Source: an uncultured bacterium
Lineage (GTDB): Bacteria > Eisenbacteria > RBG-16-71-46 > CAIMUX01
Direction of reading: 5' to 3'
Assembly: GCA_964473865.1 (NCBI GenBank)
Contig: CAYYQN010000003.1
Coordinates: 2,545-66,544 of the forward strand
Length of the DNA stretch: 64,000 nucleotides
The position numbers and the translations under genes are program-made. Each line of letters starts with the position of its first letter. The stretch's first letter is position 1. A model generated the notes under the pieces. It saw only the letters and a list, made by a program, of their open reading frames with translations, made no database searches and had not been told where the DNA came from. Positions 1-64,000 of this stretch are shown here, one piece after another.

Positions 1-28600: not shown

Positions 28601-30714
28601 GATGGGTCGCCTTCGCCAGTTCCGTCGCCAGCTTCACCCGCTGCGCTTCGCCCCCGGATAGCGTGGTGGCGGGTTGACCCAGGGGCAGGTAACCCAATCC
28701 CAGATCGACCAGGGCGTTCAGGATGCGGGACAGCCTCCGCTGCTCTCGAAAGCGGTCAGCCGCTTCCTGGATGCTCCCCTCCAGGACATCGGCGATCGAC
28801 TGGCCCTGCACCTTCACCGACAACACATCGGGGTGAAAGCGCCGGCCCCCGCAGCGGTCGCAGGTCAAGGTCACCGCGCCCAGATAGCGCATCCCCACCT
28901 CGAGCGCACCGGCTCCTTCGCATGTCTCACAGCGACCACCGGGGGTGTTGAAGGAGAAATGCCCCTTGCTCAGGCCGAGCGCCTTCGCCTCGGGCGTGGT
29001 GGCGAAGAGGTCGCGCAGGGGGTCGAACGCCCCGGTGTAGGTCGCGGCGTTGGAGCGGGGTGTGCGGCCGATCGGCTCTGCGTCCACGGTCACGATGCGA
29101 CGGAAGGCGCCTTCGTCGCGTAATCGTTCCACCGCCGCGTCGAGGAGAGAGGTCTTTCCCGCGCCGGAAACTCCGGTGATCAGGTTGATCGCGCCAACCT
29201 TGATCTCGAGCATGGCGTTCGCGACGTTATGCCGGGACAGTCCGTCCAGGACGAGCCGAGACGCCCCGACCCGCGGCGCCGACGCCCGCGCGCGGCCGGC
29301 GGCCTCACCGGCCAGCCAGCGCCGCGTGGGCGTGTCCGGACCGCCGGCCGCGAGCAGCTCCGCCGGGCGACCACTCCAGAGCAGGTTCCCTCCGTCGCTT
29401 CCGGGACCCGGACCGAGGTCGACCAGCCAGTCGGCTTCCAGAGCCACCTGCCGATCATGATCCACGACCAGGACGCTCTGACCCCGATCACACAACCGGC
29501 GCAGGACTCCCAGGAGTCGGCCGATGTCGCGCGGATGCAGGCCGGCGCTCGGTTCGTCGAGCACCACCAACAGCCCGCGCAGCTCACCCAGGGCGAGGGT
29601 CAGCAAGCGCAGGCGCTGGAACTCCCCCAGCGAAAGCGATGGCGCGCTCCGGTCGAAGGTGAGATAGCCGACACCCAGCTCTTCCATCAGCTCGCAGCGG
29701 GCCACGAGGTCTCTCTGGATGGCGGCGAAGACCGGGTTTCCGTCCGTCACGCCGCCCAGGAATCCGGCCATCTCGCGAGCCGACCGGGCGGACAGCTCGG
29801 TGATCGGCTGCCCCTGCCATCTGACCGCCCGCGCCTGCGGTCCCAGACGGGTTCCGCCACACCCGCGGCAGGAGGTCGTCCGGACGAACCGCAGAATGGA
29901 ATCGTTGCGTTTTCCCCGCAGGATCTCTTCCATCACCGGCACCAGCCCGCGGTAGTAGTCCTCCTGGCGCGGGCGCGGGGTGATGCCGGTCCATCGCAGC
30001 CGACTCTCCAGCGGATGCTTGCCGAACGGCACGAGGAGGCGCCGCGATCCGTAGAGCACAACCTGCCGGACCTCTTCCGTCAGATCCTGCCAAGGGATGT
30101 CCACCGATCCGCCGTGGGCGCGGAGAACCGAATCCAGCACCGCCAGCGTGACTTGGGAGTACATCAGGTAGCCATTGGGCGTGCTGACGCGCAGCGCGCC
30201 GTCGCGCAGCGACTTCCCGGGGTCCGCCACCAGCAGATCCAGATCCAGTCGATCCTCGAGGCCCAACCCCTTGCAGTCCGGACAGGCGCCTTCACCTCCA
30301 TTGAAGGAGAACAGACCGCGGGAGAGCCTGACCTCCGCGGGGGCGTCGCCGAGTCGGGCATACAGCAAGCGAAGCAGGTCCCACACTTCGGTGAGCGTAC
30401 CCACCGTCGATCGCGGGTTGGACAGACTCGCCCGCTGCCCGATCGCGATCGCCGGGCCCAGACCATCGACGGCGCTGACATCCGGCCGGCGAAAGCCCCC
30501 CGCGAACTGCCGGGCATACGACGGCATCAACTCCAGGAAGCGTCTCTGCCCCTCCCGAAAGAGGGTGTCGAATGCCAGTGACGACTTGCCGGAGCCTGAG
30601 ACTCCGGTGACCACAATCAGCCGTCCCCGGGGAAGCGACAGATCGAGGTTTCGGAGGTTGTGCTCCCGCGCTCCGCGGATCACGATCGCTCGACCCGATG
30701 TCTGTTCGCTCATC
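25686..30714 (-). CDS. tandem-duplicated UvrA-like ABC ATPase (four nucleotide-binding domains, ~1,676 aa); UvrA paralog lacking an obvious UvrB-binding insert
   Basis: Four Walker A motifs (GVSGSGKSSL, GVSGAGKTSL, GPSGSGKSSL, GVSGSGKSTL). Four signature/Walker B pairs (LSLGEFQRLRL degenerate, then LSGGEAQRVKLA, LSGGEAQRVRLA, LSQGERQRIRLA, each with (A/L/V)LDEP). Cys4 zinc modules (CPDCKGLG, CETCEGAG...CDRCGGRRF, CEACAGRG...CETCGGRRF). I chose the start at MSEQTSGRAIVIRGAREHNL (ATG ~30714). The track start at 30830 adds 39 aa. Confidence 0.8.
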
Positions 30715-31082
30715 TTCTGCCTGATCCACAGCGTCCTCAGGTCAACCCCGGGCGGAGCGACGCGAGACGCGCGAGTGTCGAGACCCTCGCCTCCGGCGGC
30801 CCTCGAACCAGACGCAGAGCCGTTCGCCACTGAGGCTATGGATGGCCTCGGCGTGCGGCAAGGCCCTTTTCGAAACGGGAGGACGTTCCGCAGCGCGTCC
30901 CGAGCGGCGGGTCCTGCGGCACGCTACACCCGAGCTCGGACGTGCTCTTGAATGAGCGCCGGTCGGCCCGGAGTTGCGATCCCGGTTGCCTGGTTCGTCG
31001 GGGAGCCGGTACCATTCCTCCGGATTCGTGCACTGTGCGTCGGGTCCGTGAGTCGGCCCGGATCCGGGTTTGATGGGGGATC

Positions 31083-32573
31083 ATGCCTCGATACCATTCT
31101 CCGTGGGTGCGACGCGGCATGGTCGCCTTCCTGGCCTTGGGCTTGCTGGGTCCGGCTCTCGCGATTCTCGGGCCCTGCTCCATCGCGTGGGCCCAATCCA
31201 ATCCGGCCTCGTCCGGGCTCCAATCCGATCCGTCCACCCCCGGCGCCTATTCCGCTCCTTCCGGAGGCTCCGCCTCCGGACATCCGCCGGCCGGGCATTC
31301 GCTGGGCGACTCGCTTCCGCTGGGCTGGATTCTACCCTTCGTGCTGTTGCTGCTCGCCGTCGCAGTTCTTCCCCTGACGGCAGAACACTGGTGGAAACGG
31401 CTCGGGAGCAAAGCGGCGGTTTCCGTGGTACTGGCGGCCCCCGTGGCCGGCTTCTTTCTCGCACGCGAGCCGCATGAGCTGGTGCTGGTGGCCCGGGATT
31501 ACCTCGCGTTCATGGCGCTGCTCGGAAGTCTCTTCGTGATTGCGGGGGGGATTCTCATCCGAGGCGACCTGCGCGCCACCCCGGCGGTGAACACCGCCTT
31601 TCTCGCGGTGGGCGCCGTCCTGGCCAATTTCGTCGGTACGACCGGAGCCGGCGTGCTCCTCATCCGGCCGCTCCTGGAGACAAACTCGGAGCGGAAGCGA
31701 GTTTCGCACCTGCCGATCTTCTTCATCTTCCTGGTGTGCAATGTCGGCGGCTGCCTGACGCCATTGGGCGATCCTCCGCTCTTTCTCGGGTTCCTGGAAG
31801 GTGTGCCGTTTGCCTGGACGCTGCAGCTCCTCCCGGAATGGGCGTTCATGGTGGCCGCCCTGTTGACGATCTTCTACTTCGCCGACCGCTACGCCATCCG
31901 GCACGAGACGGCGGCGGCACTCCGCCTCGATCGCCGGCGGACCCGCCCCCTGCGCGTGTTCGGAGCGCACAATCTCGTCTTCCTGCTGGGCGTGTTGCTG
32001 GCCGTGCTGCTCGTTCGTTCCGAGCTTCCACGAGTGCTCCTGATGCTGGCCATGGGAGCCGGGAGCTACTTCACGACCAGGCGGGAGATCCACCGCGGCA
32101 ACCAGTTCTCGTTCTATCCGATCAACGAGGTGGCGATCGTCTTCGCGGGAATCTTCGTCACCATGGTGCCGGCACTCCTCATCCTTCAATCCCGCGGCGC
32201 AAGTCTCGGGATCGACCAGCCCTGGCAGTTCTTCTGGCTCACGGGAGGGCTCTCCTCGTTCCTCGACAACGCCCCGACCTACCTGACGTTTTCGCGACTG
32301 GCGCTCAGCGTGGCGGGCCTGGCCCCGGAACCGCCGGGGCCCCTCTCGGTACTCGTGCACCACGAGACTGGAGCGGCGCTTCTGCGCGCCATCAGCCTCG
32401 GCGCGGTCTTCATGGGGGCCAACACCTACATCGGGAATGGTCCGAACTTCATGATCAAGGCGATCGTCGAGCACCGGAAGATCCGGATGCCCAGCTTCTT
32501 CGGCTACATGCTCTGGTCGGCCGGAATCCTGGTGCCGCTCTTCCTGCTCGTAACGGCGATCTTTCTGCTCTAG
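31083..32573 (+). CDS. polytopic ion transporter of the ArsB/NhaD-like permease superfamily (putative Na+/H+ antiporter)
   Basis: About 12 predicted TM helices with duplicated-half architecture. Conserved GxxLxxFLDNAPTYLTF-type motif. The family call is tentative. Confidence 0.45.
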   Translation: MPRYHSPWVRRGMVAFLALGLLGPALAILGPCSIAWAQSNPASSGLQSDPSTPGAYSAPSGGSASGHPPAGHSLGDSLPLGWILPFVLLLLAVAVLPLTAEHWWKRLGSKAAVSVVLAAPVAGFFLAREPHELVLVARDYLAFMALLGSLFVIAGGILIRGDLRATPAVNTAFLAVGAVLANFVGTTGAGVLLIRPLLETNSERKRVSHLPIFFIFLVCNVGGCLTPLGDPPLFLGFLEGVPFAWTLQLLPEWAFMVAALLTIFYFADRYAIRHETAAALRLDRRRTRPLRVFGAHNLVFLLGVLLAVLLVRSELPRVLLMLAMGAGSYFTTRREIHRGNQFSFYPINEVAIVFAGIFVTMVPALLILQSRGASLGIDQPWQFFWLTGGLSSFLDNAPTYLTFSRLALSVAGLAPEPPGPLSVLVHHETGAALLRAISLGAVFMGANTYIGNGPNFMIKAIVEHRKIRMPSFFGYMLWSAGILVPLFLLVTAIFLL

Positions 32574-32616
32574 AGTAGGCCTGATCAGGGACCGGCACGG
32601 AGGCACGATTCGCACG

Positions 32617-33432
32617 ATGGAGTGGTACTACCTCAGAGACGGAAAGACCATGGGGCCGGTGTCCGAGGTGTCGATCCGGGCCTGGCTCGAATCCGGATTC
32701 CTCCTGCCCGACGACCTGCTTTGGCGCGCGGGAATGGCCCAATGGCTGCCGGTTGTCGAACTGCCCGAGTTCGGAGGATCCGGCGGCGATGGACGCGCCG
32801 CCGGTCTCGAAGAAGGACGCGAGGCAGTCGATTCGCATCCCGAGGGCTCATCTCCCGAAGCCTCGGAAGGACCCGACCTGGCGTCCGCCGGCCCGAGCGG
32901 TATCGGGCCCTCCTCGGCGTCCGGGCAGGCGGTCGGCGGCCCGGCCTCCGAACATGGTCGCGGCCGCGCCGGTCCCGGTCCCTGGGGAGTTCCAGCCTCG
33001 GGGTGGTCAGCGGTTCCGGAGGTCTACGCCAACCTGTGGGCCAGGGCCGGAGCGGCGGCGATCGACCTGATGCTTCTCGTTGCGGCCGTGCTCCTCGTCT
33101 TCCGTCCCGAGTTGCCCACCAGCGGCACGATCGAGGACATGGCAAAGCTCAACCCCGCGATCACGCCGGTCTTCATGGCTTTGGCGTGGCTCTACTTCGG
33201 CCTGCTGGAAGGCTCCGCGCTGCAAGCCTCCCTGGGGAAGCTGGCCTTCGGACTCAAGGTCACGGATCTCGAAGGCAACCGGCTCCTGCTGGGCCGGTCC
33301 ATGATGCGTGGGTTGCTCAAGGTCGTGTTCATGGAGATCACCGCGTTCCTGAGCTTCCTCCCCGCCGCGTTCACTGCCCGGCGTCAGGCGTTGCACGACA
33401 TCGTGGCCGGATCGACGGTGCTGGTGCGGTAA
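32617..33432 (+). CDS. RDD-family membrane protein with N-terminal DUF4339 (GYF-like) domain
   Basis: MEWYYLRDGKTMGPVSEVSIRAWLESGFLLPDDLLWRAGMAQWLPV is a DUF4339 signature. A Gly/Ser-rich linker follows, then the RDD domain (WARAGAAAIDLMLLVAAVLLVF, TM helices, ALHD). Confidence 0.7.
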   Translation: MEWYYLRDGKTMGPVSEVSIRAWLESGFLLPDDLLWRAGMAQWLPVVELPEFGGSGGDGRAAGLEEGREAVDSHPEGSSPEASEGPDLASAGPSGIGPSSASGQAVGGPASEHGRGRAGPGPWGVPASGWSAVPEVYANLWARAGAAAIDLMLLVAAVLLVFRPELPTSGTIEDMAKLNPAITPVFMALAWLYFGLLEGSALQASLGKLAFGLKVTDLEGNRLLLGRSMMRGLLKVVFMEITAFLSFLPAAFTARRQALHDIVAGSTVLVR

Positions 33433-33455
33433 CGGAAGATCGGACTTCGCGGCCC

Positions 33456-34559
33456 CTACCCTTCGACGCGGCAGTGCCTCCGGGCCACCAACCAGACGAG
33501 AAACGGAGCGCCCAGCGCTGAGGTCACGGCTCCAACCGGAATCTCCAGCGGCGCGGCAACGGTCCGCGCCAGCGCGTCCGCCGCCACGGTAAGTGCCGCT
33601 CCGAGCAGCACTGATCCCGGCAACACATAGCGATGATCAGGCGTCCGCAGTACACCTCGGACCAGGTGCGGAACCATGAGCCCGACGAAGCCGACCATCC
33701 CGCACGCCGCCACCGAAGTCGCCGCCAACAGCGAGGATAGAACCAGGATCCAGCGACGCACCGCGCGCACGGGGCAACCGAGGCTCTGGGCGACGTCGTC
33801 CCCCCACAGAAGAAGGTTCAGGTCGCGCCCCAGGAGGAGCGCTCCCCCTCCCCCCACGAGCAACGCCGCCGACAACGCCCACGCATGCGACCACTCCGCC
33901 GCCGAGAACGTTCCCAGCATCCAGGTCAGAGCCGCCTGGATTCCCTCGCGGCTGAAGACCAGAAGAACCGAGGTGAGGGCAGAGAAGACCGAACCGACCG
34001 CGATGCCGATGAGCAGGAGTCCCTCCGACTGGAGGAACCGGATCCGTCCGGCCAGGGCGTAGACCAGGGCCACCGCGCCGATCCCGCCAGCGAACGCGGC
34101 CACGGCCGCCGAGTCGAACGGTCCCCAACGAAAGGCAAGTCCCAGGGTCATCGCGGCGACAGCGGTCAATCCGGCGCCGGAGCTGACGCCAACAACGTAA
34201 GGTCCGGCCATCGGATTCTGGAAGAAGGCCTGCAGCAGCACGCCGCTCAGCGCGAGGGTTGCGCCCGAGAGCGCGCCGACCACAACGCGCGGAAGACGCA
34301 GCTCGATGAGGATCCGGCTGACCGGATCCGGTGAAGCCGCATGCCGCAGAAAGGTGAACAGCCGTCCCGGGGAGATCGGCGCCGCGCCAAGCAACAGCGC
34401 GGTCACCAGCACCACCACGAGGATCCCGGCCAGAAGAAGCAGCCGCCGGAACTGCACCGATCCGTGGGAGGCTCCCCACGACGAGTCTGACGCCCCGCGG
34501 CCCGCGAGATGCGTCACCGATTCGGTGTCCCCGGAGGTTCGCGTTTCATCGGGGGTCAA
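33456..34559 (-). CDS. FecCD/BtuC-family ABC transporter permease (iron-siderophore/cobalamin type)
   Basis: About 9 TM helices. Motifs LRLPRVVVGALSGATLALSGVLLQ and LLWGDDVAQSLG are typical of FecCD permeases. Confidence 0.8.
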   Translation of the reverse strand: MTPDETRTSGDTESVTHLAGRGASDSSWGASHGSVQFRRLLLLAGILVVVLVTALLLGAAPISPGRLFTFLRHAASPDPVSRILIELRLPRVVVGALSGATLALSGVLLQAFFQNPMAGPYVVGVSSGAGLTAVAAMTLGLAFRWGPFDSAAVAAFAGGIGAVALVYALAGRIRFLQSEGLLLIGIAVGSVFSALTSVLLVFSREGIQAALTWMLGTFSAAEWSHAWALSAALLVGGGGALLLGRDLNLLLWGDDVAQSLGCPVRAVRRWILVLSSLLAATSVAACGMVGFVGLMVPHLVRGVLRTPDHRYVLPGSVLLGAALTVAADALARTVAAPLEIPVGAVTSALGAPFLVWLVARRHCRVEG

Positions 34560-35695
34560 GGGGCCTCCGAGAGCCGATCGCTCGATGTCCGTCCCGCTCG
34601 CCCCGGGCGGGGCCGGTCAGGATGGAGGGTCGACGCGAGTTCCTCCAGCACGCCGACCAGTCTCGGTCCCGGCCGCTGCAGGCGGGCCGCCCGAATCCAA
34701 CAGATCCGTCGGTCCCGCAAAGCCTCCAGCGCCGGCCAACCTGGGGTGCCCATCAACGCGCGATACGCCGCTTCCGCCTCCTTCCCCTCCGGCAGAGCGA
34801 GAAGAAGGAACCGGGGTTGATCCAGGATGATCCTTTCCAGCGACATCTGCGGCCAGCCGGGAAGAGCTCCCGCCAGATTCACGCCTCCCGCCAACCGCAC
34901 CAGGTCGTCGATGTGCGAGCCGCGGCCCGCAGTCCACGTTGGAAACTCAGGGTCGGCATAGTAGACAGTCGGTCGCTCCGCAGCCGGAATCGATGCGGAC
35001 CAGGCCTCGTACGCGGAGAGAACCTCGGCAAAAGCCGAGACGACCGCGTCGGCGCGCGCTGAGTCGTCGGGGCACGCCACGGAGCGGACCGCTTCCATCA
35101 TGGTTCCGATGCCGCGCAGTCCGGTCCGGTCCTCAAGCGCAAACACCGGCAGACCAAGCCGGCGCAGCTGCCCGAGAATCGGCCGGGGATTGCCCCGCAC
35201 GGCCAGCACAAGATCGGGTCCTTGGGCGGCGATCCTCTCGAGTGAAGGATCGACGATTCCGCCCACGATGGGCCGGCGTCGCGCCGCCGGCGGCTCGTCA
35301 CAGAACCGGGTCACCCCGGAGATCCGGCTCGAGTCGACTCCGAGTGCGAAGAGAATCTCGGTGATGCTTGGGGACAGCGACACGATGCGCTCCGGACACG
35401 GCCCGCCAGTCATCGTGTCCCCGAAGGCATCGATCATGGCAGGTCGAACTCGCGCTGGGGCAATACCCATGGACATGGCAGTCGCCTGACCTGTTTGTGC
35501 AGCATCCGGCGCGGTGGCAAGGAGGTCGCCGGGAGTGGCGGCCGGGGTGGCAGCCGCGGCGATCTGGATCGCGGCCACGGTGGCGAGCAGGCACGCGACG
35601 GTCCCGTCTGCGGGGCGGAGTGACTGCCGATCCCGTGGGGTCGCGTCCGGGAGCCGGTGAGAGGAACCGGCAGGGCCGTTTCGATGCCGGGTCAC
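34556..35695 (-). CDS. ABC transporter periplasmic substrate-binding protein (BtuF/FecB class III); start uncertain
   Basis: RIVSLSPSITEILFALG, LVLAVRGNP and YYADPEFPTW match a cluster A-2 SBP fold. The track ORF (to 35941) overlaps the upstream ATPase gene. A plausible start is the GTG overlapping the ATPase stop (GTGA at ~35693). Alternatively the start is at MSMGIAP further in. Confidence 0.6.
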   Translation of the reverse strand: MTRHRNGPAGSSHRLPDATPRDRQSLRPADGTVACLLATVAAIQIAAAATPAATPGDLLATAPDAAQTGQATAMSMGIAPARVRPAMIDAFGDTMTGGPCPERIVSLSPSITEILFALGVDSSRISGVTRFCDEPPAARRRPIVGGIVDPSLERIAAQGPDLVLAVRGNPRPILGQLRRLGLPVFALEDRTGLRGIGTMMEAVRSVACPDDSARADAVVSAFAEVLSAYEAWSASIPAAERPTVYYADPEFPTWTAGRGSHIDDLVRLAGGVNLAGALPGWPQMSLERIILDQPRFLLLALPEGKEAEAAYRALMGTPGWPALEALRDRRICWIRAARLQRPGPRLVGVLEELASTLHPDRPRPGRAGRTSSDRLSEAP

Positions 35696-36552
35696 TCCGG
35701 TGCTCCCGTGTGCTTCGTCTCGAACCGCCAGGTCACGCGTGGACGCCCCGTGTTCGGATCCACCTCCGCGCGCAGGGGTGTCCGGAACACCGGCTCCAGA
35801 TTCGCAGGAGTCAACACGGCTCCGGGCGGGCCCTCTGCGACCACCCGCCCTTGATCCATCAGGAGAAGGCGGTCGCAGAAAGCCGCCTGGAGATCGATGT
35901 GATGGTCGGCCACAACGGCCCCGACCTGGTGCTGGCGACACAACTCGCGGATCTGTTCGTAGATGTGCCGCTGGTATCCGAGGTCGAGGCTGGCCACCGG
36001 CTCATCGAGGAGGAGAACCCTGGCCTCCTGGGCGAGCGCCCGCGCGAGCAGGGCACGCTGCCACTCCCCCCCGCTCAGCGTGCCCACCGCCCGGTTGCGT
36101 AGTGCCGAAAGTCCGACGCCGATCAGGGCGCGCTCTACGACTTCCCCATCCTCCTTCCGCTCCCGCCAGGCTCGTCCTCGATGAGGATGCCTTCCAAGAG
36201 ACACCATTTCGCTAACTGTCCATTCGAAGGGGGTTTCCGCGCGCTGTGGAACCCAGGCCACCCACCTGGCCCGGTCTCGGGGAGACACCTTCTCCACTGG
36301 TTGTCCACAGATGTAGACAACCCCTCGCAGAGGTGTCGCCAACCCTGCCATGACCCGAAGGTATGTCGACTTTCCGGCGCCATTCGGGCCGAGCAGACCA
36401 ACGAGTTCTCCCGCAAGGAGTTCCAGCCGCTCTACCGACAGAAACGGCCTCCCGCCAAACCCGAAACCGATCCCCTCCGCCACGAGCAACAACTCGCCAT
36501 CGCGGGAAGAGCTCAGGCTGTAACACGTTGATTTAGATCGGGTTATGTCCAT
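35692..36552 (-). CDS. ABC transporter ATP-binding protein (FecE/BtuD-like)
   Basis: GPNGAGKST (Walker A), LSGGEWQRALLARAL (signature), LLLDEP (Walker B), H-loop. I prefer the MDITRSKST start at ~36552. The track start at 36636 would overlap the divergent DUF5658 gene. Confidence 0.8.
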   Translation of the reverse strand: MDITRSKSTCYSLSSSRDGELLLVAEGIGFGFGGRPFLSVERLELLAGELVGLLGPNGAGKSTYLRVMAGLATPLRGVVYICGQPVEKVSPRDRARWVAWVPQRAETPFEWTVSEMVSLGRHPHRGRAWRERKEDGEVVERALIGVGLSALRNRAVGTLSGGEWQRALLARALAQEARVLLLDEPVASLDLGYQRHIYEQIRELCRQHQVGAVVADHHIDLQAAFCDRLLLMDQGRVVAEGPPGAVLTPANLEPVFRTPLRAEVDPNTGRPRVTWRFETKHTGAPE

Positions 36553-36616
36553 TATTCTTGCTTCGCGGGGTGGCCCGTTGATGCCTCCCTCGTCTTCAAG
36601 TAGAATAGGAGGTGTC

Positions 36617-37084
36617 ATGCAAGCGGTCGACACCATAAGGCGCCAGGGACACGACCGCAGACGGCGTCCGACGCCGGCGCTGAGTCGCTACACCTTTCTT
36701 GGCGGCCGACGCCGAGGTCCTCGCCGAACCACCGATCCCCAAGCGGTTTACGTGGATCAACTGGGCTGGGGGCTTGTCTCGATCCTACTCCTGATCTTCG
36801 TCTTCCACGTCCTGGATGCCATGTTCACGCTGGCCCACATCGCCCGCGGGGGCACCGAGCTGAACCCGTTCATGGACTTCTTCCTCAGCCGGAGTCCCGC
36901 GACGTTCGTGGCGGCCAAACTGGGTATCGCGGGCCTGGGACTCCTCTTTCTGGCGTTTCACGGCCGGTTTCCCATGGTGCGTAAGGGAATCGCCGTGATC
37001 TTCCTGCTTTACGCCGGAGTCGTCTGCTATCACTTCGTTCTGATCTGGCGGGCCGGAGCTCCACTCTGGCCGACGATCGTCTGA
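36617..37084 (+). CDS. DUF5658-family small membrane protein with Arg-rich N-terminal tail
   Basis: GGAGG sits 5 nt before ATG (MQAVDTIRRQGHDRRRRPTPALSRYTFLGGRRRGPRRTTDP...). Then 3-4 TM helices with the conserved HVLDAMFTLAHIARGGTELNPFM motif (D..T......G..E.NP) of DUF5658. The track ORF start at 36545 is an upstream extension. Confidence 0.55.
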   Translation: MQAVDTIRRQGHDRRRRPTPALSRYTFLGGRRRGPRRTTDPQAVYVDQLGWGLVSILLLIFVFHVLDAMFTLAHIARGGTELNPFMDFFLSRSPATFVAAKLGIAGLGLLFLAFHGRFPMVRKGIAVIFLLYAGVVCYHFVLIWRAGAPLWPTIV

Positions 37085-37126
37085 GCCGACCCGGGACCGC
37101 CCGCCCCGGATCCGGACCGACCCGCC

Positions 37127-37690
37127 CTAGAACTGCACCTTGGGAGCCTGGTCCGCCCCGGCCTGAGCCTCGAAGAGCGTCGCCCCCTTGAATCCGAGGA
37201 ACCTACCGAAGACGTTGGTGGGAAAACGGCGCAGCTGAACGTTGTAGTCCCGCGCAATCTCGTTGTAGCGCCGCCGCTCTACCGCGATCCGGTTCTCAGT
37301 ACCGGCCAGTTCGTCCTGCAAGCGTATGAAGGTCTGGTCGGCCTTCAGGTTCGGGTACTGCTCGACCACCACGAGGAGCCGCGAGAGGGCGCCCGACAGT
37401 TGATCGTTGGCGTTGATCTTCTCTTCCGGGGTGCCGGCCCCAGCCACACGTGAACGTGCCTGGACCACAGCCTCGAGCGTCTCGCGCTCGTGCGCCGCGT
37501 AGCCTTTGACGGTTTCCACAAGATTCGGAATGAGGTCCATCCGGCGCTGAAACTGGTTCTCCACCTGTGCCCAGGCTGCCTTCACTCCTTCGTCGCTCTT
37601 CACCAGCCCATTGTAGATGCGGATACCGGAGAGAACGACGACAACCACGAGACCAACAAGAACCGCGAGAGAACATCCAAACCTCTTCAT
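37127..37690 (-). CDS. lemA: LemA-family protein
   Basis: A GGAGGAG RBS precedes the MKRFGCSLAVLVGLVVVVVLSGIRIYNGLV start. N-terminal TM, then NGLVKSDEGVKAAWAQVENQFQRRMDLIPNLVETVKGYAAHE...EQYPNLKADQ is a textbook LemA signature. Confidence 0.85.
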   Translation of the reverse strand: MKRFGCSLAVLVGLVVVVVLSGIRIYNGLVKSDEGVKAAWAQVENQFQRRMDLIPNLVETVKGYAAHERETLEAVVQARSRVAGAGTPEEKINANDQLSGALSRLLVVVEQYPNLKADQTFIRLQDELAGTENRIAVERRRYNEIARDYNVQLRRFPTNVFGRFLGFKGATLFEAQAGADQAPKVQF

Positions 37691-37745
37691 CTGGCTCCTC
37701 CTCTGAAGTGGGCCCGGCACGGGTGACGCCGTGAAACCCCTTCTC

Positions 37746-38465
37746 TCACCACTGGTCGACCTCTTCAGACAGACGTGTCAGTACCTCCAGCAACCGTCCA
37801 AACTGCGCGTTCGCCACGTGGCGAGCCGGTGTCGTGCGGGAGAGACGCATGGCGTGAAGCTCGGCAAGAAGATCCGGCGGTACAGGCAAGAGCTCGGAGC
37901 AAGCCTTCCACGCCGGATCTCCTTCTTCCCGCCAGGGTCCTCCCTTCAGAAAGAGAAGTCCGCGGAAGATGGCCAGCAATGACGGCCAGCCCCGATCGAG
38001 AATCTGCTTGAGCCGTTTTGGCGCGCCTTCGCTCTCGATGTAGGCCCGGCGGACGAGCAGCAGCTTTGACCGAATCTCCCGTTCGCACTGCAGACGGACA
38101 TGCTCTGTCTGGAAGGAGAGTCCCGCCAGAGGATCGTCCCCGTGCAGCACCCGGTACCGCGCGGTCATCGACAGGAATTCCAGGGGCCACGAATCCAGGG
38201 CCCGGGCGATGAAGACTGGACGTACCACCAGGGGAGCGGAGATCCGGCGCCGGCGCCACTTCCCGGCCAGCGCCGCGAAACGCTCCAGGAGAGCAAGGTC
38301 CACTGGATCGGCCACGATCAGGAAGTTGTAGTCGGAGACACCGGGACGGAACTGCGGTCCCAGGGCGCTGCCGTATGCCACCACTGAACGGAGCGAATCT
38401 CCGGCACGCTCGCGAACGCCCTCGACGAATCCGCCGAAGACCGTTTCGTGGTCCGCCATGGTCAT
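37746..38465 (-). CDS. nucleotidyltransferase-fold protein (KNTase-like; catalytic triad apparently degenerate: GS-x11-SDYN)
   Basis: SLRSVVAYGSALGPQFRPGVSDYNFLIVAD fits the polymerase-beta-type NTase GS...DxD motif with the second Asp replaced by Asn. A ~130-aa helical C-terminal domain follows. It is wedged between lemA and a TPM gene. Confidence 0.5.
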   Translation of the reverse strand: MTMADHETVFGGFVEGVRERAGDSLRSVVAYGSALGPQFRPGVSDYNFLIVADPVDLALLERFAALAGKWRRRRISAPLVVRPVFIARALDSWPLEFLSMTARYRVLHGDDPLAGLSFQTEHVRLQCEREIRSKLLLVRRAYIESEGAPKRLKQILDRGWPSLLAIFRGLLFLKGGPWREEGDPAWKACSELLPVPPDLLAELHAMRLSRTTPARHVANAQFGRLLEVLTRLSEEVDQW

Positions 38466-38546
38466 TCTCCTCCATCGCGCGGACCTCGAGATTCCCGGGT
38501 CGTCGCATTCGTCTCTGCGGCAGATCCCGGCTCCCGACGGCCTCGC

Positions 38547-39431
38547 TCAGAATCCACGTCCCGCGCCGCCACCCCCGCTTCCACCTCCGCCAAAGCCCCC
38601 GAATCCACCCCCGCCGCCCCCGAATCCTCCGCCTCCGAAGCCCCCGAACCCTCCAAAACCTCCGAATCCGCCCCCACCGTATCCGCCGGGCCCCCGGTAG
38701 CGCCGGCGGTCCAACAGCGAGACGAGGATGACGATCCCAACCAGGATCGCCAGCAACCTGAGGCTGGTCGGGTTCGTGCGGACCGGTGTCCGCCCCGCGC
38801 CGTATCCACCCGAGGCGAGCAACGCGTCCAGTTGCGCAGGGTCTTCGCCCTGTTCCGCGAGGATCAGACCGAAGCAGGCGCGGGCCGCGGAGGCGAACGC
38901 CTGCTCCGCCTTCCCCTCGCGCAGAAACGGCACCACATCTTCGTCCAGGATCTGGCCGACGCGACCATCGTTGAGCACGCCTTCCAGCCCGTATCCAACC
39001 TCGATCCAGGCGTAGCTCTTGCCTGGTCCCCGCGCCAGGTAGAGCAGGAGGAGGCCTTGATCGGTCTTCTTGTTTCCGACCTTCCACGCCCCGAACAGCC
39101 GATTCGCGTACTCCCGCGGCTCCTCGTCGCCGATATCGGTTGTCGTGACCACCGCCATCTGGACACCGAACTTTTCGTCAGCCCGGGAGAGAAGCAGCTC
39201 CAGACGGCCGCGGGCAGGCGCGCTCAGGACCCCGGCAAAATCGTTCACATAGCCCGTGGGCCGTGGATAGTCCGACGACGACGACGACGCGGATCCCGAC
39301 CACGAGAGGAGGAGGCCGCCCAGGATTACCAGGAGGAGCGTCCGATGTCGCGATCCGGCGAGTGGACCCCACACGGGTCTCCATCCAAAGCGGCGCCACC
39401 CACCTGTGTTTCTCCGTGCCGGGACGAACAT
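38547..39431 (-). CDS. TPM-domain (YgcG-like) membrane protein with Gly-rich (GGFGGFGG...) C-terminal tail
   Basis: YVNDFAGVLSAPARGRLELLLSRADEKFGVQMAVVTTTDIG...DQGLLLLYLARGPGKSYAWIEVGYGLEG (TPM), then a TM helix, then YGGGGFGGFGGFGGFGGGGFGGGGGGFGGFGGGGSGGGG. The start could be up to 39470. Confidence 0.75.
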   Translation of the reverse strand: MFVPARRNTGGWRRFGWRPVWGPLAGSRHRTLLLVILGGLLLSWSGSASSSSSDYPRPTGYVNDFAGVLSAPARGRLELLLSRADEKFGVQMAVVTTTDIGDEEPREYANRLFGAWKVGNKKTDQGLLLLYLARGPGKSYAWIEVGYGLEGVLNDGRVGQILDEDVVPFLREGKAEQAFASAARACFGLILAEQGEDPAQLDALLASGGYGAGRTPVRTNPTSLRLLAILVGIVILVSLLDRRRYRGPGGYGGGGFGGFGGFGGFGGGGFGGGGGGFGGFGGGGSGGGGAGRGF

Positions 39432-39609
39432 GGGTAGAATCTGGCACACGTCCCCGATCTGTGGCAGCAAAATCGACGGCTCGGTGGAAGCTACCGCGCA
39501 GTCGGGCTATGCTCCGCCGGAGCGGCGGCGCCCCCGGGCGGATCGCCCCGGGTGAGAGATCTCCGGCCGGGAGGGGCCGCCCCCTCCGGTCAAGCCAGGG
39601 AAGGCAGAG

Positions 39610-40386
39610 GTGGCCACGCCCCTAACGACAGGTCCGGGAGAGGTCATTGTCCGGCGACAGGTGGACGACACGACGGCCTGCCTTGTGGCCTCGGGCGACT
39701 TTGCCGATCTGCTGGCCGCGTGGTGGCGGCACGTCGTGCTCTGGGAAGGTGAGCCGGACGGCCTGTCGTCCATCCTCATGCGGCAGGGGCTGGCCGCGGC
39801 GGTGTTGCACTTGTCCAATCGTCCGCGCAACGAGACGATGGCCTGGACTCTGAACCTGAAACAGCCGCCGACGAATCTCTTCCTCACGGGAAGCGCCCTC
39901 GACGGAACGATCACCGGTCGGGTCTTCACGGTCGGGGTGAGAACCGAGGAGTCAAGCCGCCTGTTTGTCCAGGTCGTGAGGCCTCGCGGTGAACCGCAGA
40001 CGAGCCGGCTCGACGTCTCGGGATTCGACGTCCTGGAGATCTTCGCGCAGTACTTCGATCGCTCGGAGCAGAGTCCCGCCCGGTTCTTCCTTCTTGGACA
40101 AGAGCGGTTCGCGGCGGTGTTTGGCCTGCCGGGGGCCGACTCTGAGTGGCTGCAGGCGCTGGGAGTCGAGGAGGCGCGGGATCTGGTGCACTCGGCCCGG
40201 ACGATCGAGGAGCGGCGATTTCGGTTTGAGTGCGGCTGCTCCCCGACACGAATCGTCGAGGTCATGCGCTCAATCTTCGCGAAGGATCCGAGTGAGCTCT
40301 TTCATGACGAGAATCGGGTCGAGGTCTTTTGTCCCCGCTGCGGCCGGCGCTGGTGGGTGGACCGGGAGCAATTCGATGCAGGTTGA
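39610..40386 (+). CDS. hslO: Hsp33-family redox-regulated chaperone
   Basis: LEIFAQYFDRSEQSPARFFLL parallels E. coli Hsp33 LEDYFMRSEQLPTRLFI. The C-terminal zinc centre is FRFECGCSPTRIVEVM...VFCPRCGRRWWV (CxC...CxxC). GTG start after GGGAAGG. Confidence 0.75.
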   Translation: MATPLTTGPGEVIVRRQVDDTTACLVASGDFADLLAAWWRHVVLWEGEPDGLSSILMRQGLAAAVLHLSNRPRNETMAWTLNLKQPPTNLFLTGSALDGTITGRVFTVGVRTEESSRLFVQVVRPRGEPQTSRLDVSGFDVLEIFAQYFDRSEQSPARFFLLGQERFAAVFGLPGADSEWLQALGVEEARDLVHSARTIEERRFRFECGCSPTRIVEVMRSIFAKDPSELFHDENRVEVFCPRCGRRWWVDREQFDAG

Positions 40387-41245
40387 TGACCGGACTCTGG
40401 GTGATTTACGCTGTCGGATCGTCCGGGAGAGCGGCCGGCCGCCCGAGACGATCGATGAAGAGCGCCGCTCGGCGCCGCCGACTCGTCGTCCCGGAGACGT
40501 CTCCCCGCCCTCGCCCGCGGCGAGCGCCGGACCGCCTCCTCGATCTGGAGGGACAGATCCTTCCCCCCGGATCGCGGTGGTCCTCTGCCACGGCTATGGA
40601 GCACCCGGCGACGACCTGGTCTCCCTGGCCTCGGAAGTGAGCCAGGCCGCCCCCCAGCTTTCCGGACGGATCTCCTACGTCTTCCCGGAGGCCCCACTGG
40701 CCCTGCCGGCGCTGGGTCCCTGGGAGTCCCGAGCCTGGTGGCGCCTGGACGAAAGTGTGCTCGATGCCGCGATCATCCGCGGGGTCCCGATCGAGTCGGT
40801 GCGCGCCGCGCCGTCCGAGCTGCCGCAGCTTCGCGAGACGATGCTCCGGCTGCTCGCCGACCTCGAGCGTGAGGAAGGGATTCCCGTTTCCCGAGTGGTC
40901 CTGGGCGGCTTCTCGCAGGGAGCGATGCTGGCCACGGACGTGTCGTTGCATCTCCCGGTCCCGCCCGCCGCCCTCTGTGTCTTCTCCGGCTCACTCCTCG
41001 ATGTCGACGATTGGTCGGCGCTGGCGCCGGTCCTGCGCGGAGTGCCGGCCCTGATCTGCCACGGTCGGATGGATCCTCTGCTCTCGTTCCAGACCGCGGA
41101 ACGACTAGGTGATCTGCTGGCGCTCGCGGGCGCGCGCGTGGAGTTCGTGCCGTTCGACGGCCCGCACACCATCTCGCGCGAGGGCTTCACCGCATTCGTC
41201 GCGTTTCTCGGCCGGCTCTTGGATCATGAAGTCCCGGAGCGATAG
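40376..41245 (+). CDS. alpha/beta hydrolase, phospholipase/carboxylesterase family
   Basis: IAVVLCHGYGAPGDDL, nucleophile elbow GFSQGAML, and HGRMDP (His region). The start MQVDDRTL overlaps the hslO 3' end by 11 nt. The long listed ORF start (39989) lies inside hslO in another frame. Confidence 0.7.
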   Translation: MQVDDRTLGDLRCRIVRESGRPPETIDEERRSAPPTRRPGDVSPPSPAASAGPPPRSGGTDPSPRIAVVLCHGYGAPGDDLVSLASEVSQAAPQLSGRISYVFPEAPLALPALGPWESRAWWRLDESVLDAAIIRGVPIESVRAAPSELPQLRETMLRLLADLEREEGIPVSRVVLGGFSQGAMLATDVSLHLPVPPAALCVFSGSLLDVDDWSALAPVLRGVPALICHGRMDPLLSFQTAERLGDLLALAGARVEFVPFDGPHTISREGFTAFVAFLGRLLDHEVPER

Positions 41246-41257
41246 GGGGCATCTCAC

Positions 41258-42073
41258 ATGCGGCAATCGGCCTATGCGCGCAGCGCCCGGGTCTACGACC
41301 TGATCTATGGATTCAAGGACTACGCCGCCGAGGCGGCGAAGATCCGAGAGATCCTGGAGCAGGAGGGCGTCGTCGCCCGGGAGCTGCTCGACGTTGCCTG
41401 TGGAACCGCCGAACACGCCCGATGGTTGGTGGAGCACTCAACCGGCGGTGAATCGCGTGCGGCCCCCGCGGGTAGACCGGACCTCGGCAACCCTCCCACC
41501 CGGCCTGGCACCCCACCCGCCGGGTCTGCGTCCATCCTTCGTGTCGATGGACTCGACCTCGAACCGTTGTTTCTGGAGATCGCGCGCGCGAAGGTGCCAT
41601 CGGGACGCTTTGTTCCGGGAGACATGGCCGATTTCGATCTCGGGCGCCAGTACGATGCCGTCCTCTGCCTCTTCAGTGCGATCGGGTACCTCCGGGAGGA
41701 CGCCCGGCTGGTCTCCGCCCTACGTTGCTTTGGCCGCCACCTGCGTCCCAACGGCGTGGCCCTGGTCGAGCCGTGGTTCACGCCGGAGGAGTGGCGCGTG
41801 GGAGCGATCCACATGCAGACGGCCGAGACCTCCGAGATCAAGGTTTGCCGGATGAACGTCTCGGGGCGCGAGGGGCGCGATGCCGTCATGCCGTTTCACT
41901 ACCTGGTGGCCACACCGGCGGGGATCGAGAGCTTCCAGGAAGAGCACCGGATGGCGCTGCGCACCCGAAGGGAGATGCTCGCGGCATTCCGCCAGGCGGG
42001 ACTCGCGGTGAGATTCGACCCGGTCGGGCTCACGGGACGAGGACTCTATGTCGGCCGAGTCACGGACCTCTGA
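41258..42073 (+). CDS. class I SAM-dependent methyltransferase, TylM1/DesVI-like (sugar N,N-dimethyltransferase family) with a ~30-aa low-complexity insert
   Basis: YDLIYGFKDYAAEAAKIREIL...LLDVACGTAEH (motif I)...GDMADFDLGRQYDAVLCLFSAIGYL...GVALVEPWF...GRGLYVGR parallels TylM1 along its whole length. The insert STGGESRAAPAGRPDLGNPPTRPGTPPAGSAS follows motif I. Confidence 0.65.
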   Translation: MRQSAYARSARVYDLIYGFKDYAAEAAKIREILEQEGVVARELLDVACGTAEHARWLVEHSTGGESRAAPAGRPDLGNPPTRPGTPPAGSASILRVDGLDLEPLFLEIARAKVPSGRFVPGDMADFDLGRQYDAVLCLFSAIGYLREDARLVSALRCFGRHLRPNGVALVEPWFTPEEWRVGAIHMQTAETSEIKVCRMNVSGREGRDAVMPFHYLVATPAGIESFQEEHRMALRTRREMLAAFRQAGLAVRFDPVGLTGRGLYVGRVTDL

Positions 42074-42170
42074 GCGCCGAGGACGAGCCCGCCCCGCCGG
42101 AAAAGGGCAGTAACCCGGCCCCACCCTGCATCTTCCAACGCGGCTTCTCTGTCGCGGCTCCCGCGCGCCG

Positions 42171-42899
42171 CTATTCGTTGACCGCCGGCGTGGCTTTGGG
42201 ATGACGCCCTGTCGTGCGGGACAACTCCGGCGTCACGATCTCGCAGAACACGCTGGAGTGGTCGACCGTCGTGATGGTTGGGTCCGCGCCCACTCTGTGA
42301 CAGAGCATCTGGAACGCCTCGGGGCTGAAGGTGCCGGATCGGAACCCGTCCCGGCAGACTACGGTCCCATTCCCCGTCTGCCCGTAGTCAACGGCTCCGA
42401 GCAACCCGGCCGCGGCTTGAGCCTCAAACCACTCCAGCCGCTCCGGCCAGAATTCCGCGGCGTAGGACGAAAACGCGACCCTCCCACCGGGTCGCGTCAC
42501 CCGCAGAGCCTCGCGCACCAGCCGTTCGGGATCGACGGCAAACGCGCAGATTCCATTCTGCACGCACACAACCAGGTCAAACGTACCCTCGCGAATGGCC
42601 AGAACCGACGCGTCCATCCCCAGAAACCGACATCGCGACTCCGGGCCGGCGAGGCGATGGGCCAGGACGAGGCTCTCTGCCGAGTTGTCAACACCGACCG
42701 CCCGGGTCGCAACAGCCGCCAGGCGAGTGGTCACCCGACCGTAGCCGCACCCGAGCTCCAGGACCGTGTCCGTCGGCTGCAGCCGGTTCACCAGGAACTC
42801 GATCTCTGCCTCCAGGTACTGTCGCACGCGAGACGAAGCGACCTCATAGCACCGCCGCAGGCGTTCGCCGGATAGCGTTCGCGCGTAGTAGCCTCTCAT
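42171..42899 (-). CDS. class I SAM-dependent methyltransferase
   Basis: VLELGCGYGRVT (motif I), VDNSAESL, FDLVVCVQNGI, RPGGRVAFS. Start at MRGYYARTLS (~42899). Confidence 0.7.
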   Translation of the reverse strand: MRGYYARTLSGERLRRCYEVASSRVRQYLEAEIEFLVNRLQPTDTVLELGCGYGRVTTRLAAVATRAVGVDNSAESLVLAHRLAGPESRCRFLGMDASVLAIREGTFDLVVCVQNGICAFAVDPERLVREALRVTRPGGRVAFSSYAAEFWPERLEWFEAQAAAGLLGAVDYGQTGNGTVVCRDGFRSGTFSPEAFQMLCHRVGADPTITTVDHSSVFCEIVTPELSRTTGRHPKATPAVNE

Positions 42900-43408
42900 G
42901 CAGGCTCCGGTCCGTCGATCGCCCGACATGTCCGCGCCCTCTGTCTTCCCGCAATCACAGCCCGTTCCTCCGCGGCCGGGCGGCGGGGTGAGCCGACGAC
43001 GGGTCTGTCCCCGTACCGGCCCAAAGCGCCCTCCTGCCCCTCACGAGTTCCGAAGCAAGACCTCGACGCATCTGCGAGACCATGAATCGCCCGCCCGTCC
43101 TTGTGGCCCAGGTACGCAATGTTCAGAAAGCGGTGCAGCTGATCGTCCTTGCACACGAGCTTGTCCAGCGCGTACTGGGCGATGAGCGTCTGTCGGATCT
43201 TGGCTACCCCCGGTCGGAACCCATCCGGGAAGTAGAGTAGCTTCACAAGGCCCTGGGAGAGAGTCGTCATCCCCGCCCCCGGGGTCGCCAGATCTACGCC
43301 GCGGTGGCGCCGAAACGCTGGATCCTCAACCGCAAGCAAGATGGCCTCGCGATCAGGGGACAGGTCTTCCCGGGCCTCTACCGCTTCACCCCCAGACGCA
43401 CGCCGCAC
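42896..43408 (-). pseudogene. GT51 peptidoglycan-transglycosylase-like fragment (N-lobe only, ~170 aa), probably a gene remnant
   Basis: LLAVEDPAFRRHRGVD (EDxxFxxHxG motif 1), TTLSQGLVK (degenerate TITQQL motif 2), RKIRQTLIAQYALDK...YLGH (motif 3 region). It lacks a TM anchor, the later motifs and any transpeptidase domain. It is squeezed between the ileS stop and a methyltransferase gene. Confidence 0.35.
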
Positions 43409-46400
43409 CCCTTCTCGATCTCGAGGTCTGCCGCCCGGTCCACTTCCGCGCAGCCTTCCATCAGCCGTTGGGCCAGGGTCTCTTGGGAAATGTAGTTGCC
43501 GAACGCGCCAATTACGGCCCGGAGGCGCTCATCGGTGGTCTCGTAGCCGACCGTGATCCGGTCCTCCACGTTGTATCCCGCCTGCTTGCGCAATTCCTGA
43601 ACCGCGCGGACGATCTCCCGGGCGTAGCCCTCCCGGAGCAGCTCCTCGGTGATCGCGGTGTCGATCACCACAAGAAGACCGCGGTCCCCCGCCGCGGCAA
43701 GTCCCTCGCGGCCGGCGTACTGCAAGTCGAACTCCCCCGGCTCGAGGGTGTGGCCGCCGATCTCGATCCCGCCCTCTGCGTTCTGCGTCCACGCCCCGTC
43801 TTTGGCCGCCTTGGCGACCGTCTTCATTGCCGCGCCCAGCCTGGTGCCCAGCGTGGCGAAGTTGAGCTTGAGTTCGCGCGTGACCAGCGTTTCGGTCTCC
43901 CCATGGATCAGGACCTGCTTCACGTTCACTTCCTGGCCGATCTGGACCAGGAGATCCTCGTCGAGATCGACGCCGGCGCCATCCAAGGCCAGGATCCACA
44001 TCCGGCCCAGCGGCTGTCGGACCTTGATCTGCACCTTCTCGCGCGCGGCCCGTCCGAGGCTGACGGACGTCAGGACCCGCTCCATGCGCGCGTTGAGCGC
44101 CGAATCCACCAGCTCCCGCCGCACGTCGGGATAGGGGCGCAGGTGCACGCTTTCCGGCCACTCCAAGACGTTGGGCCCCGCGGCGGCAGAACCCGCGGCG
44201 ACTGTGCCCGCGGCGGCCCTTCGCGCCTTCCGCAGTGAGCCAGTCAGGTTCCGGTAGATTTCCTCGGTCACGAAGGGCACGACCGGAGCCAGCATCTCGC
44301 TGAAGGTGACGAGGACATGGAAGAGCGTCCGGTAGGCGAACCGCTTGTCCTCGTCGGCCGTCGACTTCCAGAACCGGCGGCGCGAGCGGCGCAGGTACCA
44401 GGTGGAAAGCGCGTCCAGGAATGCATCGGCGGCTCGGAGCGAACCGGCCACGTCGTACCCCTCCAGACCCCGGGTGAAGAGCTCGAGCGTGCGATAGAGG
44501 TCCGAGAGGATCCACCGGTCGAGCGGATTCGGGCTTTGTCCGAGGGTCTGCGCCACCTGCGCCTCCGCCGGATCGAACCCGTCCAGCGAGGCATAGGTCA
44601 CAAAGAACCCGTAGACGTTCCAGAGCGTGATCAGCCGCCGGCGGATGTCGTCGGCAATGTGGTAGCCGAAGCGGAGGTTGTTGTTCGGGTTGAAGGCGCA
44701 GTAGAGCCAGCGCATGGTATCCGCGCCCATCTTCTCCACCGCCTCGGCAAGCTCGATCGCATTGCCCGATGACTTGTGCATCGGCTTGCCCTTCTCGTCA
44801 TAGACCTTCTCGTAGGAGAAGACGGTCCGGTACGGGGCACGGTCCTCCAGGGTCACGGAGGTGAACATCATCGCGTAGAACCAGAGTCGGACCTGCTCGC
44901 GCATCTCCAGTACCAGCTCGGCCGGAAACCACTTCTCCCAGTAGGACCGATCCTCGAAGTACTTGAGTGTGGAGAAGCCGACGATCCCCGCATCCAGCCA
45001 GCAGTCGCCGACGTCGAGGATCCGCCTGGCCTCCGCTCCACACTGCGCGCAATGGATCCGCACCTCGTCGATCCATGGCCGGTGCAGCTCGGGAAGCCCA
45101 TCCACCACAGCCGGATCCACCGCCCGCTCCCGCAATTCCGCGCGGCTCTGCACCACCGTGAGATGGCGTTCTGGACAGAAGTAGAACGGCAGCGGCAAAC
45201 CCCAGTAGCGCTTGCGGGAGATGCACCAGTCTCCCATGTTGTTGTACCAGTCCTGGGTCCGCTTCCCCACCGACTCCGGAATCCAGCGCACCGTGTCGGC
45301 CGCTGCCTTCATCCGCGGGCGGATCTCGTCACAGGAGAGAAACCACTCATTCTCCACGCGAAAGACAAGCTTCTCCTTGCAGCGCCAGCAAAACGGATAG
45401 CGATGCCGGTAGGTCTCCTGGCGGTAGAGAATCCCCTTCTCCTTCAGCTTCGCCAGGATCGGCTTCTCCACCTCGTGAACGTCCATGCCGGTGAGCCAAC
45501 CGAAGCCGTCGAGATAGACTCCGTAGCCGTCCAGCGGCGCAATGACGCGCAGGCCATGGACCTTGCCCAGCTCACTGTCCTCCGCACCGCATCCCGGCGC
45601 GATGTGGACGATCCCCGAGCCCTCCGTCTCGCCGACCTCGCTCCAAGGGATGACCCGATGCTCGAGCCCGGCCGCCACCGGCAGGTCGTCGAACGGCCCA
45701 TCATAGGCCCACCCAAGCATCTCACTTCCCTTCAGCTCGCCGAGCGTTTCGGCGCCCTTCCGGAAAATCGTCGCGAAGACGCCCGCCCCGAGGTAGTAGA
45801 TGTTGCCTTCGTGGCGCACGCGCAGGTAGTTGAGATCCGGGTTGACGGCTGCCGCCACATTGCTGGTCAGCGTCCACGGTGTCGTCGTCCAGACCAGGAG
45901 CGACTCCTGCGGTCGATCCTTCAGCGGAAAACGCACGAAGACCGATGTGTCCGCAACCTCTTCATAACCGTCGGCCAGCTCGTGCTGCGACAGCGACGTC
46001 CCGCAGCGCGTGCACCACGGCATCGCCTTGTGCCCTTCGTAGAGCCAGCCCTTCTCACGGCAGATCCCGAGGAAGTGCCAGATGTACTCGATGTTGGTGT
46101 CGCTCATTGTGTAGTAGGAGTCGTCCCAGCGCATCCACTGACCGAGACGGAGTGACTGCTCGGTCATGACACCGCTGTACTTGTCGACGCGCGCGCGGCA
46201 GGCCCGGGAGAAACTGTCGAGTCCGAACTGCTCAATATCGCGCTTGCTGTTGAAGCCCAGCTCCCGCTCGGTCTCCACCTCCAGCCACAATCCCTGACAG
46301 TCGAATCCGTTCTGCCAGCGCTGGTCAAACCCCCGCATCGCCTTGTAGCGCTGGAAGACGTCCTTGTACGTGCGCCCCCAGGCGTGGTGAACGCCCATCG

Positions 46401-46566
46401 GGTTGTTCGCGGTGATCGGTCCGTCAATAAACGACCAGTGCGGCCGCCCGGCGTTGCGCGCCATCTGCTGTTCGAAGATCCGCTCCTCGCGCCAGAAGTC
46501 GAGTATGCGGCGCTCCAACTGGACAAAGTCCTGTTTGAGGTTGACCGGCGCGAACATCGGCTCCAC
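43378..46566 (-). CDS. ileS: isoleucine--tRNA ligase (type 2)
   Basis: Class I aaRS HIGH-type motif PMGVHHAWG. KMSKS-type motif KMHKSSGN. CP1 editing domain. C-terminal anticodon-binding and zinc regions. 1062 aa. Confidence 0.9.
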   Translation of the reverse strand: MEPMFAPVNLKQDFVQLERRILDFWREERIFEQQMARNAGRPHWSFIDGPITANNPMGVHHAWGRTYKDVFQRYKAMRGFDQRWQNGFDCQGLWLEVETERELGFNSKRDIEQFGLDSFSRACRARVDKYSGVMTEQSLRLGQWMRWDDSYYTMSDTNIEYIWHFLGICREKGWLYEGHKAMPWCTRCGTSLSQHELADGYEEVADTSVFVRFPLKDRPQESLLVWTTTPWTLTSNVAAAVNPDLNYLRVRHEGNIYYLGAGVFATIFRKGAETLGELKGSEMLGWAYDGPFDDLPVAAGLEHRVIPWSEVGETEGSGIVHIAPGCGAEDSELGKVHGLRVIAPLDGYGVYLDGFGWLTGMDVHEVEKPILAKLKEKGILYRQETYRHRYPFCWRCKEKLVFRVENEWFLSCDEIRPRMKAAADTVRWIPESVGKRTQDWYNNMGDWCISRKRYWGLPLPFYFCPERHLTVVQSRAELRERAVDPAVVDGLPELHRPWIDEVRIHCAQCGAEARRILDVGDCWLDAGIVGFSTLKYFEDRSYWEKWFPAELVLEMREQVRLWFYAMMFTSVTLEDRAPYRTVFSYEKVYDEKGKPMHKSSGNAIELAEAVEKMGADTMRWLYCAFNPNNNLRFGYHIADDIRRRLITLWNVYGFFVTYASLDGFDPAEAQVAQTLGQSPNPLDRWILSDLYRTLELFTRGLEGYDVAGSLRAADAFLDALSTWYLRRSRRRFWKSTADEDKRFAYRTLFHVLVTFSEMLAPVVPFVTEEIYRNLTGSLRKARRAAAGTVAAGSAAAGPNVLEWPESVHLRPYPDVRRELVDSALNARMERVLTSVSLGRAAREKVQIKVRQPLGRMWILALDGAGVDLDEDLLVQIGQEVNVKQVLIHGETETLVTRELKLNFATLGTRLGAAMKTVAKAAKDGAWTQNAEGGIEIGGHTLEPGEFDLQYAGREGLAAAGDRGLLVVIDTAITEELLREGYAREIVRAVQELRKQAGYNVEDRITVGYETTDERLRAVIGAFGNYISQETLAQRLMEGCAEVDRAADLEIEKGCGVRLGVKR

Positions 46567-46674
46567 TCTGCTACTCCTTCGAGCCCGAATCCTGCTCGTA
46601 CTTCTTCCCCGGAATCAGGTGGGCCGCGAGGTACCGCTCGCGGCCCGACTCAGCACCGATTCCCGGACGGAGGG

Positions 46675-49422
<2,748 letters not shown>

Positions 49423-49539
49423 TCCGCTCGATTGCCCCCGCGCTCTCCGACTGCCTGAGGAACCCGCCTTGGGTGTGTCCCCCCGGCGCCGCGCTCCGTG
49501 TCGGCCGTGATTTTGTCGCCCCGCCGAGCTCGGCCGGCG

Positions 49540-51456
<1,917 letters not shown>

Positions 51457-51747
51457 TCATGGTTCCGGGTTTGGAGTGAACCGAATGCTGTCGATGGTGC
51501 TGCCCGGAGCGATCTCCCGGAGCCGCTCCAGCATCTTTGGCACCAAGAACGAGAGATGGTGCTGCAACACCGCGTCTTCCACATAGACCCATAGGGTCTT
51601 TCCCTGCATCCGGAGCGGCCGCGTGCGGGCGGCCAGCGGCTCGCCCACCACCTCGCGCCAGCGCGGGAAGGTCCGGTAGTTGGCCACGCCGCGCTCGAGG
51701 TCCCGGCCGCGCAGAACGGCCTCCAGGATCCCCGAGATGTGATTCAT
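51457..51747 (-). CDS. DUF721 (DciA-like) protein in the recF position of the origin cluster
   Basis: MNHISGILEAVLRGRDLERGVANYRTFPRWREVVGEPLAARTRPLRMQGKTLWVYVEDAVLQHHLSFLVPKMLERL fits the DUF721 pattern. It sits between dnaN and gyrB. The listed ORF (start 51888) has a non-protein-like N-extension. Confidence 0.55.
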   Translation of the reverse strand: MNHISGILEAVLRGRDLERGVANYRTFPRWREVVGEPLAARTRPLRMQGKTLWVYVEDAVLQHHLSFLVPKMLERLREIAPGSTIDSIRFTPNPEP

Positions 51748-51766
51748 CCCCGACACGAGCGGTCGC

Positions 51767-52912
51767 TCAGTGGGCAGCCGCGGTCTCACCGCTGCGGGCA
51801 GGCTCGTCCTGCAGCCGCAGCGGCATGACCAGACAGAGCAGGTCCGGCTTGCCTTCCCGAGGCGCGGGTTCGAAAATGCTGGCCGCACCGGCTTCCTTGA
51901 AGGAAATGCGCACCCGGTCCGAGATCATGGTTTTGAGCAGGTCCAGGAGATACCCTCCATTGAATCCGGTGCGGAACGCCGGTCCCTCGTAGTCGGCCGG
52001 CACTGCCTCGCTCGCCTCTCCCACGTCGTGGGCTTCCGCGGCCAGAGCCAGCCGTCCCGAATCGATCGTGACCTTGACCATGCGGGTCGCAGACTCGCTG
52101 AAGACGGTAACGCGACGCAGCGCGGCGGCGAGAACCTCGCGGTCGAGTTCCGCGTGGCTGTTACACCCACTGGGGATCGCCTGCTGATAGGGCGGGAATG
52201 GGCCGTCCAGGAGGCGCGTATAGAGCCGCGTATTGCCGAGGTTGAAAAGGCAGTACCGCTTGTTGGCGGAGAGAGACACCGATTCCTGGGCCTCCGAGAG
52301 CAGCCTCTGCAGGACGGCAAGGGTCTTCGTCGGCACCAGGACCTCGCCCCAGGAGGGATAGTCCGCGCTGTGAAATGACATCGCCAGGCGGTGTCCGTTC
52401 GTGGCGACAAAGCGGAGATCGCCTCCAACAATATGAACGTAGACGGCTGTCTGCTCCGGTCGGGTGTAGTCGGTGCTCGCGGCGTAAACCGTTTGGGCCG
52501 CCAGACGGGCCAACACAGAGCTCGAAACGGCAAAAACCTTCTCCTCGTTCAATTCCGGCAGTGGGGGAAATTCCTGGGGATCAGGGCCCACGATCCGAAA
52601 CCGTCCATTTCCGCACTGAATGCCAACGCCGCTGGCGGTGGACGAAATCTCCACGACATCCCCTGGCAGCTCTCGTACAACCTCCAGGAGTCTTCGCGCC
52701 GGGATCGCCGCGATCCCGGGTTGTTCGACCGCAGCATGCAGGGTCGTCACGAGAAAGGCGTCCAGATCCGTCCCGGTGAACCGGAGCTCTCCGGCAGCGG
52801 TGGCTTCCACCAGGATCGACGTCAGGTGTTGCGCCGCCGTCTTTGTGGGCACAACCCCTGCCACCAGCTGCAAGCTCCTGTACAGCTCACTCTGAACCAG
52901 CGAAAACTTCAT
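51767..52912 (-). CDS. dnaN: DNA polymerase III beta sliding clamp
   Basis: MKFSLVQSELYRSLQLVAGVVPTKTAAQHLTSILVEA is a typical beta-clamp N-terminus. Three-domain length of ~380 aa. GGAGG RBS. The track start at 53134 is an upstream extension. Confidence 0.85.
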   Translation of the reverse strand: MKFSLVQSELYRSLQLVAGVVPTKTAAQHLTSILVEATAAGELRFTGTDLDAFLVTTLHAAVEQPGIAAIPARRLLEVVRELPGDVVEISSTASGVGIQCGNGRFRIVGPDPQEFPPLPELNEEKVFAVSSSVLARLAAQTVYAASTDYTRPEQTAVYVHIVGGDLRFVATNGHRLAMSFHSADYPSWGEVLVPTKTLAVLQRLLSEAQESVSLSANKRYCLFNLGNTRLYTRLLDGPFPPYQQAIPSGCNSHAELDREVLAAALRRVTVFSESATRMVKVTIDSGRLALAAEAHDVGEASEAVPADYEGPAFRTGFNGGYLLDLLKTMISDRVRISFKEAGAASIFEPAPREGKPDLLCLVMPLRLQDEPARSGETAAAH

Positions 52913-53134
52913 GACCCCTCCCGGCACCACAAGGATCCGCTGAATGCGTCCCCTGTTGTGGTCCGCGACCGTCCCGACCCAGGGTTGTCCCCCTGACTCA
53001 TCTCTTCCGCGACCCGGAGGCAATGCGTCCGGGAGGCCCGGAATCCTGTCCCGGACGGCTTCTGACGCCAGCCCGTCTGAAACCCCGTGGAGCACATTCG
53101 GTGCCCGCACAGGATAGGAAAGGTTTCCCCTCAA

Positions 53135-53470
53135 GTAAAGTCGAAAGGCTCTCGACAGAGGCGATCTAATGAGCTAGCAGACCATTGGTTAGAGGGATGA
53201 GAGGAATCCTCTACGATACAAGGACAGAAGAAGAGTCGAAGTAGTAGGCGTGTGAGTTGGGTGAGTATGTGGAACCACGGACGGGAGGAGTCCAGACTCC
53301 AAGCGGTTGCGCCGGATGGGGTGTGGTGACGACCTGGGGACAAAGCGCGCCGCGATCCACAAGTCCGCTCCACATGGTCATTTCGACATGGAGTGCGGGC
53401 GAACCTGTTGACAGGTCGCTACCGGTGACCGCGACAACAGGATGAACCGAGAAGCCGGTCTTTGGAGGCG
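53135..53470. other. AT-rich dnaA-dnaN intergenic region (candidate DNA-unwinding element / second oriC module)
   Basis: It is visibly lower in G+C than the flanks (e.g. ggtttcccctcaagtaaagtcgaaagg...gagtatgtggaacc). There are weak box-like TCCACA motifs (GATCCACAAG, CTCCACATGG). Confidence 0.4.
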
Positions 53471-54853
53471 TCACTTGCCCTGTTCGAGACTCGAGGTGAG
53501 ATCCTTGCGGATTTGTTCAAGCGTTGCGGAAAAGGCGGGATCTCGGGATGCCTTGTCCGCGATTCGAGAGCAGGCGTAGAGCACGGTGCTGTGGTCCCGG
53601 TTGCCGAAGCGGCGTCCGATCTCGACAAGGGTCAACGGAGTGGACTGTTTCGTGAGATACATGGCAACCTGTCGAGCGAACGCAACGGAGCTTGTCCGAC
53701 GTCTCCCCCGAAGAGATTCCGGTGGAAGCTCAAAGTGAATCGCCACAACCTTTTGAATGTCAGTAACATCCGGGATTCGTTGTTGCTGTCCGCGAATGTA
53801 GTCGCCCAGCACCTCCCGAGCCAGATCGATGGTGATGTCACTTCCAGTGAGGGACCCGAGAGCCGAGAGCCGAACCAGGGACCCTTCCAGTTCCCGGATG
53901 TTGGAGCGAATGTTCTCAGCGATGAAGAAGAGCACGGGGTCCGGAATGGCGACCTGGGAGCGTTCGGCCTTTCTTCGAAGAATCGCAACCCGGGTTTCCA
54001 GGTCCGGCGGCTGGATGTCGGTGACAAGACCCCAGTTGAACCTGGAGATCAGCCTCTCCTCCAGATCCGGGATGTCCTTGGGAGCGCGGTCACTCGTGAC
54101 CACGACCTGCCTGTTGGCGTCGTATAGGCTGTTAAATGTATGAAAGAACTCCTCTTGCGTGGATTCCTTCCCCGACATGAATTGGATGTCATCAACCAGC
54201 AGCAGATCCAGATTCCGGTACCGCTCCCGAAACTCCAGGGTGTGTCCACGCTGAATCGACTCGATCATCTCATTCATGAACTTCTCGGAAGAGACGTAGT
54301 AGACCCGCGCCGATGGGGTACGCTGCTTCACCTCGAAGCCAATCGCCTGCATGATATGGGTTTTGCCCAGTCCTACGCCTCCATGGATGAAGAGCGGATT
54401 GTAGACTCGGGCTGGATCCTGGGCCACGGCCCGGCACGCTGCGGACGTGAATTCGTTACCCCGACCGACGACGAAGTTGTCGAACGTGAACTGGGACTTC
54501 AGGTTAGAGGCTGAGATCACCGCTGATGCGCGGGGTGATTCCGGTACGGTCGTCCGCTCCGGCCCGCGGCTGGAAGACCGCGAGAACTTGATGTCGTAGC
54601 CATCGGCTACGGAGAAGCGGATTTCCGGAGTCTGGCCGAAGTGGTCTGAGATTGTTGATCTCAAAAGCGGCAAGTTGTGCTCCTCAAACCAGTCGACAAA
54701 GAAGGGGTTCGGGACTTCGAGAAGGACGCGTTCGGCAGTCACCTCCAGAGGGCGAATGGGCCGAAACCACGTGACAAACTTCTGTTCAGAGACGGAATTT
54801 CGCAAGACTTCGAGAATCTTGGACCACGTGTCAACAGCCGCCGACTCGTGCAA
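53471..54853 (-). CDS. dnaA: chromosomal replication initiator protein
   Basis: Domain I WSKILEVLRNSVSEQKFVTWFRP. AAA+ GGVGLGKTHIMQAIG (Walker A), LLLVDDIQF (Walker B), sensor/arginine finger. C-terminal DnaA-box-binding HTH (VAMYLTKQSTPLTLVEIGRRFGNRDHSTVLYA). Confidence 0.9.
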   Translation of the reverse strand: MHESAAVDTWSKILEVLRNSVSEQKFVTWFRPIRPLEVTAERVLLEVPNPFFVDWFEEHNLPLLRSTISDHFGQTPEIRFSVADGYDIKFSRSSSRGPERTTVPESPRASAVISASNLKSQFTFDNFVVGRGNEFTSAACRAVAQDPARVYNPLFIHGGVGLGKTHIMQAIGFEVKQRTPSARVYYVSSEKFMNEMIESIQRGHTLEFRERYRNLDLLLVDDIQFMSGKESTQEEFFHTFNSLYDANRQVVVTSDRAPKDIPDLEERLISRFNWGLVTDIQPPDLETRVAILRRKAERSQVAIPDPVLFFIAENIRSNIRELEGSLVRLSALGSLTGSDITIDLAREVLGDYIRGQQQRIPDVTDIQKVVAIHFELPPESLRGRRRTSSVAFARQVAMYLTKQSTPLTLVEIGRRFGNRDHSTVLYACSRIADKASRDPAFSATLEQIRKDLTSSLEQGK

Positions 54854-54887
54854 GGTTCAGACCCCCCAAAGCGGATGCGCAACAATG

Positions 54888-55337
54888 TTGTCCACAAAAT
54901 TACCCACATTGGATCACGGGGAGTAATCGAAAGCGAACTCAGGTCCAGAGCACTGGAACGCTCTTTCCGCGTCGGAACCGCACAATGTTGTCCACCGGCA
55001 GGTGTCGGCACAACCAGGTGAGGAACAAACGGTTGCGGCGAGGCCAATGCGGTTCTCCACAGGAAAGCCCAACAACTCCCCGAAAAAACGGTGGACCGCC
55101 TCGGGGGGCCGGTACAATCTCCTGCCTCCGAGGAGAGCCGGCGACAAAGGTTATTCACAACCCCCCGCGAGATCCGAAAGCGGTGCGCATCCTAGCACGC
55201 ACCCCAGAGAGGGACAATCGGAATCTGTCGGCGGGAACATATTCCCCAATGTGAAGCGGGACAGACGATTCCGGGCCGGACCGTCCCGATTCTCGCCTCT
55301 TGGGGCGAAAACGCTTTCAGTGGCGCGCTGTGGAGAA
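54888..55337. promoter_or_regulatory. DnaA-box cluster in the dnaA-rpmH divergent intergenic region (candidate oriC / dnaA autoregulatory region)
   Basis: 9-mers close to TTATCCACA: TTGTCCACA 54888-54896, TTACCCACA 54900-54908, TTGTCCACC 54988-54996, TTCTCCACA 55053-55061, TTATTCACA 55151-55159, TGTGGAGAA 55329-55337 (reverse). The leading strand switches exactly here. Confidence 0.6.
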
Positions 55338-55483
55338 CGACGGAATCACGAACACCATAAAAAACGGGCGCAAAATGCGCAGTTGACCTCGGCCCGGGCC
55401 GTCCGGTAGCCTCGCCACGTATCCGAAGGTCTGACCAAGACGGCAGCCGCCAACTTGGTCAACGCAGGGAGATGAGGAGATCC

Positions 55484-55621
55484 ATGAAGAGGACATTCCA
55501 GCCACACAACCGGCGGAAGCTCAAGGTGCACGGATTCCGCAAGCGTATGAGCACCGCCAATGGGCGCCGGGTTCTGAAAAGCCGTCGTGCGAAGGGACGG
55601 AAGCGGCTCGTTGTTTCGTGA
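55484..55621 (+). CDS. rpmH: 50S ribosomal protein L34
   Basis: [45 protein letters not shown] (45 aa). It is not in the ORF track because it is short. GGAG RBS. A TTGACC-18-TAGCCT promoter-like element lies upstream. Confidence 0.9.
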
Positions 55622-55632
55622 AGTGACCCGGC

Positions 55633-56001
55633 GTGAGCCCCATCGAAGTCCTCGCCAGAAAGGTCGACTTCCAGAGGATACACCGTGAGGGCCGGGCGCT
55701 GCGGGGCCCGGACGTTGTGGTCGTCTATACCTGCGCGGGCCTTTCCGCGTGTAGGTATGCCGTCGTGGCAAGCCGGAAGGTTGGATCGGCGGTTCGCAGG
55801 AACCGGGCGAAGCGCGTGTTGCGGGAAGCCCTGCGGCAGCTCTATCGTTGCGCCGGCCTTGCCGGGATCGACATCCTGCTGATCGCAAAATCCGGGGCGG
55901 TGGTCCAGTCCAGCCGGACCCTGCGGGATCAAGTCGAGTCTCTCCTTCTTCGCGAGGGGCTTCTTCCCGTCGGACAACCGAATCACCCGGGGGAGAATTG
56001 A
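55633..56001 (+). CDS. rnpA: ribonuclease P protein component
   Basis: LARKVDFQRIHREGRALRGPDVVVVY...RKVGSAVRRNRAKRVLREALRQL is the RnpA signature. Immediately downstream of rpmH. Confidence 0.85.
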   Translation: MSPIEVLARKVDFQRIHREGRALRGPDVVVVYTCAGLSACRYAVVASRKVGSAVRRNRAKRVLREALRQLYRCAGLAGIDILLIAKSGAVVQSSRTLRDQVESLLLREGLLPVGQPNHPGEN

Positions 56002-56041
56002 GATTCCTCCTGAAACGCACCGCGCAAGAACCAAAGGGCCG

Positions 56042-56338
56042 ATGGCCGTCTTCCTGATCTGGATCATCGGGCTGTACCGACGGTTTCTCTCGCCTGCTCT
56101 TCCGCCGGCCTGCCGGTTCGAACCGTCCTGTTCTTCCTTTGCACTCGAGGCCATCAGCGAGCACGGAGTGTGGCGGGGCACCGGCCTTGCCGTGTGCCGG
56201 ATCCTGCGGTGCCATCCATGGCACGCGGGGGGGTGGGACCCCGTACCGGGGCGCAAAGGGGGGGTAGGGGAAAGGTCTGATGGATCGAAGGACACTCCTC
56301 GCGTTCGCCATGATGGCGGCCGCGCTGTGGCTCTTTAG
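56042..56338 (+). CDS. yidD: membrane protein insertion efficiency factor
   Basis: LIWIIGLYRRFLSPALPPACRFEPSCSSFALEAISEHGVWRGTGLAVCRILRCHPWHAGGWDPVP is the YidD signature. The 3' end may overlap yidC. Confidence 0.8.
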   Translation: MAVFLIWIIGLYRRFLSPALPPACRFEPSCSSFALEAISEHGVWRGTGLAVCRILRCHPWHAGGWDPVPGRKGGVGERSDGSKDTPRVRHDGGRAVAL

Positions 56339-57977
56339 TTACCTGTTTCCGAGCAGGCCGCAGAGACCGCCCGCGCCGCCGCCGGCGGTGGCCGAGAAGG
56401 CTGAGGTCGCTCCGACGCCCCCGCGGGAGTCGGGTCCCGGGACGCTGAGGAGCGAAGACTCGACCCGATCCGGGCTCCGAACGTTCGGAACCGCGCCCCG
56501 CGAGGCCGCCGCCGCGCCCCTCGAGTTCGACCTCCCGGACTACCGTGCTGTCGTCGACCCGATCGGCGCGCGGGTCACTTCCTGGGTTCTCAAGCGATAC
56601 ACCGACGCCGCGGAACGACCGGCTGACATCGTTCCGTCCGCGGAGACCGGACTCCTGGTGACGCAGCTCTTGATCGGCGGGGAGAGTCTGGACCTCTCTC
56701 GAACCGCCTTTGAGGTGGCTCCGCGCGAGGGAGCAGCTCCGGGGGCCACCTTCACGGCCAGAGACTCCACCGGAGCCGCCATTCGGTTGGATTATGAATT
56801 CCCCGGCAGCGGCAACTACTCGGCGCGACTGCGCATTCTGGTGAGCGGCGCCGGTGCCGACAGCCGAGGAGCGTATCTCCAACTCGTGTTTCCCGAAGGT
56901 GTCGCCCACATCGAACGGGACGTGAAGAGCGATCGCGCTGCCGGGGCGGGAGTGGCGTTGGTCGGGACGCGGAAGGTCAAGCACAACCTGGAAGGCGGGC
57001 ACGGCCTGGGATTCGGTTCGGGAAGCAGAGGCAACGGCTGGTCTGAAGAGGCCGAGGGGGTGATCCACTGGGCGGGCGCCCAGTCGAAGTACTTTCTTGC
57101 CGCAGTCATGCCCCGAAACGTCGAATCGGCCGTGTCGGGGGTGGACGGTCGCGTGACCATGCGGCGGCTTGCCGGCGAGGGGCACTTCCGGACTGAGGTG
57201 CTTCTGCCCCTCAACTTGAGGGGGCCGACCGAGTACCTGGTCGATCTATACGTGGGTCCCATGGACTACCATGAGCTCTCGCGCTACAAGGTCGGCCTGG
57301 AGAAGGCTCGGGACCTCGGCTGGCGCTGGATCGTCCCCTTCAGCAAGCTCCTCATCAAGTTCTTCCAGCTGGTTCACACGGTCGTGCCCAACTATGGGCT
57401 CTGCATCATCATCCTCTCCGTGCTCGTGAAGGCCATCTTCTATCCACTCTCGCGGAAGAGCGTGGAGAGCATGCGGGACATGCAACGGCTCAAGCCCGAG
57501 TTGGACCGGCTGAACGCGAAGTACAAGGACGACCCGCAGCGGAGGAACCAGGCGACCCTGGAGCTCTACAAGAAACACAAGGTGAATCCGCTCGGTGGAT
57601 GCCTGCCCATTCTCGTGCAAATGCCTGTCTTCATCGCCTTGTACAACGTACTCAACACCGCCGTCGAGCTGCGGAAGGCACCGTTCGTCGGGTGGATCAG
57701 CGACCTCTCGGCGCCGGACCGGGTGGGGTCCGTCGGCGGAATTCCGATCCATATCCTGCCTCTGATCATGGCGGCAACGATGGTCTGGCAGCAGAAGTTG
57801 ACACCCACCGACCCGCGACAGGCCGCGATGGCCTACCTCATGCCGATCGTCATGACTGTGTTCTTCTACGCTATGCCCTCGGGGCTGGTCTTGTACTGGA
57901 CCGTGACGAACCTCATGGCGATCGGCCAACAGATCTGGATCAATCGAAGCGTGGCACAACCCACGGCAGCCGCCTGA
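56280..57977 (+). CDS. yidC: membrane protein insertase YidC
   Basis: N-terminal TM. Periplasmic domain. Conserved core LCIIILSVLVKAIFYPLSRKSVESMRDMQRLKPELDRLNAKYKDDPQRRNQATLELYKKHKVNPLGGCLPILVQMPVFIALYNVL. Confidence 0.9.
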   Translation: MDRRTLLAFAMMAAALWLFSYLFPSRPQRPPAPPPAVAEKAEVAPTPPRESGPGTLRSEDSTRSGLRTFGTAPREAAAAPLEFDLPDYRAVVDPIGARVTSWVLKRYTDAAERPADIVPSAETGLLVTQLLIGGESLDLSRTAFEVAPREGAAPGATFTARDSTGAAIRLDYEFPGSGNYSARLRILVSGAGADSRGAYLQLVFPEGVAHIERDVKSDRAAGAGVALVGTRKVKHNLEGGHGLGFGSGSRGNGWSEEAEGVIHWAGAQSKYFLAAVMPRNVESAVSGVDGRVTMRRLAGEGHFRTEVLLPLNLRGPTEYLVDLYVGPMDYHELSRYKVGLEKARDLGWRWIVPFSKLLIKFFQLVHTVVPNYGLCIIILSVLVKAIFYPLSRKSVESMRDMQRLKPELDRLNAKYKDDPQRRNQATLELYKKHKVNPLGGCLPILVQMPVFIALYNVLNTAVELRKAPFVGWISDLSAPDRVGSVGGIPIHILPLIMAATMVWQQKLTPTDPRQAAMAYLMPIVMTVFFYAMPSGLVLYWTVTNLMAIGQQIWINRSVAQPTAAA

Positions 57978-58000
57978 AGCGCGGCGCGGAGACAAGAAGG

Positions 58001-59389
58001 ATGAACAGAGAGAGATTTCGCCGTACTACCGGCCCACTATCCGTTGAGACTGCGGGAAAGACCGTGGACGAGGCGATCCAGGCGGCACTGGGCCGCCTGC
58101 GTGCGCGCCGGGACGAGGTTGATGTCGAGGTCCTGCAGGAGGGCCGAAGCGGCTTGTTTGGGATCGGGTCCCGGGAGGCCAGGGTGCGGGTGCGCCGGCA
58201 TGACCGGACCGAGCCCAAGGCCGAAGGTCGCCCCGAGCGTCGGCCGTCAGTCGGGACTGGAGACTCCGGCGGCCGGCGGGGCCTGCCCGGCGGCCGCCGC
58301 GCGAGTGAGGACATCGCCAGACTGGAGCGGGAAGTCGAGAAGCACCGCACGGCTCGGGGAGCCGGACCGCGCGAGGCCCGTGGTGCCGCCATGGGGTCGA
58401 CGGCGCGATCCGTCGCTCCCACCAGCGGCTCCCGGCGGCGCGAGCCGGTGACTGGAAGTTCTGAGGCGCGGACGTTGCCGGCGCGTGGCGACTCGACCGC
58501 TCCTCGTCGGCGGAGCTCCGGCGGGGGCCGCCCGGTGTCCGAGAGACACACCGAACCGCGAACCACCCCGCCCCCGCGCTCCTCGGTCGCGCGCTCCTCG
58601 GCGCCTCTATCGGAGCCATCCACCCGACCGTCGGCACCCGCCACGGTCGAGCCGTCCGTCCTTGCCGAGTTCGCGCAGGGGATCCTGCGCCGCATGGGAT
58701 ACACCGCGCGCGTGGAGGCCGCTTATACAGACGAAGCCTATGAGGTGAGGATCGACGCCGGCGAGAACAATGAGATCTTGATCGGGAAGAAGGGGGAGAC
58801 TCTGGACGCCCTGCAACATGTCCTGGCCAAGATGGCCAGCCGGGGCCTGGAAGAGCTCCTGCGAGTTCGCGTCGACATCGCCGAGTATCGGCAGAAGCGG
58901 AGCACCGAGTTGTCGGAGCGGGCCCTGGAGATGGCGCGGCAAGTCCTGGAAACCGGCCACGAGATCATCACCGAGCCACTGCCGGCCGCCGAACGACGTT
59001 CCATCCACCGCGCACTTTCGGACCATCCGGAGGTGACGACGCAGAGTCTCGGCGACGGCCAGGTGAAGCCCGTCTGGGTCGGATTGAAGAGCGCGAAGCC
59101 AAGCATGTCCGACGTTGCCCCGGTCGTCGTTCGTCGCGGGGGCGCTTCCCATTCGACCTCCGGCCGGTCCTCGGTCGACTCCCGGGCGCGAGAGCTTCGT
59201 GGGGAAGAGTCAGCGGCAACCGCGCCCGCCCGGTCTGCGACGCCGGCACCGGTCTCATCCGCCGCGCTGGCGCCGCGATCTCTCATCGATCCTTGGGACA
59301 GCACTCCGGCGAACAATGACAAATCGTCCTCCGCGGCGGCACCCGAGTGGGGAAGGCGGCCGAAACCCGCCAAGGGTCGTCGGAAGTGA
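58001..59389 (+). CDS. khpB: Jag/KhpB (R3H-domain RNA-binding protein) with long Arg/Ser/Pro-rich linker
   Basis: An AAGAAGG RBS precedes MNRERFRRTTGPL. Jag-N domain (VDVEVLQEGRSGLFGIGSREARVRV). ~170-aa low-complexity linker. KH domain (ILIGKKGETLDALQHVL). R3H domain (ERRSIHRALSDHPEVTTQSLGDG). Basic tail. The track ORF from 57599 is an upstream read-through across the yidC end. Confidence 0.8.
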   Translation: MNRERFRRTTGPLSVETAGKTVDEAIQAALGRLRARRDEVDVEVLQEGRSGLFGIGSREARVRVRRHDRTEPKAEGRPERRPSVGTGDSGGRRGLPGGRRASEDIARLEREVEKHRTARGAGPREARGAAMGSTARSVAPTSGSRRREPVTGSSEARTLPARGDSTAPRRRSSGGGRPVSERHTEPRTTPPPRSSVARSSAPLSEPSTRPSAPATVEPSVLAEFAQGILRRMGYTARVEAAYTDEAYEVRIDAGENNEILIGKKGETLDALQHVLAKMASRGLEELLRVRVDIAEYRQKRSTELSERALEMARQVLETGHEIITEPLPAAERRSIHRALSDHPEVTTQSLGDGQVKPVWVGLKSAKPSMSDVAPVVVRRGGASHSTSGRSSVDSRARELRGEESAATAPARSATPAPVSSAALAPRSLIDPWDSTPANNDKSSSAAAPEWGRRPKPAKGRRK

Positions 59390-60123
59390 GACCGCGACGC
59401 CGGCGCCGGGGCAATAGCCCGGCACGGCGGCAGCGATTCGGAGAGCCGCGCCGGGGACCGGATCTGGAACCGGACCTGGCGTGGCTTCTTGCTGTGATCG
59501 CCCCCTTCTCGATTCCGTTGGAGCCGCGGGCGCCGGAAAGGATTCGAGCCTTCGCCCGGGAGTTGTTCAGCCGAAGCGAGCGCCTGAACCTGCTGTCCCG
59601 GGCTGATGCCCCCCTGGTCATTCGAAAACACGTGGCGGCGTCGTTGGGTGTGTTCCTGGTCGCGCACCCGACCGGCGGCGAGGAATGGATCGACGTGGGA
59701 ACCGGGGCTGGCTTTCCTGGCCTGATTCTGAAGATTGCGCGGCCGGACCTGCGCATCACGCTGTTGGACTCCGCGCGCAAACGCTGCTTGTTCCTGGAAG
59801 GAGTCGTGAGAAGTCTCGAACTGGGGCGGGTTCCGGTCGTGCCCCAAAGGGTCGAGACTCTTGTGGCACGCGGGGAGGGGTTGGGCCGTTACACCGTGCT
59901 GACTGCGCGCGCGGTCACGTCGCTGGTGGACACGGTTCGGGAGTTCGGCCCTTTGGTTGCGCCAGGCGGACGCATCGTCACGTTCAAGGGACCGCGGTGG
60001 CCGGAGGAGATCCAGACGCTTCGCACCGCCGGCCTGTTGAAGCCGGGCGGGGTTTCGGTAGAGTCCGTCACGCGGATCCCTTGGATGGCTGGGCATCTGG
60101 TGACATTGCGGAAATCCTGCTAA
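59347..60123 (+). CDS. rsmG: 16S rRNA (guanine527-N7)-methyltransferase
   Basis: WIDVGTGAGFPGLILKIARPDLRITLLDSARKRCLFLEGV and LTARAV...VTFKGP are the GidB/RsmG motifs. The true start is probably downstream of the listed ATG, which overlaps the khpB end. Confidence 0.8.
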   Translation: MGKAAETRQGSSEVRPRRRRRGNSPARRQRFGEPRRGPDLEPDLAWLLAVIAPFSIPLEPRAPERIRAFARELFSRSERLNLLSRADAPLVIRKHVAASLGVFLVAHPTGGEEWIDVGTGAGFPGLILKIARPDLRITLLDSARKRCLFLEGVVRSLELGRVPVVPQRVETLVARGEGLGRYTVLTARAVTSLVDTVREFGPLVAPGGRIVTFKGPRWPEEIQTLRTAGLLKPGGVSVESVTRIPWMAGHLVTLRKSC

Positions 60124-60308
60124 TCTGTCGTCAAATATCAAGATAAGCATAAAGTTCCTGGCCTCTTGCGTTGGAGTCCGGACGGCGCATCGGTCGCCTG
60201 ACGGACGTGCGCCGGATTGCGACGATTCTGGGTTGCGAGATCCTCTCCAAAGTAGATAGAAACACAGTAACTTGTTTTTTATAAATAAGATGAACCGAAT
60301 TCCATCTG

Positions 60309-60324
60309 ATGTTCCACGTGGAAC
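60309..60324. promoter_or_regulatory. parS-like palindrome upstream of parA
   Basis: TGTTCCACGTGGAACT versus canonical TGTTTCACGTGAAACA. The core GTTCCACGTGGAAC is a perfect 14-bp palindrome. It lies in an AT-rich island next to a TTGACC-18-TAGTTT promoter-like element (60330-60359). Confidence 0.6.
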
Positions 60325-60470
60325 TTTCGGGTTGACCTGCGCCGCGCGCCGGTGCTAGTTTGCCGCGGGATCGGAAAGAGTCGCTGAACGGCGCCGGCCA
60401 GCGACTCTCCTTCGTGGGCTGTCGGCACACGCGCGGAAGACCGCGAATCTTGGAGGAATCGGGGCGCACG

Positions 60471-61224
<754 letters not shown>

Positions 61225-61232
<8 letters not shown>

Positions 61233-64000: not shown

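Follow-up and report, generated by a model that had tools for sequence, protein, structure and literature searches.

Proteins of the LemA family (PF04011) and the YgcG-type TPM proteins of bacteria occur very widely; no function of either is, to our knowledge, generally accepted. A chaperone-like action on membrane complexes has been proposed for TPM domains (PMC11237479), and lemA together with a TPM gene shows induction in a membrane-homeostasis mutant (PMC13236525); published views differ on whether the TPM domain has phosphatase or ATPase activity or binds metal. In the window, as the whole 64,000-nucleotide stretch of DNA analysed here is called, a protein with a nucleotidyltransferase-like fold, designated NT, is encoded between a TPM protein and LemA. 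The question raised by this locus is what such a protein does there and whether the three genes constitute a system of their own.

TPM_A (38547–39374, maximal ORF to 39470), NT (37746–38459, 237 aa; maximal ORF of 239 aa from 38465) and LemA (37127–37690, 187 aa; maximal ORF to 37720) are adjacent genes of the minus strand, all running in the same direction and tightly spaced, with gaps of about 85 nt between TPM_A and NT and about 55 nt between NT and LemA. The starts at 39374, 38459 and 37690 are likely the true ones, as suggested by the gene calls on an identical public contig, where TPM_A is called as 275 aa and LemA as 187 aa, and by Shine-Dalgarno sequences; GAGGAGGAG precedes the LemA ATG at 37690. 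The terminator scan revealed no terminator-like site on the minus (coding) strand of the TPM_A-NT-LemA region, its sole match there being located on the plus strand within lemA, and neither the promoter nor the terminator scan yielded anything above chance. No second LemA was found across the window. All five open reading frames of the original prediction (LemA, NT, TPM_A, TPM_B and TPM_C) are present where it had placed them.

The flanking members of the triad are readily assigned. TPM_A matches PF04536 with 106 bits against a cut-off of 22.1 (E 1.8e-30, maximal ORF 38547–39470) and begins with a signal-peptide-like segment, followed by the TPM domain, a single transmembrane helix and a C-terminal tail rich in Gly and Phe; its hydrophobic segments are located at residues 44–62 and 235–253 of the 307-aa ORF. 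LemA matches PF04011 over the full profile (positions 1–149) with 206 bits against a cut-off of 26.2 (E 3e-61, ORF 37127–37720). This protein crosses the membrane once, its short basic N-terminus being followed by the transmembrane helix and the LemA domain; its one hydrophobic segment occupies residues 15–33 of the 197-aa ORF, and 75 orthologues likewise have one. The TPM and LemA domains are predicted to face the periplasm, in the case of LemA from the flanking charges only; in the Pfam description of LemA, the opposite orientation is proposed for a Listeria protein.

NT alone gave no significant match in Pfam, NCBIfam or the PDB, the Pfam and NCBIfam searches being blank even at E ≤ 10, and the curated nucleotidyltransferase models PF01909 and PF18765 did not match the window protein itself. 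Solved nucleotidyltransferases were reached only with the NT family profile, not with the single sequence, and PF01909 is matched by 11 of 42 NT relatives at E ≤ 0.01 (best 4e-06). The AF2 model of NT (pLDDT 96.1) has a two-domain AadA/KNTase/HalB-like fold, with a minimal nucleotidyltransferase fold in the N-terminal domain and a HEPN-like helical bundle in the C-terminal one, that is, the alpha/beta fold with a C-terminal helical domain expected of KNTase/AadA-like members of the pol-beta superfamily. Together with the PF01909 matches of the relatives, the model bears out the prediction of a KNTase-type protein between TPM and LemA. The best structural matches are ANT(3'')(9), AAD(9) and KNTase; the structural neighbours include the protein AMPylators MntA, DrrA and GlnE and the Tyr-primed polymerase HalB, and the N- and C-terminal domains superpose on MNT antitoxins and HEPN toxins, respectively. 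NT represents an unnamed family of about 1,700 clusters (50% identity) at E ≤ 1e-30, occurring in at least 582 species genomes, which no Pfam or NCBIfam model captures. The protein is presumably cytoplasmic. Only one natural fusion of a four-transmembrane (4-TM) domain to an NT domain was found among the best 150 representatives.

The active-site motif of NT, G32-S33-x10-S44-D45-Y46-N47 in the numbering of the 239-aa ORF, is encoded at 38325–38372 of the minus strand and reads, with the preceding tyrosine, Y31-G32-S33-x10-S44-D45-Y46-N47 (YGS-x10-SDYN). The spacing of 11 residues given earlier holds when the count runs from S33 up to D45; ten residues separate S33 from S44. The phosphate-binding motif hG[GS] is present as Y31-G32-S33, and the position of the metal-binding motif [DE]h[DE]h on strand beta-2 is taken by D45-Y-N47 (D45 codon 38331–38333, N47 codon 38325–38327). 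In profile alignments, the SDIDh motif of three solved nucleotidyltransferases (9xbd, 7uy4 and 4cs6) has its second Asp opposite Asn47, as has the DxD of AadA1, so that no intact DxD emerges on alignment and the second carboxylate is lost, as had been proposed. Among 174 members of the family, the glycine is kept in 172, the serine in 161, D45 in 160 and N47 in 158, and position 47 is Asp in only three. P78, D91, E96, G109, D111, R124, Q126, C127, E128, R129 and E130 are also strongly conserved; the near-invariant block RLQCERE is located on a helix reading R124-L-Q-C-E-R129-E. Within the family, the predicted strand beta-3 (residues 75–82, consensus V-A-x-P-L-F-L-T) carries no conserved acid. 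In AadA, the catalytic base, Glu87, is located on this strand. The hhalign alignment of the NT family with AadA1 ends after its first 46 columns, too short a stretch for mapping the third carboxylate by sequence; D91, E96 or D111 could be within reach of the active site. The description of NT as degenerate is misleading, since Asn47 is the rule in the family and GS, D45 and RLQCERE are kept: judging by sequence conservation, this is a remodelled site kept by selection rather than a decaying one. A reduced carboxylate set is likewise used by RelA/SpoT-type synthetases, which belong to the same superfamily. The pseudo-enzyme or regulatory role originally suggested for NT is possible.

Of 80 related loci in several phyla (from Eisenbacteria, Desulfobacterota, Chitinivibrionales, Fibrobacterota and Pirellulales), nearly all show the order TPM-NT-LemA; these loci are the best-scoring relatives and hence not an unbiased sample. 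Among the informative loci, 64 of 67 have TPM directly upstream of NT and 70 of 73 have LemA directly downstream, the median gap between the NT stop and the LemA start being 2 nt, with overlapping or abutting genes at 17 loci. Distant NT members (25–35% identity) still adjoin TPM and/or LemA, so conservation next to lemA is evident and the three genes together do represent a LemA/TPM variant. No neighbours other than TPM and LemA are conserved around NT in the 80 loci. An ORF with a Smr domain follows LemA in 17 of them, as a lineage-specific feature. In three Eisenbacteria genomes, the locus is syntenic amid housekeeping genes and not in an island, and a search of 72,556 plasmids found no NT, compared with 100 plasmid records bearing LemA. 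The NT family appears dedicated to the TPM/LemA context, and the TPM-NT-LemA operon is found in hundreds of bacterial species. Literature searches on LemA with TPM or nucleotidyltransferase returned no paper on the triad, and the operon seems undescribed so far.

In the canonical LemA/TPM modules (COG1704/COG1512 neighbourhood), LemA is followed by a long YgcG-type TPM protein and, optionally, a short one; six annotated loci of this kind comprise LemA and then TPM without NT, and the LemA-first order does not occur in the window. The NT triad shares with them PF04011 and PF04536, the three-component make-up and the design of the long TPM protein, with a signal peptide, TPM domain, transmembrane helix and Gly-rich tail ending in SGGGGA-x-G-x-aromatic. 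However, the order is inverted, with TPM at the start and LemA at the end, there is no short hairpin TPM, the middle position is occupied by the NT-fold protein, and the tail ends in AG[RG]G[FY] instead of the canonical ASG[SR]W. It was therefore misleading to regard NT as inserted into, and interrupting, a LemA-TPM module: the gene order differs from the canonical one, and the family appears dedicated to its context. Elsewhere LemA accompanies an M48/HtpX-like peptidase, DUF2207 or DUF3137, so that a variable membrane partner is common to these loci and the NT triad; unlike in the triad, LemA is the first gene there and NT is missing.

A second TPM pair is located at 18053–19755 of the window, with no LemA nearby, as had been reported, but it does not consist of two like paralogues. 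TPM_B (18053–19105, minus strand) is a long exported YgcG-type protein that matches PF04536 with 151 bits against a cut-off of 22.1 (E 2e-44) and has, according to hydropathy, three transmembrane segments after the TPM domain and a Ser/Gly tail ending in GGGGASGSW. TPM_C (19102–19755, minus strand), whose ORF overlaps that of TPM_B by 4 nt at the stop, is a short TPM protein of the type found as the third subunit of canonical LemA/TPM/TPM triads. It matches PF04536 with 43.3 bits against the same cut-off (E 4.5e-11, residues 111–191), and both halves of its domain (residues 5–35 and 109–188) match the TPM profile, being split by a two-helix membrane hairpin with hydrophobic segments at residues 42–60 and 78–96; it has no signal peptide and does not show the YgcG-type layout. 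The same short-then-long pair occurs in relatives, with or without LemA in front. No second TPM ORF was found within 10 kb at any of the 69 NT-linked loci having a TPM match.

The TPM_A tail, DRRRYRGPGGYGGGGFGGFGG...GGGSGGGGAGRGF in translation (38550–38711, minus strand), comes after the transmembrane helix and a group of basic residues. The YgcG-type layout (signal peptide, TPM domain, transmembrane segment or segments and Gly-rich tail) was found in TPM_A, TPM_B and 67 TPM_A orthologues, as judged from hydropathy and tail composition. The tails of the orthologues contain FGGFGGG.SGG in 61 of 67 cases and end in Phe or Tyr in 65; in tails of the TPM_A type, a '[MLS]-S-GGGG' element and the aromatic end are conserved, the motif being kept across phyla. 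The composition of the tails is as originally described, but their last 20 residues are a conserved motif and not random low complexity. Nor do they appear to be extracytoplasmic: each is preceded by the final transmembrane helix and a cluster of Arg and Lys residues, so that by the positive-inside rule they are probably cytoplasmic.

It seems that TPM_A, NT and LemA may form a single operon for a three-part membrane-associated system, a distinct and widespread variant of LemA/TPM. NT would be its third subunit, on the cytoplasmic side, in the place that canonical triads give to a short TPM protein anchored by a hairpin and facing the cytoplasm. This displacement is suggested by the composition of those triads (LemA, long TPM, short TPM), by the lack of a second TPM gene at the NT loci and by the hairpin and missing signal peptide of TPM_C-type proteins. 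NT would most likely bind Mg-NTP in the cleft between its two domains, at GS, D45, N47 and that face of the RLQCERE helix which is formed by R124, R129 and R139, without nucleotidyl transfer of the classical two-metal kind, and would act as a nucleotide-dependent switch or adaptor. Its docking site may be the conserved, probably cytoplasmic Gly/Phe tail of TPM_A, the N-terminus of LemA, which is short and basic, or both of these; a link to the membrane is suggested by the 4-TM-NT fusion and by the conservation of the tail motif across phyla. In this way, the cytoplasmic nucleotide state may be coupled to the periplasmic TPM-LemA assembly in membrane-complex maintenance or envelope stress. Taken as a whole, from the operon to the role of NT, this reading is put forward tentatively, as one that comes close to an even chance and falls a little short of it.

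Other readings concern first of all the catalytic competence of NT. It is possible, if on the unlikely side, that NT is an active enzyme with a non-canonical centre built of D45, N47 and E96, D111, E128 or E130, perhaps with C127, which either nucleotidylates a partner (for example the TPM tail, at its conserved serine or its aromatic end residue, or else LemA) or makes a small nucleotide product controlling the module. The near-invariance of GS, D45, N47, six charged residues and Cys127 at 25–80% overall identity fits a working site better than a docking surface, and the AMPylators and HalB among the structural neighbours favour activity, as do the '[MLS]-S-GGGG' element and the aromatic C-terminus of the tail. 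However, the second metal-binding carboxylate is almost always Asn, strand beta-3 lacks a conserved acid where AadA has its base, and the terminal residue of the tail is mostly Phe, which is not modifiable. The bolder form of this idea, in which Asp-x-Asn and the acids and Cys of the RLQCERE helix make up a new pol-beta catalytic arrangement that covalently nucleotidylates the extremely conserved cytoplasmic tail at the C-terminus of the TPM partner or makes a nucleotide signal, the module being a trans-membrane signalling device, appears rather improbable. Conversely, NT could be a pure pseudo-enzyme scaffold without nucleotide binding, its fold being reused only to link TPM_A to LemA. This would fit the loss of two canonical carboxylates out of three and the occurrence of nucleotidyltransferase-fold pseudo-enzymes in eukaryotes (NF45/NF90), but the conservation of the phosphate-binding GS, of D45 and of N47, each above 90%, is hard to explain for a ligand-free scaffold, which makes this a decidedly improbable reading.

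Two further readings see the module as a conflict system or NT as an unrelated gene. In the Hailong system, HalB, a Tyr-primed synthase of oligo-dA, holds the HalA membrane channel shut; its DxD is needed for holding HalA in check, according to a review, and a D21A/D23A mutant has been solved. That the module is a similar conflict system, anti-phage or toxin-antitoxin, in which the nucleotidyltransferase restrains a membrane effector as in Hailong or MNT-HEPN, is very unlikely. NT has DxN instead of the DxD required for HalA control, its partners LemA and TPM are single-pass proteins and not multi-pass channels, and PADLOC (2023 library, which may predate Hailong) gave no match for any of the five proteins, the LemA-PglX value of 0.014 being meaningless; the synteny among housekeeping genes, outside any defence island, and the absence from plasmids point the same way. 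Compared with MntA-HepT, both domains are fused in one chain in a membrane-protein operon, and neither DxD nor the HEPN Rx4-6H motif is present, the conserved block being R-LQCE-R and the R124-L-Q-C-E-R129-E helix having no conserved His. NT as an independent toxin-antitoxin was rejected on the same evidence. Finally, given ANT(3'')(9), AAD(9) and KNTase as its top structural matches, NT might have nothing to do with its neighbours, being for instance a resistance enzyme of the aminoglycoside or lincosamide nucleotidyltransferase type whose gene is located between TPM and LemA by chance. This has next to no likelihood and is effectively refuted by the neighbourhood survey, in which the position of NT is conserved across phyla. 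Besides, identity to AadA/ANT(3'')(9), AAD(9) and KNTase/ANT(4') is only 10–15%, the hhalign alignment does not extend beyond the 46 columns mentioned, and NT differs from the aminoglycoside enzymes in the missing catalytic residues (Asn for the second Asp, no conserved beta-3 acid), in its own RLQCERE signature and in its genomic context.

The favoured reading, with NT as the cytoplasmic subunit of a LemA/TPM variant, connects LemA/TPM with a sizeable uncharacterised family having a nucleotide-binding fold. The triad provides a new handle on LemA/TPM function, namely a candidate cytoplasmic partner for the Gly/Phe tail, a putative nucleotide ligand and an apparent non-orthologous displacement of the short TPM protein. 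The natural Asp-to-Asn variant of the nucleotidyltransferase catalytic motif, maintained under strong purifying selection, is of interest with regard to the repurposing of this fold. If NT were active after all, LemA/TPM systems would finally be given a biochemical activity.

On the minus strand of the window (G+C content 65.7%), positions 37127–39470 comprise three co-directional ORFs transcribed in the order TPM_A, a 239-aa ORF (NT) and LemA. TPM_A (maximal ORF 38547–39470, likely gene 38547–39374) matches PF04536 (E 1.8e-30), LemA (maximal ORF 37127–37720, likely gene 37127–37690) matches PF04011 (E 3e-61), and NT (ORF 37746–38465, likely gene 37746–38459) matches no Pfam or NCBIfam model. 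The shorter coordinates are preferred because the gene calls of a public contig encoding an identical NT (275, 237 and 187 aa) agree with the Shine-Dalgarno sequences preceding the second ATG of NT and the ATG at 37690; they leave gaps of about 85 nt (TPM_A/NT) and 55 nt (NT/LemA). The sole terminator-like match in the region lies inside lemA on the plus strand, opposite to the genes, and such matches were no more frequent than in shuffled sequence. The cluster is flanked by oppositely directed plus-strand genes, an Hsp33-like gene upstream (39610–40386) and a DUF5658 gene downstream (36545–37084). The Hsp33-like gene, transcribed divergently from the module, matches the Hsp33 profile over the profile's C-terminal part only (E 8.5e-12). 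In a comparison of three Eisenbacteria genomes, it also adjoins the module in the two closest (L001 and L002) and gave no match in the third (L003).

A phmmer search of NT against PDB sequences returned nothing significant. An AlphaFold2 model built from a 42-sequence alignment (pLDDT 96.1, pTM 0.89) was matched by Foldseek to AadA, AAD(9), KNTase and Hailong HalB, so the original prediction of a KNTase-fold protein between TPM and LemA was correct. A word-indexed search yielded 93 homologues at E ≤ 1e-3, nearly all of 235–260 aa, and an exhaustive profile search gave 1,701 clusters at 50% identity with E ≤ 1e-30 and 3,332 with E ≤ 1e-10.

The NT motif reads Y31-G32-S33-ALGPQFRPGV-S44-D45-Y46-N47. 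The family profile (YGSa...SDlNflvV) aligns with the YGS...SDIDfLiV of 9xbd, 7uy4 and 4cs6, and hhalign against AadA1, taken from an annotated plasmid, gives the same register (D45 = D47, N47 = D49). N47 falls on the second Asp in both alignments, which show no intact DxD, and the predicted loss of the second carboxylate is borne out. Among 174 family members, G32 is conserved in 172, S33 in 161 and D45 in 160, and position 47 is Asn in 158 and Asp in only three. Judged from these sequences, the Asp-to-Asn change is a family trait and not local decay, and the term "degenerate" is misleading. The predicted strand β3 of NT (residues 75–82) has the consensus V-A-x-P-L-F-L-T with an invariant Pro78 and contains no conserved acid; in AadA this strand holds the catalytic base, Glu87.

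In one scan of species-representative genomes, at least 582 loci encode an NT relative. The best 80 of them, whose six-frame ORFs were searched with the proteins of the window, belong to Candidatus Eisenbacteria (including the closest relative, 79% identical), many Desulfobacterota, Chitinivibrionales, Fibrobacterota and Pirellulales; the closest relative makes Eisenbacteria the probable phylum of the window. The order TPM, NT, LemA on one strand is kept almost everywhere. Among loci with enough flanking sequence, TPM lies directly upstream of NT in 64 of 67 and LemA directly downstream in 70 of 73, with a median gap of 2 nt between NT stop and LemA start. All-against-all clustering of neighbours in the 80 loci revealed no further conserved neighbour. 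In distant family members the association persists, partly reshuffled: an unknown gene, NT and LemA at the locus of representative P0089; NT, TPM and LemA at P0084; NT and TPM at P0079. The nucleotidyltransferase is thus conserved beside lemA in relatives; its absence there would have refuted the original proposal. Directly behind LemA, on the same strand, 17 of the 80 loci (L005 and 16 other Desulfobacterota loci) carry an Smr-domain ORF (PF01713, E 1e-21; 11167–11616, plus strand, in L005), and 14 others have a different 112-aa ORF without a Pfam match in that place. Each of these ORFs may be a fourth gene specific to a lineage or simply an unrelated neighbour.

Ordinary LemA loci are organised differently. 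LemA was found by tblastn on 100 plasmid or chromid records, and NT had no match in the same collection. In ten annotated plasmid or chromid loci (L081–L084, L091–L096) the pair always begins with LemA and NT is absent, in contrast to the TPM, NT, LemA order. TPM protein(s) follow in six of the ten, and an M48 peptidase, DUF2207, DUF3137 or hypothetical protein in one locus each. This constant first position before a variable membrane protein (TPM, M48 peptidase, DUF2207 or DUF3137) suggests a general role for LemA as companion or adaptor of various membrane proteins. At several of the TPM-type loci, LemA forms a triad with one long and one short TPM. No second TPM ORF was found within 10 kb in any of the 69 NT-linked loci with a TPM match, and the NT-type module therefore looks like a triad in which NT would have displaced the short, cytoplasm-facing TPM, with gene order rearranged.

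The window contains a second TPM pair on the minus strand, TPM_C (19102–19755) and TPM_B (18053–19105), both matching PF04536 and overlapping by 4 nt; no second LemA was found anywhere within the 64 kb. The TPM profile matches TPM_C in two stretches (residues 5–35 and 109–188), between which two hydrophobic helices (42–60 and 78–96) are inserted, and hydropathy indicated no signal peptide. By its sequence, TPM_C is a short-type TPM with a domain split by a two-helix membrane hairpin; this domain is probably on the cytoplasmic side, in contrast to those of TPM_A and TPM_B. At three loci examined, TPM_C relatives are always followed by a long TPM gene, with LemA in front at P0323 and not at P0248 or P0250. 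The pair is flanked by a 1122-aa DNA polymerase III alpha-type gene (14607–17975, plus strand; PHP, pol3_alpha, finger, HHH and OB domains) and by an 810-aa GH44 glycoside hydrolase with a C-terminal FlgD-Ig-like domain (19814–22246, minus strand).

TPM_A comprises a signal-peptide-like N-terminus, the TPM domain, one transmembrane helix, an Arg cluster and the tail (38550–38711), and TPM_B has three helices after the domain and then KRTAWYRKAQTSLKRKGR. The tails had been proposed as extracytoplasmic flexible anchors; by the positive-inside rule both are instead probably cytoplasmic. NT should be cytoplasmic too, since hydropathy revealed no hydrophobic segment. LemA orthologues have a short N-terminus with two or three Lys/Arg and no acid and a net neutral C-flank, which suggests, with moderate security, that the N-terminus is inside and the domain outside. 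The tails read as described, but are not random low complexity: the last 20 residues of 67 NT-linked TPM proteins hardly vary between phyla (GGFGGFGGG[MLS]SGGGGAG[RG]G[FY]-COOH; FGGFGGG.SGG in 61), whereas the TPM domains of these loci are only about 35–45% identical. Canonical YgcG-type tails end in GGGGASG[SR]W instead of AG[RG]G[FY]. In L012 and L073 NT precedes TPM, followed in L073 by LemA; the L012 tail ends in AGRGF, as in NT-linked proteins, and those of L073 and L056 are of the canonical ASGGW type. L012 and L073 may be intermediates between canonical and NT-type modules.

The analyses establish a conserved operon-like gene cluster, the modelled fold of NT and a remodelled yet conserved site. 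NT would be the cytoplasmic subunit of the module, lacking a classical two-metal centre and using GS, D45, N47 and the basic RLQCERE helix face to bind nucleotide; depending on nucleotide, it may serve as a switch or adaptor for the TPM tail, the LemA N-terminus or both. Action at the membrane is consistent with P0225, a 366-aa protein with four predicted N-terminal transmembrane helices fused to an NT-family domain that keeps an SDIN motif; no other clear fusion was seen in the best 150 representatives. The module might serve membrane-complex maintenance or envelope stress. A chaperone-like role has been suggested for TPM (PMC11237479), and an sppA mutant shows induction of lemA and of a TPM gene (PMC13236525).

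Elsewhere in NT, conservation reaches at least 95% at D91, P94, E96, G109, D111 and the block R124-L-Q126-C127-E128-R129-E130, and R139 is kept in 165 of 174 members. The main rival to the switch or adaptor is a new catalytic centre, made of the conserved acids and Cys127, with which NT would modify its partners. NT is less likely to be a resistance enzyme or a pure scaffold. A conflict system is also less likely, as none of the five proteins matched a defence-system model of the PADLOC library and the whole region in Eisenbacteria is syntenic with housekeeping genes.

No publication describing the triad or the NT family was found in a search covering few subscription journals. The cluster is a variant of the LemA/TPM module with an unnamed pol-β-fold family as its apparently dedicated third component, and this NT-type module is widespread, cleanly defined and open to testing.

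Follow-up and report, generated by a model that had tools for sequence, protein, structure and literature searches.

The window analyzed here, 64 kb of DNA from an uncultured Eisenbacteria-like bacterium, very probably contains the chromosome replication origin of its host at the dnaA locus. Judged from its sequence, the origin is an ordinary dnaA-linked oriC, probably bipartite in plan. The label Eisenbacteria-like is based on named homologues and on the relative L090. An oriC straddling dnaA, with a box array upstream and an unwinding region in the dnaA-dnaN spacer, had been proposed in the initial annotation, and this was supported by the array of DnaA boxes, a conserved unwinding module, low duplex stability and the GC skew. 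The full explanation given below, a DnaA-dependent chromosomal oriC on the ancestral rpmH / dnaA-dnaN plan, is considered fairly likely. As the plan is the familiar Bacillus type, the annotation is sound but does not describe a novel type of system, and it confirms the current origin model conceptually rather than challenging it. It provides a well-supported origin annotation for a candidate-phylum lineage, of use in studies of strand bias and in estimating growth rates from metagenomic coverage (peak-to-trough ratio), and it adds a further deep branch to the range of the box-box-trio unwinding module. No paper joining Eisenbacteria and oriC was found in the literature searched.

Genes were assigned by Pfam domains and a GC3 gene map. 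gyrA, gyrB, dciA, dnaN and dnaA are on the minus strand, and rpmH is followed on its side by rnpA, yidD, yidC, jag, rsmG, parA, parB and a bactofilin gene on the plus strand. The strand switch previously noted at dnaA/rpmH was thereby confirmed, with a minus-strand run ending with dnaA and plus-strand genes starting from rpmH. The minus-strand run reaches left only to about 42171, beyond which the strands are mixed, and from rpmH on all genes are directed away from dnaA as far as 66.6 kb or more. Origin indicator genes of the kind used by Ori-Finder and DoriC (dnaA, dnaN, rpmH, gidB/rsmG and parAB) are neighbors of the site, dciA adjoins dnaN, and parS, an origin-proximal marker, was found at 60310 and 61749. 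The DnaA product was 100% identical to protein P0001. An Rfam scan of 51.5-64 kb gave nothing credible. The features of the locus are collected in Table 1.

Table 1. Features of the dnaA locus, in window coordinates. A1 and A2 are the spacer alignments defined in the text; mismatches are counted against TTATCCACA.
Feature	Position	Strand	Remarks
dnaN	51767-52912	(-)	381 aa; Pfam beta-clamp domains; exact product on an independent Logan contig
dnaA-dnaN spacer	52913-53470	.	558 bp
Putative dnaN promoter, TTTACT, 17 nt, TATCCT	53111-53139	(-)	Proposed from conservation
Low-stability DNA, candidate duplex-unwinding region	53133-53266	.	GC about 46-50% (whole window 65.7%); extends from the trios in the dnaN direction
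DnaA-trio array CTA CTA CTT CGA CTC TTC TTC	53227-53247	(-)	dnaA strand; 3'-GAT-5' type on the complement
CGC spacer separating box 2 from the trios	53248-53250	(-)	3 bp in all seven lineages
Two abutting degenerate 9-bp boxes ATACTCACC, CAACTCACA	53251-53268	(-)	4 mismatches each
Third element GGTTCCACA	53268-53276	(-)	3 mismatches; abuts the box pair; 20 bp from the trios
Weak box-like motif TTGTCCCCA	53335-53343	(-)	
Weak box-like motif CGATCCACA	53353-53361	(+)	
Weak box-like motif CGCTCCACA	53367-53375	(+)	
Weak box-like motif CTGTCAACA	53406-53414	(-)	TTGCCAACG-type there in 4/5 A2 sequences
dnaA	53471-54853	(-)	460 aa, TTG start; Pfam DnaA_N, Bac_DnaA, Bac_DnaA_C
rpmH-dnaA spacer	54854-55483	.	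630 bp; DnaA-box array and divergent promoter-like sites
U1 TTGTCCACA	54888-54896	(+)	1 mismatch; 43 bp before the dnaA start; first of tandem pair
U2 TTACCCACA	54900-54908	(+)	1 mismatch; 3 bp from U1; 55 bp before dnaA
U3 TTGTCCACC	54988-54996	(+)	2 mismatches; aligned with TGTGGACAA-type boxes of relatives (A1)
U4 TTCTCCACA	55053-55061	(+)	1 mismatch; about 208 bp before dnaA
U5 TTATTCACA	55151-55159	(+)	1 mismatch; follows closely on the putative dnaA promoter
U6 TTCTCCACA	55329-55337	(-)	1 mismatch; sole opposite-orientation box; not conserved in A1
Putative dnaA promoter, TTGTCC, 17 nt, TGC-TAGGAT	55189-55217	(-)	Proposed from conservation
Putative rpmH promoter, TTGACC, 18 nt, TAGCCT	55383-55412	(+)	GGTCAAC kept in most A1 sequences
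rpmH	55484-55621	(+)	Pfam

DnaA boxes were scored by their mismatches to TTATCCACA, and the numbers expected in a spacer were taken from dinucleotide shuffles of it, 2000 for the rpmH-dnaA spacer. In the rpmH-dnaA spacer five boxes with at most one mismatch were observed against 0.05 expected, and none of the 2000 shuffles reached five; a sixth box had two mismatches. The initial annotation had counted at least six box-like 9-mers within one or two mismatches here, and this count was confirmed and the quoted tandem pair recovered exactly, and the comparison of box density with shuffled sequence, which it had named as a check, came out in its favor. The enrichment was about 100-fold, with a Poisson P of 4e-8 against the box rate elsewhere in the window, and the spacer was the densest 630-bp span for boxes in the 64 kb, with 14 boxes in the whole window against 3.1 expected. 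A DnaA-box cluster above background, one of the marks of an oriC, is thus present.

The array was compared in relatives with 64-80% DnaA identity, using an alignment of six sequences over the rpmH-dnaA spacer (A1). The length of this spacer is kept in the relatives (627-790 bp), and all but one of their boxes with at most one mismatch lie within it. High-affinity boxes were seen in these six relatives upstream of dnaA only. The tandem pair holds its position in seven lineages and lies 41-59 bp before dnaA in all six relatives. The U1 counterpart is found 41-44 bp before dnaA in every relative except L083 (47 bp), and the partner box at the fixed position of U2 reads TTATCCACA, TTATCAACA or TTATCTACA. 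L083 and L086 have a counterpart of U4 near -196 to -208, and the block TGTTnATAAC aligned with U5 is kept in five of the six A1 sequences. The lineage consensus TT(A/G)TCCACA, previously suggested from the window, was upheld by the relatives. A second cluster in the window, at 63131-63194, contains three boxes, including a perfect TTATCCACA, and adjoins TGATATATATAGG.

The dnaA-dnaN spacer had been given the limits 53135-53470, but 53135 is the end of an over-extended dnaN ORF. The Pfam beta-clamp domain begins at residue 75 of that ORF, and the DnaN start is the ATG at 52912 (MKFSL...), in agreement with an independent gene call, which sets the spacer limits listed in Table 1. In the relatives this spacer is 462-604 bp long, and 1220 bp in L086. 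Neither the window nor any relative among the six had a box with at most one mismatch in this spacer, and in the window boxes with at most two mismatches (2 versus 0.83 expected) showed no excess over shuffles. The weaker box-like TCCACA motifs reported for this spacer are indeed present (53268, 53335, 53353 and 53367), but they are not commoner than chance. The motifs across 53335-53414, upstream of the module described below, are weak and partly conserved, as seen in an alignment of five sequences over the dnaA-dnaN spacer (A2). Upstream of dnaA the box cluster is strong; downstream there are only degenerate boxes, conserved in position but not enriched over chance. A terminator-like hairpin at 53140-53156 was apparently not conserved in the relatives, as judged from the aligned sequences.

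The claim that the dnaA-dnaN spacer is the most AT-rich stretch of the window was not sustained. The interval 53135-53470 has 56.8% GC, and four windows of the same width are AT-richer. Within the window, AT content is highest and duplex stability lowest at 60244-60300, in the rsmG-parA spacer, with 26% GC over 50 bp. Both grounds on which an unwinding element had been placed next to dnaN, AT-richness and TCCACA motifs, therefore fail, and the support comes from other observations. The sub-stretch 53133-53266 ranks fourth by GC and third by nearest-neighbor stability among 100-bp windows, and only two 100-mers in the 64 kb are less stable than 53167-53266, so an unstable element of the kind expected of an oriC is found by the boxes. 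Six loci were scored for stability in 60-mers, and in every one the trio region belongs to the least stable 1%.

Evidence for the unwinding region also comes from a conserved module on the dnaA strand at 53227-53268, which the initial annotation had missed. Directed towards dnaN, it leads into the least stable DNA nearby. It resembles the basal unwinding system (BUS) of B. subtilis, reportedly described by Richardson et al. in 2016 and 2019 and by Pelliciari et al. in 2021. Two abutting 9-bp boxes, a 3-bp spacer and the trios form a block that aligns without gaps in seven lineages, while the rest of the spacer is about 51% identical. The box pair aligns ungapped with TTCTCCACG/CTCTCCACG, AACTCCACG/GTCTCCACA and similar pairs of the relatives, in which the proximal boxes have 2-5 mismatches. 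Both boxes of the window read ACTCAC(A/C), and ACTCACA is common to the closest relative, L086. The trios align with (CTA)5 of L085, L087 and L088 and with (CTA)3 of L086. In the window, CGA interrupts the array and no more than two triplets are perfect CTA, but the conserved middle base is present in six of its seven triplets, and at each of six positions this base is kept in 5-7 of the seven lineages. Judged by these alignments, the degenerate pair at 53251-53268 represents the positional homologues of the BUS box pair. The definition and the experimental basis of the BUS are given in PMC8287927 and PMC6669920. Of its elements, at least three consecutive DnaA-trios (3'-NAN-5') are present as CTA CTA CTT, and the 9+9+3 register is kept, in the orientation that places the trios on the 3' side of boxes read as 5'-TTATCCACA-3'.

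A PWM built from the relatives alone had its unique top match in the window at 53230-53268 (19.1 versus 8.0; 127,924 positions scanned), and in a leave-one-out PWM the module site ranked first in every locus. A survey of 88 loci from many phyla (770 kb) gave 22 (CTA)≥3 arrays; all were on the dnaA strand, and 21 of them lay just after dnaA, behind tandem boxes in 9+9+3 register; this register was identical in 17 loci of other phyla. The cross-phylum control set consisted of relatives at up to 48% identity, too distant for footprinting. With an nhmmer BUS profile from Firmicutes and other phyla the window site was non-significant (E = 5.7). The published search rule asks for one box with at most two mismatches within 0-16 bp of the trios and a second with at most four (PMC8287927, PMC6669920). 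The homologous sites of L083 (TTCTCCACG) and L085 (GTCTCCACA) comply, and in the window CAACTCACA and ATACTCACC have four mismatches each and GGTTCCACA, with three, is 20 bp off. Since its proximal boxes are past the threshold, the window element is called a BUS-like positional homologue and not a formal BUS member. A re-implemented permissive form of the rule gave five chance-level matches among the 80 boxes of the window and missed the conserved site, and was therefore rejected as a discriminator here. One of these five matches, CGATCCACA at 53353 (+) followed by ATG GTC ATT, was not conserved and was treated as chance. Past the trios two further blocks are conserved, (G)TAGA(G/A) and CTAAC-n2-4-GTTG, the latter resembling a palindrome. 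The (G)TAGA motif was considered as a second, inverted BUS, but this was rejected, as no inverted boxes lie behind the motif.

The cumulative GC skew, calculated for the 64 kb of a 171-kb contig and partly confounded by gene orientation, had its minimum with a sign change at 53086, in the dnaA-dnaN spacer. A cumulative skew over the whole replicon had been named in advance as a check; within the 64 kb the minimum agreed with the proposed location. The minimum was in the same spacer in three of the four relatives tested (L083, L087 and L088). From 53 kb to 64 kb the skew climbed continuously. Per-gene skew showed that the transcription strand alone is no full explanation: dnaA, on the minus strand, has right-arm skew, and left-arm plus-strand genes have mostly left-arm skew.

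By analogy with the B. subtilis BUS, ATP-DnaA would dock on the two weak boxes at 53251-53268, and the DnaA filament would then extend onto the trio strand at 53227-53247. The filament would stretch and open the duplex towards about 53133, where a helicase could be loaded with the assistance of DciA. The upstream array most likely would have two roles, as an operator for dnaA autorepression and as a second half of the origin, or a reservoir of tightly bound DnaA, feeding the weak boxes 1.6 kb away. As U1-U5 sit in the apparent dnaA leader, between the putative promoter and the start codon, they may serve mainly or additionally for autoregulation. In a variant that appears unlikely, the unwinding module of this lineage would have no recognizable DnaA boxes, DnaA would reach the trios by delivery or through a non-canonical motif, and the post-trio blocks would be origin-factor sites. 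If this were true, delivery across dnaA from the strong array 1.6 kb off would make the origin obligately looped and truly bipartite; the alternative route would be DnaA recognition of a second, non-canonical class of motif; and in this DciA-type organism an origin factor would bind at (G)TAGA(G/A) and CTAAC-n2-4-GTTG.

A monopartite origin lying wholly in the dnaA-dnaN spacer, as in actinobacteria, with the upstream array as a dnaA autoregulatory operator only, is possible but not probable. Such an origin would lack a high-affinity DnaA anchor, given the absence of boxes with at most one mismatch from this spacer in the window and the six relatives. It would account for the roadblock-like geometry, suited to autorepression, in which U1-U5 are placed between the dnaA start and the conserved promoter-like TTGTCC-N17-TAGGAT, and for the location of both the conserved module and the skew minimum downstream of dnaA. 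In B. subtilis unwinding in vitro needs the downstream half only, but in vivo neither B. subtilis nor H. pylori can do without either half (PMC6669920). Very unlikely is the converse arrangement, in which the DNA would be unwound beside the strong boxes of the rpmH-dnaA spacer, as in Pseudomonas-type origins, and the downstream CTA repeat would have another function, e.g. in dnaN regulation. All high-affinity boxes are in the rpmH-dnaA spacer, A1 shows an AT-rich block with a box on either side, and low-stability 60-mers occur there in several relatives (e.g. L087 at 7572 and L088 at 9697), but the block is weak in the window itself. No trio array adjoins the rpmH-dnaA boxes in the window and none is conserved in A1, the PWM and the profile have no matches in this spacer, the skew minimum is beyond dnaA, and the downstream box-box-trio module keeps its register and orientation across phyla.

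An origin elsewhere, at 60244-60300, at 63131-63194 or outside the window, with the dnaA-flanking boxes regulating dnaA only, is highly improbable. The view is limited to 64 kb of the replicon, and 60244-60300, though it is the least stable DNA of the window, has no DnaA boxes nearby and lies just upstream of parS and a promoter-like parA site. The three boxes at 63131-63194, one of them perfect and beside TGATATATATAGG, have no trios, and no homologous cluster was detected in the relatives. Moreover, the skew is still rising from 53 to 64 kb, and the genes from rpmH onward point away from dnaA to at least 66.6 kb.

The B. subtilis oriC has the box clusters incA and incB upstream of dnaA, and between dnaA and dnaN it has incC, in which DnaA-boxes 6 and 7 are accompanied by DnaA-trios and an AT-rich element. 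The window shares with it the gene order rpmH / dnaA-dnaN, a strong array upstream of dnaA overlapping the (here putative) dnaA promoter region, and the succession of two 9-bp boxes, 3 bp and CTA-type trios on the dnaA strand, directed towards dnaN and followed by easily melted DNA. It differs in its degenerate proximal boxes (four mismatches, whereas box 6 of B. subtilis is a perfect consensus), in the interrupted trio array, in the absence of a true AT-rich 27-mer (about 46% GC in a 66% GC genome) and in a spacer about three times longer with further conserved blocks. B. subtilis loads its helicase by the DnaD/DnaB/DnaI system, and the window has dciA beside dnaN. In the actinobacterial oriC of Mycobacterium and Streptomyces many DnaA boxes are packed into a long dnaA-dnaN spacer. 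The window is similar in its high GC, its dnaA-dnaN spacer of about 0.5 kb and its modestly AT-rich unwinding region, but its strong boxes are upstream of dnaA and its dnaA-dnaN spacer has none with at most one mismatch. DnaA boxes at the dnaA promoter are autoregulatory operators in E. coli and B. subtilis. The placement of U1-U5 between a conserved promoter-like site and the start codon fits such operators, although six boxes over 450 bp exceed the need of a simple operator. H. pylori has a bipartite oriC, with dnaA lying between oriC1 and oriC2 (Donczew et al. 2012, cited in PMC6669920), in which the BUS elements are essential (PMC8287927). The window likewise has two sub-regions split by dnaA, with a candidate unwinding region downstream as in H. 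pylori. Unlike in H. pylori, the downstream sub-region of the window has no consensus-grade boxes, and base composition and gene neighborhood are different; the window is known from sequence alone. The residues I190 and K222 of B. subtilis DnaA bind single-stranded DNA and are essential (PMC6669920). Both are retained in the window DnaA, as I197 and K229 in an alignment to B. subtilis DnaA (8BTG).

A strict sigma-70 consensus scan of 52.8-55.6 kb found no promoters, and the three promoters proposed in Table 1 rest on conservation. The transcription starts predicted from them are at about 55182 (dnaA), 55419 (rpmH) and 53104 (dnaN). The putative dnaA promoter is the most conserved block of A1 (GTTGTCC...CGTGCTAGGAT), below the threshold of the consensus scan. 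For the putative dnaN promoter, which also scored below the threshold, the blocks TTTACTTG and CCTATnCTG are conserved in A2 and in L090.

Genes around dnaA were assigned by Pfam scans and are listed in the table. In the longest dnaN ORF the beta-clamp domains start at residue 75 (Pfam), and a 381-aa DnaN product identical to the one in the table was called on an independent contig. Since DnaN starts at 52912, the dnaA-dnaN spacer covers 52913-53470 (558 bp); the initial annotation had placed its limit at 53135, the end of an over-extended dnaN ORF. The proposed strand switch at dnaA/rpmH holds from gyrA to dnaA (minus) and from rpmH onward (plus), but the minus run begins only at about 42171, with mixed strands further left in a GC3-based gene map. 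Both regions of interest were 100% identical to two independent Logan contigs from one sequencing run, and the window sequence is therefore no assembly oddity. The GC content of dnaA is 57%, markedly below the 65.7% of the whole window.

Features of the dnaA region and the evidence for each
Feature	Position	Strand	Evidence or sequence
gyrA	46675-49422	minus	Pfam
gyrB	49540-51450	minus	Pfam
DciA-family gene (PF05258)	directly after dnaN, within 51457-52912	minus	Pfam
dnaN (381 aa, begins MKFSL)	ATG at 52912	minus	Pfam
Conserved block	53268 down to 53227	minus (dnaA strand)	ATACTCACC CAACTCACA CGC CTA CTA CTT CGA CTC TTC TTC
dnaA	53471-54853	minus	Pfam
rpmH	55484-55621	plus	Pfam
rnpA, yidD, yidC, jag, rsmG, parA, parB, unknown 139-aa ORF, bactofilin gene		plus	Pfam scans/gene map

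No close DnaA relative was present among species-representative genomes (best match 48% identity). Graded relatives were drawn from a large protein collection, and DNA was recovered for six lineages with 64-80% DnaA identity, including L090 (GCA_041390305.1), a MAG named Candidatus Eisenbacteria bacterium.

The DnaA-box array upstream of dnaA, as first annotated, is real and conserved. Five 9-mers within one mismatch of TTATCCACA and a sixth at two mismatches (U1-U6) were found in the rpmH-dnaA spacer, including the tandem pair TTGTCCACAaaaTTACCCACA. The expected number within one mismatch was 0.05, none of 2000 dinucleotide shuffles, the control suggested by the initial annotation, reached five, and nowhere else in the 64 kb did 630 bp contain as many. 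In the six relatives all boxes within one mismatch, save one, lay in the rpmH-dnaA spacer; every relative carried a tandem pair, TGTGGATAA-nnn-TGTGGACAA, 41-59 bp ahead of the dnaA start, and more boxes recurred near -200 and -307. The most conserved block in the relatives' alignment of this spacer, TTGTCC-N17-TGC-TAGGAT (window 55189-55217, minus strand), looks like a dnaA promoter, which we infer only, because a strict consensus promoter scan did not call it. U1-U5 are positioned between this putative promoter and the dnaA start codon, a predicted autoregulatory-operator geometry.

The dnaA-dnaN spacer, described earlier as marked by box-like motifs, contained consensus-type boxes at chance level, with none within one mismatch and two within two mismatches versus 0.83 expected. 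Nor is 53135-53470 the most AT-rich stretch of the window, its GC content being 56.8%; 60244-60300, in the rsmG-parA spacer, is richer in AT. Alignment of the relatives' dnaA-dnaN spacers, about 51% identical overall, revealed a single ungapped block of sharp conservation, in which two 9-bp elements, each with a (T/C)TCCAC core, abut one another and are followed by 3 bp of spacer and a run of CTA repeats. Three lineages carry (CTA)5, a fourth has (CTA)3, and L090 reads CTA CTA CGA CTA CTG. In the window, GGTTCCACA directly abuts the block on its upstream side. With a weight matrix derived solely from five relatives, the window block scored 19.1, compared to 8.0 for the runner-up among the window's 127,924 scanned positions, and in leave-one-out scans the site ranked first in all seven loci.

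In the basal unwinding system (BUS) of B. subtilis oriC, an ATP-dependent DnaA filament grows from two DnaA-bound boxes onto the 3'-GAT-5' repeats (DnaA-trios) of a single strand, and the duplex is opened (PMC6669920, PMC8287927). BUS elements have been predicted in 85% of 2070 origins (PMC8287927). Judged by sequence, the window block matches this system as a BUS-like element. All 22 arrays of at least three CTA repeats in 80 unrelated control loci (770 kb) were on the dnaA strand, and 21 were sited 100-300 bp after dnaA, each with tandem boxes ahead of it and a GC-rich spacer between, the register again being 9+9+3. Alignment of the window DnaA with that of B. subtilis (8BTG) runs over the full length, and the ssDNA-binding residues I190 and K222, both shown to be essential in B. 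subtilis (PMC6669920), are retained as I197 and K229. The published search rule calls for a box with at most two mismatches within 16 bp of the trios (PMC8287927). In the window, which falls outside this rule, the two proximal elements have four mismatches each and a three-mismatch element lies 20 bp off; the homologous sites of two relatives (L083 and L085) conform to it. The rule is permissive, as our re-implementation gave five chance-level matches among the window's 80 boxes. A BUS profile trained on other phyla gave E-values of about 0.01-0.03 for the relatives' sites and 5.7 for the window. Because of the rule and this weak score the element is termed BUS-like; it is homologous in position to bona fide BUS elements and shows greater degeneracy than is usual. 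L086, the closest relative with DNA, shares the window's ACTCACA variant.

The region from the trios towards dnaN (53133-53266) ranked third least stable among the window's 100-mers. The trio-homologous site was among the least stable 1% of 60-mers in all six loci scored, and the single least stable in three, a ranking that is partly circular as CTA repeats themselves melt easily. Cumulative GC skew, another check initially suggested, had its minimum over the 64 kb of visible replicon at 53086, inside the dnaA-dnaN spacer. The minimum was in the same spacer in L083, L087 and L088, and not in L085. The sign change is not merely transcriptional: four of six sampled plus-strand genes on the left arm showed negative plus-strand skew, and the minus-strand dnaA showed positive, right-arm skew (+0.054 overall, +0.096 at third codon positions), opposite to the prediction from its coding strand. 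By the skew of dnaA the switch thus falls after this gene rather than ahead of it, a placement based on one gene within 64 kb, homologous genes being no independent observations.

Taken together, oriC quite probably straddles dnaA. Unwinding would begin at the trios and run towards dnaN, the strong upstream array would double as dnaA operator and as high-affinity half supplying DnaA to the weak downstream boxes, and helicase loading would be aided by DciA, encoded beside dnaN. The main rival is a monopartite origin with a purely autoregulatory upstream array. We regard it as rather unlikely, given that neither the window nor any of the six relatives has a box within one mismatch in the downstream spacer, and that the two characterised bipartite origins each require both halves (PMC6669920). 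Unwinding upstream of dnaA is improbable, as no trios were found there in the window and none were conserved in the alignment. Least probable of all is an origin elsewhere, since the AT-rich rsmG-parA spacer carries parS and a promoter-like site instead and the box cluster at 63.1 kb lacks trios.

The rpmH, dnaA-dnaN layout, upstream box arrays, DnaA-trios and bipartite origins are all already established, and our literature search found no paper on origins in Eisenbacteria. The locus is a good origin annotation that modestly extends the BUS across the phylogeny and offers a specialist little surprise.

In the window and all relatives examined, recF is absent between gyrB and dnaN (window 51457-52912) and the DciA gene directly follows dnaN, which suggests that this lineage loads its helicase by the ancestral DciA route. 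More conserved blocks were observed between the trios and a putative dnaN promoter (window 53140-53215, minus strand; also L083, L085, L087, L088 and L090): (G)TAGA(G/A) at +30 to +40, a palindrome-like CTAAC-n2-4-GTTG at +55 to +85 (perfect in L083, CTAACTCGTTAG) and GCCTTTC. They may be sites for a regulator or origin factor. In L086 the dnaA-dnaN spacer (3384-4603) is 1220 bp long and includes a duplication of about 24 bp (ggctccgcgcctcgtgggaagctc); a gene call of 232 aa with no Pfam match overlaps the trios there. This is probably an insertion plus a spurious gene call.

Nowhere in the window is the DNA richer in AT or less stable than at 60244-60300 (spacer 60124-60470; 26% GC over 50 bp). 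Directly behind this stretch come a parS-like palindrome, TGTTCCACGTGGAACT (60310-60325), and a promoter-like TTGACC...TGCTAGTTT; the correct start codon of parA is the ATG at 60471. The rsmG-parA spacers of L083 and L088 also hold low-stability patches. We take the stretch at 60244-60325 as the probable UP-element or parS region of the parAB promoter rather than as a DUE. A perfect parS (TGTTCCACGTGAAACA, 61749-61764) within the parB coding sequence marks the origin-proximal domain; this location is met in many bacteria.

The second box cluster (63131-63223), in the spacer 63037-63501 upstream of an FGE-sulfatase-family gene, comprises three DnaA boxes in one orientation, namely TCGTCCACA, a perfect TTATCCACA 3 bp on and TTGTCCACA 43 bp later; TGATATATATAGG comes after them. 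No homologous cluster was detected in the relatives. The cluster may serve to titrate DnaA or form part of a promoter under DnaA control. A palindromic DnaA-box pair, TTGTCCACAgaTGTAGACAA, was observed at 36301-36320 inside a minus-strand ORF (35692-36636), with a low-stability stretch (36513-36562) about 200 bp beyond.

Follow-up and report, generated by a model that had tools for sequence, protein, structure and literature searches.

The locus described here raises the question of what the DNA between rsmG and parA does. It is AT-rich, it carries a palindrome that resembles a ParB-binding site, and it lies among genes that are typical of a replication origin, so that an origin, a centromere site, a promoter of parAB, or some combination of these, could each be sought in it. 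We analyzed it within a stretch of 64 kb (the window; mean GC content, 65.7%) that a gene survey and Pfam matches identify as the origin region of a Candidatus Eisenbacteria chromosome. On the minus strand lie gyrB, dnaN and dnaA (53471-54853), followed by a dnaA-rpmH spacer of 631 bp; beyond it the plus strand carries, in order, rpmH, rnpA, yidD, yidC, jag/khpB, rsmG, parA, parB, an ORF for a small membrane/coiled-coil protein, and a bactofilin gene. The rsmG (gidB) ORF spans 59347-60123 on the plus strand (Pfam PF02527 GidB, E=5.5e-34; 80% identical to its orthologue in the nearest genome, L001); its true start is probably downstream of 59347, and its TAA stop codon occupies 60121-60123. The spacer under discussion then runs from 60124 to 60470 (347 bp, 56% GC) and ends at parA (60471-61232, plus strand), whose 253-residue product matches the Pfam AAA_31, CbiA and ParA families and is identical to a database protein (P0001). 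ParA homologues P0046, P0068, P0106 and P0118 carry Eisenbacteria names at source. The parB gene (61225-62097, plus strand; 290 residues) follows, with its ATG overlapping the parA stop codon.

The first step toward an answer is the palindrome. The spacer contains the 16-mer TGTTCCACGTGGAACT (60310-60325), hereafter parS-1, a predicted nucleation (loading) site for ParB. It agrees with the parS consensus TGTTNCACGTGNAACA at 15 of 16 positions, and within it lies the perfect 14-bp palindrome GTTCCACGTGGAAC (60311-60324). The original prediction had named this palindrome and had called it a parS variant; the palindrome is there, and its assignment to parS holds at the sequence level, with one mismatch and with conservation in all 11 related loci described below (our coordinates differ by one or two bases from those that the prediction implied). 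The sole mismatch is at position 16, which is T rather than A, so that the 16-mer is not fully symmetric; T is also found there in 10 of the 12 loci compared. Palindromy is not in itself rare in this DNA, as the window contains nine distinct perfect palindromes of at least 14 bp, mostly with G+C-rich sequences. The match to parS, unlike palindromy alone, is far beyond chance. At up to two mismatches to TGTTNCACGTGNAACA, the only matches in the 64 kb are 60310-60325 and a second site at 61749-61764, against an expectation of 0.06, and none of 100 shuffled windows contained two. The parS of Pseudomonas aeruginosa, which we take to be TGTTCCACGTGGAACA, has a core identical to that of parS-1.

The genes around parS-1 agree with this assignment. 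A cognate ParB with a helix-turn-helix domain and a CTP-binding motif of the GERRxRA type is encoded beside it. The protein is composed of the Pfam domains ParB_N, HTH_ParB and ParB_C, and its CTP-binding motif reads GERRLRA (AGERRLRAA in the alignment to Thermus thermophilus Spo0J, 1vz0). Among solved structures the nearest is that same Spo0J (1vz0, E=6e-57), followed by the ParB proteins of Myxococcus xanthus, Bacillus subtilis and Caulobacter crescentus. By these matches the parB product is a canonical chromosomal ParB. The site is also origin-proximal: the minimum of the cumulative G-C curve (53086) lies 7.2 kb away and a cluster of DnaA boxes (54888-55337) about 5 kb away. We return to both below.

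Comparison with related loci shows which parts of the spacer have been kept. The nearest species-representative genome is a Candidatus Eisenbacteria MAG (L001), whose ParB is 82% identical to that of the window; all other ParB matches are at most 50% identical. To this genome were added 10 loci (L083-L092) obtained by exact look-up of ParA homologues, with ParA 61-88% identical, which gives 11 relatives and, with the window itself, 12 loci. All 11 relatives share the gene order yidC-jag-rsmG-spacer-parA-parB, then a small ORF or an M23 peptidase gene, then bactofilin. Their rsmG-parA spacers range from 330 to 1767 bp and are otherwise unalignable, and yet each of the 11 has a parS at the orthologous place in that spacer. 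Across the 12 loci, the 12 core positions of the 16-mer (2-4, 6-11 and 13-15) are invariant, and position 1 is free. Searching metagenomes with an RsmG alignment yielded two short contigs and no more (L081 and L082; 65% identity); both end before parA, with no parS in the 411 bp that follow rsmG, and are uninformative for the comparison.

What lies next to parS is conserved as well. In the window, a predicted promoter on the plus strand starts with the -35 hexamer TTGACC (60332-60337), 6 nt after parS-1 and with five of six positions matching the consensus, and continues after an 18-nt spacer with the -10 hexamer TAGTTT (60356-60361), which matches TATAAT at three of six positions, including the key T1, A2 and T6. 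The original prediction had TTGACC-18-TAGTTT directly after the palindrome. The motif is present (60332-60361), but it is separated from the parS 16-mer by the 6-nt gap and is not strictly adjacent. In all 12 loci the distance from parS to the -35 is 5-6 nt, the -35 that follows has the form TTGMCN, and the spacer between -35 and -10 is 17-18 nt. The -10 is recognizable in 11 of the 12, appearing as TAGNNT or TACGTT in 10 of the 11 relatives and only as a weak TTTGCT in L089. When the six closest loci are aligned (A3), invariance in the spacer is confined to the blocks GTTyCACGTGGAACTTTCG, TTGAC and TGCTAG and to the sequence around the ribosome-binding site and start codon. The predicted parS, -35 and -10 elements stand out as a clean phylogenetic footprint.

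A generic promoter scan of 59900-60700, run on both strands, called no promoter. It missed this one because it demands four of six matches in the -10, and TAGTTT has three. The promoter call thus rests on conservation and on recurrence in the window, not on a consensus score. The pattern TTGAC.-17/18-TAG..T occurs three times in the window, counting both strands, where 0.2 occurrences are expected. Each occurrence is intergenic and precedes an operon on the plus strand, namely that of rpmH (55383-55412), that of parA, and that of an FGE-sulfatase gene (63355-63383). Because it recurs at other operon starts, the pattern looks like a housekeeping promoter type of this lineage. The near-consensus -35 suggests that the parA promoter (PparA) is constitutively competent. 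It is predicted to drive parA and parB, and probably also the downstream small ORF and the bactofilin gene. No terminator-like site, in the sense of a G+C-rich hairpin with a U-run, was found after rsmG in 59900-60700, and read-through from upstream may therefore also feed parAB.

From this promoter, transcription is predicted to start at about position 60368, some 103 nt before the parA ATG. The predicted 5' UTR (60368-60470, plus strand) carries an inverted repeat at 60377-60408, which is not conserved in the relatives, and a ribosome-binding site, GGAGG, at 60452-60456; the sequence around the latter and the start codon has been kept in the close relatives. Apart from the inverted repeat, a repeat search of the spacer gave only short pairs that are probably due to chance. 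We also considered a structured RNA in the spacer and dropped it. At a permissive E-value, the only Rfam match was to P17 sRNA on the minus strand (14.9 bits, where the gathering score is 45; E=0.28), and the fold of the whole spacer, with a z-score of -1.4, was unremarkable.

The second match to parS in the window, parS-2, is TGTTTCACGTGGAACA (61749-61764). It is a perfect match to TGTTNCACGTGNAACA and lies within parB, in the part that encodes the HTH_ParB domain, at the codons V-S-R-G-T, 1439 bp from parS-1. The pair of ParB loading sites within 1.5 kb that had been proposed is thus present as predicted. In parS-2 the sequence is carried by the codons GTT-TCA-CGT-GGA, each of them little used in this genome; under local codon usage, the probability that these amino acids would be encoded by all four together is 1.3e-4. 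The codon position of the site is unchanged in 10 of the 11 relatives. The rare codons and the fixed position together indicate that parS-2 is selected at the DNA level, as a candidate binding site and not only as coding sequence. B. subtilis, too, has one parS inside the coding sequence of parB (spo0J), and in this respect the two chromosomes are alike. The likeness to chromosomal parS of the B. subtilis type, whose consensus is TGTTNCACGTGAAACA (PMC4409726), extends to the 16-bp inverted-repeat consensus, a position near the origin, within the parAB operon or beside it, and a canonical ParB of the CTP-binding type. Unlike in B. subtilis, parS-1 is built of two half-sites of the GTTCC type and has T at position 16, and the 64-kb window holds only two sites.

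In light of these results, we consider it highly likely that the conserved element is, as its sequence indicates, a parS plus a promoter. We also consider it likely, with somewhat less confidence, that the two work as a composite element, in which an origin-proximal ParB loading site is fused to a sigma-70-type parAB promoter 6 bp downstream and in which ParB may feed back on that promoter. The more conservative of the two readings in the original prediction, a parAB promoter with an adjoining parS and a further parS in parB, is strongly supported by the footprint over 11 loci, by the recurrence of the promoter motif, and by the canonical ParB. The component of which we are less sure is autorepression of parAB by ParB, which is argued by analogy and which we would place a little short of an even call. 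The term autoregulatory, which came with the conservative reading, we infer from geometry, and the direction and size of any effect are inferred with it. ParB binding at parS-1 and the position of the transcription start are predictions from the DNA.

How might such an element work? ParB dimers nucleate at parS, bind CTP, close as clamps and slide outward, and the resulting partition complex is moved by ParA and loads SMC. In the locus studied here, the palindrome of parS would first be recognized by ParB dimers through their helix-turn-helix domain. Second, the dimers would bind CTP, close into clamps and slide onto the flanking DNA. Third, parS-1 and parS-2, which lie 1.4 kb apart, would together build a partition complex about 5-7 kb from oriC. 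This partition-complex role, predicted for both parS sites, is the well-supported part of the mechanism. Fourth, ParB that is held at parS-1, or that reloads on it, would probably lower parAB transcription, because parS-1 covers positions from about -59 to -44 at the parAB promoter (taking the predicted start at about 60368), which is the docking region of the C-terminal domains of the RNA polymerase alpha subunits. The consequence would be negative feedback on the levels of both ParA and ParB. Since the 5-6-bp gap has been kept while the rest of the spacer was remodeled, negative feedback by ParB seems the most likely added function of the site.

The closest precedent for this geometry is KorB of plasmid RK2, a CTPase of the ParB family. 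KorB has palindromic OB operators, some of which lie 4-10 bp upstream of the -35, and it represses by occluding RNA polymerase (PMC11790492). From an operator 4 bp upstream of the -35, the repression is 4-5 fold, even without clamp closure (PMC11790492). The gap in the window, 6 bp, and those in the 12 loci, 5-6 bp, fall within the 4-10 bp that define such OB-proximal operators (PMC11790492). The analogy is not exact because KorB is a dedicated global regulator of its plasmid that works with KorA or TrbA and recognizes a different operator sequence, and in our system repression is only predicted.

Chromosomal and plasmid partition systems offer further comparisons, each of which is partial. 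According to a review that cites the original work, ParB of P. aeruginosa represses adjacent promoters from the intergenic sites parS3 and parS4, upstream of PA0011 and PA0013 (PMC7022226, citing PMC5521831). As in our system, these are, in that account, origin-proximal chromosomal parS sites in promoter regions; the genes that they regulate are other than parAB, and hence no feedback loop arises. Plasmid par operons of type Ia (P1 and F) do show negative autoregulation, to which the centromere protein contributes (PMC7022226, PMC4010829), and would in this be like the negatively autoregulated operon that we predict by analogy. There, however, repression is exerted by ParA through a DNA-binding domain at its N-terminus, which is missing from chromosomal ParAs (PMC7022226), whereas in the present system only ParB could act at the promoter.

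The architecture is also not peculiar to Eisenbacteria. We surveyed 80 ParB loci of diverse origin across many phyla; in 36 of them a parS, at up to one mismatch, lies within 0-640 bp upstream of parA. The set contains 98 parS sites. For 21 of them, an exact TATAAT follows on the parAB strand at a distance of no more than 60 nt, compared with 1.9% of random control windows, and 14 of these 21 TATAAT sequences lie 25-39 nt from parS; the corresponding distance in the window is 30 nt. By this survey a parS that abuts the -35 of the parA promoter is widespread; it is a common and unexceptional part of origin regions. One known example has the same neighborhood and the same distance from the origin as ours: parSc of T. 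thermophilus lies immediately upstream of parA, at the gidB(rsmG)/parA junction, about 6 kb from oriC (PMC4409726). It differs in that it is placed inside the gidB coding sequence and is the sole chromosomal site (PMC4409726), whereas parS-1 is intergenic, is fused to a recognizable promoter, and has a second site, in parB, to accompany it.

Several alternatives to a composite element with ParB feedback deserve consideration. The most serious is that parS-1 serves as a centromere only. On this account it would be a loading site for ParB and SMC that lies beside the promoter by chance; the clamps would leave quickly, parAB transcription would be unaffected, and no autoregulation would occur. 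There is precedent for such indifference, as chromosomal ParB at its parS often leaves neighboring genes unaffected. In B. subtilis, Spo0J has no effect on the expression of genes that adjoin parS (PMC7022226), and in Vibrio cholerae spreading and silencing are poorly correlated, with only 2 of 20 covered genes silenced (PMC4010829). The parAB1 operon of V. cholerae is also not autorepressed, but its promoter, which lies inside gidB, is without a parS (PMC4010829). Moreover, parS-2, inside parB, demonstrates that parS sites at this locus need no promoter context. It is difficult, however, to reconcile chance placement with the constancy of the junction. If parS-1 did no more than load ParB, its position relative to the promoter could wander, and yet all 12 loci have 5-6 nt between parS and the -35, although the spacers vary from a few hundred to well over a thousand base pairs and have fully diverged. 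That parS sites of unrelated phyla also cluster upstream of the -10 of parA promoters, at a distance of 25-39 nt, argues in the same direction, as does the finding that KorB, 4 bp from a -35, needs no clamp closure to repress. We therefore regard a purely centromeric role as unlikely.

Two further alternatives turn on the AT-rich DNA upstream of parS-1. The original prediction described an AT-rich island after rsmG, and the drop in GC content is real (47.5% over 60125-60305, against 65.7% for the window), but in place of a single island there are two patches split by 92 bp of 64% GC. The first patch (60124-60152, 31% GC) follows directly on the rsmG stop codon. The G+C-rich core between the patches (60153-60244) contains short inverted repeats and belongs to no credible Rfam family. 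The second patch (60245-60309, also 31% GC) extends from about -124 to -60 relative to the predicted start and includes, at 60246-60305, the 60-mer of lowest GC content in all 64 kb (28.3%; the next lowest is 38.3%). Neither the patches nor the core are conserved. Across the 12 loci, the 70 bp upstream of parS vary from 31 to 70% GC (37 to 70% in the 11 relatives) and share no conserved sequence; they are somewhat below the genome average in most relatives but not in three. An AT-rich tract is found there, to a lesser degree than in the window, in L001, L086 and L090, whereas L083, L085 and L087 have 66, 69 and 70% GC upstream of parS and keep the parS-promoter block nonetheless. Inspection by eye of both strands of the AT-rich patch revealed no promoter-like hexamer pairs with acceptable spacing. 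Judged by this variation, the AT-rich DNA is a fast-evolving, lineage-variable spacer and not a DNA-unwinding element. It may provide the promoter with an UP-element-like or easily bent context.

A more specific role for the AT-rich tract would invert the sign of the regulation. VirB, a member of the ParB family, uses a CTP-dependent switch to counter silencing by H-NS from a site upstream of promoters (PMC10770331). By analogy, the tract could draw a silencing nucleoid protein, and ParB that slides from parS could relieve the silencing of PparA, acting positively. The extreme AT-richness immediately upstream of parS in the window, with its lesser counterparts in three relatives, would fit this idea. 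Nevertheless, we think it very unlikely, because the tract is dispensable in the G+C-rich relatives named above, in which the parS-promoter block persists; in addition, the near-consensus -35 already suggests a promoter that is competent without relief.

The tract has also been proposed as an alternative DNA-unwinding element, of oriC itself or of a second origin module, with parS alongside. In favor of an origin, the spacer contains the lowest-GC 60-mer of the window and is situated within the origin-proximal block of genes, and in Escherichia coli oriC adjoins gidA/gidB. The lowest GC content in the window is not enough to make an origin, however, because DnaA boxes, strand skew, gene orientation and conservation are all against it. 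There are no DnaA boxes in 60124-60470 at up to two mismatches; the density at this threshold is thus 0 in the 347-bp spacer, compared with 1.25 per kb across the window and 9.5 per kb in the dnaA-rpmH spacer, which has five one-mismatch boxes at 54888-55337. The comparison with the GC-skew origin call, which the original prediction had suggested, places the cumulative G-C minimum at 53086 and not at the rsmG-parA spacer. From that minimum the curve rises steadily to the end of the window. The skew is positive for the 7 kb on the left side of the site, and its value in the 8 kb to the left of 60280 is +0.037, where an origin would need a negative one. An origin at 60.2 kb would further make all genes between 55.4 and 63 kb, rpmH through rsmG included, head-on to replication. 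The AT-richness itself, at 31-70% GC and with diverged sequence upstream of parS, is not a conserved property of the site. The argument from E. coli does not transfer to this chromosome, because no mnmG/gidA ORF is present among the genes surveyed in the window and because it is dnaA that adjoins the series rpmH-rnpA-yidD-yidC-jag-rsmG-parAB. The proposal of an origin in the spacer was thus not borne out, and we consider it extremely improbable; on the predicted boxes and skew, oriC is most likely in the dnaA-rpmH spacer.

Least credible of all, to the point that we give it almost no weight, is that the palindrome is not a ParB site but an operator for some other CACGTG-binding regulator or the hairpin of an rsmG terminator: it is indeed a perfect palindrome followed by TTT, in a window with nine such palindromes, but it agrees with the parS consensus at 15 of 16 positions, including the G2 and A7 that distinguish parS from Noc-binding sites, its 14-mer core recurs within the coding sequence of parB, where no terminator could be placed, the scan of 59900-60700 gave no terminator-like site, and as RNA it would form a stem of only 5 pairs.

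We are thus left with a predicted parS fused to the parAB promoter as the preferred reading of the spacer, with feedback by ParB as its less certain part. ParA and ParB levels are dosage-sensitive, and a parS held at a fixed distance from the -35 could be one means of controlling them. A bolder form of this proposal is that the fixed parS/-35 junction is a dedicated ParB autoregulatory operator that sets ParA/ParB dosage by negative feedback, in an architecture that crosses phyla, as parS precedes the -10 of the parA/soj promoter by 25-39 nt in many Firmicutes and others. We hold this form only tentatively and think it possible but rather doubtful; if it is true, chromosomal ParB would quite generally repress its own operon. 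According to a review from 2020, work on how parA and parB are regulated has been partial and confined to a few species (PMC7022226), and our search of the literature, which was incomplete in coverage, returned no direct report of a chromosomal parS at the -35 of a parA promoter and no paper that treats this arrangement as a general autoregulatory architecture. For the organism, the analysis maps the predicted centromere sites, together with the parAB promoter, in an uncultured phylum and argues for an oriC beside dnaA. More generally, the conserved distance from parS to the -35, with similar spacing in unrelated phyla, suggests that feedback by ParB may be a common, under-studied means of setting the levels of ParA and ParB.

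The promoter upstream of parA belongs to a sequence type that recurs in the window. The pattern TTGAC.-17/18-TAG..T occurs three times in the 64 kb, against 0.2 occurrences expected, and each time in a spacer 5′ of a plus-strand operon: before rpmH (55383-55412), before parA (60332-60361), and before the FGE-sulfatase gene (63355-63383). It probably represents the lineage's housekeeping promoter consensus. Downstream of the parA promoter, at approximately +10 to +41 of the predicted 5′ UTR, lies an inverted repeat (60377-60408) with 16-nt arms, AGAGTCGCTGAACGGC and GCCGGCCAGCGACTCT, that are 88% complementary; its sequence is not conserved among the relatives.

The number of parS sites per spacer differs by lineage, as some relatives carry an additional perfect site upstream of the promoter-proximal parS. 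In two of the related rsmG–parA loci, this additional site starts 54 bp (L085, 2779-2794) or 580 bp (L092, 2322-2337) upstream of the promoter-proximal one. In the wider set of ParB loci from diverse phyla, many from Lachnospiraceae/Blautia and other Firmicutes have TGTTTCACGTGAAACA followed 25–39 nt on by TATAAT, upstream of parA/soj, and two tandem parS sites 35–45 bp apart are frequent there.

On the other side of parAB, a bactofilin gene lies downstream in all 10 related loci checked (L083–L092), and in the window the region after parB (62125-63036) holds a small ORF and the bactofilin gene. Between parB and the bactofilin gene, close relatives have a small membrane/coiled-coil ORF, and the more distant loci have an M23 peptidase gene; in one relative (L090), the interval has no called gene. 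In Myxococcus xanthus, ParABS is positioned by a BacNOP–PadC scaffold (PMC5703909), which the linkage here recalls.

With respect to replication initiation, the best oriC candidate is the dnaA–rpmH spacer (54854-55484), which contains five one-mismatch DnaA boxes (54888-55337) together with the rpmH promoter-like motif. Even so, the spacer has a GC content of 59%, and a strongly AT-rich segment is absent from it. The cumulative G-C minimum falls at 53086, at the dnaN–dnaA junction.

A minus-strand cluster of DnaA-box-like 9-mers was also observed at 63131-63194, in the spacer between the bactofilin and FGE-sulfatase genes (63037-63500); it comprises TCGTCCACA, a perfect box TTATCCACA at 63143, and TTGTCCACA at 63186. 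DnaA boxes with zero or one mismatch are present in 7 of the 11 relatives. Judged by coordinate, those of L001 (an Eisenbacteria MAG, the closest species-representative genome), L083, L084, L085, L087, and L088 apparently lie in the equivalent spacer or, for L087, towards the end of the locus, on a side without a called gene. Possible roles for the cluster are those of a DnaA-regulated promoter, a site of DnaA titration or reactivation, or a second origin module.
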